The notes under the pieces: generated by a model
What the model was told of the DNA's origin: nothing
What the model saw: only the letters and a program-made list of their open reading frames with translations
The model's database searches: none
Position numbers and translations under genes: made by a program
Shown: positions 1 through 64,000 of the stretch, one piece after another
Layout: every line of letters begins with the position of its first letter
Numbering within the stretch: the first letter of the stretch is position 1
DNA from: an uncultured Alphaproteobacteria bacterium
GTDB taxonomy: Bacteria; Pseudomonadota; Alphaproteobacteria; SP197
Length of the DNA: 64,000 nt
Direction: 5' to 3'
NCBI GenBank assembly: GCA_938048755.1
Contig: CALIUG010000107.1
Location: forward strand, 3,994 to 67,993

Positions 1-318
1 AAGCCCGATCAGGGTGCTCCAAGTAGTCCGCCCGTGCAGGAAGGACTTGGTACCGTCCAGCGGGTCGATCAGCCAAAGCCATTCCTTCTCGCCACCTTCC
101 AGGCCGAACTCCTCGCCATGGATGCCGTGATCCGGACATTCGGCGGCGATCAGGGCGCGGATTGCGGTCTCGGCCTCGCGGTCTGCCTGGGTTACCGGAC
201 TTTCATCGGGCTTGAGGTCCATGGATATGCCGCTTTGCCAATGACGCATCAGCACGGTCTCTGCTGCGTCGGCGGCGCGGCAGGCCAGGTCGATCCAGGC
301 GGGAGGTACATGTTCCAT
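1..318 (-). CDS. Inositol monophosphatase family protein (SuhB/HisN-like), 5' part only; gene continues beyond window start
   Basis: Minus-strand translation from ATG at 318 gives MEHVPPAWIDLACRAADAAETVLMRHWQ...EKEWLWLIDPLDGTKSFLHGR. This contains the classic IMPase motif W-[IV]-D-P-[IL]-D-G-T at the expected ~residue 85. It is not in the ORF track because it runs off the window edge. Confidence 0.6.
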   Translation of the reverse strand, partial: MEHVPPAWIDLACRAADAAETVLMRHWQSGISMDLKPDESPVTQADREAETAIRALIAAECPDHGIHGEEFGLEGGEKEWLWLIDPLDGTKSFLHGRTTWSTLIGL

Positions 319-398
319 GATGGCGTGAGCATCCCTTTCGTATCGCTTCGTGACAAGCCTGCGATTGCCTTGCATCCACAAAGAAGCACAATGGCGTC

Positions 399-1640
399 AT
401 GACAACGCTTCTCCGCACCCTGGTGATTGCGGCTCTTGCAGCGGCACCGGCTCACGCGCAGACCAGTCCCAATGCGCCCAACGAGCCGGTCGGCCAGCAC
501 TACCTGATCATCCAGGATGATCTGCCTGCGCCCTATGCGACCGAGAGCGTCAGCAATAGCGGCGACCTCCATCGGATCCCCGATCCGCCGGTTCTGAACC
601 TGCCCAGGGGCTTCACGGTCAACCTGTTTGCCTCTGGTTTTGATCATGCGCGCTGGCTTGCCACGGCCCCCAACGGCGACATCTTCATGGCCGAATCCCG
701 CGAAGGACACATCATGGTCCTGCGTGACGCCGACGGGGATGGTGTTGCTGAAACACAATCGGTCTATTGGTCGCGCATGAACCTTCCCACGGGCATGGTG
801 TTTCGGGACGACGGATTCTATGTCGCCGATACCGAGGCAGTCTGGCGTTTTGATTATGAGGAGGGTGACCTCGAATCAGACCGGGCACCGCTCAGAATGT
901 CCGTCACGGATGCCCTGGGCGGATCACGGGGGCATTGGACTCGCACGCTCGCCTTCGCGCCCGATGGCGATGACTTCTACGTCGCCGTGGGATCACGCGA
1001 CAACGAATCCATCGAGAGCGAACCGCGCGCGACAATCCAGGTTTTCGAGGATGGCGCCAGCACACCACGGACCTTCGCATCGGGTCTGCGCAACGCCGTG
1101 GGCATGGCCTTCCATCCCGCCACCGGTGAGCTCTACACGGTCGTTAACGAACGCGACGGTTATGGAGACGACCTTGTGCCTGACTACTGCACGCGCGTGC
1201 GCGATGGCGCGTTCTACGGCTGGCCTTATGCCTATTCAGGAACCAACCCCTCGCCTGATTACGGTGACCGTGCGCCCGAGCTGGTCGCGCAATCCCTGGA
1301 ACCCGATGTCATGTTCCAGTCCCATTCCGCGCCACTGGGGCTGGTCTTTTATGACGGCACGATGTTCCCGGCGGACTATCAGGGGGATGCCCTGGTCAGC
1401 CTGCATGGTTCCTGGAATCGCTCTGTCCCGGCCGGCTACAAGATCGTGCGCGTCCGGTTCGAGGACGGAAGGCCGGTTGGCGGCTACGAGAACTTTGCCA
1501 CGGGGTTCTGGTTCGCCGGTGACAAGGAGGCAGAACTTTACGGCCGTCCGGTCGGTATGACGGTCGCGGCAGATGGAGCCCTGCTCATTGCCGATGACGG
1601 GGCCGATGTCATCTGGCGTATTGCCTATGAGGAACCATGA
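399..1640 (+). CDS. PQQ-dependent soluble sugar (glucose/sorbosone) dehydrogenase family protein with N-terminal signal peptide
   Basis: 413 aa. N-terminus MTTLLRTLVIAALAAAPAHAQ is signal-peptide-like. Body resembles the GSDH/YliI beta-propeller family (repeated DGxxYV / NAVGMAFHP / GLVFYDG segments). It overlaps the NUDIX gene by ATGA. Confidence 0.7.
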   Translation: MTTLLRTLVIAALAAAPAHAQTSPNAPNEPVGQHYLIIQDDLPAPYATESVSNSGDLHRIPDPPVLNLPRGFTVNLFASGFDHARWLATAPNGDIFMAESREGHIMVLRDADGDGVAETQSVYWSRMNLPTGMVFRDDGFYVADTEAVWRFDYEEGDLESDRAPLRMSVTDALGGSRGHWTRTLAFAPDGDDFYVAVGSRDNESIESEPRATIQVFEDGASTPRTFASGLRNAVGMAFHPATGELYTVVNERDGYGDDLVPDYCTRVRDGAFYGWPYAYSGTNPSPDYGDRAPELVAQSLEPDVMFQSHSAPLGLVFYDGTMFPADYQGDALVSLHGSWNRSVPAGYKIVRVRFEDGRPVGGYENFATGFWFAGDKEAELYGRPVGMTVAADGALLIADDGADVIWRIAYEEP

Positions 1641-2191
1641 GCAACGAAACGGCACAGGGACCGGTCCACCCGCGCATCCCCGAGGGCGACAACCGCGAGC
1701 GTCTGGTCTGCAACGATTGCGGCTTTGTCCTCTATTCCAACCCGAAGGTCATGGTGGGTTCCGTGGTGCATTGGGAGGAACGTGTCCTGCTGTGCCGGCG
1801 CGAGATCGAACCACGCGCCGGTTTCTGGACCCTGCCGGCAGGCTTCATGGAGAACGGCGAAACCACCGAACAGGGCGCGTTGCGCGAGGCACGCGAGGAA
1901 ACCGGTGCCGACATTGCGCTTGACCATGTTCTGGCGGTCTACAACATCCCGCGTATCAGCCAGGTCCAGGTAATCTATGCCGGACGGTTGCTGTCACCCG
2001 ACGTGCATGCCGGTGACGAAACGCTGGAGGTCGGGTTGTTCACCTGGGACGCCATCCCCTGGGACGATCTGGCGTTTCCCTCGGTGCGCTGGGCGCTCGA
2101 ACATTGGCGCGAAGCCAGGCAAACCGGCGATCAGACCGCCCGTTCCAACCCATCTGGCGAAACGGGTGATTATCGTCACTTGAAGTCGTGA
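1637..2191 (+). CDS. NUDIX hydrolase with N-terminal zinc-ribbon
   Basis: Nudix box GFMENGETTEQGALREAREETG matches GX5EX7REUXEEXGU. N-terminal CNDCGF suggests a Zn ribbon. 4-nt ATGA overlap with the upstream gene. Confidence 0.85.
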   Translation: MSNETAQGPVHPRIPEGDNRERLVCNDCGFVLYSNPKVMVGSVVHWEERVLLCRREIEPRAGFWTLPAGFMENGETTEQGALREAREETGADIALDHVLAVYNIPRISQVQVIYAGRLLSPDVHAGDETLEVGLFTWDAIPWDDLAFPSVRWALEHWREARQTGDQTARSNPSGETGDYRHLKS

Positions 2192-2231
2192 TTACGTTCA
2201 TCGTTTCAGAAGGGAACGCAATGCCGCGTTG

Positions 2232-2256
2232 GTCGTTATCTAACCAAGATAACGAC
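2232..2256. promoter_or_regulatory. Perfect 10-bp inverted repeat GTCGTTATCT-aacca-AGATAACGAC immediately upstream of small ORF 2270
   Basis: Palindrome seen directly in the sequence, 14 nt upstream of the ATG at 2270. Candidate operator or RNA hairpin. Confidence 0.3.
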
Positions 2257-2269
2257 AATAAGGCCAAGA

Positions 2270-2545
2270 ATGAGCGACTTACATGCCGAAACGGCCCTCT
2301 GGATTGATGGTCTACGCCAGCGTGCCGACAAGGCGGAACAGCGCCTTGCCACCACCGATTCATTCCGTGACCAACGCAGGGATGCCGACGAACGTCTGGC
2401 CCGGTTCCGCACAGGTCTCGACCTGATGGGCAGCGACAAGAAGGACGCCACGCCTGAAGAGCGCACAACGCTGGAGACCATGGCCGACGATCTTGATGAA
2501 GCTGTCGAGAGCTTCCTCGTCAAGCTCAAGAACGCTGCAGAGTAG
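2270..2545 (+). CDS. Small hypothetical protein (91 aa)
   Basis: ORF with genome-typical high GC3 codon usage and AAGG upstream. No recognisable family. The antisense ORF 2236..2574 is Ser/Ala low-complexity and was rejected. Confidence 0.4.
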   Translation: MSDLHAETALWIDGLRQRADKAEQRLATTDSFRDQRRDADERLARFRTGLDLMGSDKKDATPEERTTLETMADDLDEAVESFLVKLKNAAE

Positions 2546-2548
2546 GGT

Positions 2549-3178
2549 TCAGCCGACCTTGTCGATGCTGTCAACGATATGGGCGACGATGCCGTATTCC
2601 TTGGCTTCTTCAGGGCCCATCCAGTAGTTCCGATCGGTGTCCTTGGCGACCCGCTCGACCGGCTGGCCCGTTTCCTCGGCGATGATCTGGTTCAACCGGT
2701 CACGCATCTTGAGGATTTCCCTGGCCTCGATATCGATCTCGGTCGCCTTGCCGCCGACGCCACCCATGGGCTGATGCAGCAGGAAGCGCGTGTTGGGCGT
2801 GCAGTAGCGGTTTTCCTTGTCCGCAGAGAGATAGATGTGCGCACCCGCGCTGGCGACCCAGCCGGTGCCGATCACCTTCACCGGTGCGGCAACAAACCGG
2901 ATCATGTCGTGGATGGCATCGCCGGACTCCACATGGCCACCGGGTGAACTGATCACCAGACGGATGGGATCGTGGTTCTCTTCGCTCATGGCGATCAGCT
3001 GGGCGCAGGTTTCGCGCGCGGCCTTTTCGTTGATCTCGCCAAACAGCAGGATCGTGCGCGAATCGAACAGGATCTTCATGACTGCGCGGTTTTTCTCGTC
3101 CTTCTTGGACTTCGCGTCGTCCTTTTCGTCCTTGTCGTCGTCATCGTCGGCGACATAACGCGCATCGAAATCGATCAT
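2549..3178 (-). CDS. ClpP-family serine peptidase paralog (S14) with atypical Asp/Lys-rich N-terminal extension
   Basis: VISSPGGHVESG, GWVASAGAHI (Ser nucleophile), LLHQPMGG (His) and DTDRNYWMGPEEAKEYGIV (Asp) give a full ClpP fold and triad. The canonical ClpP N-terminal axial-loop region is replaced by MIDFDARYVADDDDDKDEKDDAKSKKDEKN. The start could alternatively be the Met at ~3079. Confidence 0.75.
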   Translation of the reverse strand: MIDFDARYVADDDDDKDEKDDAKSKKDEKNRAVMKILFDSRTILLFGEINEKAARETCAQLIAMSEENHDPIRLVISSPGGHVESGDAIHDMIRFVAAPVKVIGTGWVASAGAHIYLSADKENRYCTPNTRFLLHQPMGGVGGKATEIDIEAREILKMRDRLNQIIAEETGQPVERVAKDTDRNYWMGPEEAKEYGIVAHIVDSIDKVG

Positions 3179-3249
3179 GATGGTGTCCGTGATTGGGTCT
3201 GAAACGTCGGGGCCTCTGACATAAGAGCCGGTTGCCCCATTTGCAAGCG

Positions 3250-3717
3250 TCAGGGCGTGGTGCCAGGCGTTTCGGGCAGGGAAACGCCGATCATGGCATC
3301 GCGGCTGACCTGTGCTGCCAGGGCTTCCTCGCTCCAGCCCTGCGTGCCTTCCGGGCGCATGGGCAGAACCATGTAGCGCATGTCGGCGGTGGAATCGTGC
3401 ACGCGGATCTCCGTGGTTTCGGGCAGCTCGGTGCCGAACTCGGCCAGAACGGCGCGGGGCTCGACCACCACGCGCGCACGATAGGCCGGGTCAACCCAGG
3501 CGCGCGCCACCATCTTTGCCCCTCCGGCAGGCGAGCGTGCATCCATGCGTTCGATGGTGCGCCGTTCCTCGTCAGCCGTGTAGATGCCCTTCTCGATCAG
3601 TAGCTCGCGCAGGGCACGCACCAGCAGCATGTGTTCGCTGGGCGGGCCTGCATCATCATCGGGCTGGAACGGGTGGGGGTGGTCATGATCGTGGCCGTGC
3701 TTGTGGTCAGAGCTCAT
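3250..3717 (-). CDS. Nitrile hydratase alpha-subunit-like protein, degenerate (no cysteines; metal-centre segment deleted; His-rich N-terminus)
   Basis: It aligns to both flanks of NHase alpha. The N-side [17 protein letters not shown]...[20 protein letters not shown] matches the 'LIExGxxT...GAKVVAKAWxDPEY' region. The C-side [60 protein letters not shown] matches the 'REPRxLLKEFGxxxPxxxEIxVWDSSSExRYxVLPxRPAGTDGWSEEEL..RDSMIGV' region. The ~45 aa between them (VCTLCSC metal site) is absent in-frame and the protein has 0 Cys. N-terminus is [17 protein letters not shown]. Confidence 0.7.
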
Positions 3718-4004
3718 TGCGCCGCCTCCAGCCAGTGTTCGTAGAGTTCGACCTCGATGGTGTCATCGGGCGTTTCGGCGCGTTCCGACCACAGGTGCTC
3801 CATGGTGAAACGCACACGATAGAGCGGCTGTTCCGGTTTGCCGTCGCCGTGATGGGCCAGGGTTTCGGGGTTGCCGAATACGCCGCACAGACGCTCGACC
3901 ACACCACACCGCCCTTTCACATAAGTCGGCACGCGATGGTGGTGGCGGGGAAACCGTTCTGCGACGATCACACGGTCGCCGGGACTGAACTTTACATCGC
4001 TCAT
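3714..4004 (-). CDS. Nitrile hydratase beta-subunit C-terminal (SH3-like) domain protein
   Basis: [68 protein letters not shown] matches the NHase beta C-terminal half 'KFKxGDxVRxxxxxPxGHxRxxRYVRGKTGTVVxHHGAxIYPD...EHLYTVRFTAQELW'. It has ATGA overlaps with both neighbours. Confidence 0.7.
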
Positions 4005-4321
4005 GGCGCGGCCTTGCGCAGTGCGGCAATCCGAGTGGCGATCTCGTCTTCGCTCACCACGCCTTTTTCCACCACGATCATGCGGATCGATTCGATCCAG
4101 CGCTCGTAATAGCCCAGCTTCTCATAGGCGTCCGGGCCCAGGGTCTCGATGCCCCGGCGCAGTTCGTCGACCCGCATGAGACCACGCTTCTCGTCCGAGA
4201 GCAGGGTCAGCATGGCATCCACCTGCTTTTCCCAATGGGCGGGGTTGTGTTCGGTCTGATCAACTGGTCCGGCCTCAAGGCCAGCCAGGTCGTGGTATCC
4301 GCGATGATGGTCGTTGTTCAT
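4001..4321 (-). CDS. Nitrile hydratase beta-subunit N-terminal domain protein
   Basis: MNNDHHRGYHDLAGLEAGPVDQTEHNPAHWEKQVDAMLTLL...LGPDAYEKLGYYERWIESI matches the NHase beta N-terminus 'MNGVHDxGGxxGxGPxxxxxxEPVFxxxWExxxFAM...MxPAEYLxxxYYExWL'. The split-beta arrangement is the one known from toyocamycin NHase (ToyK/ToyL) and thiocyanate hydrolase. Confidence 0.7.
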   Translation of the reverse strand: MNNDHHRGYHDLAGLEAGPVDQTEHNPAHWEKQVDAMLTLLSDEKRGLMRVDELRRGIETLGPDAYEKLGYYERWIESIRMIVVEKGVVSEDEIATRIAALRKAAP

Positions 4322-4353
4322 GGCGCGATGATGGAACGCGGTTGCGTTCGAGT

Positions 4354-5277
4354 CTAGGAGAGCCCCATCAGGGAACGCGCAAACTCATCAGCCTTGAAGG
4401 GGCGCAGGTCTTCTGCACTTTCGCCCACGCCGATGGCATGGATCGGCAGGCCGAACTTGTCAGCAAGGCCCACGATCACGCCGCCGCGCGCTGAACCGTC
4501 CAGCTTGGTCACGACCAGCCCGGTCACGTCGCACATGGCCTGAAAGGCCTCGACCTGTGCATGTGCGTTCTGGCCGGTGGTGGCGTCCAGCACCAGGATG
4601 CGGTCATGGGGTGCATCAGGATCCAGCTTGGCAAGGACGCGCAGGACCTTCTGGAGCTCGGCCATCAGGTTGTCTTTGTTGTGCAGACGCCCGGCGGTGT
4701 CGATCAGCAGCAGGTCTGCGCCCTCGGCCCGCGCGGTTTCCAGCGCGCCGTAAGCCAGGCCCGCGGCATCGGCACCCTGCTTGCCAGCGACAACTGTGCA
4801 ACCGGTGCGCTGACCCCAGATCTGGAGTTGTTCGATGGCCGCAGCGCGGAACGTGTCGCCTGCTGCCAGCACGACCTTGAGCCCGGCATCACTATGGAGT
4901 TTGGCCAGCTTGCCGATCGTGGTGGTCTTGCCCGTGCCGTTCACGCCCATCATCAGCACGACATGAGGACGGTGGGACCGGTCGATCTCCAGGGGCTTTG
5001 CGAGCGGCCCCAGAATCTCCGCCACGCTTTCGGCCAGATCCGCGCGCACTTCCTCGTCGGTGACTTCCTTGTCGAAACGCTTGCGCGAAAGATCAGCGGT
5101 CAGTCTGGCAGCGGTTGTGACGCCCAGATCACCGGCGATGAGCGCTTCCTCGAGTTCCTCGAGTGCGTCGTCATCCAGCTTGCGCTTGGTGAAGATCGAG
5201 CCGATGGATTCGGTCAGGCGTCCCGACGACCGCGACAGGCCCGAACGCATCCGGGAGAACCAGCCACCCTCCGACAT
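4354..5277 (-). CDS. ftsY: Signal recognition particle receptor FtsY
   Basis: SRP GTPase motifs [41 protein letters not shown], with an acidic N-terminal A domain. Confidence 0.9.
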
Positions 5278-6515
5278 CAGGCTGCCTCGGCCAGCAGGGT
5301 CGTGCCGTCGCTCGACGTGATCGCCAGATCGGCCAGGCTTCCTGCCGGCAGCGTGCCGGGCGTCGTCACCGGCGCGAAGTGTTCGCTGCGGCCCCGCCCC
5401 TCGGCCTCCACCAGGACCTGTGCCGTGGTTCCGACGCGATCAGCCAGGAACCGTGCAACGGCCTCGTCACCGGCCTGACGCAACCGCTGGGCGCGTTCCT
5501 TGCGCAGGGGCTTCTCCACGGCAGGCATGCGCGCAGCCGGAGTTCCCGGACGCTCGGAATAGGGAAAGACGTGGAGCCAGGTCAGCCCGCAATCGGCGAC
5601 GTGCTGCAGGGTGTTCTCGAACATGACGTCGGATTCGGTCGGGAAGCCGGCGATCAGGTCCGCGCCGAACACGGTGTCGGGGCGCAGGCGGCGCATCAGG
5701 TCACAAAACGCGATCGCCTGTTCGGGTGTGTGGCGGCGTTTCATGCGCTTGAGCACCATGGCATCGCCCGCCTGCAGGGAAAGATGCAGATGCGGCATCA
5801 GCCGCTCTTCCTCGGCAAAGGCGCGGTAGAGGCTTTCGTCGGCCTCGGCGATGTCGAGGCTCGTGATCCGCAGGCGCGGCAGGTCCGGCACCAGCTTCAG
5901 GATGCGGCGTGCAAGATCACCCAATGTCGGCTTGCCCGGAAGGTCATCACCCCAGGACGTGATGTCGACCCCGGTCAAGACGACTTCGCGATAGCCGGCT
6001 TCGACCAGTCCTGCGATCTCGCGCACCACTTCACCGGCCGGCACGCTGCGGCTGGGGCCACGGCCATAGGGAATGATGCAGAAGGTGCAGCGGTGATCAC
6101 AGCCGTTCTGGACCTGCACGAAGGCACGGACGCGATCCTCGAATCCCGCCAGCATGTGCGACGCGGTTTCGCGCACGTCGGCAATGTCGTTGACGCTGAC
6201 CCTCTCCGGCGCCCTGGCCTGCCATGTCCCGGCTTCCAGCTTTTCAACATTGCCAACGACGCGATCCAGCTCGGGCATCTTCGCCCAGGTGTCGGGATCG
6301 ATCTGCACGGCACAACCGGTCGCCACGATGTTCGCTTCGGGATGTTCCCGTCGCGCACGGCGGATGGCCTGGCGCGCCTGGCGTTCGGCTTCGGCAGTGA
6401 CGGCGCAGGTGTTGATGACGATGGTATTGCCGGACTCGCTCGTGCCCAGATGGCCGCGAATCACTTCTGATTCGTATGCATTCAGGCGGCAGCCGAAGGT
6501 CAGGACATCGGACAT
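5277..6515 (-). CDS. mtaB: MiaB-like radical-SAM methylthiotransferase (MtaB type)
   Basis: N-terminal MTTase domain TFGCRLNAYESE and radical SAM CxxxCxxC (NGCDHRCTFCIIP). The dapF-mtaB-ftsY arrangement is conserved in alphaproteobacteria. Confidence 0.75.
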   Translation of the reverse strand: MSDVLTFGCRLNAYESEVIRGHLGTSESGNTIVINTCAVTAEAERQARQAIRRARREHPEANIVATGCAVQIDPDTWAKMPELDRVVGNVEKLEAGTWQARAPERVSVNDIADVRETASHMLAGFEDRVRAFVQVQNGCDHRCTFCIIPYGRGPSRSVPAGEVVREIAGLVEAGYREVVLTGVDITSWGDDLPGKPTLGDLARRILKLVPDLPRLRITSLDIAEADESLYRAFAEEERLMPHLHLSLQAGDAMVLKRMKRRHTPEQAIAFCDLMRRLRPDTVFGADLIAGFPTESDVMFENTLQHVADCGLTWLHVFPYSERPGTPAARMPAVEKPLRKERAQRLRQAGDEAVARFLADRVGTTAQVLVEAEGRGRSEHFAPVTTPGTLPAGSLADLAITSSDGTTLLAEAA

Positions 6516-6516
6516 T

Positions 6517-7338
6517 TCAGGCCACCAGTTCGGCTGCGAGGATGCCGTGATAGGAGAGGGCGGTGGGTCCGGCCATCAGCACATGACCGTCTTCGCGCCA
6601 TGTCATGTCGAGTTCGCCGCCGGGCAGGGCAACCGTGATGCTGCGTTCGGTCAGGCCTCGGCGCACACCGGCAACGACGACAGCACAGGCCGCCGAACCA
6701 CAAGCCAAAGTCGGCCCTGCGCTGCGTTCCCAGACACGCACCCGGATGCGCTGCGGAGTCTCGACCGTGCAGAAGCTGATGTTGGCGCGTTCGGGGAACA
6801 TCGGGTGGTGTTCCAGCGCGGAGCCTGTGTGCGCCAGATCGACGGCATCGCAATCGTCCACAAACAGAACGGCGTGAGGATTGCCCATGTTCACGCAAAC
6901 GGCGGCGGGAGCATCGGGTCCCAGGTCGACCTCTGCCGTATCGGTCTCTTTTGCGAGGGGGATGGCATCCCAGGTGAGCCGGGCTTCGCCCATGTCGACG
7001 CTGATACCATCCGGGGTTGCCTCGCTGGCCAGCAAACCTGCGACAGTTTCGACAACGATCCTGTCTCGGCCGGTCTCATCCATGACCAGACGTGCAACGC
7101 AACGCGTGGCATTGCCACAGGCCTGGGCGTGGCTGCCGTCCGGGTTCCAGATGCGCATGAACACATCGCCATGCTCGGAAGGTTCCATGCGGATGAGCTG
7201 GTCACAGCCCACGCCGGTATGGCGATCGGCAATCGCGCGGATCATGTCCGGCGACAGGTCGAGCGCACGCTCGCGGGCATCAACGATGACAAAATCGTTG
7301 CCCAGTCCGTGCATCTTGAGAAAGCTGACCGTATCCAT
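6517..7338 (-). CDS. dapF: Diaminopimelate epimerase
   Basis: Begins FLKMHGLGNDFVIVD. The two catalytic Cys regions GNATRC and ACGSAACA are present. Length 273 aa. Confidence 0.9.
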   Translation of the reverse strand: MDTVSFLKMHGLGNDFVIVDARERALDLSPDMIRAIADRHTGVGCDQLIRMEPSEHGDVFMRIWNPDGSHAQACGNATRCVARLVMDETGRDRIVVETVAGLLASEATPDGISVDMGEARLTWDAIPLAKETDTAEVDLGPDAPAAVCVNMGNPHAVLFVDDCDAVDLAHTGSALEHHPMFPERANISFCTVETPQRIRVRVWERSAGPTLACGSAACAVVVAGVRRGLTERSITVALPGGELDMTWREDGHVLMAGPTALSYHGILAAELVA

Positions 7339-7466
7339 GTCGCGCCTTATATGGCGCTCTCTTTCGGGCGTCCAATGGGTGGTTGCCGGTTTGACCGGGG
7401 CATGTTTTGGTCAGGCAACCGATTCTGGCGCACGGATGGCGCCGCATGCAGCCCAGAGGCTCTTTC

Positions 7467-7946
7467 ATGACCACGCTCAACGTCCTGCCCATTCTGGAAC
7501 GCCGACGCATTCAGGCTGAGGTCGTCAAGCCGATCTATGAAGCATTGAAAGCCGAATCCGGGGAGGAAACGGCAAAGCGGGTGATCGGTGCTGCCATCAT
7601 TGCCGCGGCGATCGAAGAAGGGCAGGAATTCGCTCGAAAACACGGTGAAAACGGTGGAATCGAAGGATTTCTCTCGTTCCAGCACCTGTGGGATGCCGAC
7701 GGTGCACTCGAAACCGAGGTCATCAAGGAATCCGGAAACGAGTACATCTACAAGGTCACGCGCTGCCGATACGCAGAAATGTATAAGGAAATGGGCGTGG
7801 GCGAGATCGGGTTTCAGCTATCCTGCAACCGGGACGGGACCTTTGTTGAAGGGTATGATCCCCGCATCCGGTTCAGGCGCACGCAAACCATCATGCAGGG
7901 CGCCAGCCACTGCGACTTTCACTATTCCATGACTGGAGACGATTGA
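7467..7946 (+). CDS. Putative L-2-amino-thiazoline-4-carboxylate hydrolase (ATC hydrolase) family protein
   Basis: ~160 aa with a Cys/His pattern (TRCRY...CNRDG...HCDFHY) reminiscent of PF14196. The start is ambiguous between 7446 and 7467; the track ORF begins at a TTG at 7407. Confidence 0.4.
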   Translation: MTTLNVLPILERRRIQAEVVKPIYEALKAESGEETAKRVIGAAIIAAAIEEGQEFARKHGENGGIEGFLSFQHLWDADGALETEVIKESGNEYIYKVTRCRYAEMYKEMGVGEIGFQLSCNRDGTFVEGYDPRIRFRRTQTIMQGASHCDFHYSMTGDD

Positions 7947-8033
7947 TGACAGCAAGGTTCCTTTCTCTGGTGTCTGCTGACGGCCTGCAACAGCGGTGAC
8001 AGCTTTCTGGAATGGGATGAGGAAACTGCGGCC

Positions 8034-8477
8034 ATGCTGGCAGCCCAGGAAGCTGCGGCAGAGCAGGAAGCCGCCGGGCAGTCGGGAGCTGCAGCAGATG
8101 GCGATGTCGGCCTTGTCATGCCGCACGCAATTCTGCGCGACTCCGGCGAGCTGGAGGTCGGCGAGCTGGCGGTTGTTCCTCCCAGTGGTGACAGCAGGCA
8201 GGCAACCGCCACCTTGACGAATGGTGACGTCTGCAGTGGCGGACTGGTCGGCACCGGAGACAATCGCGGAACCTTTGCACTTTCCTGTGAATCCGGAACA
8301 GTCTGGCTGGGTGACTACATCTTCGCCCAGGCAGATCTGGGCAGTGCCGTGATGCGCGACCACAGAAGCGCGCCGGCACGAATGGTTTATGGTGCCGATG
8401 CTGCCGACATCGAAGCCGGTCTGGTGGATTTCGAAAGCGTCTGGGCATCCCGCGAAGCCATGGCGATGCAGGAATAG
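8034..8477 (+). CDS. Hypothetical protein (147 aa)
   Basis: Only sizeable sense ORF in the 7946-8559 gap, with moderate GC3. No family recognised. Low confidence. Confidence 0.3.
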   Translation: MLAAQEAAAEQEAAGQSGAAADGDVGLVMPHAILRDSGELEVGELAVVPPSGDSRQATATLTNGDVCSGGLVGTGDNRGTFALSCESGTVWLGDYIFAQADLGSAVMRDHRSAPARMVYGADAADIEAGLVDFESVWASREAMAMQE

Positions 8478-8558
8478 ACGGGCAGAATCCTCGAATTCTC
8501 CGGGGCGAGTGCCATATGAAGAAGCCCCGGACGACCTCTTTGATGGTGAAACAACCCG

Positions 8559-10004
8559 ATGTTTGATTCTCTCTCCGACCGCCTGAACGGCATCTTTGAC
8601 GGCCTGCGCCGCAAAGGTGCGCTGAAGGATGATGACGTCAACGCAGCCCTGCGCGAGGTTCGCATCGCGCTGCTGGAAGCTGATGTTTCGCTGCCCGTGG
8701 TCAAGGACTTCATCGAAGCGGTACGCGAACGCGCTATCGGTCAGGAAGTCATGCGCGGGGTCAATCCCGGCCAGCAGGTCGTCAAGATCGTGCACGACCA
8801 TCTGGTCGAAACCCTGGGTGCGGAGACCTCGGACCTCAATCTTGCCGGCAATCCGCCCATCGCGATCATGATGGTCGGCCTGCAGGGTTCGGGCAAGACG
8901 ACCTCCACGGCAAAGATCGCACGCTGGCTTCAGGGCCAGGGTAAACGCGCCCTGATGGCTTCGCTCGATGTGCGCCGCCCGGCTGCCCAGCAGCAGCTGG
9001 CCGTGCTGGGTGAGCAGACCAATGTCGAGACGCTCGATATCATCATGGGCGAACAGCCCGTGCAGATCGCCAAACGCGCCATGGATCGCGGCCGCAAGGG
9101 TGGTTTTGATGTCGTGATGCTCGATACCGCGGGGCGCCTCCATCTCGATGACGAACTGATGGACGAAGCCGCCGCCGTGCGTGCGGCCGCCAATCCGCAG
9201 GAAATCCTGCTCGTGGCCGATGCCATGACCGGTCAGGACGCGGTCAACGTTGCTTCGGCCTTCAAGGAGAAGGTCGGCGTGACCGGCATTGTGCTCACGC
9301 GTGTCGATGGTGATGCCCGTGGTGGTGCCGCCCTCTCCATGCGCGCGGTGACCGGCTGCCCGATCAAGCTGATGGGCGTCGGCGAAAAGATCGACGAACT
9401 GGAAGCTTTCCATCCCGACCGGATCGCCGGGCGCATTCTGGGCATGGGTGATGTCGTCAGTCTGGTCGAGAAGGCCGCCCAGACCATCGAGGCCGATGAC
9501 GCCGAGCGCTTCGCCAAGAAGTTCCAGAAGGGCCAGCAGTTTGATCTCGATGACATGTGGGCCCAGCTCCGCCAACTCCGCAAGATGGGTGGCATGGACG
9601 GTCTGATGGGCCTGCTGCCCGGCGTCGCGAAGGCCAAGAAGCAGCTGGCCTCGGCCAAGATGGATGACAGCGCGCTGAAACGTCAGGAAGCCATCCTGTC
9701 CTCCATGACCAAAAAGGAACGTGCCGATCCGCGCATGATCCACGCCAGCCGCAAACGCCGCATCGCGGCGGGCGCCGGCGTCCAGGTCCAGGACATCAAC
9801 CGTCTCATGAAGCAGTTTCAGGAGATGAACGGCATGATGAAAAAGGTCCGCAAGATGGGCAAGAAAGGCCAGCTTCCACCCGGCATGGACATGTCCGCCA
9901 TGGGCGGCATGCCCGGCGCAGGCGGTGGCGGTGGAACCCCCAGCCAGGCCGAACTCGAAAAGATGGCCCAGGGCCTGAAACTCCCGCCGGGCTTCAAGAT
10001 GTGA
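8559..10004 (+). CDS. ffh: Signal recognition particle protein Ffh
   Basis: GLQGSGKTTSTAKIA, DTAGR, TRVDGDARGG, and an M domain with a Met-rich C-terminus (MNGMMKKVRKMG...MSAMGGMPG). Confidence 0.95.
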   Translation: MFDSLSDRLNGIFDGLRRKGALKDDDVNAALREVRIALLEADVSLPVVKDFIEAVRERAIGQEVMRGVNPGQQVVKIVHDHLVETLGAETSDLNLAGNPPIAIMMVGLQGSGKTTSTAKIARWLQGQGKRALMASLDVRRPAAQQQLAVLGEQTNVETLDIIMGEQPVQIAKRAMDRGRKGGFDVVMLDTAGRLHLDDELMDEAAAVRAAANPQEILLVADAMTGQDAVNVASAFKEKVGVTGIVLTRVDGDARGGAALSMRAVTGCPIKLMGVGEKIDELEAFHPDRIAGRILGMGDVVSLVEKAAQTIEADDAERFAKKFQKGQQFDLDDMWAQLRQLRKMGGMDGLMGLLPGVAKAKKQLASAKMDDSALKRQEAILSSMTKKERADPRMIHASRKRRIAAGAGVQVQDINRLMKQFQEMNGMMKKVRKMGKKGQLPPGMDMSAMGGMPGAGGGGGTPSQAELEKMAQGLKLPPGFKM

Positions 10005-10044
10005 CTTTGCCGACCGGGCGGTAGAGCTTGAATCTGTCGGCCCG

Positions 10045-10070
10045 GATATACATGTATGTCTTGTATATCA
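10045..10070. promoter_or_regulatory. Inverted repeat GATATACA-N10-TGTATATC upstream of vapB (candidate antitoxin operator)
   Basis: 8-bp perfect arms seen directly, overlapping the region just 5' of the SD GGAGGT and the ATG at 10084. Confidence 0.4.
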
Positions 10071-10083
10071 TCGGAGGTTCATC

Positions 10084-10314
10084 ATGCAGGTATCCAAATG
10101 GGGCAACAGTCTGGCCGTGCGCTTGCCTGCTGCCGTGGTGGAGGCGCTTGAGCTTCAGGAAGGTGACGATATCGCGATTGAGATTGCCGATGCGCGCACC
10201 TTCGCTGTACGGCGCAAACCCGGACAAGGAGAGCTGCTGAAACGGTTGCGGGCGTTCCGTGGCCGCTTGCCCGATGACTTCCATTTTGATCGCGACGAAG
10301 CCAATGCCAGGTAA
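10084..10314 (+). CDS. AbrB/MazE/SpoVT-family antitoxin (VapB-like)
   Basis: 76 aa, MQVSKWGNSLAVRLPAAVVEALELQEGDDI is a swapped-hairpin AbrB-type signature. It overlaps the downstream PIN gene. Confidence 0.75.
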   Translation: MQVSKWGNSLAVRLPAAVVEALELQEGDDIAIEIADARTFAVRRKPGQGELLKRLRAFRGRLPDDFHFDRDEANAR

Positions 10315-10723
10315 CTTCATCGACACGAATGTGTTGATCTATCTTGCCTCCGGCGATGCTGCCAAAGCAGACCGGGCTGAAGAGGTCGTTGCCCAAGGAG
10401 GCACGATCAGCGTTCAGGTATTGAATGAAATTGCCAACGTCGCGCGCCGCAAGATGCAACTCGACTGGTCCGAGACACGGACCCTGCTATCGCTCTTGCG
10501 CAATCTCCTGATAGCGGTCCCTCTCGACGAGAAGACCCATGACACCGGTCTCGCACTGGCTGAGCGATACGGATTCTCCATCTACGATTCGATGATCGTG
10601 GCATCCGCCTTAAGCGCTGGTTGCACGCAACTCTGGTCTGAAGACATGCAGAACGGGCTGCGTATCGGTGACCGGCTCATCATCACCGACCCGTTTTCAT
10701 CCGCCCGGTGGTGGTTGCGGTGA
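10304..10723 (+). CDS. PIN-domain toxin (VapC-like)
   Basis: MPGNFIDTNVLIY...SIYDSMIVASA...SEDMQ carries the PIN acidic residues. Start taken at the ATG at 10304; the track ORF begins at 10259. Confidence 0.75.
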   Translation: MPGNFIDTNVLIYLASGDAAKADRAEEVVAQGGTISVQVLNEIANVARRKMQLDWSETRTLLSLLRNLLIAVPLDEKTHDTGLALAERYGFSIYDSMIVASALSAGCTQLWSEDMQNGLRIGDRLIITDPFSSARWWLR

Positions 10724-10834
10724 TCGGTTCGTAGTCTTCGTGGAAGGCACTTCTCTTCACACTAATGTCTGCACAGGGGTTGAATTCGTGGTTTTCACGA
10801 TCATTTATTAAACGTCGTTTATTTAATTGCCTTA

Positions 10835-11158
10835 TTGGAACGACTCATGACTCGATCCAAACCTAGCGCAAATGGTCCGGCTAGTTCGCCAACTGACAAA
10901 ATTCCAACGGAAACTGAAGTTTCCTTGGCCACAGGTTCGGAGTCATCGAACGGAATCTTGAAGTTCTGGCTGACGGCGCTTGGTGTCTGCACATTCCCGC
11001 CAGTGGCATGGTTTGGCTACTTCATTGCTCGCCCCGGCGGTCTTACCGGCGATCAGATCTTTGGGTTGGCGCTGATCCTGATCGTGTTGAGTATGGTTTC
11101 TATCGGAGTTGCCGTACTCGTTTCTTTCGCCTTTCTTTGGGCGTGGATCAACCGATGA
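10835..11158 (+). CDS. Small membrane protein (107 aa, hydrophilic N-term + 2 predicted TM)
   Basis: Follows an AT-rich promoter-like tract (10780-10830). Hydrophobic segments WLTALGVCTFPPVAWFGYFIA and IFGLALILIVLSMVSIGVAVLVSFAFLWAWI. Local GC ~50%. Confidence 0.45.
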   Translation: MERLMTRSKPSANGPASSPTDKIPTETEVSLATGSESSNGILKFWLTALGVCTFPPVAWFGYFIARPGGLTGDQIFGLALILIVLSMVSIGVAVLVSFAFLWAWINR

Positions 11159-11385
11159 AGCACGTTCACCGGGGCGTTGCCGTATGGATGGCCATGGCGC
11201 TGGCCTATCTCCTCATGCTTGACACGCTTGAAGTTTCCTTCGCTGAATTGGGCATGCTTGGTCGCTGGACGTGGGCCGTGCTGGAAGCAGGTCTGCACAT
11301 CCTGGCCGCCTGGTTCGCCATCGGGACCCTTGGCGCCGCGGTATTCCTGGCTTCGGGCCTGTGCCACCGGCGGTCGGCATCATGA
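11155..11385 (+). CDS. Small membrane protein (76 aa, 2 predicted TM)
   Basis: ATGA-coupled to the previous ORF: MKHVHRGVAVWMAMALAYLLML...LHILAAWFAIGTLGAAVFLASGL. Confidence 0.4.
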   Translation: MKHVHRGVAVWMAMALAYLLMLDTLEVSFAELGMLGRWTWAVLEAGLHILAAWFAIGTLGAAVFLASGLCHRRSAS

Positions 11386-11669
11386 AGGGATTGTCATGCA
11401 GTGGGCATCGCACGTCGCGTCGAACGCTTCGTCCCGTCCGCTACTTCCTCTGGCTTTGGATGACCTGGTTTCTGGTGCCGCCCATCGTGGGCTTGTCGAT
11501 GGCAATCGCTGCCGTGCTTGAAGCGGCTGTCGGTGGTTCTGGCGATGTCATGTTCAGCCTTTTGACAGAACACATCCCGGCCATCATGCTGATCTGGCTT
11601 ACCGGCCTGATCGTCATTGCGCTGATCCATCACCTTGCGCGCCGTCTAGGCGCGGAGCTGCGCGCCTAG
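11382..11669 (+). CDS. Small membrane protein (95 aa, 2 predicted TM)
   Basis: ATGA-coupled to the previous ORF. FLWLWMTWFLVPPIVGLSMAIAAVLEAAV...IMLIWLTGLIVIALI shares an AVLEA motif with the preceding ORF. Confidence 0.4.
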   Translation: MKGLSCSGHRTSRRTLRPVRYFLWLWMTWFLVPPIVGLSMAIAAVLEAAVGGSGDVMFSLLTEHIPAIMLIWLTGLIVIALIHHLARRLGAELRA

Positions 11670-12400
11670 ACCAGCGTGCGCAGCGGCTTTTCGATCACCA
11701 CGGCCGTGGTGCAGCCACTCGGTGAATAGGACCCGTGGATGCTGCCGGGCGGCAGGCTCACCACGTCGCCGGTCCGGTAAGTCGTGCCGTCGGGGTCGGT
11801 GAGTTCGCCGCTCAACATGATGAACTCTTCCCAGCCTGTGTGTTCATGCCGTGACGAACTTGAACCCGGCAGAAAGTTGATCAGCGAGAGTCCTTCGCCG
11901 GTCTGGGGATTGGCGCGGATGTTGTGCCAGTCAATGGGATCGGCAGTCTCGGGCAGGCTGGGATAACGCTCGAAATCGGCCGTCTTCCAGTTCACGATTG
12001 TGCGGCCTTCCTGCATCGCCGCGATCTCGGGGTCACCTTCAACCGTATCGATGGGTTTCTGGATCCAGACCATCAGCGTGCAGCCCTTGGGCGAGCTGGT
12101 GCTGTGGCGCGTGCCGGGGTTGTAGCTCACGACATCACCTGTCTTGAGCACGGTGCCGTCGCCATCAATGAGTTCGCCGTCGAGCACGACAAACTCCTCC
12201 TGGCCGCTGTGGTGATGCAGCTTGGCGCCGCCGCCCGGGGTGATTTTGAGCAGATAGGTGCCATCGCCGGGTCCAGGTTCGGCGCGGACCGGGTGCCACA
12301 TCAGGTCGGTTTCACCGCCGTCGATGGCGGGATAGGGCTCCCAGTCACAGGTCATCCAGTTGACGACGACCCGACCATCCAGGTTCCAGACCTGATCCAT
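11666..12400 (-). CDS. Bicupin (two cupin_2 domains) protein
   Basis: Two repeated beta-barrel cupin modules (HxHxxxxE...G...H type: KLHHHSGQEEFVVLDGEL and SRHEHTGWEEFIMLSGEL). Start placed at MDQVWN to avoid overlap with the agmatinase gene; the track ORF extends to 12433. Confidence 0.6.
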   Translation of the reverse strand: MDQVWNLDGRVVVNWMTCDWEPYPAIDGGETDLMWHPVRAEPGPGDGTYLLKITPGGGAKLHHHSGQEEFVVLDGELIDGDGTVLKTGDVVSYNPGTRHSTSSPKGCTLMVWIQKPIDTVEGDPEIAAMQEGRTIVNWKTADFERYPSLPETADPIDWHNIRANPQTGEGLSLINFLPGSSSSRHEHTGWEEFIMLSGELTDPDGTTYRTGDVVSLPPGSIHGSYSPSGCTTAVVIEKPLRTLV

Positions 12401-12402
12401 GG

Positions 12403-13353
12403 CTACTTGCTCCGGTTTGTTGCCATCAAGCATGCCATCTCGAACATCATGTTGGCCACATTCACGAACGTGATGCCGATGGGGTCGTGCGGCGGGGAAA
12501 CCTCGCAGATGTCGCCGCCCACTGCGTTGATGCCCATCATGGAGCGGAAGATGACCTGCATGTCGCGCATGGAAATGCCGCCGGGCTCGGGCACGCCGGT
12601 GCCGGGGCAGTCGCGCGGGTCCAGGCCGTCGATGTCGACCGTGAGGTAACAGGGCTCGTCGCCCAGGACCTCCAGCGCCAGCTTGATGAAGGCTTCCCGG
12701 CCCATGACTTCGTATTCGTCCATCGGCACCATGGTGATGCCGACCTCGTTACCGTAACCGATGTCGTCGTCGCCATAACGTGTGCCGCGCAGGCCGACCT
12801 GGATGGTGCGTTTGGGGTCGATCAGGTTTTCTTCGACCGCACGGCGCACGAAGGTGGCGTGGTTGATCCTGGTGCCCATGAAGTCGTCGAATGTGTCGGC
12901 GTGGGCATCAACATGGAACAGACCCAGCGGACGGTCCTTGGCGATGGCGCGCAGGATGGGCAGTGGCACGGTGTGATCACCGCCGACCGAAAGCGGCCAG
13001 GCACCGGCGGCATGAATCTCTTCGTAGAAGCCCTGAATCATGTCCACGCTTTCCTCCACCTTCATCGGGTGGGTCGGTGCGTCGCCGACATCGGCAATGT
13101 TGCAAAGCCGGAACGGCGCAACCTTGGTTGCCGGATTGACCGCGCGGATCAGACGGCTGGCCTCGCGCGTGACCGCGGGGCCGTGACGTGCTCCCAGGCG
13201 ATAGGTCGCGCCGAGATCAAAGGGTACACCGGCAAGCGCGATATCGACATCGGGGCCAATTTCGTGGCGTTGCGAGCGCATGAACGTCGCGATCTCCTGA
13301 AAGCGGGGCGTGGTGCCCGAATCGTAAGGTTTGAAATCGCCGGGTCCCGACAT
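12403..13353 (-). CDS. Agmatinase/ureohydrolase (arginase family)
   Basis: Mn-binding motifs GGDHTV, DAHADT, TVDIDGLDP and SPPHD, 316 aa. Confidence 0.85.
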   Translation of the reverse strand: MSGPGDFKPYDSGTTPRFQEIATFMRSQRHEIGPDVDIALAGVPFDLGATYRLGARHGPAVTREASRLIRAVNPATKVAPFRLCNIADVGDAPTHPMKVEESVDMIQGFYEEIHAAGAWPLSVGGDHTVPLPILRAIAKDRPLGLFHVDAHADTFDDFMGTRINHATFVRRAVEENLIDPKRTIQVGLRGTRYGDDDIGYGNEVGITMVPMDEYEVMGREAFIKLALEVLGDEPCYLTVDIDGLDPRDCPGTGVPEPGGISMRDMQVIFRSMMGINAVGGDICEVSPPHDPIGITFVNVANMMFEMACLMATNRSK

Positions 13354-13460
13354 GTGGTCATGCTCCTGATGGGTTCGTGTTGCTTCGGATCGTGGTAGAC
13401 CAGCCCAACTTGCCTGACAATGGTTGCAGGAATGTCACATGTGGTGCTGTTGCTGCCATG

Positions 13461-13532
13461 GCCGGCCGGCTCTCCCACCCGGCCACCCACGAGCGTATCC
13501 TTGATGGGTGGCCGGGTGGGGGAGCGGGCTGG
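13461..13532. repeat. REP-like palindromic element, copy A (28-nt arms, 15-nt loop)
   Basis: GCCGGCCGGCTCTCCCACCCGGCCACCCA-cgagcgtatccttga-TGGGTGGCCGGGTGGGGGAGCGGGCTGG. Near-identical arms recur at 22682-22752. Confidence 0.6.
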
Positions 13533-13711
13533 TGCAGGTCTGCCAAACACAATCCCATCAACCAATGCTTGCCAACGGGCCGCGTCAGGACTATGAAGCG
13601 CGCCCAATTCCCGAGGTTTATCCGACCTGCTGCCGCTGGCGGCGATTTGGGCCTTCCCTGTAACAGGGCCCGAGCCGAAGCGGCGAGAAAGAAACGTAAG
13701 GACCACGCTAG

Positions 13712-14185
13712 ATGTCGTTGAAGATTCGTCTGTCCCGCGGTGGCGCCAAGAAGCGCCCCATGTACCGTATCGTTGTTGCCGACTCCCGTTCCGCACGCGA
13801 TGGCCGCTTCATCGAGCGCATCGGCCTCTACCAGCCCATGCTGCCGGCCGATCATCCCGAGCGGCTGACGATGAACGAAGAGCGCATCAAGTACTGGCTG
13901 AGCCAGGGTGCCACGCCGACCGATCGTGTCGCGGTGTTCCTGGGTCAGGCCGAGATCATCCCCATGCGCGAGCGCACCAAGGGTTCGGGCAAGCAGAAGA
14001 TCCGCGAGGCCGAGGCCGCCGCGAAGGCCGAGGAAGAGGCCGCTGCTGCCGCTGAGGAAGCTGCCGCTGCTGCTGAAGCCGCGGCTGCCGAGGAAGCTGC
14101 TGCCGCTGAGGCCGAAGCTCCCGCTGAAGAAGCCCCGGCCGACGCGCCTGAGGAAGGTGGAGATGCCGAGGAGCAGACCTCCTGA
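13712..14185 (+). CDS. rpsP: 30S ribosomal protein S16 with Ala/Glu-rich C-terminal extension
   Basis: [35 protein letters not shown] is the canonical S16 N-terminus. C-terminus is the low-complexity [30 protein letters not shown]. Confidence 0.9.
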
Positions 14186-14717
14186 GGCTGGTCTGAACGA
14201 CCCGAAAGACTGGATTTGTCTGGCGGTTGTCGGCGCCCCCAAGGGCGTGCGCGGCGCCGTTCGGCTGACCTGCTACAACGAAAATCCCAAAGAGATTGGC
14301 GCATACGGCCCGCTTCATGCGGGACCCGGCGGCAAGCCGCTTGCGGTGCGGGTAATCGAATCGACCAAGCCCGGGCAGATCGTCGTCAAGATCACGGGAG
14401 TCGAAGATCGCGATGCGGCTGCAGCCCTGAACGGTACCCGTCTGTTTGTGCGCCGTGAGGTGATGCCTGCACCCGATGAGGACGAATTCTACCATCACGA
14501 TCTGATTGGTCTGGCCGTCGTGCATGCCGATGGGCGCGACCTGGGCACGGTGCGTGCCCTGATCGACAACGGCGCCGGCCATGTGCTCGAGATTCTCGAT
14601 GGCACCGGCAAGGACACGATCCTGATTCCCTTCACGCTGGAAGCTGTTCCCACGGTGGATATCAAGAGCGGGCGAATCGTCGTTGATCCGCCGGCAGGGC
14701 TTCTGGACGATGCCTGA
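14163..14717 (+). CDS. rimM: Ribosome maturation factor RimM
   Basis: [18 protein letters not shown] plus a PRC barrel ([10 protein letters not shown]). Start uncertain: the ATG at 14163 overlaps rpsP by 23 nt, and a later non-ATG start is possible. The 3' end overlaps trmD (ATGCCTGA). Confidence 0.7.
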
Positions 14718-15435
14718 AACAGCCGCCCAGCCATGGACCGCGACGGTGCTCACCCTGTTCCCGGAGATGTTTCCGGGGCCTCTGGGCGGCTCGATTCCCG
14801 GAAAGGCGCGAGAATCCGGCCTTTGGGCGTTGGAAACTGTGGACATTCGCGATTTTGCGCGTAATAAGCACCGCAACGTTGACGACGCCCCCTTCGGCGG
14901 CGGGCCAGGCATGGTGATGCGGCCCGATGTTCTGGCTGCGGCACTGGACGCCACAGCCACCGGAGGTGAGGACGAAACGCTGATCTACCTCTCGCCACGC
15001 GGCGCTCCTCTTGATCAGGCGCGCGTGCGGGAGTTTTCTGCGCTCCGGCGCCTGGTGCTTGTCTGTGGCCGTTTTGAAGGCGTGGACGAGCGTGTCATCC
15101 AGGACCGTGGGCTTCAGGAAGTCTCGGTCGGTGATTATGTCCTTTCGGGCGGCGAGCCAGCGGCGGTCGTGCTGATCGATGCCTGTGTCAGGCTCCTGCC
15201 TGGTGTGATGGGCGCGCCCGAAGGATTGGTTGAGGAGAGTTTCGAGTCCGGTTTGCTGGAATATCCGCACTACACGCGGCCCAACCCCTGGGAAGGCCAC
15301 GAAGTGCCGGAAGTGTTGTTGTCGGGTCACCACGGAAAGGTGCGGCAGTGGCGCCAGCAGCAGGCAGAAGAGATCACCCGCGAACGGCGCCCGGATTTGT
15401 GGCGTCGTCACCGCGAAGCAAAGACGAACGATTAG
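14710..15435 (+). CDS. trmD: tRNA (guanine37-N1)-methyltransferase TrmD
   Basis: SPOUT knot motifs [13 protein letters not shown] (here [13 protein letters not shown]), GDYVLSGGE and EYPHYTRP. Confidence 0.85.
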
Positions 15436-15469
15436 AGAAGTACGGCTGCAGGCCGACGGAGGAAAGCGC

Positions 15470-15853
15470 ATGAATATTGTTCAGAAGATCGAGCAGCAGC
15501 AGATCGACAAGCTGATGGGCGACAAGCAGATTCCGGAATTCGCCCCCGGCGATACCGTCCGTGTGGCCCTGCGCGTGGTCGAAGGTACGCGCGAGCGTAT
15601 CCAGAACTATGAAGGCGTTGTGATTGCCCGCAAGAACCGCGGTCTCAACTCGTCCTTCACCGTGCGCAAGCTATCCTATGGTGAGGGTGTCGAGCAGGTC
15701 TTCCCGCTCTACAGCCAGCGCATCTCGGAGATCACCGTGGTACGCCGCGGCATCGTTCGCCGTGCAAAGCTCTATTACCTGCGAGGCCGCACCGGCAAGG
15801 CTGCTCGTATCGCCGAGAAGCGTGACGAGCGTCCCCGTAAGGCCGCCAAGTAA
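15470..15853 (+). CDS. rplS: 50S ribosomal protein L19
   Basis: [12 protein letters not shown]...FAPGDTVRV...[25 protein letters not shown]. Confidence 0.9.
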
Positions 15854-15940
15854 CAACCTGATTCTCGGCCCGCGCACCGGGCAGGGTGCCTTGCGCCTTT
15901 CTCCCGTGCGCGGCCAGCGACCCGCACGGGATGGAACGCC

Positions 15941-17350
15941 ATGACCGCACCACGGACACTTTTCGACAAGATCTGGGATTCCCACGTCGTCGCCGACAAC
16001 GGTGACGGCACGGCGCTTCTCTATATCGATCGCCACCTCGTGCACGAGGTCACCAGCCCGCAGGCCTTTGAAGGTCTGCGTGCGGCCGGCCGGACCGTGC
16101 GCCGTCCCGAACTGACGCTTGCCGTGGCCGACCACAATGTTCCCACGACGGACCGCAGTGCGGGAATCGCCGATGAGGAAAGCCGCATCCAGGTCGAAAC
16201 TCTGACTGCAAACTGCAAGGAGTTCGGCATCAACCTCTTCGAGATGGACGATCCCCGACAGGGCATCGTGCATATCGTTGGTCCCGAACAGGGCTTTACC
16301 CAGCCCGGCATGACCATCGTCTGCGGCGACAGCCACACCGCCACCCATGGCGCCTTTGGCGCCCTGGCCTTCGGTATCGGTACGTCGGAGGTCGAGCACG
16401 TTCTTGCGACTCAGACGCTGGTCCAGCGCCATGCCAAGAACATGCGCGTGACGGTCGAAGGCGACCTTCCGGTCGGCGTGACCTCCAAGGACATGGTACT
16501 GGCGATCATCGGCGTCATCGGCACGGCTGGCGGTACCGGCCACGTGATCGAATTTGCCGGTTCGGCCATGCGCAAGCTTTCCATGGAAGGCCGCATGACC
16601 GTCTGCAACATGACGATCGAAGCTGGCGCGCGTGCCGGGCTGATCGCACCCGACGAGACAACCTTTGCCTATCTCAACGACCGTCCCATGGCGCCCAGCG
16701 GCGAACACTGGGACCGCGCGGTCGACTGGTGGCGCAGCCTGCCATCCGATCCCGGCGCCCATTACGAGAAAGAGGTCGAGCTTCTTGCGTCCGACATCGA
16801 ACCCCAGGTGACCTGGGGCACCAGCCCGGAAGACGTTCTGCCGATTACCGGCAGTGTTCCCGACCCGGCCAATGCCCGCGACAAGGACCACCGCGCCGCG
16901 ATGGAACGTTCGCTGGCCTATATGGACCTCAAGCCCGGCACGAAGCTGCAGGATGTCGCGATTGACCGCGTGTTTATCGGCTCTTGCACCAATGGCCGTA
17001 TCGAAGACCTGCGCGCCGTTGCTGCCATTGCCCAGGGCCGCAAGGTCGCAGACGGCATCCACGCCATGGTTGTTCCAGGCTCCGGTCTTGTGAAGAAGAA
17101 GGCCGAGGAGGAGGGCATCGACCGCATTCTGATCGAAGCCGGCTTCGACTGGCGTGAGCCCGGCTGTTCCATGTGCCTTGCCATGAACGCCGACAAGCTC
17201 GAGCCCGGCGAGCGCTGTGCCTCGACCTCAAACCGCAATTTCGAGGGCCGTCAGGGCCGCGGTGGACGCACCCATCTAGTCAGCCCCGGCATGGCTGCGG
17301 CTGCTGCCATCAAGGGACGACTTGCAGACGTGCGCGAGATTTCGGGCTAG
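15941..17350 (+). CDS. leuC: 3-isopropylmalate dehydratase large subunit
   Basis: Aconitase-family Fe-S Cys residues (CGDSHT, GSCTNGR, CSMCL); 469 aa. Confidence 0.95.
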
Positions 17351-17385
17351 AATGTCATCGCGCACAAGTTCTGAGGGGGAGTACC

Positions 17386-17871
17386 ATGTCTGACTCGACC
17401 AACTACGCCGGATTCTGGATTCGATTTGGTGCCTGGATTGTGGATGCGATTGTATTGGTCGTGCCAATCATTGCCGTTTCAATCCTGTTTCCCGCAACCA
17501 TCGATGAAACCACGGGGATGTCCAGTGGGCCGAATCTTGTCGGCTCCCTGATCGGAGCGGCCATTGTTGGTGCCTATTTTGTCCTCATGGAAAGCAGTGC
17601 CAAGCAGGCCAGCCTCGGTAAGATGGCCTTGGGATTGAAGGTCACGACGATGGACGGCGGGCGTTTGAGCCTGGGCCAGGCGGCCGTGCGCGCCTGGCCG
17701 TTCTACCTTGGTGGCCTGGCCGGAGCTGCCGATGCCCTTGTTGGAACAGGCATGATCCTGTCGTTGATTGTGGGCGTTGCAGCCTTGATTGCGCTTCTCG
17801 TGATTGCCTTCTCGTCGAACAAGCAGGGCTTGCACGACAAGATGGCTGGAGCGCTCGTGGTCAAGAAATAG
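17386..17871 (+). CDS. RDD-family membrane protein
   Basis: AGFWIRFGAWIVDAIVLVV...LGLKVTTMDGGRLSLGQAAVR...QGLHDKMAGALVVKK is RDD-like. Strong SD GAGGGGGA before the ATG at 17386. Sits between leuC and leuD. Confidence 0.65.
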   Translation: MSDSTNYAGFWIRFGAWIVDAIVLVVPIIAVSILFPATIDETTGMSSGPNLVGSLIGAAIVGAYFVLMESSAKQASLGKMALGLKVTTMDGGRLSLGQAAVRAWPFYLGGLAGAADALVGTGMILSLIVGVAALIALLVIAFSSNKQGLHDKMAGALVVKK

Positions 17872-17935
17872 GCCGGCGCTCAGTACAAGCCAGCTCAGGT
17901 TTCACGCCTGATCTGGTCAACCTGAATGGATTACT

Positions 17936-18544
17936 TTGATGGACAAGTTCGTCTCTCTTACCGGCGTTGCTGCGCCTCTGCCCATGATCAATGTCGATAC
18001 CGACATGATCATTCCCAAACAGTTCCTCAAGACCATCAAGCGCACGGGTCTGGGCAGCCATCTCTTTGACGAGATGCGCTTCAACGACGACGGCAGCGAG
18101 AAGTCGGACTTCGTCCTCAATCGCGAGCCCTATCGCGGTGCCTCGATTCTGATTGCCGATGAGAACTTCGGCTGCGGCTCCTCGCGCGAACACGCCCCCT
18201 GGGCGCTGCTCGACTTCGGCATCCGCTGTGTCATCGCGCCCAGCTTTGCCGACATCTTTTTCAACAACTGCGTCAACAACGGCATCCTGGCGATCACGCT
18301 GCCCCATGCCGAGGTTCATGCTCTGCTGAAGGATGCCGATGGCGGGCACAACGCACGGTTCACCGTTGATCTCGAAGCCCAGACCATTACCCGCCCGGAC
18401 GGATCGACGCTGACCTTTGAGATCGAACCGGAACGCAAGCACCGCCTGCTCAACGGTCTCGACCCCATTGGCCTGAGCCTGCAGAAGGACGATGCGATCT
18501 CCGGTTACGAATCGCGCGTCACCGAAGAGCGTCCCTGGCTTTAA
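17936..18544 (+). CDS. leuD: 3-isopropylmalate dehydratase small subunit
   Basis: [20 protein letters not shown] and [16 protein letters not shown]. Confidence 0.9.
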
Positions 18545-18619
18545 CTGCTCCTGAAGATTCCGTTTCCCATCATTGAAGGGTGCTCGCAAGAGCACCCCAA
18601 CCCACGACGTGAGGCCACG

Positions 18620-19729
18620 ATGACTGCCAACAAGAAACTCCTGATGCTGCCCGGCGACGGGATTGGCCCCGAGGTCATGGCCGTGGTTGCGCGCGTCATC
18701 GAATGGTTTGGCAAGCGGCGTCAGATTTCCTTTGATGTCGAGGAAGGCCTGATCGGTGGTGCGTCTTATGATGCCCACGGCACGCCCCTGTCGGACGGCA
18801 CGCTGGAACAGGCCAAGGCGGCCGATGCCGTGCTGCTGGGTGCCGTCGGCGGGCCCAAATGGGATGACCTTGAATTCTCGCTCAAACCAGAGCGTGGCCT
18901 GCTCAAGATCCGCAAGGAGATGGGCCTTTTTGCCAACCTGCGTCCGGCTGTCGTGTTCCCGGCGCTGGCGGAAGCCTCCACGCTCAAGACCGAGATTGTC
19001 TCGGGCCTCGACATCATGATCGTGCGCGAGCTCACCGGCGGCATCTATTTCGGTGAGCCCCGCGGCATTGAGGATCTGGGCAACGGCGAGCGCCGTGGTT
19101 TCAACACGCTGGTCTATACGACCACCGAGATCCGCCGCGTCGGCCGCGTGGCGTTTGAGCTGGCGCAGAAGCGTGGCGGGCGTCTGTGCAGTGTCGACAA
19201 GGCCAATGTCATGGAATCGACCGTGTTGTGGCGCGAAGAGATGATCAAACTTGGTGCCGAGGAGTATCCCGACGTCGAGCTTTCCCACATGTATGTCGAC
19301 AATGCCGCTATGCAGCTGGTGCGCGATCCCAAGCAGTTCGACGTCATGGTCACGACCAACATGTTCGGCGACATCCTGTCCGATTGCGCTGCCATGCTGA
19401 CGGGTTCGCTGGGCATGCTGCCCTCGGCCTCGCTGGGTGCGGAAACGAACGGGCGTATTCCCGCACTCTATGAGCCGGTCCATGGTTCCGCCCCCGATAT
19501 TGCGGGCAAGGACATGGCCAACCCGCTGGCCACGCTTTCGAGCTTCTCGATGATGCTGCGCTACAGCCTTGATCTGCAGGAGGAAGCCGATCTGGTCGAT
19601 CAGGCCGTCAGCAACATCCTGGCCGGCGGCATGCGTACTGCCGATATCATGCAGCCGGGTAAGGCCAAGGTTTCGACCAGCGTCCTCTCCGATGCCATCA
19701 TCGGCGAACTGGACAAGCTCAACGCTTGA
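18620..19729 (+). CDS. leuB: 3-isopropylmalate dehydrogenase
   Basis: [20 protein letters not shown] and MFGDILSD isocitrate/isopropylmalate DH motifs. Confidence 0.95.
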
Positions 19730-19893
19730 GCCTATATGGCGATCCATGATGAATCGTGACGCACGCAAGGGACGGATCGGAGAAGGGGCCATGGCCGCTG
19801 CTTCTGGACGCGTGCGTGCCATGAAAACCACCACCACGATGCGAACCGCAGGCTGACCAGGCCCCGGTCAGCACCTGTTTGACGAGATTGGAA

Positions 19894-19920
19894 GGGGCCG
19901 CGAGGCTCCTTTTTTGTTGT
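19894..19920 (+). terminator. Candidate intrinsic terminator (GGGGCC-GCGA-GGCTCC hairpin + TTTTTTGTTG)
   Basis: 6-bp stem (one G.U) with a GNRA-like tetraloop followed by a U-run, 165 nt downstream of leuB and upstream of asd. Confidence 0.35.
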
Positions 19921-19972
19921 GCCGTTGCATGAACTGGCTGTGCCCATCGGGGCAGCCGAGATGGAGAAGAAG

Positions 19973-21010
19973 ATGGGTTACAAGGTTGCAGTTGTCGGCG
20001 CCACGGGTGCCGTAGGCTACGAGATGCTGGCCACACTTGCCGAACGGAAGTTCCCGGTTGATGAGATCGTCGCACTTGCTTCGTCGCGCTCGATCGGCCG
20101 TGAGGTCTCTTTTGGCGACGACAAGGTCCTGAAGGTCCAGGATCTGGAGACCTTCAACTTCAAGGGAACCGACATCGCGCTCTTTTCGCCCGGCGCCAAG
20201 GTCTCGGACATCCATGCACCACGCGCTGCCGCGGCAGACTGCATCGTGATCGATAACACCTCGCGTTTCCGCTACGACGAGGACATTCCGCTCATCGTGC
20301 CCGAGGTCAATCCCCAGGACCTTGAGATGTTCGAGAACCGCTACATCATCTCGAACCCGAACTGCTCGACGATCCAGATGCTGGTTGCCTTGAAGCCGCT
20401 GCATGATCTGGCGCCGATCAAGCGCATCGTCGTCTCGACCTATCAGGCGACGGGCGGCGCGGGGAAGGCGGGCATGGACGAGCTCTTCAATCAGACCAAG
20501 AAAACCTACGTCAACGAGAAGATGGCGCCCGACGTCTTCCAGAAGGAAATCGCCTTCAACTGCATTCCCCAGATCGATGTCTTTATGGATGACGGCTCGA
20601 CCAAGGAAGAATGGAAGATGATGGTCGAGACGCAGAAGATTCTCGACCCCGCGATCAAGGTGCAGGCGACCTGTGTGCGTGTGCCGGTCTTTATCGGTCA
20701 CGCCGAAGCGGTGACCGTGGAGTTCGAAAGCGCGCTCGACGAAAACGACGCCCGTGACCAGCTGCGTGAATCCGATGGTGTTGTCGTGCTCGATGAACGT
20801 GAGCCAGGCGGGTACATCACCCAGAAGGAATGCGCGGGCGATGACGCCGTTTACGTCAGCCGTATCCGCAAGGATCCGACGGTCGAGCACGGTCTTTCCA
20901 TGTGGATTGTCTCCGACAACCTGCGCAAGGGTGCTGCCCTCAACGCCGTCCAGATTGCCGAGGAAATGGATCGCCGCTTCCTGAAAGGTGCGCTGGACAA
21001 GGCAAGCTGA
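19973..21010 (+). CDS. asd: Aspartate-semialdehyde dehydrogenase
   Basis: KVAVVGATGAVG Rossmann N-terminus and the active-site region NCSTIQ. An alternative start at 19961 (MEKKM) is possible. Confidence 0.9.
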   Translation: MGYKVAVVGATGAVGYEMLATLAERKFPVDEIVALASSRSIGREVSFGDDKVLKVQDLETFNFKGTDIALFSPGAKVSDIHAPRAAAADCIVIDNTSRFRYDEDIPLIVPEVNPQDLEMFENRYIISNPNCSTIQMLVALKPLHDLAPIKRIVVSTYQATGGAGKAGMDELFNQTKKTYVNEKMAPDVFQKEIAFNCIPQIDVFMDDGSTKEEWKMMVETQKILDPAIKVQATCVRVPVFIGHAEAVTVEFESALDENDARDQLRESDGVVVLDEREPGGYITQKECAGDDAVYVSRIRKDPTVEHGLSMWIVSDNLRKGAALNAVQIAEEMDRRFLKGALDKAS

Positions 21011-21016
21011 GCGCGA

Positions 21017-21466
21017 TCAATCGGTGATCAGGAGCGTCTGAATCTCAGGTGCAAGCATTTCGCCCTGGAAGGGATTGAGCACTCTGACACCGTCATAGTC
21101 GGCACCGTGCTGCATGTCCTCGGAAAGCAGCACGGTGCAGCCGGCTTCACGCAACGTCGCGAGCAGCAGGGCGTCCCAATATTGCAGGCGGCCAGCCGCT
21201 GCTTGGGACAAAGCCCAGGATGCTGCCTGGGCGCTGGGCATGACGGCCGGAAACATTTCAAGCAGGTTGGTTGCGTGTACCGCGAGTGTTTCGGTCGCCT
21301 GCGGATCAATGCGTCGCGAGGCGACAAAGAACTCACCGACGGCCTGGATTGTCAGGTGACAGTCGACCATGCGCGAGGCGGCCAGGATTTCCAGAGTGCG
21401 TGCGTGGCGATGGCCAGCTGTTGCGTCGAATGCGTAGACCAGCACATTCGCATCAAGTGAAAACAC
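21017..21466 (-). CDS. PIN-domain toxin (VapC-like)
   Basis: MFSLDANVLVYAFD...LLSEDMQHG PIN signature, 149 aa. Confidence 0.75.
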   Translation of the reverse strand: MFSLDANVLVYAFDATAGHRHARTLEILAASRMVDCHLTIQAVGEFFVASRRIDPQATETLAVHATNLLEMFPAVMPSAQAASWALSQAAAGRLQYWDALLLATLREAGCTVLLSEDMQHGADYDGVRVLNPFQGEMLAPEIQTLLITD

Positions 21467-21480
21467 GGATTTCGTACCGG

Positions 21481-21750
21481 TCAGATGTCTTCATAGGCGT
21501 CTTCGCGCCGGAACTTGTAGCCACCCAGGTCGACAGGGTGATCACGCATGCGCTCTTGCATGCGCTGCCAGGCCGCTTCCTGCTCGGGTGTCAGAATGCG
21601 CTTTCTGCCGGGAATGGGAACGAGCTTGGCGACTGCTTCACCACGCCGCGTGATGATCACTTCCTGTCCGGATTCAACCTCGCGAATCAGACTGGCAAAT
21701 TGCTGGTTTGCGTCGCGCAAGGCGACTTCCTTGGTAGCTTCCATGATCAT
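21481..21750 (-). CDS. Phd/YefM-family antitoxin
   Basis: EATKEVALRDANQQFASLIREVESGQEVIITRRGEAVAKLVPI is the Phd/YefM N-terminus. The ATG is at 21750; the track ORF starts at a TTG at 21771. Confidence 0.7.
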   Translation of the reverse strand: MIMEATKEVALRDANQQFASLIREVESGQEVIITRRGEAVAKLVPIPGRKRILTPEQEAAWQRMQERMRDHPVDLGGYKFRREDAYEDI

Positions 21751-21756
21751 GATCCA

Positions 21757-21784
21757 AGTATGTACTACCAATGTAGTACATACT
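21757..21784. promoter_or_regulatory. Perfect inverted repeat AGTATGTACTAC-caat-GTAGTACATACT immediately upstream of the antitoxin start (candidate operator)
   Basis: 12-bp perfect arms seen directly in the sequence. Confidence 0.45.
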
Positions 21785-21788
21785 GACG

Positions 21789-22633
21789 TTAAGACAAGAG
21801 CGTCACTTCGACGCTGACCGAGGGCGTCGCAATCTCTTGCTGGCCAGCGACCAACGCCATTTCTTCCATGCCAAGGGATGCGGTCCGCCGCATCACCCCA
21901 TGGGTGGCTGCCAGGGCATGGGACAGTGCTTCAGGGGTGGATGATCCCTTCAGGACCATGGCGGTGAAAATGGCCGCGATCAGATCGCCTGCGCCATCGA
22001 CGGGGACATTCAGCCTGGAAACACTGGCCTGCCACGCGCCGGTCTGGTCGATCGCAAGAACGGGGATGCTGTCTGGATAGTCGTCGCGTGCTTCCAGCGA
22101 TGTCACCACAACGGTGCCGGGGCCCATGGCCTGTACCTCGCGGGCGGCTTCCAGTGCTTCGCTCAAACCGCGGACCTTCCGGCCTACCAGAAACTCAAGT
22201 TCCATGTGGTTGGGGAACATGATGTCGGCGCGCGGCACGATATGGTCGCGCAGGTATTCGGGCACACCGGGTTTGACGAAGAATCCCTCCTCGTTGCCCA
22301 TGACGGGATCGCAGGCATAAAGCGCGTCAGGATTGGCCGCGCGCACCAGATCAAGAGCGTGAAGCACGACGTCGCCCAGTTCCGGTCCGCCGATGAACCC
22401 GGTCAGCAGGCACTGGCAGCGGCCCAGTCCGCGATGGTCAACGCCGTCAACGACATCACGAATCCAGTCAAGCTCGAGCGCTTTGCCCTTGAATTCCGGC
22501 CAGCCCAGATGGTTGGAAAACACCACCGTCGGCACGGCATCGACCTCGAAACCCAACAGCTGCAGGGGCAGCACGGCGGCATTGAGGCCGACATGGCCGC
22601 GCGCGACGTGCGACTGAATTGTGAGGATATCCA
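21789..22633 (-). CDS. pdxY: Pyridoxal/pyridoxamine kinase
   Basis: MDILTIQSHVARGHVGLNAAVLPLQLLGFEV...DPVMGNEEGFF...GAGDLIAAIF are ribokinase-family PdxY/PdxK motifs. It is the 3' part of the long track ORF 21789..23702. Confidence 0.8.
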
Positions 22634-22681
22634 TGCCTTGTCTGCCTTTGGGCAGTTGTTGTCGATTGGCGCTTGGCTGTA

Positions 22682-22752
22682 CCAGCCCGCTCCCCCACCC
22701 GGCCGCCCATTCAGAATACTGCCGTGGGTGGCCGGGTGGGGGAGTGGGCTGG
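22682..22752. repeat. REP-like palindromic element, copy B (28-nt arms, 15-nt loop)
   Basis: CCAGCCCGCTCCCCCACCCGGCCGCCCA-ttcagaatactgccg-TGGGTGGCCGGGTGGGGGAGTGGGCTGG. The right arm differs by 1 nt from copy A (13505-13532). Confidence 0.6.
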
Positions 22753-22811
22753 CGTTGCGGCGCCGAAAAAGTATAGTACGCGCGACATCGAGATCGACAG
22801 GAGAACTCTTC

Positions 22812-23696
22812 ATGCCGCGTACCATCCGTCCGCGCCGCAGCGTGCTTTACATGCCCGGCTCCAATGCCCGGGCCCTGGAGAAAGCGCGAACCCTTGATGC
22901 CGATGGCCTGATCTTCGATCTGGAAGACGCCGTTGCGCCCGATGCCAAGGATACGGCGCGCAAGCAGGTCTGTGAGGCGGTTACTGCCGGTGGATATGGC
23001 GGGCGTGAAATCATCATCCGGGTCAACGGACTGGTAACCCCCTGGGGTCGTGATGACATCATGCTGGCCGCCAGGTCGGGTGCACACGCGATTCTGCTGC
23101 CCAAGGTCGAGGGCGCGGGGTTTATTCGAGAGGTGTTGTCCATCATGGATGTTGCCGGAGCGCCTGAAACCATGTCGATCTGGTGCATGATGGAAACGCC
23201 GCTTGCCATGCTGCATGCCGAACGGATCGCGTCGTCCAGTCCGCGCCTGGGCGCGCTCGTCATGGGCACGTCGGATCTTACCAAGGATCTCGCCGCGCAG
23301 CACACGCGCGACCGTCTGCCGATGCTGACCAGTCTGGGCATCTGCATGCTTGCGGCGCGCGCCTTTGATGTCTCGATTCTGGATGGCGTGCAGCTCGATC
23401 TCGAGAACATGAAGGCGTTCGACATGGCCTGCCATCAAGGCCACGACATGGGTTTTGACGGCAAGACCCTGATCCATCCCAAGCAGATCGAAGCGGCCAA
23501 CCGCATCTTCGGGCCGACCAAGGAAGAGGTCGAGTGGTCGGAGCGTATTATCGAGGCGCATGCCGAGGCCGCCAAGGAAGGCAAGGGCGTCGTTGTGGTT
23601 GACGGCAAGCTGATCGAAAACCTCCATATTCAGGAGGCCAAACGCATTCTGCAGCTTTCCGAGGCGATTGGTCGCCTCAAGAGCGGGGAAGCATGA
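22812..23696 (+). CDS. HpcH/HpaI-CitE family CoA-ester lyase/thioesterase (malyl-CoA lyase/thioesterase-like, Mcl2-like)
   Basis: CitE-like TIM barrel: MPGSNARALEKARTLDADGLIFDLEDAVAP, ETPLAM, DLENM. The size (294 aa) and an adjacent Mch-like gene resemble the mcl2-mch pairs of the ethylmalonyl-CoA pathway. Confidence 0.75.
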   Translation: MPRTIRPRRSVLYMPGSNARALEKARTLDADGLIFDLEDAVAPDAKDTARKQVCEAVTAGGYGGREIIIRVNGLVTPWGRDDIMLAARSGAHAILLPKVEGAGFIREVLSIMDVAGAPETMSIWCMMETPLAMLHAERIASSSPRLGALVMGTSDLTKDLAAQHTRDRLPMLTSLGICMLAARAFDVSILDGVQLDLENMKAFDMACHQGHDMGFDGKTLIHPKQIEAANRIFGPTKEEVEWSERIIEAHAEAAKEGKGVVVVDGKLIENLHIQEAKRILQLSEAIGRLKSGEA

Positions 23697-24739
23697 GCGC
23701 ACAACCCGGCAACTTCTTCGAGGACTTCGAGGTCGGCGGCGTTCTCAACCATGCCACGCCGCGCACGATCACGACCGGTGACACGGCACTCTATACCGCG
23801 TTGACCGGCTCGCGGTTCGCACTCCATTCCGCCGACACGTTTGCGCAGGCCTGCGGGCTTTCCGGCAGTCCGATCGATGATGTGCTGGTGTTCCACATCG
23901 TCTTTGGCAAGACCGTCCCGGATGTTTCGCTCAACGCCATTGCCAATCTTGGATATGCCGATGGGCGTTTCGGCGTGCCGGTCTATCCCGGCGATACCTT
24001 GAAGACGGTCTCGACCGTTCTGGGCAAACGCGAGCTTTCCAACGGCAAGGCGGGTGTCGTCTGGGTGCGCTCGAACGGCACCAACCAGCGCGGCGAAACC
24101 GTGCTGGACTACGTGCGCTGGGTCATGGTGAACAAGGCTGATCCCGAGAGCCCGGCTGCTGAAGCGCAGGTGCCGGAACTGCCCGCGGCGGTCGATGCTG
24201 CCTCGCTCCAGGTGCCGGCCGATTTTGATCTCGCCGGTTATGACCGCATGGCCGCGGGCGACCCTCGCGGTTTCGGGGACTATCAGATCGGTGACCGCAT
24301 CGACCATGTCGACGGTATGGCGATCGAGGAAGCCGAACACCAGATGGCCACACGGCTCTATCAGAATACGGCCAAGGTGCATTTTGACCTGCATCGTGCG
24401 GCCGAAACCCGTTTCGGTCGGCGCATCATTTATGGCGGCCACATCATCAGCCTTGCTCGGGCGCTCTCGTTCAACGGTCTTGCCAATGCCTGCCGTATCG
24501 TCGCGCTGAACGGCGGGCGCCACACGGCGCCGACCTTCGCTGGCGACACGATCTATGCGTGGTCGGAAATCCTCGAAAAGGCCGAACTGGCAGGGCGCGG
24601 TGATGTCGGCGCGGTGCGGATCCGAACGATTGCGGCCAAGAACCACCCCTGTGAGGACCTGCCCGACCTGGGCGAGGACGGCAAGGATCACCCCGACAAG
24701 GTCCTGGATCTGGATTACTGGGCCCTGATGCCGATGTGA
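23693..24739 (+). CDS. MaoC-family double hot-dog (R)-enoyl-CoA hydratase (mesaconyl-CoA hydratase-like)
   Basis: 348 aa with two hot-dog halves. ATGA-coupled to the CitE-like gene. Confidence 0.7.
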   Translation: MSAQPGNFFEDFEVGGVLNHATPRTITTGDTALYTALTGSRFALHSADTFAQACGLSGSPIDDVLVFHIVFGKTVPDVSLNAIANLGYADGRFGVPVYPGDTLKTVSTVLGKRELSNGKAGVVWVRSNGTNQRGETVLDYVRWVMVNKADPESPAAEAQVPELPAAVDAASLQVPADFDLAGYDRMAAGDPRGFGDYQIGDRIDHVDGMAIEEAEHQMATRLYQNTAKVHFDLHRAAETRFGRRIIYGGHIISLARALSFNGLANACRIVALNGGRHTAPTFAGDTIYAWSEILEKAELAGRGDVGAVRIRTIAAKNHPCEDLPDLGEDGKDHPDKVLDLDYWALMPM

Positions 24740-24860
24740 GCCGGTGGGGATGGTTCCTTCTTACCCGGAACTGAATTAGTGTATGTTTGCTTCGTTGCAG
24801 TGCAGCATTGAACCTCCGTCGAGGTCGTTGCGTACCAACGCATGCTGAGGAGATTTCTTG

Positions 24861-25259
24861 ATGGCAGAAACGCCAAACAGGCCGCTATCGCCGCATCTGC
24901 AGGTCTACAAGCCGCAGATCACATCCGTTCTGTCGATCACGCACCGCGCCACGGGCATTGTGCTGTCCCTGGGTGTTGTTCTGCTGGTTGCCTGGCTGAT
25001 GGCTGCAGCGGCAGGTCCGGAGTACTACGCAGCGGCCCAGGCCTGCGCCGGATCGTGGTTGGGCTACCTCTTCCTCTTCGGCTTTTCGGTGTGTCTGTTC
25101 TACCACCTGCTCAACGGCATCCGGCATCTCTTCTGGGATGCGGGCCATGGATTTGAGCTGGAGACCGTGACCCGCACCGGATGGGCTGTTCTGGTGGGAA
25201 CGGTGCTGCTGACCGCCATCGCCTGGATCCTGGGTCTTTCGGTCATGGGGAGGCTGTAG
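24861..25259 (+). CDS. sdhC: Succinate dehydrogenase cytochrome b556 subunit
   Basis: RPLSPHLQVYKPQITSVLSITHRATG (heme His) is the canonical SdhC N-terminus, with 3 TM. Confidence 0.85.
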   Translation: MAETPNRPLSPHLQVYKPQITSVLSITHRATGIVLSLGVVLLVAWLMAAAAGPEYYAAAQACAGSWLGYLFLFGFSVCLFYHLLNGIRHLFWDAGHGFELETVTRTGWAVLVGTVLLTAIAWILGLSVMGRL

Positions 25260-25261
25260 TC

Positions 25262-25615
25262 ATGAGCAACCGCAAACTCGGACCCTCCAAGACCGGGACG
25301 TCCCACTGGTGGCATCAGCGGTTGACGGCCATTGCACTTGTCCCGCTCGTTCTGTTCCTCATCGGCCTACTGCCCAACATGGCCGGCGCGACCTATCGTG
25401 AATTCACCGCGCTCATGCAGATTCCGATCACACCCGTGGTTTTGATCCTGCTTGTGGGGGCTGGTCTCTATCACATGAAACTCGGCCTGCAGGTCGTCAT
25501 CGAGGACTACGTTCACAACGAATGCCTCAAGATGGCGCTGGTCGTTTCGCTCACGCTTTTCACGTTCTTTCTTGCCGCCGCCGGCATCGTTTCCATCATC
25601 ATGCTCGCGGCCTGA
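25262..25615 (+). CDS. sdhD: Succinate dehydrogenase hydrophobic membrane anchor subunit
   Basis: [14 protein letters not shown]...[18 protein letters not shown]; 117 aa, 3 TM. Confidence 0.8.
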
Positions 25616-25635
25616 AGGCGAAGGATTTTGACGAC

Positions 25636-27432
25636 ATGACAGCTTCGCCTGCCTACAAGATTATCGACCATTCCTATGACGTCATCGTCGTGGGCGCGGG
25701 CGGCGCGGGTCTGCGCGCCACCCTGGGCCTTGCCGAGGCGGGATTGCATACCGCTTGCATCACCAAGGTCTTCCCCACGCGCAGCCATACCGTGGCCGCA
25801 CAGGGCGGTATTTCGGCGGCGCTGGGCAACATGGGTCACGATGACTGGCGCTTCCACATGTACGACACCATCAAGGGGTCGGACTGGCTGGGCGACCAGG
25901 ACGCTATCGAATACATGTGCAAGGAAGCACCCGCTGCGGTGATCGAGCTGGAGCATTACGGCGTGCCGTTCTCGCGCACCGAAGAGGGCAAAATCTACCA
26001 GCGCGCCTTTGGCGGGATGACGACCGATTATGGTGAAGGCACGGCCCAGCGCACCTGCGCGGCAGCCGACCGTACCGGACACGCCATCCTGCATACGCTC
26101 TACCAGCAGTCGCTCAAGAACCAGGCGCAGTTCTTCCTGGAATACTTCGCCCTTGATCTGATTATGGATGACGAAGGCGGCTGCCAGGGTGTCATGGCAT
26201 GGTGTCTGGATGACGGCACCATTCACCGCTTCAACGCCCACACCACGATCATCGCCACGGGTGGTTACGGGCGCTGCTACTTCTCCTGCACCTCGGCCCA
26301 TACCTGCACCGGTGACGGCGGCGGTATGGCGTTGCGTGCGGGCCTGCCGCTCCAGGACATGGAGTTTGTGCAGTTCCATCCCACGGGTATCTATGGCGCC
26401 GGCGTGCTGATTACCGAAGGCGTGCGCGGTGAGGGCGGTTATCTCGTCAACTCCGAAGGCGAGCGATTCATGGAGCGATACGCGCCCTCAGCCAAGGATC
26501 TTGCCAGCCGAGATGTCGTCTCGCGCGCCATGACCATGGAAATCCGCGACGGTCGGGGTGTGGGCGGCGACAAGGACCATATCTTCCTGAAACTCGATCA
26601 CCTTGATCCCGCGATAATCCATCAGCGTCTGCCCGGCATTTCCGAAAGCGCGCAGATCTTCTCAGGTGTCGATGTGACCAAGGAGCCGATCCCGGTCCTG
26701 CCCACCGTGCATTACAACATGGGTGGTGTTCCCACGAACTATCATGGTGAGGTCGTCACCCTCAGGGATGGCGAGCCCAATGCTGTCGTGCCCGGCCTGA
26801 TGGCAGCAGGCGAGGCCGCCTGCGTTTCGGTCCATGGCGCGAACCGCCTGGGCTCCAACTCCCTGCTCGATCTCGTGGTGTTCGGACGTGCTGCCGCGAT
26901 CCGTGCAGCCGAAGTGGTCAAGCCTGGTGCCCGGCTGCGCGAGCTGCCCAAGGATGCTGGTGAAGCAACGCTCGATCGTCTCGACCGTCTGCGCCATGCC
27001 AAGGGTGATACACCGACGGCCGCCATCCGCGCGAAGATGCAAAGCACCATGCAGAACGATGCCGCGGTCTTCCGCACCCAGGAAACGCTGGCGGAAGGCT
27101 GCACCAAGATGGCCGATGTTTTCGACAGTTTCTCCGATGTCGGCGTCTCGGACCGTTCGATGATCTGGAATACCGATCTGGTGGAGACCTGGGAGCTCGA
27201 CAACCTGCTGCGCCAGGCCGTCGTCACGATCAACTGCGCGGAAAACCGCAAGGAAAGCCGTGGTGCTCACGCGCGCGAGGACTTCGCGGACCGGGATGAC
27301 GAAAACTGGATGAAACACACGGTTTGCTGGCTCAGCGAAGACGGCAAACCCAGCATCGACTATCGGCCGGTGCATATGGAAACGCTGACCGATGATGTCG
27401 AAACCGTCCCGCCCAAGGCGCGGGTTTATTGA
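25636..27432 (+). CDS. sdhA: Succinate dehydrogenase flavoprotein subunit
   Basis: [18 protein letters not shown] fold, [10 protein letters not shown] (covalent FAD His) and [11 protein letters not shown]. Confidence 0.95.
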
Positions 27433-27446
27433 TCGGAGGAAGTGTC

Positions 27447-27704
27447 ATGCGACGTCTGTTGATTGTTCTGGTGGCTGGCCTGGCGCTGTTGGCGTCCGGC
27501 GATGCCGCCCATGCCAGTACGCAGTGGAAGGAAAGCCACTACAACCTCGTCCAGGCTCTGGAGGCCGGCTACACCGTCGTCAGCAACTATCACAACAGCG
27601 AGGGCCATCTGGTCTTCGTCCTGCAGCGTCAGAATGTCTTGCTGATGTGTGCCTATGCCGTGCAACAATCGACCAATTGCGCACAGTTGGGCAATGAGCT
27701 CTAG
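27447..27704 (+). CDS. Small secreted hypothetical protein (85 aa) inserted between sdhA and sdhB
   Basis: Strong SD GGAGGA 8 nt before the ATG. MRRLLIVLVAGLALLASGDAAHAS is a signal peptide. The mature ~60 aa has 2 Cys. Confidence 0.5.
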   Translation: MRRLLIVLVAGLALLASGDAAHASTQWKESHYNLVQALEAGYTVVSNYHNSEGHLVFVLQRQNVLLMCAYAVQQSTNCAQLGNEL

Positions 27705-27835
27705 AGTCCGATCGGTGTATGTCGGATCGACATGCACCGTGAATCGGCCTCTGATTTGTTAAGGAGGAGCAGCATGCACGTTTCTGGTTAAGCCAACCCG
27801 AAACGATCCTGCTCCAGGAACGGGAAACCTCTCTC

Positions 27836-28618
27836 ATGGCTGAATTTCGACTGCCCAAGAATTCGCGTATCCGCAACGGCAAGGCCCATCCTGTCAATGA
27901 AGGCGCCAAGCGGCGCGCGCGATTCAAGGTTTACCGCTACGATCCCGACAGCGGCGAAAACCCGCAGCTCGACACCTTCGAAATCGATCGCGACAAGTGC
28001 GGGCCGATGGTTCTGGATGCGCTGATCAAGATCAAGAACGAGATCGACCCCTCGCTCACCTTCCGCCGTTCCTGCCGGGAAGGCATCTGCGGTTCCTGTG
28101 CCATGAACATCGACGGCACCAACACGCTGGCCTGCACCAAGCCGATCGACGAGGTGAAGGGGGATGTGAAGATCTATCCGCTGCCCCACATGGCGGTCGT
28201 GAAGGATCTCGTGCCCGATCTCAACAAGGCATACGAGCAGCTTGCGTCGGTGAAACCCTGGATGCGCAACGACACGCCTGCATCACCGGACAAGGAGCGC
28301 CTGCAGAGCCCCGAAGATCGCGAAAAGCTCGATGGCCTCTATGAGTGCATTCTGTGTTTCTGTTGCCAGACCAGTTGCCCCAGCTACTGGTGGAACGAGG
28401 ACCGGTATCTCGGCCCCGCCGTTCTGTTGCAGGCCTATCGCTGGATTGCCGACAGCCGTGACGAAGCGACCAACGAACGGCTCGACGAGCTGGAAGACCC
28501 GTTCAAGCTCTATCGCTGTCACACCATCATGAACTGCGCCAAGGCCTGCCCCAAACATTTGAACCCGGCCAAGGCCATTGCCGAAACCAAGAAGATGCTG
28601 GTCGAACGCCAGGGGTGA
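27836..28618 (+). CDS. sdhB: Succinate dehydrogenase iron-sulfur subunit
   Basis: [15 protein letters not shown] (2Fe-2S), [12 protein letters not shown] and [13 protein letters not shown] (4Fe-4S/3Fe-4S). Confidence 0.95.
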
Positions 28619-28669
28619 CGTTTCGTGACGTTTGTGGCTCAGCCGTTCATCATGGCAGCCACAGTCATG

Positions 28670-29329
28670 TCAGGGGCTCCAGATCATGGGCCAACTGACG
28701 TTGGCACCGCAGAAATCCGTTCCGCCGCGCAACACCAGAAGATCGCCCAATGCAGTGATCACTGGAGCTCCTGGAATCGGTTGATTCTTGCTGTCGACAA
28801 AGACGAAACCACCGCTCGCGGGATGACCAAGAACCGGTCCGCTCATGGAGCAAAGATGTTGGCTGGAGTTGTCCACGGCGCTGGCATCAATCGTTATGGT
28901 GCTCTCGTTGGCTTGGCTCACGTCAAGTGAGGCTCCAGCGTTCGCAGGAATCGCGTCGTAATTTCCGGACTTGGGGACGTCGCCCGACGTGCCGGTCATC
29001 GCAAGCATCGCCGTGATGCGTTTTTCAACAGTCTGGGCAATGCAAGTGCTGTCAGCGCTACAGGCGTCCCGTTCCGAGATGGCGTCACGCTGAGCGCTTC
29101 GTATCGCCGTTTCCTGTTCCGGTTTGGCGGCAAGCAGCGCCTGATAGGCGCGCGCCATGGCCAGATCGAGGGCCGACAACAGCGGGTCTGCGCAGATCGC
29201 CTTTTCGGTATCGGTCTGTGCCTTGGAGCACGCATAGCTCGGGCCATGTGTTTCGCCGGCTTGTGCATCGAACGCGAGTGACAGGATTCCGGCGGCCAGC
29301 ATGACGGCCACGTTTCGAACAGATTGCAT
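28670..29329 (-). CDS. DUF1311 (LprI-like) domain secreted protein
   Basis: Signal peptide MQSVRNVAVMLAAGILSLAFDAQA, then YACSKAQTDTEKAICADPLLSALDLAMARAYQAL, which is DUF1311-like (Cys pairs). Start placed at the internal Met; the track ORF is 28670..29464. Confidence 0.5.
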   Translation of the reverse strand: MQSVRNVAVMLAAGILSLAFDAQAGETHGPSYACSKAQTDTEKAICADPLLSALDLAMARAYQALLAAKPEQETAIRSAQRDAISERDACSADSTCIAQTVEKRITAMLAMTGTSGDVPKSGNYDAIPANAGASLDVSQANESTITIDASAVDNSSQHLCSMSGPVLGHPASGGFVFVDSKNQPIPGAPVITALGDLLVLRGGTDFCGANVSWPMIWSP

Positions 29330-29405
29330 CGGGCTACCCTGATCGTTGGCTGATTCTGATTCAGGTACAGCAGCTTTGTCTAGAGGCTGGTGATGAAGGC
29401 CTTTG

Positions 29406-30449
29406 TCAGCCGCCCACCATGGCGCCAAACACCATGCCGACGATAATCGCGCCGCCGATGCCAAGCATCATGTATGCGGCAAAGACCGGGGCCTTCACCA
29501 GGGACCAGACGGCCGCCATGGCGGGGATGGAACTGACCGCGCCGCCGACCATGAAGGCCATGCCCGCGCCTGCGCTCATACCCTGATCCATCAGGCCAGC
29601 AACCAGTGGCGGGGCGGCATAGCTGTTGAGATAGGCTGGCGCGCCGACAAAGGCCGCGATCACGATCGAGAGCAGGCCGTCTCCGCCGACCACCGGACCG
29701 ATGGCCTCTGCCGGGACATAGGTGATCAGCATGCCTTCCAGCAGATAGGCAAAGGCCAGCCATTTGATCAGAAAGATGGCATTGGCCGTGCCTTCGCGGC
29801 GGAACGTCTCGCGCCGTTCGGTTTCCTGCCAGAAGCACCAGACCGGCTTGCCCTCGAAAGGGGATGTGCTGCTGCAACATCCGCCGCCGGTGCGTGGGCG
29901 TAGGGGATCGGTAAAGGCGCCGGTGCGCATGAACGCCTGCAGGGCAAAGCCGCCCATCAGGCCAATGGAAACAGCAGCGATGGCCTTGCCCACGGCAAAC
30001 TCCCAGCCCAGAGCGCCAGCGGTGATGAAAAGGGTCGGCGGATCGATCAGGGGCGAGGCCAGCCAGAACGCCATAACGGCGGGCAGGGGCACACCCATCG
30101 CCAGCATGCCGGCAATGAACGGGATGACCTCACACGAACAGAACGGCGCCAGGCCGCCAAACAGGGCGGCCATCACGATCATGCGTGACGGCCTGCCCGT
30201 GAAGGCGCGCGCCACCACGTCTTCGGCACCGCTGGCTTTCAGATAGGCAATCAGCGCCACTGCCACGGCGATATAGGGCAGGGTGCCGATCAGTGCCCGG
30301 ATGGCAATCTCCAGAATCGGTGCGAATTCTTCCGGATCGAGAAGGAAAATGCCGATGGGGATGAGTGCGATCAGGAGCCAGACGCTGGTCAGGTATCCCG
30401 CTGTGCGCTTCAGGGCCGCACCGGTCGGGGCAAGACTGAGATCGGTCAT
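29406..30449 (-). CDS. DUF318/ArsP-family permease (putative organoarsenical/metal(loid) efflux permease)
   Basis: Polytopic membrane protein with the PFCSCE motif (ArsP TPFcSCS-like) in a TM segment. Coupled to the upstream ArsR gene. Start ambiguous between 30449 and 30521. Confidence 0.65.
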   Translation of the reverse strand: MTDLSLAPTGAALKRTAGYLTSVWLLIALIPIGIFLLDPEEFAPILEIAIRALIGTLPYIAVAVALIAYLKASGAEDVVARAFTGRPSRMIVMAALFGGLAPFCSCEVIPFIAGMLAMGVPLPAVMAFWLASPLIDPPTLFITAGALGWEFAVGKAIAAVSIGLMGGFALQAFMRTGAFTDPLRPRTGGGCCSSTSPFEGKPVWCFWQETERRETFRREGTANAIFLIKWLAFAYLLEGMLITYVPAEAIGPVVGGDGLLSIVIAAFVGAPAYLNSYAAPPLVAGLMDQGMSAGAGMAFMVGGAVSSIPAMAAVWSLVKAPVFAAYMMLGIGGAIIVGMVFGAMVGG

Positions 30450-30459
30450 GGGGTGTTCC

Positions 30460-30789
30460 TTACGCCGAAAGAGGCATGTTGCGCAGGGTGTCGGCCTGGC
30501 CCGGCTGCGAGCAGCACTCATGGGTCAGAAACTCGGCCAGCGCCTGAAGGCGGTCATAGGCCGCGCGGTTCAGGATGGTACGGCCCAGCTTTTCCTGTTC
30601 GACCAGACCTGCCGCCGCCAGAAACTTCAGATGGTGGGCCAGGGTTGAAGCGGGAATCCCGACCCGGTCCTGAATCTCTCCCACGCTCAATCCGCCCCCG
30701 CCGGCTTTCACCAGAGTCAGAAGCACCATCAGGCGCGGTTCCGAACCTGCTGCGGCAAATCCTTGGGCGGCTTCTTCCAGGGCAAGCAT
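30460..30789 (-). CDS. ArsR/SmtB-family metalloregulator
   Basis: wHTH LSVGEIQDRVGIPASTLAHHLKFLAAAGLV and a C-terminal ECCSQPG vicinal Cys pair typical of metal(loid)-sensing ArsR. Confidence 0.75.
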   Translation of the reverse strand: MLALEEAAQGFAAAGSEPRLMVLLTLVKAGGGGLSVGEIQDRVGIPASTLAHHLKFLAAAGLVEQEKLGRTILNRAAYDRLQALAEFLTHECCSQPGQADTLRNMPLSA

Positions 30790-30952
30790 GACGCGACTCC
30801 GTTGGTTCGTTAATTCGATATAACTAGAATTATCGAAATATAGCAAGCACCAACCTATCAAACGATCTTTCTGCATCACATCTGCGCGTCGACAAGCGCA
30901 CCAAATGCAAGCAAACTGGACCTCCGCTCGTCAGCATGAATGAGAAATTCTG

Positions 30953-31843
30953 ATGCAACGACTGCCCTCTGGCGTTTCTCTCAATGCCGTGCGTGCCTTT
31001 GACGCGGTTGCGCAAAGCGAAAGCATCAAGCTTGCCGCAGAGGCTCTGTTCGTCACGCCGGGTGCGGTCAGCCATCAGCTCAAGCAATTGGAGCAGGCTC
31101 TGGGTGTCCTGCTTGTTTCTCGCAGCAACAACGCCGTGACGCTCACCGACGAGGGCCGGGCGTTTGCAGCCAGCATCGGCCCGGCGCTCGAGACCATTGC
31201 CCAGGCCGCACAGCGGCTGACCCGTGATGCAAACAGTCTGGTCATGCAGGTCTCGGCAACCCTGGCCATGCGCTGGCTGATCCCTCGGTTGGATGGCTTT
31301 CGCGAGCAGAACCCGGCCATCCGTGTGCGTCTGGAGACGTTGAATGAAGTGACGACCCATGCGCAGGACGATGTCGACCTTGCCATCGTTTACACCCGTG
31401 GCACTTCACCCCACCGGCTGGCTCGCCCGCTGTTTGCCGACTGGTGCGGACTCTATAGTACGCGTGAGGTTGCCGAGCGCGTCAACGGCGTATCAGATCT
31501 CGTGACCGTACCACTCATCGCGGCGACACCCGATGACTGGGACTGGCACTTGTGGGCTTCAGCCCATGACGTCGACTTTGACCGGCTCAACCTGCGTCAC
31601 CGCTTCGACATTGATGATGCCGCGATTGCTGCGGCCCAGGCTGGCATGGGTGTGGTGCTCGCGCCGGAACGGTTTGTCCGTCGCGAATGTGAATCGGGCT
31701 CACTCGTTGCGATGCCTGGTACATCGGTGATGCGCTTCGGAACCTATTGGGTGATCCCTTCACCCACGGCAAGACGCCCGGTGGACTGCATGCTCAACTG
31801 GCTCGCCCAGGAGGTCGGCCAGGATGGCCAGCAGAATCTCTAG
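30953..31843 (+). CDS. LysR-family transcriptional regulator
   Basis: N-terminal HTH LNAVRAFDAVAQSESIKLAAEALFVTPGAVSHQLKQLE plus a LysR substrate-binding domain. Confidence 0.85.
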   Translation: MQRLPSGVSLNAVRAFDAVAQSESIKLAAEALFVTPGAVSHQLKQLEQALGVLLVSRSNNAVTLTDEGRAFAASIGPALETIAQAAQRLTRDANSLVMQVSATLAMRWLIPRLDGFREQNPAIRVRLETLNEVTTHAQDDVDLAIVYTRGTSPHRLARPLFADWCGLYSTREVAERVNGVSDLVTVPLIAATPDDWDWHLWASAHDVDFDRLNLRHRFDIDDAAIAAAQAGMGVVLAPERFVRRECESGSLVAMPGTSVMRFGTYWVIPSPTARRPVDCMLNWLAQEVGQDGQQNL

Positions 31844-32679
31844 AATCTGGGATGGGCGACCAGAATGACCAGTTCGACCTGGTGGTCGACCAGGGCCTGG
31901 CGGTAGTTACTGAACTTCTCACGTGCGTTGGCACCGGTCAGCAAGTGCAGGCCCAGAGGAGGGGGGGCGTCTGATTGGTCCGCCTTTGCAAACATCTTCT
32001 CGAAGAATTCCAGGGCGAAGTCGCGCAGGTTCTCTTCTTCGGAAACGATGAAACCGGCGTCATCCAGCAGCGTGATGCTCTCATCGCGGGTCTTCAGGGT
32101 GCTGGTATCGGCGGTCTCGGCCCAGGGCACGGGATAACGCATCCCGGACGTCGGCCCCTTCATGACATCGAACAGGCATAGCGGCGCATCGGGACGCAGA
32201 ACGCGGGCAGCCTCGCGCAGCAACAGATCGCGATCGGCGATGTTCATGGCGACATGGAAGCTATAGGCGGCGTCGAAGCTGTCGTCCTCGAAGGGCAGAG
32301 ACAGAGCGCTGCCGGTCTCGAACCTACATTGATCGGCCAATCCCATGCGTTGGGTCAGAAGGTCCGCGACCTCGATATAGGCCGGTGTCAGGTCGATCCC
32401 GGTCACGCGGCAGCCGCGTTCTGTGGCCAGACAGCGCGCGGCACCGCCAATGCCGCACCCGATGTCGAGAACATGACTGTCCTTGTCTGCTTCGAACAGG
32501 TCCAGCGCGATCAGGGTCGCGGCACGCCCGCCGGTGTGAAATTCGTCCACGGCGGCCAGGTCTTCTGGCTGAATCCGGTCAAGGTCGATGCCCTGTTGTT
32601 CCAGTCCGGCGAGAATGTCTTCGGCCAGACCCGACCGCTGGTAATGGGCCGCGACGGATTGTTCGAGTTCGTCTGTCAT
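31840..32679 (-). CDS. Class I SAM-dependent methyltransferase
   Basis: Motif I VLDIGCGIGG and post-I GIDLTP. Start at the ATG at 32679, which overlaps the stop of the upstream cyclase (TGATG). The track ORF extends to 33069 in frame. Confidence 0.7.
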   Translation of the reverse strand: MTDELEQSVAAHYQRSGLAEDILAGLEQQGIDLDRIQPEDLAAVDEFHTGGRAATLIALDLFEADKDSHVLDIGCGIGGAARCLATERGCRVTGIDLTPAYIEVADLLTQRMGLADQCRFETGSALSLPFEDDSFDAAYSFHVAMNIADRDLLLREAARVLRPDAPLCLFDVMKGPTSGMRYPVPWAETADTSTLKTRDESITLLDDAGFIVSEEENLRDFALEFFEKMFAKADQSDAPPPLGLHLLTGANAREKFSNYRQALVDHQVELVILVAHPRF

Positions 32680-33926
32680 CAAGCCAGCCTTTGATTGCAG
32701 TTGGGGGGAGCAAAGACCTCGATGGGCGCGGTTACGCCCTTCAGGGCCTGGCTGCCCAGCGAGAGCCATGGCTCTTCTAGAAGTCCGGCAAAGGCGGCGC
32801 TGGCCAGCACGGGTCTCTGCAGAACCTTTGTCAGGGCCTCGATGCGTGCAACCTGATTTGCCGCCGGTCCGATGGCCGTGAACTGCAGCCGTTGGGGAAC
32901 GCCGATATTGCCATAGGTCAGATCCCCGACATGGAGCGCAATACCGCAGCTGATGGCGTCGTCCCCTCGCTCCCTGCGTGGGATGTTCAGGGCTTCCAGC
33001 GCCTGCATGGCTTCCATGGTTGCCTTGCGTGCCGCCTCGGCTGCGGCCTGTGCGCCCATGGTCAGACACGGGAAGATGGCAAGCACGGCATCACCAATCA
33101 GCAGCAGTACTTCACCACCGTTGGCGATGACCGGTCCGGCCGTTGCCTCAAACATCTCGTTCAGCACATTCAGATAGGCTTCAGGCTCCAGCTTTTCGGC
33201 CAGGCGCGTCGAATTGCGCATGTCGGAATATAAGATGACGGCGTGCAGGGTTTCGGTGTCGCCGCGCTGAATGTTGCCGCCCAGAACCTTGGCCCCGGCA
33301 TTGCTGCCGACATAGGCACTCAGCAGGTTGCGCGAGATCTCGCCCTTGATGCGTACCTTGCAGGCAACCGCCAGCCGGGTTTTCACACGCCGCAAGGCGC
33401 GGATGTCTGCCTCGCTGAAACCGCTCTCCCGGTCGGTTGCCCAGGAAAGGAACATACCGTCGCCGATCTCCTGATCAGGCGAGACCTTCCCGAAGGGAAC
33501 ATGGGCAGCCAGATAGTCGGTGACTCCAGCGTCATGCAACTCGGTCAGCACTGGAAAATCGACCAGAGCATCGTCCCCCACAAGCTTGCGGCGGACGAAA
33601 GGAATGTCGTTTTCGACCATGTGAAAAAATGGGCTGTCTCGGAACATCGCGTTGCCCGTGGCGCCATGGGGCATCTCGAAGGTGTCCACGCCCTTTCCCT
33701 GTTCCCAGACCAACCAGATCGCCTCGAACAGCGGATGCAGCGTGCGGTAACTCACCAGCGCGCGCGTGATCGGCACACCGGCGGCGCGCAGGCGACGGCA
33801 GCAGCCATCGACCAGCTCGACCATGCCGGTATTGGCCAGCGCCTGTTCCATCAGCCAGTCGGCGACGACATCGATCAGCGCGCCGTCAAGGCTGGGATTG
33901 CGCAGGGGTTCGGACATCACAGTCAT
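32679..33926 (-). CDS. Class III adenylate/guanylate cyclase with N-terminal sensor-like domain
   Basis: CHD catalytic domain AVILYSDMRNSTRL...GDAVLAIF...IALHVGDLTYGNIG. Start ambiguous between 33926 and 33992. Confidence 0.75.
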   Translation of the reverse strand: MTVMSEPLRNPSLDGALIDVVADWLMEQALANTGMVELVDGCCRRLRAAGVPITRALVSYRTLHPLFEAIWLVWEQGKGVDTFEMPHGATGNAMFRDSPFFHMVENDIPFVRRKLVGDDALVDFPVLTELHDAGVTDYLAAHVPFGKVSPDQEIGDGMFLSWATDRESGFSEADIRALRRVKTRLAVACKVRIKGEISRNLLSAYVGSNAGAKVLGGNIQRGDTETLHAVILYSDMRNSTRLAEKLEPEAYLNVLNEMFEATAGPVIANGGEVLLLIGDAVLAIFPCLTMGAQAAAEAARKATMEAMQALEALNIPRRERGDDAISCGIALHVGDLTYGNIGVPQRLQFTAIGPAANQVARIEALTKVLQRPVLASAAFAGLLEEPWLSLGSQALKGVTAPIEVFAPPNCNQRLA

Positions 33927-34159
33927 CGGCCCAATATGGGGCGCAGGGCACGCTACGCCAATGTGTAGTTTTGTCTGTCTGCCCGGAGACACGCAGTCGT
34001 TCAGGGGATTCAGATACGTGTGAATGTCCCGAGTCTCTCCGGAGTCCGGTTTTTTGCCAGAATCCCCTTGCGATTCACCATGCAGGCTGGTTGTTTAGCG
34101 GCCCATTCCACACCTGACAGATGACCGGCGGCCCCATGTGCTGCTGGGAGGATTTTACG

Positions 34160-36656
<2,497 letters not shown>

Positions 36657-36738
36657 CCTGTCCTACGCGCGCGTGACATCCTGCAGAGATGCGGTATCGT
36701 CCTTGCGGGGCAAGACGAAATCCTTGGGAGGGATCGCG

Positions 36739-37212
36739 ATGACGATAGGTAATGGAATGCGCATGTTTGCAGCAGCGCTGCTTGTGATGGTGGTCTCGCT
36801 GCCGGGCGTACGGGCCGAGGAGTCTCACGGGACGGCGGAGGAAGCCCAGATCATGGTGGGCCAGGCTGTGGCCTATTTCGATGAGGTCGGCGCCCGGAAG
36901 GCCTTCACGAAGTTCAGCGATGATCCCGCTCCGATGTTCCTCAAGGGCGATCTCTATGTTTTTGTCATAGACGGGAACGGCACCATCGTCGCGCATGGTG
37001 TCGATCCTTCGCTCATCGGTCGTGATGCCACGCAGCTCGAAGATGTCGATGGCAAGAAGTTCGGCCAGGAAATGCTGAGCGAAGCCAGCATGGATGGCAC
37101 CTGGGTCGACTACAAATGGAAAGACCCGCTGACCGATGCCATCGAACCCAAGTCAAGCTGGGTGGTCCTGCATGATGGGTATGTCTTTGGCGTGGGCATC
37201 TACAAGCCATAG
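36739..37212 (+). CDS. Standalone periplasmic single-Cache (sCache_2-like) domain protein, paralog 1
   Basis: Signal peptide MRMFAAALLVMVVSLPGVRA. The body EAQIMVGQAVAYFDEVG...DLYVFVIDGNGTIVAHGVDPSLIGRD...DGKKFGQEM...DGTWVDYKWKDP...PKSSWVVLHDGYVFGVGIY matches the sCache_2 pattern (DLYxFVxDxxGxxxAHP...GKxxxxEM...GGWVxYxWxxP...KxSYV...GVY). It has no TM or output domain. Confidence 0.6.
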   Translation: MTIGNGMRMFAAALLVMVVSLPGVRAEESHGTAEEAQIMVGQAVAYFDEVGARKAFTKFSDDPAPMFLKGDLYVFVIDGNGTIVAHGVDPSLIGRDATQLEDVDGKKFGQEMLSEASMDGTWVDYKWKDPLTDAIEPKSSWVVLHDGYVFGVGIYKP

Positions 37213-37219
37213 ACCCGGT

Positions 37220-37684
37220 ATGTTGCGCCAGGTCCTGATCGCGCTTTGTCTTATCGCGGTGCCGTTCGGCGCTCTTGCCGATGAGCATCGCGGCTCGCCG
37301 CGTGAAGCACAGGCCATGGTCGAACGCGCGGTCGCGCTCTATGACGCTGAAGGGATGCAGGCGTTCCGCGAGTTCTCCAAGTCCGCATCCTCGGATTTCC
37401 AGGACAGAGACCTCTATCTCTTTATCATCGATCAGGCCGGCTTCATGGCCGCCCACGCGTTGTTTCCCGATGCTGTTGGTCAAAGTGCGATCAATGCCCG
37501 GGACCCAGAGGGCAAGTACTACGTGCGTGAAATGCTGGAGCGGGCAACCGAATCGGGCGTCTGGATCGATTACGTGTTCAACGATCCCCTGCTGGGCTTC
37601 CCCGTTCCGAAATCAGCCTGGGTCGTGCGCCACGACGGGTTTCTTTTCGCCTGCGGTATCTATGCCGGTGAACTTGGCGTTTGA
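37220..37684 (+). CDS. Standalone periplasmic sCache_2-like domain protein, paralog 2
   Basis: Same architecture: signal peptide MLRQVLIALCLIAVPFGALA, then DLYLFIIDQAGFMAAHALFPDAVGQ...EGKYYVREML...GVWIDYVFNDPL...PKSAWVVRHDGFLFACGIY. Confidence 0.6.
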   Translation: MLRQVLIALCLIAVPFGALADEHRGSPREAQAMVERAVALYDAEGMQAFREFSKSASSDFQDRDLYLFIIDQAGFMAAHALFPDAVGQSAINARDPEGKYYVREMLERATESGVWIDYVFNDPLLGFPVPKSAWVVRHDGFLFACGIYAGELGV

Positions 37685-37723
37685 TGGCGGTTGCGACAAC
37701 TCGGAAGAAGGGGTGCTGACCTG

Positions 37724-38182
37724 ATGAAACAACTCCTGATTGCCTTGTTCACTCTGGTAGTGATGGGCGCGTCCACAGTCTGGGCTGATGACAGCCGCGG
37801 CACGACGGGCGAAGCCCAGAAGCTGGTGGCTGATGCTATTGCATTCTTCGATGACGTCGGCGCGGAAGCGGCCTTTGCCGAAATGAACTCGGGCGAGTCC
37901 CGGTTCGAAGACCGTGATCTCTATATCTTCGTGGTTGCCCAGGACGGCACTGTCGTTGCCCAGGTCGCCGACCCCGGTCGGGTCGGTATGGATGCGCGCA
38001 CCCTGCGCGATGCTGCCGACACCGCCTACGGCACTATGATCGTCGATCACGCCACGCCGGACGGCGTCTGGGTCGAATACCTGCGCGAAGATCCCCTGAC
38101 TGGTGAAGTCGCGCCCAAGGCAAGCTGGGTTGTCCTCCATGACGGTTACATCTTCGGCTGCGGTGTCTATCTGACCCAGTGA
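37724..38182 (+). CDS. Standalone periplasmic sCache_2-like domain protein, paralog 3
   Basis: Signal peptide MKQLLIALFTLVVMGASTVWA, then DLYIFVVAQDGTVVAQVADPGRVGMD...DGVWVEYLREDPLTGEVAPKASWVVLHDGYIFGCGVY. Confidence 0.6.
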   Translation: MKQLLIALFTLVVMGASTVWADDSRGTTGEAQKLVADAIAFFDDVGAEAAFAEMNSGESRFEDRDLYIFVVAQDGTVVAQVADPGRVGMDARTLRDAADTAYGTMIVDHATPDGVWVEYLREDPLTGEVAPKASWVVLHDGYIFGCGVYLTQ

Positions 38183-38307
38183 GCATTCTGGCCTGAAAAC
38201 GCGGGGATACGTGGCGTTCGTCCGGTTGTTATCGTCCGAACCGATGGTATGGTGACAGCACTGGTTCTTATTCCCATGTTTCGGAGCGTCGCCCTCAGGG
38301 CAAATCC

Positions 38308-39477
38308 ATGAATCTGCACGAATATCAGGCCAAACAGGTCCTCGCGTCCCACGGTGTTTCTGTGCCGCGTGGCGAAGTGGCCGGCAATGGCGACGAGGCG
38401 GTCGCCGGCGCCGAAAAACTCGGGGGCGATCTCTGGGTCGTCAAGGCGCAGGTCCACGCAGGTGCGCGGGGCAAGGCAGGCGGCATCAAGGTCTGCAAGA
38501 CCCATGATGAGGTGCGCCAGGCGGCCGATGGCATGATCGGGGAACTTCTGATCAACCACCAGACCGGGCCCGCCGGAAAGCCGATCCACAAGGTTTATGT
38601 CGAGGAAGGTTCCGACATCGCGCGCGAGCTTTATCTCGCCTTGCTGGTCGACCGCGACAGCAGCCGTATCGCCGTGATCGCTTCGACCGAAGGCGGCATG
38701 GATATCGAAGAGGTCGCAGCCAGCACGCCCGACAAGATTGTCTCGCTCAGCATCGATCCCGCCAGCGGCCTGATGCCGTTTCACGGCCGCCGTCTTGCCG
38801 CCGCGCTCGAGCTGGAGGGCGATCAGGTCAAGCAGGCAGGCAAGCTGCTGGGCGCGATGTACGCCACCTTTCTGTCGAGCGATGCCAGCATGCTCGAGAT
38901 CAATCCGCTGGTCGTGACCAAGGCGGGCGATCTGGTCGTGCTCGACTGCAAGTTCAACATCGATGACAACGCCATGTTCCGTCACAAGGACCTGGCCGAG
39001 ATGCGCGACGAGAGCCAGGAAGACCCGGCGGAGCTTGAAGCCCATGAAGTCGGGCTCAACTACATCAAGCTCGATGGCACCATCGGCTGCATGGTGAACG
39101 GTGCAGGTCTTGCCATGGCGACCATGGATATCTGCAAACTGGCCGGCGGCGAGCCTGCCAACTTCCTGGATGTCGGTGGTGGTGCGACCAAGGAGCAGGT
39201 TGCCTCGGCCTTCCGCATTATTGTGTCGGACCCGAACGTGAAAGCCATTCTGGTCAACATCTTCGGCGGCATCATGCGCTGTGACGTCATTGCAGAAGGC
39301 ATCGTTGCCGCGGCCAAGGAACTGGATCTTCAGGTTCCCGTTGTCGTGCGCCTGGAAGGCACCAATGTCGATCAGGGCAAGAAGATCCTGGCCGATTCCG
39401 GACTGGCGCTGACGCCTGCCGATGATCTCAGTGACGCTGCGGCCAAGGCCGTGGCTGCCATCAAGGGAGAAGCCTGA
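38308..39477 (+). CDS. sucC: Succinyl-CoA ligase [ADP-forming] beta subunit
   Basis: [12 protein letters not shown] and the ATP-grasp fold; 389 aa. Confidence 0.95.
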
Positions 39478-40352
39478 TGGCCGTTCTCGTCAATCGCGAT
39501 ACCAAGGTCCTGGTGCAGGGTTTCACCGGCAAGACCGGCACCTTCCATTCCGAACAGGCCATGGCCTATGGCACCCAGGTTGTCGGCGGTGTCACGCCCG
39601 GCCGTGGCGGCAGCAGCCATCTCGACCGGCCCGTTTTCGACACGGTCGAGCAGTGTGTCACCCATACCGGTGCGAACGCTTCGGTCATCTATGTGCCGCC
39701 GCCCTTTGCCGGTGACGCCATTCTCGAAGCCGTCGATGCCGGCGTCGAACTGATCGTTGCCATCACCGAAGGCATTCCGGTGCTCGACATGGTGCGGGTC
39801 AAACGTGCGCTGCAGGGTTCGGGCTCGCGCCTGATCGGGCCCAACTGTCCCGGTGTCATCACGCCGGACGAATGCAAGATCGGCATCATGCCGGGCCACA
39901 TCCACAAACGCGGCAAGATCGGTGTGGTCTCGCGCTCAGGCACGCTGACCTATGAAGCCGTCCACCAGACAACCGGTGTCGGTCTGGGTCAGACCACCTG
40001 TATCGGCATCGGTGGTGACCCCGTCAACGGCACCAACTTCATCGATTGCCTGGAAATGTTCCTTGGCGACGACGAGACCGAAGGCATCATCATGATTGGC
40101 GAGATCGGTGGATCGGCCGAGGAAGACGCGGCCGAATTCATCCGGCAGGACAAACGCAAGAAGCCCATCGCCGGGTTCATTGCCGGTGTCACCGCCCCGC
40201 CGGGCCGTCGCATGGGTCATGCCGGTGCCATCATTTCAGGCGGCAAGGGCAAGGCCGAAGACAAGATCGAAGCCATGCAGAGTGCGGGCTTCACCATTGC
40301 TGATTCTCCCGCAAGCCTGGGCACAGCCATGCTGGCGGCGATGAAGGGTTAG
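39477..40352 (+). CDS. sucD: Succinyl-CoA ligase alpha subunit
   Basis: Phospho-His loop SRSGTLTYE and GxxGHAGA. Stop/start overlap with sucC (TGATG). Confidence 0.95.
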
Positions 40353-40396
40353 AGACCTAACAACCTGGAGGCCGCAACAGGCGGCAGAAAGCGTCC

Positions 40397-43333
40397 ATGG
40401 GACAGCGGATCGACGAACTCTCCTTTCTCAACGGTACCAACGCCAACTACATCGCAGAGCTCTACGCGCGTTATCGTGCCGATTCTGACGATGTCAGCAA
40501 GGAATGGCGCGAGGTTTTCGACGACCTGAACGACGATGCCGCCTCCATCCTGGCCGAACTGGAACCGGCCCGCGCCGCCCGTATCGTTCAGGACTTCGAG
40601 GACGAACCCGAAGGGTTCGGCTTCCCGCCCCGCAATGGCAACGGCCATGGCCGTCCCCAGCACGGTTATGATGGTAACGGCGCAACCCACAGCGCGCCTG
40701 ATTGGGCACCGGTTCCGGGCCATCGTGATTCCGTCGCCGAGTATGCCGTGGCGCGCGACAGCATCCGGATTCTGATGATGATCCGCGCCTATCGTGTGCG
40801 TGGCCATCTCGCGGCCAATCTCGATCCCCTGGGCATCGAAGGCAGCCGTCATCATCCCGAACTTGATCCCAAAAGCTACGGCTTCACCGACGCCGATTAC
40901 GGCCGGGAATTTTTCGTGGATGGCGTCCTGGGTTTCCAGCGCGCCACGCTGCAGCAGATTCTCGATGCGGTGCGCAAGACCTATTGCGGCACCATCGGTG
41001 TCGAGTTCATGCATATCCAGAGCCCGGACGAGAAATCCTGGATCCAGCGCAAGTTCGAAGGCACACGCTCTGATGCCGAACTGGGACCGGAAGAAAAGAA
41101 ACGCGTGCTCTCGGAGATCTTCCGTTCGGAAGGCTTCGAGAAGTTCCTTTCCATCAAGTATCCAGGCTCCAAGCGGTTCTCGCTGGAAGGTGGTGAAAGC
41201 ACCATCGCGGCGATGGAAACCATCATCCGCACCGCAGCCCGTGGCGGCGTCGAGGAGATCGTTCTGGGCATGCCCCATCGCGGTCGCCTCAACATTCTGA
41301 CCAACGTCATGGGCAAGTCCTACGCCCAGGTCTTTTCCGAGTTCCAGGGCGAGTCCAGCCATCCCGATGCCGTCCATGGCTCCGGCGACGTGAAGTACCA
41401 TTTGGGCACCTCTTCGGATCGCCAGGTGGCCGATGGCCGCAAGATTCACCTTTCGCTCACGGCCAACCCTTCGCATCTCGAAGCCGTCAATCCCGTGGTC
41501 GAAGGCAAGGTCCGCGCCAAGCAGGAAATGCTTGGGGATGAGGAGCGCAAGAAGGTTCTGGCCATCCTGCTCCACGGCGATGCGGCCTTTGCCGGTCAGG
41601 GTCTGGTTGCCGAGACGCTGGGCATGTCGGAACTGCGCGGTCACAAGACCGGCGGCACGATCCACATCATCGTCAACAACCAGATCGGGTTCACGACCAA
41701 TCCCAGTTTCTCGCGTTCGTCGCCCTATCCCAGCGACGTCGCAAAGATGGTGTCCGCGCCGATCTTCCATGTGAACGGCGATGACCCCGAAGCGGTGGTG
41801 CATGTCGCCAAGGTCGCGGCAAAGTTCCGCCAGGAATTCGGACGCGATGTGGTGATCGACATCTTCTGCTACCGCCGCCACGGCCATAACGAAGGCGACG
41901 AGCCGGCCTTCACCCAGCCCATCATGTACCGCAACATTGCCAAGCACCCCACGACCCGCCAACTCTATACCGAGCGGCTGGTTTCTGAAGGTGTGATCAC
42001 GCCCAAGCAGGCCGACCGCATGATCCAGGACTTCAATGGTCAGTTGGAGAAGGACCTGGAGGCCTCACAGGGTTACAAGCCCAACAAGGTCGACTGGCTT
42101 GAAGGCGTCTGGTCGGGCCTCGAGGTTTCCGAGCGGGATGGTGCGCGTCGCGGCATGACGGCGGTTCCGACCGAGGAACTCAAGACCGTGGGCCACGCCA
42201 TCGCCAGTTATCCCGATAGCGTGAATGTCCATCGCAAACTCAAGCGCATTCTCGACCAGCGCCGCACCATGATCGACGAAGGCAAGGGCATCGACTGGGC
42301 GATGGCGGAAGCGCTGGCTTTCGGCACCCTGTGCTACGAGCGGGCCAATGTGCGTCTCTCCGGCCAGGATTGCGGGCGCGGCACGTTCAGCCAGCGCCAT
42401 TCCGTGCTGGTCGATCAGATCACCGAAGAACGCTATATTCCGCTCAACCACATCAGCGACGATCAGGGCCGTTACGAGGTCATCGACAGCATGCTCTCGG
42501 AAGCCGGCATCCTGGGTTTCGAGTATGGCTACAGCCTTGCCGACCCCAACACGCTGGTTCTGTGGGAAGCCCAGTTCGGCGACTTCGCCAATGGCGCCCA
42601 GGTCATCGTCGATCAGTTCCTCACCGCAGGTGAGAGCAAGTGGTTCCGCATGTCGGGCCTCGTCATGCTGCTGCCGCATGGCTATGAGGGGCAGGGGCCT
42701 GAACACAGTTCGGGACGGCCGGAGCGTTATCTTCAGCTTGCGGCGGAAGACAACCTCCAGATTGCCAACTGCTCGACTCCGTCGTCCTACTTCCATTTGC
42801 TGCGGCGTCAGATGAAACGCAAGTTCCGCAAGCCGCTCATTGTCATGACGCCCAAATCCCTGTTGCGGCACAAGCGCTGTGTTTCCAGAACCGAAGACTT
42901 CACTGGCGAGACACAGTTTCACCGCACGCTCTGGGAACTGGACGACGCCAGCCACGGTAAGGACATGGAGCGTGTCGTGCTCTGTACGGGCAAGGTCTAT
43001 TATGACCTGCTCGAGAAACGTGACGAACTGGGCCTCAAAAACGTCACCTTCATCCGCCTGGAACAGCTTGCGCCATTCCCGCTCGATGCCCTGCAGGAAG
43101 CCGTCGACTATTATCCCAATGCCCAGTTCATCTGGTGCCAGGAAGAACCTCGCAACATGGGTGCCTGGAACTTCGTGCGCGACAAGATCGAACAGGCCAT
43201 GGAAAAGGGCGAACTCAAGATGGTGTTGCCGCGTTATGTCGGGCGCGATGAAGCGGCATCTCCGGCAACAGGCTTTATCCGTGTGCATGAACGCGAGCAG
43301 GAAGCGCTCGTCAACGAAGCCCTGACAGGCTGA
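40397..43333 (+). CDS. sucA: 2-oxoglutarate dehydrogenase E1 component
   Basis: 978 aa with ThDP-binding regions (GDAAFAGQG...) characteristic of SucA. Confidence 0.95.
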
Positions 43334-43365
43334 AGCGCGCGACAACAACAGGACGGAACAACACG

Positions 43366-44646
43366 ATGGCGATCGAAATCAAGGTGCCCCAGCTTGGCGA
43401 GTCCGTCACGGAGGCCACGGTTGCGACCTGGTTCAAGAACAAGGGTGACGCCGTCACGCGTGATGAACCCCTGGTCGAGCTTGAAACCGACAAGGTGACC
43501 ATGGAGGTCTATGCCCCGGCATCGGGCGTGCTCTCCGACGTCATGTTCGACGAAGGCAGCGATGTCGAGGTCGGCACAGTGCTGGGCAAGGTCGAGGAGG
43601 GCGATGCGCCTGCTGCCAGCGCCGAACCGGCACCAGAAGAAGCACCGGCCAAGAAGGAAGAGCCCGCAGCCGCACCCAGCAAAGAGGAACCGGCAACTGC
43701 ATCCGCCGCCGAGGCGAAGAGTGATCTGCCGCTGTCACCTGCCGTGCGCAAGATGGTGGACGAGAACAATCTGGACCCCTCCGCCATCAGCGGAACCGGC
43801 AAGGATGGTCGTCTGACCAAGGCCGACGTTCAGGCCCATCTGGATGGCGGGGGCAGGAAGGACGCTGCCAAACCTGCCGCGCCTGCGCCCGAAGCACCGG
43901 CCCCGCGTGAACGGGTTGCCGTCGCGCCGTCCGAGCCTGATCCGGAGGGACGCGAGGAACGCGTCAAGATGACGCGTCTGCGCAAACGTATTGCCGAGCG
44001 TCTCAAGGCAGCACAGGACACCGCGGCTATGCTCACGACCTTCAACGAGGTCGACATGACCGCCGTGATGGCCGCGCGCAAGCAGTATCAGGAGCGTTTC
44101 GAGAAGAAACACGGCGTACGCCTGGGCTTCATGTCGTTTTTCGTGCGCGCCGCAATACAGGCACTGCAGGACATCCCGGCCGTCAACGGCGAGATCGCCG
44201 GCGACGAGATCATCTACAAGCACTACTACCATATCGGTGTGGCGGTCAGCTCGCCCTCGGGTCTGGTGGTGCCGGTACTGCGTGATGCAGACAAGCTGTC
44301 CTTTGCCGAAATCGAAAAGAACATCGGCGCCCTGGGCGTCAAGGCACGGGACGGCAAGCTCTCGCCCAACGACCTGACCGGTGGCACCTTCACGATTTCC
44401 AACGGCGGCATCTTTGGTTCACTCATGTCCACGCCCATTCTGAATCCGCCACAATCGGGCATTCTGGGCATGCACAAGATTCAGGAACGCCCGATCGCCG
44501 TCGATGGTGAAGTGGTGATCCGACCCATGATGTATCTGGCACTGAGCTACGATCACCGCATCATCGATGGCCGTGAAGCCGTGACCTTCCTGGTCCGTCT
44601 GAAGGACGCCATCGAGGATCCCCAGCGCTTGCTGCTGGAGATCTGA
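43366..44646 (+). CDS. sucB: Dihydrolipoyllysine-residue succinyltransferase (E2o)
   Basis: Lipoyl domain ETDKVTMEV, an Ala/Pro linker, a PSBD, and the catalytic [10 protein letters not shown]. Confidence 0.95.
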
Positions 44647-44784
44647 ACCCCACGCTCGTGTGATCCCGGCCGCAGGCGCGTAGCGCCGGAGAGCCGGGAC
44701 CTCGAGCGTTCGGCGCCGAGCAATCCAGATCCCGGCTCGCCCCTTGGTCGGCTGGGATGACATGAATTTTTCCGGAGATGAAGC

Positions 44785-46179
44785 ATGGCCGATCAGGATT
44801 TTGACGTTGTCGTCATCGGGGCGGGACCCGGTGGTTATGTCTGTGCCATCCGCTGTGCGCAGCTTGGCCTGAAGACGGCCTGTGTCGAAAAGCGCGAAAC
44901 CCTGGGTGGGACCTGCCTCAATATCGGCTGCATCCCCTCCAAGGCTCTGCTGCAATCCTCCGAACTCTACGAGCAGGCCAACGGCCATCTGGGCAAGCAT
45001 GGCGTAAAGGTATCGGGCGTCGAGCTTGACCTGCCGACCATGATGAAACGCAAGGACAAGGTGGTCGATACACTGACCAAGGGCATTGCCGGTCTCTTCA
45101 AGAAGAACAAGATCACGCATCTGATCGGTGAGGGTCGCATCATCGATGCCAACACCGTTGAGGTCGCAGGCAAGAAGGTCTCAACCAGGAATATCGTGAT
45201 TGCGACCGGTTCGGAGGTTGCCAGCCTGCCGGGTATCGAGATCGATGAGGAACGGGTTGTTTCGTCCACCGTCGCGCTAGCCCTTCCCGAGGTTCCCAAG
45301 CGCATGCTGGTGATCGGTGCGGGTTTCATCGGCCTTGAGATGGGCTCGGTCTGGAAACGCCTGGGTGCTGAGGTCACGGTCGTGGAGTATCTCGATCGCA
45401 TCGCGCCGGGCATGGACGGGGAGATCGCAAAGGAGTTTCAGAAACTTCTCAAGCGTCAGGGACTGGGCTTCAAGCTTGGCACCAAGGTGACCGGGGTGAA
45501 ATCCTTGAAGAAGGAACTGAAGGTCACGCTGGAGCCGGCAGCCGGAGGCGATGCTGAAACCATTGCCTGCGATGTCGTGCTGGTCTCGGTCGGTCGTCGC
45601 CCCTATGTCGATGCCCTGGGTCTGGAAGATGCTGGCGTTGCGCTTGACGACCGTGGCCGGGTTGCCATCGACGACCACTTCGCCACCAACGTTTCGGGCA
45701 TCTATGCCATCGGCGATTGCGTGCGTGGCCCCATGCTGGCGCACAAGGCCGAGGATGAAGGCATGGCCATGGCTGAAATCCTGGCCGGTCAGTCCGGCCA
45801 CATGAACTACGGCGTCATTCCCGGCGTGGTCTATACCGATCCCGAAGCAGCCTCGGTCGGCAAGACCGAAGACGAGCTCAAGGACGAAGGCGTCGATTAT
45901 GTTTCCGGCAGTTTCCCCATGCTCGCCAACAGCCGTGCGCGGACCTATGACCAGACCGGCGGTCTGGTGAAGATCCTGGCTGATGCAAAGACGGATCGTG
46001 TTCTGGGTGTGCACATCCTGGGCAGTGGTGCCGGTGAGCTGATCGCCGAAGCTGCCGTGGCCATGGAGTTCGGCGCGTCGTCGGAAGACATTGCGCGGAC
46101 CTGCCATGCCCATCCGACCTTCTCCGAAGCGGTGAAGGAAGCCGCCCTTGCGGTCTCGAAACGCGCCATCCACTTCTGA
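44785..46179 (+). CDS. lpdA: Dihydrolipoyl dehydrogenase (E3)
   Basis: Redox-active disulfide GGTCLNIGCIPSK, FAD/NAD folds and C-terminal HAHPTFSE. Confidence 0.95.
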   Translation: MADQDFDVVVIGAGPGGYVCAIRCAQLGLKTACVEKRETLGGTCLNIGCIPSKALLQSSELYEQANGHLGKHGVKVSGVELDLPTMMKRKDKVVDTLTKGIAGLFKKNKITHLIGEGRIIDANTVEVAGKKVSTRNIVIATGSEVASLPGIEIDEERVVSSTVALALPEVPKRMLVIGAGFIGLEMGSVWKRLGAEVTVVEYLDRIAPGMDGEIAKEFQKLLKRQGLGFKLGTKVTGVKSLKKELKVTLEPAAGGDAETIACDVVLVSVGRRPYVDALGLEDAGVALDDRGRVAIDDHFATNVSGIYAIGDCVRGPMLAHKAEDEGMAMAEILAGQSGHMNYGVIPGVVYTDPEAASVGKTEDELKDEGVDYVSGSFPMLANSRARTYDQTGGLVKILADAKTDRVLGVHILGSGAGELIAEAAVAMEFGASSEDIARTCHAHPTFSEAVKEAALAVSKRAIHF

Positions 46180-46194
46180 TCGCGGAATCACGTC

Positions 46195-48180
46195 ATGCGC
46201 CTGAGGACCTTCATAAAGATTGCTGTGGTTGTGGTCGTCATTGCTGTTGGCGGTGTCATCGGTTTTCTTTCTCAACTCGATCCCAATGATTACCGCGATG
46301 ACATTGCTATTGCCCTCCAGGATGCGACGGGCCGCACCGTCACACTGGGGGGAGCGCTGTCACTCGAAAAATCCTTGAGTCCCACCCTGGTGGTCGAAGA
46401 CGTCACAATCGCCAATGCGGCCTGGAGCAAGACGGCCGACATGGCCAACATCAAGAGCCTGGAAGTCGAGGTGGAACTGTTGCCGCTGCTCTCGGGCAAT
46501 ATCGTCGTCAATCGTCTGGTGCTCGACGGCGGCAAGATCCTGCTGGAGACCGGAGGTGACGGACAGGCGAACTGGAAGTTCGATTCAACAACCTGCCATG
46601 TGGACTCATCCACTCAGGCGCGACAACTCGCCTTCAAGGCTGTGTCGATCAAGGACACGCAGATCACGTTCCGTTCGGAAGCGGCTGCCAGGGAAGACTC
46701 GCTCACCGTGACCGATCTCGAGCTCAAGGCTGAGCAACCCTCGGATCCGCTGGCGATATCGGGAAGTCTTGATCTCAACGGAACCTCCTTCACGCTCGAT
46801 GGCACGCTCAAGACTCTGGGGTCGCTGATTGAAGGTGAGAGAACCGAGGCCGACCTGACGCTTGAATCCGATGGTCTGAAGGTCGAGATCAATGGCGGGC
46901 TGGGAGAGCCGGGATCCGAGGAGTTTTTCGCGGTCATCCTCAACGCTGATCTCAAGAGCAGCGATGGTCTCGCGCCATTGGGGATTGATCTCGATGGCCA
47001 CCTCGATACCGCCACGCTCACCACGAAGTTTGATGGCGGTGCGGGCGCACTGCACTTCAAGGATCTCGTGGCGACCGTGGATGGCAATACGTTCAAGGGG
47101 AATCTCAGGCTGGACCTCACCACTGCCACGGCGCTTGTTTCGGGTTCTCTCGATCTCGACAAGCTGGACCTGGATTCAATCACGCAAACGGCCGATGCCG
47201 ACGTGGAGGCGGCGAACCGCGTCTTTCCGGAAACACCGTTGCCGTTTGATGCCTTGAAACTGATCGATCTCAAACTCGACGTGAAGATCGCCGAGCTTAT
47301 GGCCCAGAATCTTTCCTTCACCGATCTCAGTTCAGATGTGGCGTTACAGTCGGGAAGCCTCTCCCTCGACGACCTGAGTTTCAATGTCTCGGGGGCAAGT
47401 GTGTCGGGCAAGGCAAGTGCTGATGCTGCCACGCAGGCTGCCGCGATTTCGCTCAAGTTCGATGATCTCGAGATGGGTGATCTGCTCAAGACCCTGGATG
47501 CGCCCGATCGCCTCAGCGGCAAGGCCGATGTGGTATTGGATGTGTCAGGCAATGGTGCATCGCTGGCGGCGATCGCCGGATCGATGGATGGCAAGGCATC
47601 CGTGCTCATGGAGAATGGCAAACTTGATGCCCACGAACTTGATCTTCTGGTTGGCGGCGTCACCACCATCATCGGCAGCCTGTTCTCCAAGGGTGTGAAG
47701 AGCGGTGACCTTCACTGCCTTGCGCTCGCCTGGGACATCAAGGCCGGTGTCGCAAGCCAGAAGGTGATGTTGCTTGATACCAATGATTCCACCGTGACCG
47801 GTTCGGGTGAAATCTATCTCGGCAAGGAAACCCTCGATCTCAAGGTCGTGCCGCACTCCAAGGGTGTCACGCTCAATCTCGCCGTGCCGATCCATGTGCG
47901 CGGTACGCTGCTGCACCCGACCTTCACGCCGGATGAAGGGGCTCTTGCCATGCATCTTGGCGGGCTTCTGGGTGCCACATTGTTCCCGCCGGCCCTGCTG
48001 CTTTCCATGGGTGATCTTGGTTCCGGGGATACCGGATGCTCGGATGCCAACCAGCCCAAGCAATCCGATCTTCTTTCGGACGTTGGCTCTGCAGTCGGCG
48101 GTGAGGCCAGCGATGTGGGCACCGCGGTCGATGACGCCGTGAAGGGTGTCGGCGATCAGATCGACAGCCTGTTCGAGTAA
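46195..48180 (+). CDS. AsmA-family outer-membrane biogenesis protein
   Basis: N-terminal TM anchor MRLRTFIKIAVVVVVIAVGGVIG and a long repetitive beta-rich periplasmic domain. 661 aa. Confidence 0.7.
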   Translation: MRLRTFIKIAVVVVVIAVGGVIGFLSQLDPNDYRDDIAIALQDATGRTVTLGGALSLEKSLSPTLVVEDVTIANAAWSKTADMANIKSLEVEVELLPLLSGNIVVNRLVLDGGKILLETGGDGQANWKFDSTTCHVDSSTQARQLAFKAVSIKDTQITFRSEAAAREDSLTVTDLELKAEQPSDPLAISGSLDLNGTSFTLDGTLKTLGSLIEGERTEADLTLESDGLKVEINGGLGEPGSEEFFAVILNADLKSSDGLAPLGIDLDGHLDTATLTTKFDGGAGALHFKDLVATVDGNTFKGNLRLDLTTATALVSGSLDLDKLDLDSITQTADADVEAANRVFPETPLPFDALKLIDLKLDVKIAELMAQNLSFTDLSSDVALQSGSLSLDDLSFNVSGASVSGKASADAATQAAAISLKFDDLEMGDLLKTLDAPDRLSGKADVVLDVSGNGASLAAIAGSMDGKASVLMENGKLDAHELDLLVGGVTTIIGSLFSKGVKSGDLHCLALAWDIKAGVASQKVMLLDTNDSTVTGSGEIYLGKETLDLKVVPHSKGVTLNLAVPIHVRGTLLHPTFTPDEGALAMHLGGLLGATLFPPALLLSMGDLGSGDTGCSDANQPKQSDLLSDVGSAVGGEASDVGTAVDDAVKGVGDQIDSLFE

Positions 48181-48201
48181 GCCGGTCACACGGCGCATCC
48201 T

Positions 48202-49446
48202 GTGTTGAAAGAACTGGCCCGGTCGATCGAGGCGCGTCCCGTTGTCCTGCTGGTTCTGCTCTGCCTGATCCAGGTCGGAACCATGATGGGGTTCTCGACC
48301 TACTGGTCGCTTCTCCCGATTCTGCAACCCGCCTGGGACATGACCAACGAGCAGGCCGGATGGCTCTCGGGTATGTTGTTCGGCGGTTATGTGATGGCCG
48401 TTCCGTTCCTGGTGACGATCACGGACCAGCGCGATGCGCGCGGCATCATGCTCATCGGGTTTATCCTGGCGTTCCTGGGGCTGGCAGGCATGGCGCTGGC
48501 CGGTGACGGCTTCTGGCCTGCGCTGATCTGGCGCACGCTGGCCGGTGCCGGTCTGGCCGGGACTTACATGCCCGGTCTCAAGGTGCTGACGGATCGGCTC
48601 GACAGTTCCCGTCACGCGCGCGCGGTTGCGTTCTACACCGCTTCCTTCAGCGTCGGGGCCGGGGTGTCCTACTTCGTTTCGGGATTTCTGTTCCAGTATC
48701 TTTCCTGGCAGGGCGTTTTCGCCGTCATTGCGCTGGGTCCCGTGGTTTCTGCCGTTCTGGTGATCCTTCTGGTTCTGCCGCGCCAACCCGAACGCTCTGA
48801 AGGCAAGCAGCGCCACGCCCTCGATTTCCGGCTTGTGCTCAAGTCACCCCAGACCATCGCTTATGTCCTGGCCTATGCCGGACATACGGCCGAACTGTTC
48901 GCCATGCGCTCCTGGCTCGTGCCTTTTGTGGTTTCCAGCTTCGCCCTTCATGGCGTCGCCAACGAGGTCGATGCGGCCGTCGTTGCCACGACGGTGTCGT
49001 TTGTCGCCGTGTTTTCCAGTCTGGCCGGTGCGGAACTTGCCATCCGCATCGGGCGGGTCCGCCTCATCGCCGCGGCCATGGTGGTCTCGTTTCTGGTCGC
49101 CGTGGCCACCGGTTTTGCCGTCGCCCTGCCGATCTGGATCGTGGTCGCGCTCTGCCTGATCTACTCCCTGACGATCCAGGCGGATTCCGCGGCCATCACG
49201 GCCGGTGCCGTCGCCATGGCGCCCAAGGGACACCGTGGCGCAACGCTCGCCGTGCATTCGGTGATCGGGTTCAGCGGTGCGCTCATCGGCCCACCCATCG
49301 TGGGTGTCATGCTCGATATCACCGGCGGTCAGGGCTCCGTGCTTGCCTGGGGCCTCTCCTTCGTTCTGATGGGAGCCTTTGGCCTCTTTGGCCTTGCCTG
49401 CCTTCTGTGGCTGGGTCGTCAGGCGCGGGGGTGTGCGTTGCGGTAG
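48202..49446 (+). CDS. MFS transporter
   Basis: 12 predicted TM, with an MFS loop motif (DQRDARGIML ~ D-R/K-x-G-R-R). Confidence 0.8.
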   Translation: MLKELARSIEARPVVLLVLLCLIQVGTMMGFSTYWSLLPILQPAWDMTNEQAGWLSGMLFGGYVMAVPFLVTITDQRDARGIMLIGFILAFLGLAGMALAGDGFWPALIWRTLAGAGLAGTYMPGLKVLTDRLDSSRHARAVAFYTASFSVGAGVSYFVSGFLFQYLSWQGVFAVIALGPVVSAVLVILLVLPRQPERSEGKQRHALDFRLVLKSPQTIAYVLAYAGHTAELFAMRSWLVPFVVSSFALHGVANEVDAAVVATTVSFVAVFSSLAGAELAIRIGRVRLIAAAMVVSFLVAVATGFAVALPIWIVVALCLIYSLTIQADSAAITAGAVAMAPKGHRGATLAVHSVIGFSGALIGPPIVGVMLDITGGQGSVLAWGLSFVLMGAFGLFGLACLLWLGRQARGCALR

Positions 49447-50333
49447 ACCTCCAGAAGGCCTTCGGCATCAACGTCGGTATAACGCTGGGTCGTCGACAGG
49501 CTGGCATGACCCAGCAGTTCCTGAATGGTGCGCAGGTCCGCGCCGCGTCCCAGAAGATGCGTGGCATAGCTGTGGCGCAAGGCATGAGGTGTCGCTGATT
49601 CCGGCAGGCCCAGCATCGCCCGCAGGTTCCGGAACCTGCGTTGCACGACACCGGGATTGAGCCGCTTGCCCTGCACACCGATGAACAGAGGCGATGCAGC
49701 AGGGCTGCCGTCGGGGCGCTGCGCGAGATAGGCTTCGATAGCGTCTCGCACTCTGGGGAGCAGGGGCACCACACGTTCCTTGTTGCCCTTGCCCAGAATA
49801 CGCATGGCATCGCCGGCTTTCCGGATGGTGCCGACATCCAGGCTGAGAGCCTCACCGATTCGCAGACCTCCGCCATAGAGCAGAAGCAGCAGGGCGAGAT
49901 CCCGTGCCGTGACCCAGGGCGTCTGATCGGCGTCGTCGGCCATGGCCAGAACATCGGTCGTGTCATCGGTGGTCAGGGGACGCGGTACCTGCCGGGGCAG
50001 TTTGGGCGCGCGCATGGACGTGGCTGCCGGGTTCGAGACCAGGCCTTCACGGTCAAGATATCGGAACAGACTCTTGACCGCCGACAGTGCCCGCGCGGTC
50101 GAGCTTTTCGCCAGACCTTTCTGGGTGCGGCTGGCGAGCCAGGATCGGAAGTCCGGCGTGCCGAGTTCGCGCAGGGTGGCGACGGACGGTTCCTCACCCA
50201 GATGTCCTCTCAGGAAGGTCAGAAAACCATCGAGATCACGTTGATAGGCATGCACCGTATGTTCGGATGCCCGCCGTTCGCTGATGAGTTGTTCACGCCA
50301 GGCCGCAAGGACTGATTCCAGCGTCGCGGTCAT
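49419..50333 (-). CDS. xerC: Tyrosine recombinase XerC
   Basis: Catalytic RHSYATHLL...GHASLSTTQRYT (R..HxxR..Y) and an N-terminal SAM-like domain. The adjacent DUF484 partner is typical for alphaproteobacterial xerC. Convergent 28-nt overlap with the MFS gene end. Confidence 0.8.
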   Translation of the reverse strand: MTATLESVLAAWREQLISERRASEHTVHAYQRDLDGFLTFLRGHLGEEPSVATLRELGTPDFRSWLASRTQKGLAKSSTARALSAVKSLFRYLDREGLVSNPAATSMRAPKLPRQVPRPLTTDDTTDVLAMADDADQTPWVTARDLALLLLLYGGGLRIGEALSLDVGTIRKAGDAMRILGKGNKERVVPLLPRVRDAIEAYLAQRPDGSPAASPLFIGVQGKRLNPGVVQRRFRNLRAMLGLPESATPHALRHSYATHLLGRGADLRTIQELLGHASLSTTQRYTDVDAEGLLEVYRNAHPRA

Positions 50334-50338
50334 GGCGG

Positions 50339-51058
50339 TCAGAGTGCGAGCCCCAGTTTCTTGCGCAGGCAACGCTCCAGAACAGCGGCCAGGAAGCGAT
50401 AGAGGTCCACCGGAGCGCCCTGCTGGAAGTGATCATCGTGGCGTGAGCCCAGGGCCAGAATACCGTACGGTAGCCCGTCATCCCCGCCAAAGCGCGCCAG
50501 CAGTTCCGATTGCACCAGCGTGGAGGCACCCATGAAGAGTCCCTCATCGGCCATGGCAGGGGACCGCGCAATGACGTCATGATCGTCTTCCATCAGGCGA
50601 TCGACCGTACCTTCGACAACGCAACGCACGCCGCAGATGACCTGCGCCTGGCCACCAGGACAGGTGGTTTCCACCGCCAGGGTTACGACATCGACACCCA
50701 AGAGAATGGCAAGGTCGGAGGTCACGATCTCAACCAGATGATCAAGATCGACGGCACCGATCATGACCAGCGCGCCGGCATGGATGCGGTCCTGCAGGGA
50801 GCGATCCCGACGTGTCCGGTCGACCAGCTGTGTTTCCTGATCGCGCGCATCGCAGGCATCACTGCGCAGCTTTTCGATCAGGAAGGCCTGCCAGTCTCCA
50901 ACATTGTCACCGTGATGGCGCTGTGGCGGGGCCAAAACGTCCATCAGTTCGGGGCGTTCTGCCAGGAACCCGGGATTGCTGCGCAGGAAAGCTTCAACCC
51001 GTCCGGCCGAGAGCACCTCCGGTTGGGGTGCGGTCGCTGATTCGGGTTTGCTTGCCAT
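50339..51058 (-). CDS. DUF484-family protein
   Basis: VEAFLRSNPGFLAERPELMDVL is the DUF484 N-terminal signature, with a GAF-like body. Confidence 0.7.
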   Translation of the reverse strand: MASKPESATAPQPEVLSAGRVEAFLRSNPGFLAERPELMDVLAPPQRHHGDNVGDWQAFLIEKLRSDACDARDQETQLVDRTRRDRSLQDRIHAGALVMIGAVDLDHLVEIVTSDLAILLGVDVVTLAVETTCPGGQAQVICGVRCVVEGTVDRLMEDDHDVIARSPAMADEGLFMGASTLVQSELLARFGGDDGLPYGILALGSRHDDHFQQGAPVDLYRFLAAVLERCLRKKLGLAL

Positions 51059-51075
51059 GCCTTGTTCCGGTTTCT

Positions 51076-51732
51076 CTAGAGGATCGCCTGGCCGGTCTTC
51101 TGCCAATCCGCCAGGAAGGCCTCCAGACCCTTGTCGGTGAGCACATGATTGGCGAGCTTGCGCAGCACGTCGGGCGGCAGGGTCGCCACATCCGCCCCGA
51201 TCAGGGCCGACTGTTTGAGATGAATCGGGGTGCGAATCGATGCCACCAGAATCTCGGTCGAAAGAGCGGGATAGTTGTCATAGATCGTGCGGATCTCGCT
51301 GATCAGTTCCATGCCGTCCTGTCCCAGATCATCCAGGCGTCCGACAAAGGGTGAAATGAACGTTGCCCCGGCCTTGGCAGCCAGCAGTGCCTGATTGGCG
51401 GAGAAACAGAGCGTCACATTGACCTGCGTTCCGGCATCGGTGAGGGCACGGCAGGTTTTCAGGCCGTCCCAAGTCAGCGGTACCTTTACGGTCACGTTGG
51501 GGGCCACCTTGGCCAGCTTGCGGCCCTCGGCCAGCATGGTCTCGTGATCGGTCGCGGTGACTTCGGCACTGACGGGGCCATCCACGATCTCGCAGATTTC
51601 CTTCAGCACCTCCATGAAGTCGCGCCCGCTCTTGGCGACCAGCGAGGGGTTGGTGGTGACGCCATCCACCATGCCGGTTGCCGCGAGGTCGCGGATTTCG
51701 TCTGTATCGGCTGTATCGACAAAAAACTTCAT
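51076..51732 (-). CDS. tal: Transaldolase / fructose-6-phosphate aldolase (short form)
   Basis: [31 protein letters not shown]...[12 protein letters not shown] (Schiff-base Lys), ~218 aa. It is the 3' part of the 874-aa track ORF. Confidence 0.8.
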
Positions 51733-51831
51733 GGGTGGTCCTGCGTTCCAGAGTTGCTGTTCGTCGTTTCGTTTGGGCCATTTTGCACCGCACGCATTGC
51801 GACGACGCCAAGCCATGGCAAAGTGTAGCGG

Positions 51832-54033
51832 ATGCCATTGAGCGATACCACAACACCGGGCCTCTTCGCGCCGCCCCGCACAGTCCAGGTTCTCCTGCCT
51901 CTGCCGGTGCCGGGCCCCTATGACTATGCCGTGCCCGAGGATCTCGAGACACCGCTGGGTGCCATTGTGCGTGTACCCCTGGGCGTGCGTGAGGTCACCG
52001 GCGTTGTCTGGGCGCAAGGCTCCGGCGAGGTCGATACCGCCAAGCTGCGCCCCATCAGCGAGATCAGGAACGTGCCGCCCTTGACCGAAACCATGCGCAC
52101 CTTTGTGTCGTGGGTCGCGCGTTACACGGTCAGTTCCGAGAGTTCCGTGCTGCGCATGATCCTGCGCATGCCCGAAGCGTTCGAGCCTCCCGCACCGATC
52201 CGCGCCCTGCGTCTGGCGGGTGATCCTCCCGAACGTCTGACTCCCGCCCGGCGTCGTGTGCTCGAGATCATGTCCGACGGCATGGCGCGCACGCCTAAGG
52301 AAATCGCGCATATGGCAGGCGTCGGCACATCCGTGCCCAAGGGCCTGCAGCAGTCCGGGGCGCTCGAGGAGATCATCCTGCCCGCGCGCCGCGCTGTTCC
52401 ACCACCCGATGCGGAAGTCGAGGGGCCAGACCTCTCCAGCGACCAGCAGGAAGCCGCAGCCGTGCTGGGCGAAGCGGTCGACAAGCAGGCCTATGAAGCC
52501 ATCCTGCTCGAGGGGGTCACCGGTTCGGGCAAGACGGAAGTCTATTTTGATGCCATCGCCAGAGCCCTGCGTAGCGGCAGGCAGGTGTTGGTCCTGCTGC
52601 CCGAGATTGCGCTCAGCGCGCAGTTCCTGGCCCGATTCGAAGCGCGCTTCAACGCGCCGCCGGCGGTCTGGCATTCCGGGGTCGCGCGCCGCCAGCGCCG
52701 CGATGTCTGGCGGGGTGTTGCGACGGGTGAGGTGCGGGTCGTCGTCGGCGCCCGCTCGGCGCTGTTCCTGCCGTTCCGTGAGCTGGGCCTGATCGTGGTC
52801 GATGAGGAACACGACGGCTCGTTCAAGCAGGATGACGGCGTCTGTTACAACGCCCGCGACATGGCGGTGCTGCGCGCAAGTCTCGAATCGGTTCCCATTG
52901 TGCTCTGTTCGGCGACGCCGTCGCTTGAAACTCTCGTCAATGTCGATCGCGGGCGTTACCGCCGGCTGGATCTGCCTGTGCGCCACGCCGGTGCCGCCAT
53001 GCCCGAAGTCCGTGCCATCGACATGACCAAGGAGGGCCCCGAGCGTGGCAAGTGGCTCTCGCCCCGGCTGGCCGATGCGCTCACCGCAGCCCTGGAGGCC
53101 GGCGAACAGAGCCTGCTTTATCTTAACCGACGCGGTTATGCCCCGCTGACCCTGTGCCGAACCTGCGGCCATCGCCTGGCATGCCCCAATTGTTCGGCCT
53201 GGCTGGTCGAACATCGCCATCGCGGACGCCTGCAGTGCCACCATTGCGGCATCTGGTCGCCCCGTCCCGAAGCCTGCCCGGAATGCCAGACCCCCGATTC
53301 GCTGGTTGCCTGCGGTCCCGGGGTCGAACGGCTCGCTGAAGAGGTCGCCGAGCGATTCCCCGATGCGGCCATGGAAATCATGGCTTCCGACACGCTGATG
53401 GGGCCTGCCGATGTCGCCGCGCTCGTTGAACGCATGGAAAGAGGCGAGGTCGACATTCTGATCGGCACGCAGGTCGCGGCCAAGGGCCATCATTTCCCCA
53501 TGCTCACCGTGGTTGGCGTGGTCGATGCCGATCTTGGCCTGGATGGGGGTGATCCCCGCGCTATGGAGCGTACCTGGCAGCTTCTGCACCAGGTTTCCGG
53601 GCGGGCAGGGCGCGAGGAACGCCCAGGCCAGGTGTTCCTCCAGACCTTCGAACCCGCCCATCCGGTCATGCATGCGCTGGTCAGTGGTGACCGCGAGCAA
53701 TTCCTCGAACGTGAGAAAGCGGGTAGGGAGGAGGCCGGAATGCCGCCCTATGGTCGTCTGGCAGGCATCGTGATCTCGGGAACGAAGGAAAGCGAGGTGC
53801 GCACTCTGGCCCAGGATCTGGCGCGCAGAGCCCCGCGCGGCCCCGGAATCGATACGTTTGGCCCCGCACCGGCCCCGCTTTCTCTCCTGCGCGGCCGCTT
53901 CCGCTGGCGTCTGCTGGTCAAGGCCGGGCGCGACGTCAACATCCAGTCCGCCCTGCGCACCTGGCTTGCTCCCGTGCAGTTGAAAGGAAGCCTGCGCCTC
54001 CAGGTCGACGTCGATCCGTTGAGTTTTCTTTAG
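51832..54033 (+). CDS. priA: Primosomal protein N' (PriA helicase)
   Basis: Walker [17 protein letters not shown], Cys4 zinc-binding region [16 protein letters not shown]...CHHCG...CPEC, 733 aa. Confidence 0.9.
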
Positions 54034-54036
54034 GTC

Positions 54037-54470
54037 TGTTTGTTTGTTCCCTCAGACGCCGGGCGTTCGCTCCGCTGTTTATCTTTGTTCCCTCAAGCGC
54101 CGGGCGTTCGCTCCGTTCGCTTGGCTTCCGGGCCTCCCGGCCCGCCGGTGCGGTCGCACCGGTCGGCGGCCGCTGCGCTCTCGCCGCCGAATGCCTGCTC
54201 ACCGGTGGTGCAGGGTGCCTGTCACAACCGCCTCAATTGTGTCATCCCGGCTTTGAGCCGGGATCCCGGTCCGCACGTTGCTTTTGAAACCCGTCATGAC
54301 GCGATCCCGGATCGCGCTCGCGCTGCTCGCTTGTCCGGGATGACATCCCGTGGGGTGGTTTGTAGGCGAGAGGTCCCGTAGGGACCGAGGGGAGCGACTG
54401 CGACCCCACCGCGTCAGCGGCGCAAGCCAAGCGGACGGAGTTCGCGCCCGGCGCTTGAGGGAACAAACAA
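54037..54470. mobile_element. MITE-like nonautonomous element (~434 bp) with ~36-bp terminal inverted repeats, a tandem duplicated left end and nested internal palindromes
   Basis: The left end TGTTTGTTTGTTCCCTCAGACGCCGGGCGTTCGCTCCG is tandemly duplicated (54037-54115). The right end CGGAGTTCGCGCCCGGCGCTTGAGGGAACAAACAAA (54435-54470) is its reverse complement. Internal hairpins include CCGGTGCGgtCGCACCGG, CCCGGCTttgaGCCGGG, GTCATCCCGG...CCGGGATGAC and GGTCCCgtaGGGACC. Confidence 0.5.
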
Positions 54471-54659
54471 AAAACCGGAGCATTCGCTCCGCAGCTGAGG
54501 GCTCAAAAATGCCGACTCTTGTTGCATAGGCCATATCCCTATGTTACCTACGCCGCGGCTTGACGATGAAGGGTTGGGTGCACTGTTTCAGGGCGCTTCG
54601 GCAAGTCAAAAAACCCAACGCTGACAAATGTTTAACGGGCACACGCGAGGGCTTCTCTC

Positions 54660-55219
54660 TTGGCCACCGACAACAGCGTAGTCACTGGCCTTTCAGGCCG
54701 CTATGCGCGCGCGCTTTACGAGCTCGCCGACGATTCGAAGCAGCTGGATGCAGTTGCTGAGGATTTGCGCGGCTTGTCGACCGCACTCACCGAATCGGAC
54801 GATATGCGCCGGCTCGTGAACAGCCCCGTGCTGTCTCGCGACGAGCAGGGCAAGGCCATGGCGGCCATTCTGGACGCCATGCAGGCCAACGACCTGACCA
54901 AGAGGGCCATTGGCCTGATTGCGCAGCAGCGCCGCCTGTTCGTCCTTGATGATGTCATTTCAGATTATCTGCGCCTGCTGGCCGCCCACAGGGGCGAGAC
55001 CACGGCGGAGGTGACTTCGGCACGTGAACTCAAGAGCGATGAGCTCGAGAAGTTGCGCGGCACCTTGAAGGAAATTGTCGGCCGCGACGTTGCGGTCGAA
55101 ACGAAGGTCGATCCCGGCCTTCTGGGCGGCCTTGTCGTCCGTATTGGATCGCGCATGCTCGACAGCTCGATCCGCACCAAACTTGAACGCCTTGAGCTTG
55201 CGATGAAAGGGGCTGGCTG

Positions 55220-55220
<1 letters not shown>
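54660..55220 (+). CDS. atpH: ATP synthase F1 delta subunit (OSCP)
   Basis: [11 protein letters not shown] is the OSCP N-terminus; 186 aa; immediately precedes atpA. Confidence 0.85.
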
Positions 55221-56752
<1,532 letters not shown>

Positions 56753-56781
56753 TGATCGTCGGAACCGGTACGGAATAGCCC

Positions 56782-59117
<2,336 letters not shown>

Positions 59118-59143
59118 GCTGCTGATAGCAGGGTAGGTTAGAG

Positions 59144-59551
59144 ATGGCGGACAAGGTCAACTTCGAACTGGTCAGTCCCGAGCGCCTTCTGGTCTCGGAT
59201 GCCTTCGATATGGTTGTGATTCCTGGTGGTGACGGCGAATTCGGCGTCCTGCCGGACCACGCGCCGCTCATCTCGACCATCCGCCCCGGTATCATCGACG
59301 TGCATGAAGGCAGCAGCATCGCCCACCGCATCTTTGTCGGCGGTGGTTTTGTGGAAGTCCTGCCGGATCGCTGCACTGTGCTGGCCGAAGACGCCGTCAT
59401 GGTCGCCGATATCGACCGCGCCCTGGTCGAAGAAGATCTGCGTGAGGCCGAACTCACCCTGCGCGACGCCGAAAGCGATCACGACCGCCGCCGCGCCGAA
59501 GGCAATATCGCAAGGCTCGGCGCCATGCTTGAGGCGGCCCGCGCCAACTGA
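59144..59551 (+). CDS. atpC: ATP synthase F1 epsilon subunit
   Basis: 135 aa directly after atpD, with an epsilon beta-sandwich N-terminus FELVSPERLL. Confidence 0.9.
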   Translation: MADKVNFELVSPERLLVSDAFDMVVIPGGDGEFGVLPDHAPLISTIRPGIIDVHEGSSIAHRIFVGGGFVEVLPDRCTVLAEDAVMVADIDRALVEEDLREAELTLRDAESDHDRRRAEGNIARLGAMLEAARAN

Positions 59552-59731
59552 TCGGCGCGGTGCCTTTTGAGGCCGCATCCCAACTGACGCATCGATTCAG
59601 CCCATCCCTTGTCGTAACCCGGCTCGCCCCTCAGATGTCCAGTTCAGGCTTGTTCTGCATGGATAGAGGTGTCTCTGGGACCAACAGACGTTGCGAATCT
59701 GCCACTTTCGACCTGCACTGCCGCAATCTGC

Positions 59732-59844
59732 AGGTGTTCGTGCATGGATCGTCGAATCGAGTTCGACGATGACAAAGAGAACGTGAAAGCGCAGGGTTTT
59801 CAATTACTTGGAGTCATCGTCGAACTCGATTCGACGATCCATGT
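59732..59844. repeat. 30-bp perfect inverted repeat (arms 59732-59762 and 59814-59844, 51-nt spacer); each arm itself contains the palindrome CGTCGAA-N5-TTCGACG
   Basis: GCATGGATCGTCGAATCGAGTTCGACGATGA ... TCATCGTCGAACTCGATTCGACGATCCATGt, seen directly. It lies in a ~650-bp lower-GC noncoding tract between the convergent atpC and LysR genes. Confidence 0.6.
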
Positions 59845-60198
59845 ACTGCCGGTAGAACACGCGATTTCGCTGGACGCAGCCACGATCTCATCGCCCGTCC
59901 AAAGTCTTCGAGGTACCGCGCCAACCACCTGGACAACACGATGTTCCGGGCCGACTTGCTACAACCGCAAATCCGGACTAGGAACAAAAAAGTGAACAAA
60001 ATGCCGTGCCTCTCAACATGCACGAACCGGACGACCTCACCTGATGGTGATCCACTACGCTGCGTAGCAACTACCCGTCCGGAGCGGCCCATAGCCGGTC
60101 GAATTCTACTTTGCATGGGGTTGAACCCCGAAAAAGCGACGAAGCCCTCCCCCAAGTGATGTTTCTCACCCTTTGTCGATCGTGAAATCTAGGATGGT

Positions 60199-61104
60199 TC
60201 AGTCGTTCCGCTCGATTGTTTCCTGTACCTGGTTTTCGATCCAGGTTGTGAAGGCCCGGATCATGGCGGCGGTTGTCGGCTCCTCGACTGTGGTGATCGT
60301 GTATCCCGGCGTGTCGAGCACCAGTTCGGGGAAGGGAGCGGCAAGTCTGCCGGCCTGGCGCGCATCGGCGGCCAGAAACCAGCTCGCCAGGGCGATGCCA
60401 TGGCCTTCTTCGGCCGTCAAAAGACTGTGGTGGCAGTCCGAGAACGTGGGGCCGGAGGTCGGGTCGAGGTTCCGGAGCCCGACTGAAGTAAACCAGGCAT
60501 GCCAGTCCTCGTCGGTCTCGTCGTGGAGCAAGGTCAGTTCGGGAAGCCGTGCGGGTTCATCAAGGCCCTTGACCAGATCGGGGCTGGCATGGGGCGTGAC
60601 GTGATCGCCGGGGATCAGCCATCGGGTGTCCGGCCCGGCATCGGAGCTTCCGCGTTCGATCACGATATCAACTTCGTCGGTGTCCCAGTCGACGTCCCGG
60701 TCTGTACTGTAAAGCCACAGATCGATGTCGGAATGCAGCCTTCGGAAGTTGTGAAGGTGTGGCACCAGCCATCGGCTGGCAAACGCCGGTTCCACGGCGA
60801 CGATCAGAGAGGCCGGATTGCCATAGGCGCGCGCCCGCAGAATGCCGTGGTCCAGGCGTTTCAGGCACTCGCGCACCACGCGCCAGAACTCAAACCCCGC
60901 ATCGGTCAGGGCGACCTTGCGGTGTTCCCGGTGGAACAGGGGCTGGCCCAGCGCTTCTTCCAGCGTCTTGATCTGATGGCTCACGGCCGACTGGGTCAGA
61001 TGCAGTTCTTCGGCGGCAGCCGTGAAGCTCTTCAGCCGCGCTGCTGCTTCGAACCCGCGCAGGGCTCCAAGCGGCAGGTGCGATATGGGTGTGGGCCGCG
61101 CCAA
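60199..61104 (-). CDS. LysR-family transcriptional regulator
   Basis: HTH LGALRGFEAAARLKSFTAAAEELHLTQSAVSHQIKTLE. Starts 3 nt after the BKACE gene stop, so it is probably co-transcribed. Confidence 0.85.
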   Translation of the reverse strand: MARPTPISHLPLGALRGFEAAARLKSFTAAAEELHLTQSAVSHQIKTLEEALGQPLFHREHRKVALTDAGFEFWRVVRECLKRLDHGILRARAYGNPASLIVAVEPAFASRWLVPHLHNFRRLHSDIDLWLYSTDRDVDWDTDEVDIVIERGSSDAGPDTRWLIPGDHVTPHASPDLVKGLDEPARLPELTLLHDETDEDWHAWFTSVGLRNLDPTSGPTFSDCHHSLLTAEEGHGIALASWFLAADARQAGRLAAPFPELVLDTPGYTITTVEEPTTAAMIRAFTTWIENQVQETIERND

Positions 61105-61107
61105 ACG

Positions 61108-62001
61108 TCAGGCAGGTTTGCGCAGGTTGAGCTTCTCACGTGCCTCTGCGGGCGTCAGGACCCGCGCGCCCATACGCTCGATGATACCCACGGCCTTCTC
61201 CACCAGCTGGCCGTTGTTGGCCAGAACGCCGCGGGAAAGATAGAGGTTGTCCTCCAGCCCGACGCGGACATTGCCGCCCAGGGCAACGGACTTTGCCACC
61301 ATCGGCATCTGGTGGCGCGAAATGCCGAAGGAGGACCAGAAGGCGCCTTCTGGCAGGATATCGCGCATGGCCAGCATGACCCTGGTGTCCGTTGGCGCGT
61401 TGTGGCCGATGCCCAAGCAGAGCTGGAACATGGGCGGAGCATCGAACACGCCCTCTTCGACAAGTGTTCTTGCCTGCATGATCGGGCCGACGTCAAACAC
61501 CTCAAGCTCCGGCTTCACGCCGGCAGCCTGCATAAGCTTGGCCATCCTGCGGATCGCCGAGTCGTTGCCCAGATAGGCAACGTCTTCACCAAAGTTGATC
61601 AGGCCCATATCGAGCGTGCAGATCTCTGGCAGCAGGTCCAGGGCATGGGCCACGCGTCCCTCCGGGATGGTGAGGTCGCTGCCTTCCTGCCATTCGCCCG
61701 GCTTGTCGTCGTCGATGATGATGGCGCCGCCATTGCCGCCGGTCAGGTTGATCACGACATCGGTCTCGCTTTCGCGAATGCGCGCCACGACTTCGGCGAA
61801 AAGCTCGGTCTTGAAGGCATTCTGGCCGGTTTCGGGGTCACGGACGTGGCAATGGACGATGGCAGCACCTTCCTTGGCGGCCTGGATGGCGGCTTCGGCG
61901 ATCTGCTTGGGCGTGACGGGCACATGCTCGCTCTTGCCGGCGGTATCGCCACCGCCGGTCACGGCGCAGGTGATCACCACTTCGTTGTTCATCTCGTCCA
62001 T
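61108..62001 (-). CDS. Beta-keto acid cleavage enzyme (BKACE/DUF849; 3-keto-5-aminohexanoate cleavage enzyme family)
   Basis: VVITCAVTGGGDT...HCHVRDPETG...NLTGGNGG are BKACE TIM-barrel Zn-site motifs; 297 aa. Confidence 0.8.
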   Translation of the reverse strand: MDEMNNEVVITCAVTGGGDTAGKSEHVPVTPKQIAEAAIQAAKEGAAIVHCHVRDPETGQNAFKTELFAEVVARIRESETDVVINLTGGNGGAIIIDDDKPGEWQEGSDLTIPEGRVAHALDLLPEICTLDMGLINFGEDVAYLGNDSAIRRMAKLMQAAGVKPELEVFDVGPIMQARTLVEEGVFDAPPMFQLCLGIGHNAPTDTRVMLAMRDILPEGAFWSSFGISRHQMPMVAKSVALGGNVRVGLEDNLYLSRGVLANNGQLVEKAVGIIERMGARVLTPAEAREKLNLRKPA

Positions 62002-62061
62002 CTTGGGCTCCCATCCATCGTGTTCATGTCAGAGCGATTGAGGCCTCTTCGGCACGCCCTG

Positions 62062-63018
62062 TCAATGACGACAGCGTTCTACCATGGCCTTGAAGCTCTC
62101 GCGCAGGATGGGTTCCGGCAGGTCGTGCCCGATCAGCACCAGACGTGTTGTTCGGTTGTTATCGGTCCAGCCTGCAAGGTGTTCCAGTGGGTGGAAGACA
62201 TGCTGTACGCCGTGCACAACCGCGGGCGTATCAGCTCCCGCAAAATTCAGAATACCCTTGAAGCGCAGCAGTCGATCACCGCATTGGGCCATGACTTGTT
62301 CGATCCAGGCGATCACCCGATGGGGTTGCAGGGGAACCGGGCTCTCAAGACTGACCGAGCCGATGGTGGGGTCGTGGCCGTGAACGTCTGGTGTGGCGTG
62401 CATCCAGCGATCCGGCAAAGCGTTTCCTGCGGCCAGCAGGTCGGCGCCATCGATGGTGCCTGCAAGAAGTCTGGCGCCGGGGTTGAGGTCGGCCAGACGT
62501 TGCCGAAGCGTCTGGAGGTCCTGGCTGCTGGCAAGGTCCGTCTTGGTCAGTACCAGGCGGTCTGCCGCTGTGATCTGGTGCAGTGCCTCGTTGTGATGCG
62601 AGAGATGTTCGTGTCCGTGCAAGGCATCCACCACGGTCACGACCCCAGCCACACGACAGGACTGCTTCAGACTATCGTCGGAAAGCAGGGTATGGAGAAC
62701 CGGGGCAGGGTCGGCGAGGCCCGTCGTTTCAATCAGGAGATGGTCAAAGGGGGGAAGCTCACCTGCAAGGACGCGCTCCTGCAGCGCCTTGATCCCCACC
62801 ACGAGTTCGCCGCGAACCTCGCAGCACAGGCATCCGGCACCGACCAGCATGGTTGCGGCATCAACATGTTCGACGAGCAGATGGTCGAGGCCGATCTCGC
62901 CGAACTCGTTGACCAGCACGGCTGTGTTGGCCATGGTGGGATCGCGTACCAGATGATTGATCAGGGTTGTCTTGCCGCTGCCCAGGAACCCGGTGATGAC
63001 GGTGACGGGCAGCATCAC
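62062..63018 (-). CDS. COG0523 (CobW/HypB/UreG-like) metallochaperone GTPase
   Basis: Walker A GFLGSGKTTLIN, metal-binding GCLCCEV (CxCC), His-rich linker HATPDVHGHDP and a C-terminal CobW_C domain. Confidence 0.8.
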   Translation of the reverse strand: MMLPVTVITGFLGSGKTTLINHLVRDPTMANTAVLVNEFGEIGLDHLLVEHVDAATMLVGAGCLCCEVRGELVVGIKALQERVLAGELPPFDHLLIETTGLADPAPVLHTLLSDDSLKQSCRVAGVVTVVDALHGHEHLSHHNEALHQITAADRLVLTKTDLASSQDLQTLRQRLADLNPGARLLAGTIDGADLLAAGNALPDRWMHATPDVHGHDPTIGSVSLESPVPLQPHRVIAWIEQVMAQCGDRLLRFKGILNFAGADTPAVVHGVQHVFHPLEHLAGWTDNNRTTRLVLIGHDLPEPILRESFKAMVERCRH

Positions 63019-63857
63019 GCGGGGTCGATACCCAGCAGGGAGAGCGGACGCTCAAACAGGATGGCTTCGATCGTCTTTTCGGGGATGCGCGGCATGGCAA
63101 GACCCGTGCCCCAATCGTTGAGTCCGCGGAACTCCGCAATCGCGGCCGCGGTCGTGCGCACCGGAAAGTCCGATCCGAACAGCAGACGCTCGGTCACCCG
63201 GTACTCCTCGGCAATCATCAGGCCGTTATAAAGTTGCCAGGGCCGGTGAAAGCGCGCGGAGAGATCAGCAAAGACGTTCTCGTTCTTGCGCATCAGAATG
63301 GCGGTTTGCTCCATATAGGGCTGACCGTAATGGGCCACGATGATCTTGAGGTCGGGGAACGCCATGGCGACCTTGTCGAGCAGGACCGGATCGGAGAACT
63401 CCAGATTGCCGGTATAGGCGCCGCCACAGTGGAACATCACCGGCACCTTGTGGTGACTGGCGATTTCGTAGAGCGGCCAGCTTGCCTTTCCGCGCGGGTC
63501 GACATGCTGATAGGTCGGCGACAGCTTGATACCCTTCAGCCCCAGGTTGAGCGCCCGTTCGAATTCTTCAGGTGCGTCCTCATCATCGGGATGGACCGAG
63601 CAGAAACCCACGGCCCGACCGGGGTAGCGGCCGACATAATCGGCGATGAACTCCGGCGGCGTGTGGTTGCCGGAATGTTTGGGGATCGCGACCACGACAA
63701 ACCGGGAAACCCCGGCTTCGTCGATCATGGCGCCATGCTGCTCGGGAAGGGCCTCTCCGGGTCCCAGAACGCCACGCTGGGACCACAGCGCACGATCTTC
63801 GTCCGTGCGGTGTTCGTGGAGAAAGCAGTGTGTGTGCCAATCGACCAGTTCAGGCAT
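63015..63857 (-). CDS. Amidohydrolase_2 (PF04909) metal-dependent TIM-barrel hydrolase/decarboxylase family protein
   Basis: N-terminal metal-binding VDWHTHCF, plus internal HCGG and SDFP(V) motifs. 4-nt overlap with the COG0523 gene. Confidence 0.7.
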   Translation of the reverse strand: MPELVDWHTHCFLHEHRTDEDRALWSQRGVLGPGEALPEQHGAMIDEAGVSRFVVVAIPKHSGNHTPPEFIADYVGRYPGRAVGFCSVHPDDEDAPEEFERALNLGLKGIKLSPTYQHVDPRGKASWPLYEIASHHKVPVMFHCGGAYTGNLEFSDPVLLDKVAMAFPDLKIIVAHYGQPYMEQTAILMRKNENVFADLSARFHRPWQLYNGLMIAEEYRVTERLLFGSDFPVRTTAAAIAEFRGLNDWGTGLAMPRIPEKTIEAILFERPLSLLGIDPA

Positions 63858-64000
63858 GATTCCTCGCCGTATTTGGGGCTTTTTGTGTGTTTACTGTATC
63901 CTATGGTACGCATTGCGTCCCCAGGCGCTGATCTTGTTCTGATCGCCTGGCTGCACTACATAGAGGTGCAAGAGCGCTGGCGTTGGTTGGTCGCTTCGAA

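Follow-up and report, generated by a model that had tools for sequence, protein, structure and literature searches.

The clients of bacterial COG0523 proteins are largely unknown besides those of Nha3 and CobW, and client specificity is thought to come from the C-terminal domain (PMC11672702; PMC13001444), in which an invariant RxKG arginine finger marks the CobW_C domain of COG0523 (PMC13001444). Nha3 (P44K/P47K), the COG0523 activator of the Fe-type nitrile hydratase, makes up a subgroup by itself and has no link to Zur (PMC2770081; PMC11672702). In addition, supplement 3 of Haas et al. 2009 describes a different COG0523 subgroup (subgroup 4) that co-localizes with "metal-dependent hydrolases" (PMC2770081). 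Furthermore, UreG is a G3E-family GTPase needed to load metal into urease, which belongs to the amidohydrolase superfamily (PMC2770081). As to BKACE enzymes, that of the carnitine pathway is the dehydrocarnitine cleavage enzyme, and it is clustered with L-carnitine dehydrogenase (PMC9321204).

Here, we analyzed a 64-kb stretch of DNA (hereafter the window) that carries an amidohydrolase_2 gene, a COG0523 GTPase gene, a BKACE gene, and a LysR gene. As in the Nha3 system, the COG0523 gene directly adjoins the gene of one specific putative metalloenzyme, and the way in which the pair may work is best modeled on Nha3. However, the proposed client is an amidohydrolase_2 TIM barrel instead of the alpha subunit of nitrile hydratase, and there is no evident subunit-swapping partner. 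[quoted passage not shown] UreG, which acts together with UreD, UreF, and UreE, is from another subfamily of G3E.

With subgroup 4 (e.g., SMb20133 of S. meliloti), an association of COG0523 with amidohydrolase_2 is already on record: its "metal-dependent hydrolases" on S. meliloti pSymB are Amidohydro_2 (PF04909) proteins. However, the window GTPase does not fit this subgroup: it is 32% identical to SMb20133, below the 37–48% of COG0523 proteins from unrelated contexts, and the two hydrolases of SMb20133 are 20–22% identical to the window enzyme. In addition, those hydrolase genes lie about 4 kb from SMb20133 on the opposite strand, in a larger cluster with Mo-hydroxylase, permease, and UbiX/UbiD genes, whereas the genes of the window pair are adjacent, overlapping, and able to stand alone. 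UbiD, Mo-hydroxylase, and permease genes were sought beside the window pair and were absent. The initial annotation of this DNA called the pairing previously uncharacterized, and this is right as far as experimental characterization is concerned, but a related COG0523/Amidohydro_2 co-localization had already been cataloged by Haas et al. in 2009.

The Four-Gene Cluster

The initial annotation described four packed minus-strand genes. Reading of the window sequence confirmed the four ORFs with their coordinates and junction spacings, as well as the Pfam assignments (table 1). The span that was given, 61108–63857, leaves out the LysR gene (60199–61104) that was named in the same text. The stop codon of the amidohydrolase gene (TGA, 63017–63015) overlaps the GTPase start, by 4 nt with a GTG at 63018 and by 1 nt with the ATG at 63015, which is the start in the public gene calls. 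The GTPase stop (62062) is 60 nt from the BKACE ATG (62001), and the BKACE stop (61108) is 3 nt from the LysR start (61104), the latter two genes being in one reading frame; the TTG start of LysR also agrees with the public gene calls. No terminator-like site was found on the minus strand inside the cluster.

Table 1. Features of the cluster, with positions in the window
Feature	Coordinates	Strand	Remarks
Amidohydro_2 enzyme, 280 aa	63015..63857	-	PF04909, E = 8e-38; proposed metal client
COG0523 G3E GTPase, 317 aa from ATG	62062..63015	-	cobW + CobW_C; proposed metal-insertion factor
BKACE	61108..62001	-	PF05853, E = 4e-92
GcvA-like LysR-family regulator, 301 aa, TTG start	60199..61104	-	HTH_1 + LysR_substrate
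Inverted repeat CCAGGCG-N16-CGCCTGG	63921..63950	.	64–93 nt upstream of amidohydrolase start; strand unassigned
Upstream/promoter region of cluster	63858..64000	-	cut by window end

Besides the near-identical contig L001, the same four genes were found in five more public contigs (L002–L006), and L003–L006 show about 88–99% protein identity. Since the four genes recur in these contigs and the first two recur far more widely as a pair, the arrangement is not due to chance.

Conservation of the Amidohydrolase–GTPase Pair

The only conserved unit of the cluster is the pair of amidohydrolase and GTPase genes, which was found in at least four unrelated gene neighborhoods. First, the pair is flanked by a ferritin-like gene on one side and the atp operon on the other (L001–L009, L096, L170, and L175). 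Second, in L011 the order is ECH, polysaccharide deacetylase, TauD, the pair, and a luciferase-like monooxygenase. Third, in L176–178 the pair lies between the genes of an AAT-domain protein and an SGL lactonase-like protein. Fourth, in L179 the amidohydrolase gene is convergent with a GTPase gene that ends a monooxygenase and ABC-transporter operon, and hence the two genes are not co-transcribed there. The start–stop overlap of 1–4 nt was kept in L001, L009, L170, L175, and one Tara record. Thus, the coupling of the GTPase gene to the amidohydrolase_2 gene that was claimed for the window is borne out by the overlap and by the recurrence of the pair.

Among 84 COG0523 sequences, the ten amidohydrolase-linked GTPases formed one clade (bootstrap 92/100). 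Different neighbors of the COG0523 gene in most relatives had been named as a refutation of the pairing, but for the amidohydrolase this is not what was seen: every clade member that could be inspected adjoins an amidohydrolase ortholog, in four contexts. In two protein searches, the longest contig was equally long in at least 16 pairs of amidohydrolase and GTPase clusters. Across the pair loci, the identity to the window protein ranges from 68 to 100% for the amidohydrolase and from 100% down to 44% for the GTPase; by locus, the amidohydrolase/GTPase values are 98/88, 77/53, 74/54, 73/50, 72/45, 70/44, and 68/45%. This parallel drop fits joint inheritance of the partners. It should be noted that these contexts come from a small sample of some 11 independent loci. 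When metagenomes were scanned with the alignment of the amidohydrolase, most matches were distant paralogs, and only about 12 loci were from the family proper.

Control COG0523 loci were taken from a genome scan with the GTPase alignment, and they are a negative control set instead of an ortholog census. Among the matches listed, 80 such loci were 37–48% identical to the window GTPase, and the amidohydrolase was found only in L011. A screen for Zn-gene markers near these 80 loci gave generic ABC ATPase matches.

Some members of the amidohydrolase family have no adjoining COG0523 gene, namely L171–173 (67% identical), L090 (63%), L174 (57%), and L093, L094, and L100 (44–47%). Thus, the chaperone is either not universally required or encoded elsewhere in those genomes. 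A GTPase gene hidden after the transporter gene of L171 was ruled out, and the trailing ORF there is unrelated.

The tight and repeated pairing makes the amidohydrolase the likely client of the GTPase. On balance, we think it probable that the two genes form a module in which the GTPase is a putative dedicated metal-insertion factor for the amidohydrolase. Another explanation is that the client is some other metalloenzyme of the same pathway, for example TauD-type dioxygenases or the ferritin-like di-iron protein encoded divergently, to which the GTPase would deliver Fe(II), or that the GTPase is a regulatory or structural partner of the amidohydrolase and not a chaperone. TauD genes are indeed found close to the pair in L011 and L176, and L171 has one close to its lone amidohydrolase gene, the divergent neighbor in the most populated slot is the ferritin-like gene, and Nha3, itself a COG0523 protein, handles Fe (PMC11672702). 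However, the amidohydrolase is the only neighbor of the GTPase common to all four contexts; the ferritin-like gene is absent from three of the four and was rejected as the true partner, TauD is not in all of them either, and L179 has neither gene within 7 kb. Furthermore, it is with the amidohydrolase that the GTPase shares the start–stop overlap. We therefore regard this explanation as unlikely.

The COG0523 GTPase

The GTPase has the cobW (PF02492, E = 5e-50) and CobW_C (PF07683, E = 3e-22) domains. Its G-domain motifs are the P-loop GFLGSGKT (residues 9–16), IETTGLADP, and LTKTD; the CxCC motif reads G-C62-L-C64-C65, as the initial annotation had seen, and the RxKG arginine finger of the C-terminal domain is R251-F-K253-G254. 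In an alignment, the G-domain, CxCC, and RxKG motifs were invariant in 30 homologs. Judged from these features, it is a genuine member of COG0523, and GTPase activity and metal binding are predicted for it. The gene is under purifying selection (dN/dS = 0.18).

The closest solved relative is YjiA of E. coli (E = 3.5e-45). All NCBIfam equivalogs scored below their cut-offs (score/cut-off: YjiA-like 202/361, CobW 131/332, ZigA 115/600). In addition to the low score (TIGR02475, 131 bits), assignment as CobW was rejected on the lack of adjoining cob genes and of any Rfam match in the window. Like YciC/ZagA, ZigA, YeiR, and YjiA, the GTPase is built of two domains and has the CxCC site as well as the arginine finger, but it differs from them in having no Zur box and no PETEEY motif, in its sub-cut-off scores, and in its fixed enzyme neighbor. 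Assignment to the Zur-regulated subfamily 1 (YciC/ZagA/ZigA) was thus rejected (no Zur-like box in 11 loci, no PETEEY, and 114.6 bits against 600 for NF038288). In a search of PLSDB plasmids with the GTPase, the matches were of Zn-homeostasis types.

These results bear on a second explanation, in which the GTPase is a general zinc-limitation protein of the YciC/ZigA/YeiR kind that has no dedicated client and stays beside the amidohydrolase by inherited synteny only. The non-linked GTPases nearest to the clade (42–44% identical) adjoin aztABC zinc transporter genes, a Zur-like repressor gene, or a WD40 gene, and one syntenic slot holds most of the pair loci, both of which favor this explanation. 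Nevertheless, three further contexts that are unrelated to this slot contain the pair as well, the GTPases linked to the amidohydrolase are monophyletic, and the overlap is retained. Furthermore, the scan upstream of 11 loci found no Zur- or Fur-like box; the best match had 6/12 mismatches, equal to the background mode, for a general consensus of proteobacterial Zur boxes that may differ from those of the host. The sign of a generic Zn-starvation paralog, which had been named as a possible refutation of a dedicated chaperone, was thus not detected. With the missing PETEEY motif and the ZigA score, these points make a client-free GTPase quite unlikely. Around three of the nearest non-linked relatives (L030, L040, and L021), the high GC content gave too many spurious ORFs.

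BKACE and LysR

The BKACE protein has a Pfam score of 309 bits, and every NCBIfam equivalog score was below its cut-off. H50-C-H52 and the glutamate of GLEDN are conserved relative to its best solved relatives, 3c6c and 9zsc; we take this H-x-H and Glu to be Zn ligands, as in Kce. The closest annotated homologs (56–58% identical) are in carnitine clusters, where they adjoin L-carnitine dehydrogenase, a thioesterase, and a GlxA/CdhR-type regulator. However, the window regulator is LysR/GcvA-like and not GlxA, and no homologs of L-carnitine dehydrogenase or the thioesterase were found in the window. The regulator scored 260.9 bits against a cut-off of 288 for NF008352 (GcvA subfamily), and it matched the choline-sulfate regulator model with E = 4e-51. 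With its two domains, the protein belongs to the LysR family, and it resembles GcvA without being assigned to that subfamily.

The BKACE and LysR genes are confined to the lineage of the window (L001–L007; L008 has fragments). The sister lineages L009, L096, L170, and L175, where the pair occupies the same chromosomal slot, lack both genes, and so do the other three contexts (L011, L176, and L179). Judged from this distribution, the two genes were acquired together and inserted downstream of the pair in the narrow lineage of the window.

The initial annotation read the four genes as one catabolic operon and BKACE as an equally plausible client. A third explanation follows this reading: the GTPase would supply Zn to BKACE, with or without the amidohydrolase as a second client, and a single conserved catabolic operon would comprise all four genes. 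BKACE does keep the H-x-H and Glu motifs of the Zn site, its gene follows the GTPase gene on that strand after 60 nt in which no terminator-like site was found, and a candidate LysR operator lies upstream of the entire cluster. However, the distribution given above speaks against both parts, the BKACE insertion is far younger than the GTPase clade, and no COG0523 gene was annotated in the two inspected carnitine clusters around the closest annotated BKACE homologs. The four-gene operon is not conserved, and BKACE as the client is improbable.

The Amidohydrolase

The Pfam score for Amidohydro_2 is 131 bits (cut-off 26.4). The AlphaFold2 model has a mean pLDDT of 94 and the strand order of a TIM barrel, and its top fold matches are all amidohydrolase_2 proteins, with LigI-like folds among them. 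The metal-ligand set of the enzyme is of the ACMSD type and, with strands numbered as in the model, consists of H8-x-H10 (following strand 1), H143 (strand 5), H176 (strand 6), and D230 (strand 8); the metal-ligand His of human ACMSD (lfvHP) aligns with H143. The (beta/alpha)8 barrel, the Pfam match, and the metal-ligand positions together place it in Amidohydro_2. Further family invariants are K111 and S-A-R-x-H-R-x-W-Q-L-Y (residues 200–210); in an alignment, these and the ligands were invariant in 34 homologs, including Chloroflexi members. The family is a single 50%-identity cluster that spans Proteobacteria and Chloroflexi, and dN/dS against L003 is 0.08, which indicates purifying selection.

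The fold and the HxH, His, and Asp positions are shared with ACMSD, gamma-resorcylate decarboxylase, LigW, LigI, and BB4693. However, the identities to them are 15–20%, and K111 and SARxHRxWQLY are not shared. No solved relative is above about 20% identity, the NCBIfam search gave no matching model, and the PLSDB plasmids contained no ortholog (best match 38%). LigI, a structural neighbor with the same His/Asp pattern, is metal-independent. The enzyme is predicted to be metal-dependent, with a putative divalent metal in the ACMSD-type site, and its reaction could be that of a hydrolase, lactonase, hydratase, or decarboxylase.

Together with HxH, the His residues of beta5 and beta6, and the Asp of beta8, K111 (end of strand 4) also matches the ligand pattern of the carboxylated-lysine binuclear centers of urease, dihydroorotase, and phosphotriesterase. 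The site of urease is a binuclear Ni center whose lysine is carbamylated; the sites with which the window enzyme aligns are mononuclear and of the ACMSD type. It is very improbable that the enzyme has a carboxylated-lysine center and that the GTPase is a one-protein counterpart of the UreDEFG machinery. If it were so, the COG0523 partner would use GTP hydrolysis to drive both the carboxylation of the lysine and the loading of metal, and a binuclear center would fall in a superfamily branch so far held to be mononuclear or metal-free.

Proposed Mechanism

For the GTPase as a dedicated insertion factor of the amidohydrolase, we propose a mechanism from the analogies of Nha3 with Fe-nitrile hydratase and ZNG1 with METAP1. 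The GTPase in its GTP state would bind metal at the CxCC site, and its variable C-terminal domain would dock it on the newly made apo-amidohydrolase. GTP hydrolysis, triggered by the RxKG arginine finger of the GTPase itself, would then release the metal. The delivered metal is most likely Zn(II), and Fe, Mn, or Co are also conceivable. We infer the physical interaction, the metal transfer, the identity of the metal, and the control by LysR.

The pair would be a compact test case, since it is an overlapping two-gene module in several contexts with no sign of Zur, and the putative client is a small soluble enzyme with a confident predicted structure. With it, one could study client selection by the variable C-terminal domain and the identity of the delivered metal. 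In addition, it flags a well-conserved amidohydrolase family that has no assigned function. The impact is limited because the concept of COG0523 subgroups with neighboring clients is established, a related co-localization was cataloged in 2009, and the pair is known from sequence only.

Upstream Region

The window stops 143 nt upstream of the amidohydrolase gene, the first gene of the cluster. In a near-identical public contig (L001, 9005–9158), the full intergenic region is 154 nt and extends to the divergent ferritin-like gene. The upstream region gave no match to a strict sigma-70 consensus. Rfam families and tRNAs were also sought in the whole window, and none was found; thus, there is no riboswitch. 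In the lineage of the window, the four-gene unit is probably transcribed from a promoter upstream of the amidohydrolase gene.

The inverted repeat CCAGGCG-N16-CGCCTGG is a candidate operator for the LysR protein, which may control the four-gene unit through it, or alternatively a 5′-UTR stem. Its arms are identical in L001, L003, and L007 despite four differences in the spacer. In L008, where the LysR gene is missing, the arms are degraded, and none are present at the loci that lack LysR.

Gene Organization of the Cluster

The four minus-strand ORFs that the initial annotation described at the window end were found there, their domains were matched by Pfam, and the domain assignments are unambiguous. 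The interval 61108-63857 previously given for the cluster covers the BKACE gene and the pair of amidohydrolase and GTPase genes, but the LysR gene lies outside it. The tight packing also stood, except that the overlap within the pair depends on the start codon and is not simply 4 nt. As read from the sequence, the amidohydrolase gene, which ends in TGA, shares 4 nt (GTGA) with the GTPase gene if the latter starts at GTG, or 1 nt (TGATG) if it starts at the ATG of the public gene calls. The gap between the GTPase and BKACE genes is 60 nt; the LysR gene, in the same reading frame as BKACE, begins with a TTG after a 3-nt gap. This junction reads TGA CGT TTG (stop, one codon, start), and TTG is the sole canonical LysR start ahead of the helix-turn-helix.

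Features of the cluster and its surroundings (window positions, or positions in L001, a public contig near-identical to the window)
Feature	Position	Strand	Remarks
Amidohydro_2	63015-63857	-	280 aa; Pfam E = 8e-38
COG0523 GTPase	62062-63018	-	317 or 318 aa; cobW E = 5e-50 and CobW_C E = 3e-22
BKACE	61108-62001	-	297 aa; Pfam E = 4e-92
LysR regulator	60199-61104	-	301 aa; HTH_1 and LysR_substrate
Ferritin-like gene	L001 8180-9004	-	would begin ~12 nt beyond window position 64000
Repeat CCAGGCG-N16-CGCCTGG	63921-63950		candidate LysR operator
GTPase linker	~62360-62420		~residues 200-220
BKACE/LysR junction	61102-61110		
GTPase-to-atpC stretch	59552-62061		
49-nt inverted repeat	59740-59846		84% complementary; 9 nt between arms
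Second LysR-type helix-turn-helix region	30968-31333		

The window edge lies 143 nt upstream of the amidohydrolase gene. In L001, the upstream intergenic region is 154 nt long and is followed by a divergent gene for a ferritin-like protein of 274 aa, which matches Rubrerythrin and FA_desaturase_2 weakly. This gene is divergent beside the pair in every locus where the pair lies between it and the atp operon (hereafter the same slot), and it is not found in the other three contexts. L003, another locus of this slot, encodes a protein 100% identical to that of L001. The cluster is flanked by housekeeping genes (NUDIX, ctpA, M23 peptidase, gpmI, and rsfS) on one side and by the convergent atp operon on the other. 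In the 64-kb window, we found no RNA families or tRNA genes, and no second COG0523 gene, carnitine dehydrogenase, TauD, or luciferase-like monooxygenase.

Conservation of the Pair

All four genes are present in L003-L006, and the proteins are 98% (amidohydrolase), 88% (GTPase), 99% (BKACE), and 93% (LysR) identical to those of the window. They are also present in L007 as frameshifted genes, and the frameshifts look like assembly errors because the atp genes of this contig are likewise broken. In L008, BKACE is in fragments and the LysR gene is absent. In distant lineages, the same slot holds the pair only, mostly with the 4-nt overlap, and the two genes also occur in three unrelated contexts. 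In addition, a Tara record places the two genes next to each other, overlapping by 4 nt, and at least 16 cluster pairs from two protein searches match in the size of their longest contig.

Loci compared with the window (identities are to the window proteins)
Locus	Identity	Context
L170	amidohydrolase 77%, GTPase 53%	same slot
L009	amidohydrolase 74%, GTPase 54%	same slot
L175	amidohydrolase 74%, GTPase 50%	same slot
L096	amidohydrolase 73%, GTPase 50%	same slot
L011		unrelated: enoyl-CoA hydratase, polysaccharide deacetylase, TauD, pair, luciferase-like monooxygenase
L176-178		unrelated: AAT-domain protein, pair, SGL lactonase-like gene; TauD and other oxidoreductases near
L179		unrelated: amidohydrolase convergent with GTPase, which ends a monooxygenase and ABC-transporter operon
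L171-173	amidohydrolase 67%	between two luciferase-like monooxygenases; contigs assigned to Thiotrichales
L090	amidohydrolase 63%	without adjacent GTPase
L174	amidohydrolase 57%	unrelated genes around, without COG0523; resembles Chloroflexi homologs
L093, L094, L100	amidohydrolases 44-47%	without adjacent GTPase

The ten amidohydrolase-linked GTPases formed one clade (bootstrap 92/100) in a neighbour-joining tree of 84 COG0523 sequences. Among the matches listed, the amidohydrolase stood beside the GTPase in just one (L011) of 80 other COG0523 loci (37-48% identity). The initial annotation had considered that the GTPase might cluster with different neighbours in most relatives. Judged from the neighbourhoods across loci and from the clade, this is not so for the amidohydrolase, but it is so for BKACE and LysR. 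The same observation bears on three other readings of the GTPase, namely that its real client is another enzyme, that it is a generic GTPase of Zn limitation, or that BKACE is its client. All three lose weight, because the amidohydrolase is the one neighbour found in every context.

Meanwhile, members of the amidohydrolase family without an adjacent GTPase exist; thus, the GTPase is accessory to one branch of this family and is no universal requirement. For instance, L171-173 and L179 share the amidohydrolase family and the same peptide-type ABC transporter (binding protein 89% identical), and a COG0523 gene follows this transporter in L179 only. TauD and luciferase-like monooxygenase genes recur around the amidohydrolase in L011, L171, and L176.

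Between L001 and L003, the amidohydrolase gene gave a dN/dS of 0.08 and the GTPase gene one of 0.18; both are therefore under purifying selection. In these two strains, the dS of the GTPase gene (L001 10001-10954 versus L003 3138-4091) was 0.36, about three times that of its neighbours (0.11-0.13). Nucleotide identity falls to 83-85% in its 3′ half, which encodes the C-terminal domain, and is 95-100% in the flanking genes. This pattern looks like a recombination tract or an allele replacement restricted to the GTPase gene.

The Amidohydrolase and GTPase Proteins

The amidohydrolase was matched by none of the NCBIfam models. In a library clustered at 50% identity, one representative stands for its whole family, and the next relatives reach at most 48%. 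In its confident AlphaFold2 model (pLDDT 94, pTM 0.93), the residues H8-x-H10, H143, H176, and D230, which are invariant among homologs, are placed after strands 1, 5, 6, and 8, and a metal-ligand histidine of human ACMSD aligns with H143. By sequence, this putative ligand set follows the mononuclear amidohydrolase_2 pattern. LigI has the same pattern, yet it is metal-free, so the pattern is no proof of metal binding. The solved folds nearest to the model (LigI-like hydrolases, BB4693, LigW, IDCase, ACMSD, and gamma-resorcylate and dihydroxybenzoate decarboxylases) are only 15-20% identical; thus, the reaction cannot be assigned from them. Family-specific invariants are K111 at the end of strand 4 and S-A-R-x-H-R-x-W-Q-L-Y.

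The GTPase carries a P-loop (GFLGSGKT), C62-L-C64-C65, ETTG, TKTD, and R251-F-K253-G254 in the C-terminal domain, and all of these motifs are invariant across 30 homologs. R251-F-K253-G254 is the RxKG arginine finger, recently described as the one motif that stays invariant in the C-terminal domain across the superfamily (PMC13001444). YjiA is the closest solved structure, and the size of the protein is also YjiA-like. The GTPase reaches none of the NCBIfam equivalog cut-offs, and the PETEEY motif that ZigA-type proteins have is missing from it. Among its relatives without the amidohydrolase link, the nearest (42-44% identical) have aztABC transporters, a Zur-like repressor, or a WD40 gene as neighbours, and because of these neighbours Zn would most likely be its metal by descent. 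The linker is short and histidine-poor in the window lineage (317 aa in total); distant GTPases of the clade (L176, L179, and two further proteins, P0080 and P0037) have longer His/Asp-rich linkers, such as HHHYNDGHDHGGEDVHDD, and total 340-370 aa.

A Candidate Metal-Loading Factor

By analogy, we lean slightly towards the GTPase being the metal-loading factor of the amidohydrolase. It would supply the newly made enzyme with a divalent metal, probably Zn. In its GTP-bound form, the GTPase would hold the metal at CxCC; its C-terminal domain would dock on the client, and the RxKG finger would trigger hydrolysis, upon which the metal would be released. This scheme is modelled on Nha3 and ZNG1 (PMC11672702; PMC13001444). 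Systems of this kind, in which a COG0523 subgroup neighbours its client, are already established, as in Nha3 and nitrile hydratase. Bacterial COG0523 clients are otherwise largely unknown, and the pair offers a clean, testable candidate.

Our literature search found no paper describing the present pair. Haas et al. (2009) divided the COG0523 family into 15 subgroups by neighbourhood (PMC2770081), and their subgroup 4 is co-localised with "metal-dependent hydrolases" (PMC2770081, supplement 3). In the pSymB example of this subgroup, the order is Mo-hydroxylase, SMb20133, permease, UbiX, UbiD, and two Amidohydro_2 genes. SMb20133 is just 32% identical to the window GTPase. Its hydrolases share 20-22% identity with the window enzyme and lie about 4 kb from SMb20133 on the opposite strand. 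This example is a lineage of its own, a hint that COG0523 proteins recurrently have amidohydrolase_2 enzymes as partners.

Regulation and the Appended Genes

A Zur box upstream of position 63857 had been considered in the initial annotation. Using a consensus of proteobacterial Zur boxes, we searched the regions ahead of the pair in 11 loci and found no Zur- or Fur-like box; by this consensus, the best match in the window lineage has 6 of 12 mismatches, which is the background mode. The inverted repeat CCAGGCG-N16-CGCCTGG is exact in L001, L003, and L007 with differing spacers, degraded in L008, where LysR is lost, and missing from the loci that lack LysR. As a candidate LysR operator, it would tie the appended BKACE and LysR genes to the pair's promoter.

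Among annotated BKACE homologs, the closest (56-58% identical) come from two carnitine clusters, one with L-carnitine dehydrogenase and a thioesterase and the other with carnitinyl-CoA dehydratase and 3-hydroxyacyl-CoA dehydrogenase, each with a GlxA-type regulator. A carnitine-specific BKACE is established (PMC9321204). We found none of these partner genes in the window, and the window BKACE is below the cut-off of all BKACE equivalog models. The GcvA-like LysR protein has the choline-sulfate regulator as second-best NCBIfam match, no more than a loose fit to a quaternary-amine theme.

The stretch between the GTPase gene and atpC differs by lineage. It holds BKACE and LysR in the window lineage, an IS1595-family transposase fragment and a duplicated atpC fragment in L170, and small unannotated ORFs in L175 and L096, and it is almost empty in L009. 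This stretch appears to be an insertion hotspot. In the convergent LysR-atpC intergenic region, the 49-nt inverted repeat holds the palindrome ATCGTCGAA-N5-TTCGACGAT twice; it may terminate transcription in both directions or represent a small repeat element. The second LysR-type helix-turn-helix region of the window is 39% identical to the cluster regulator over 124 aa.
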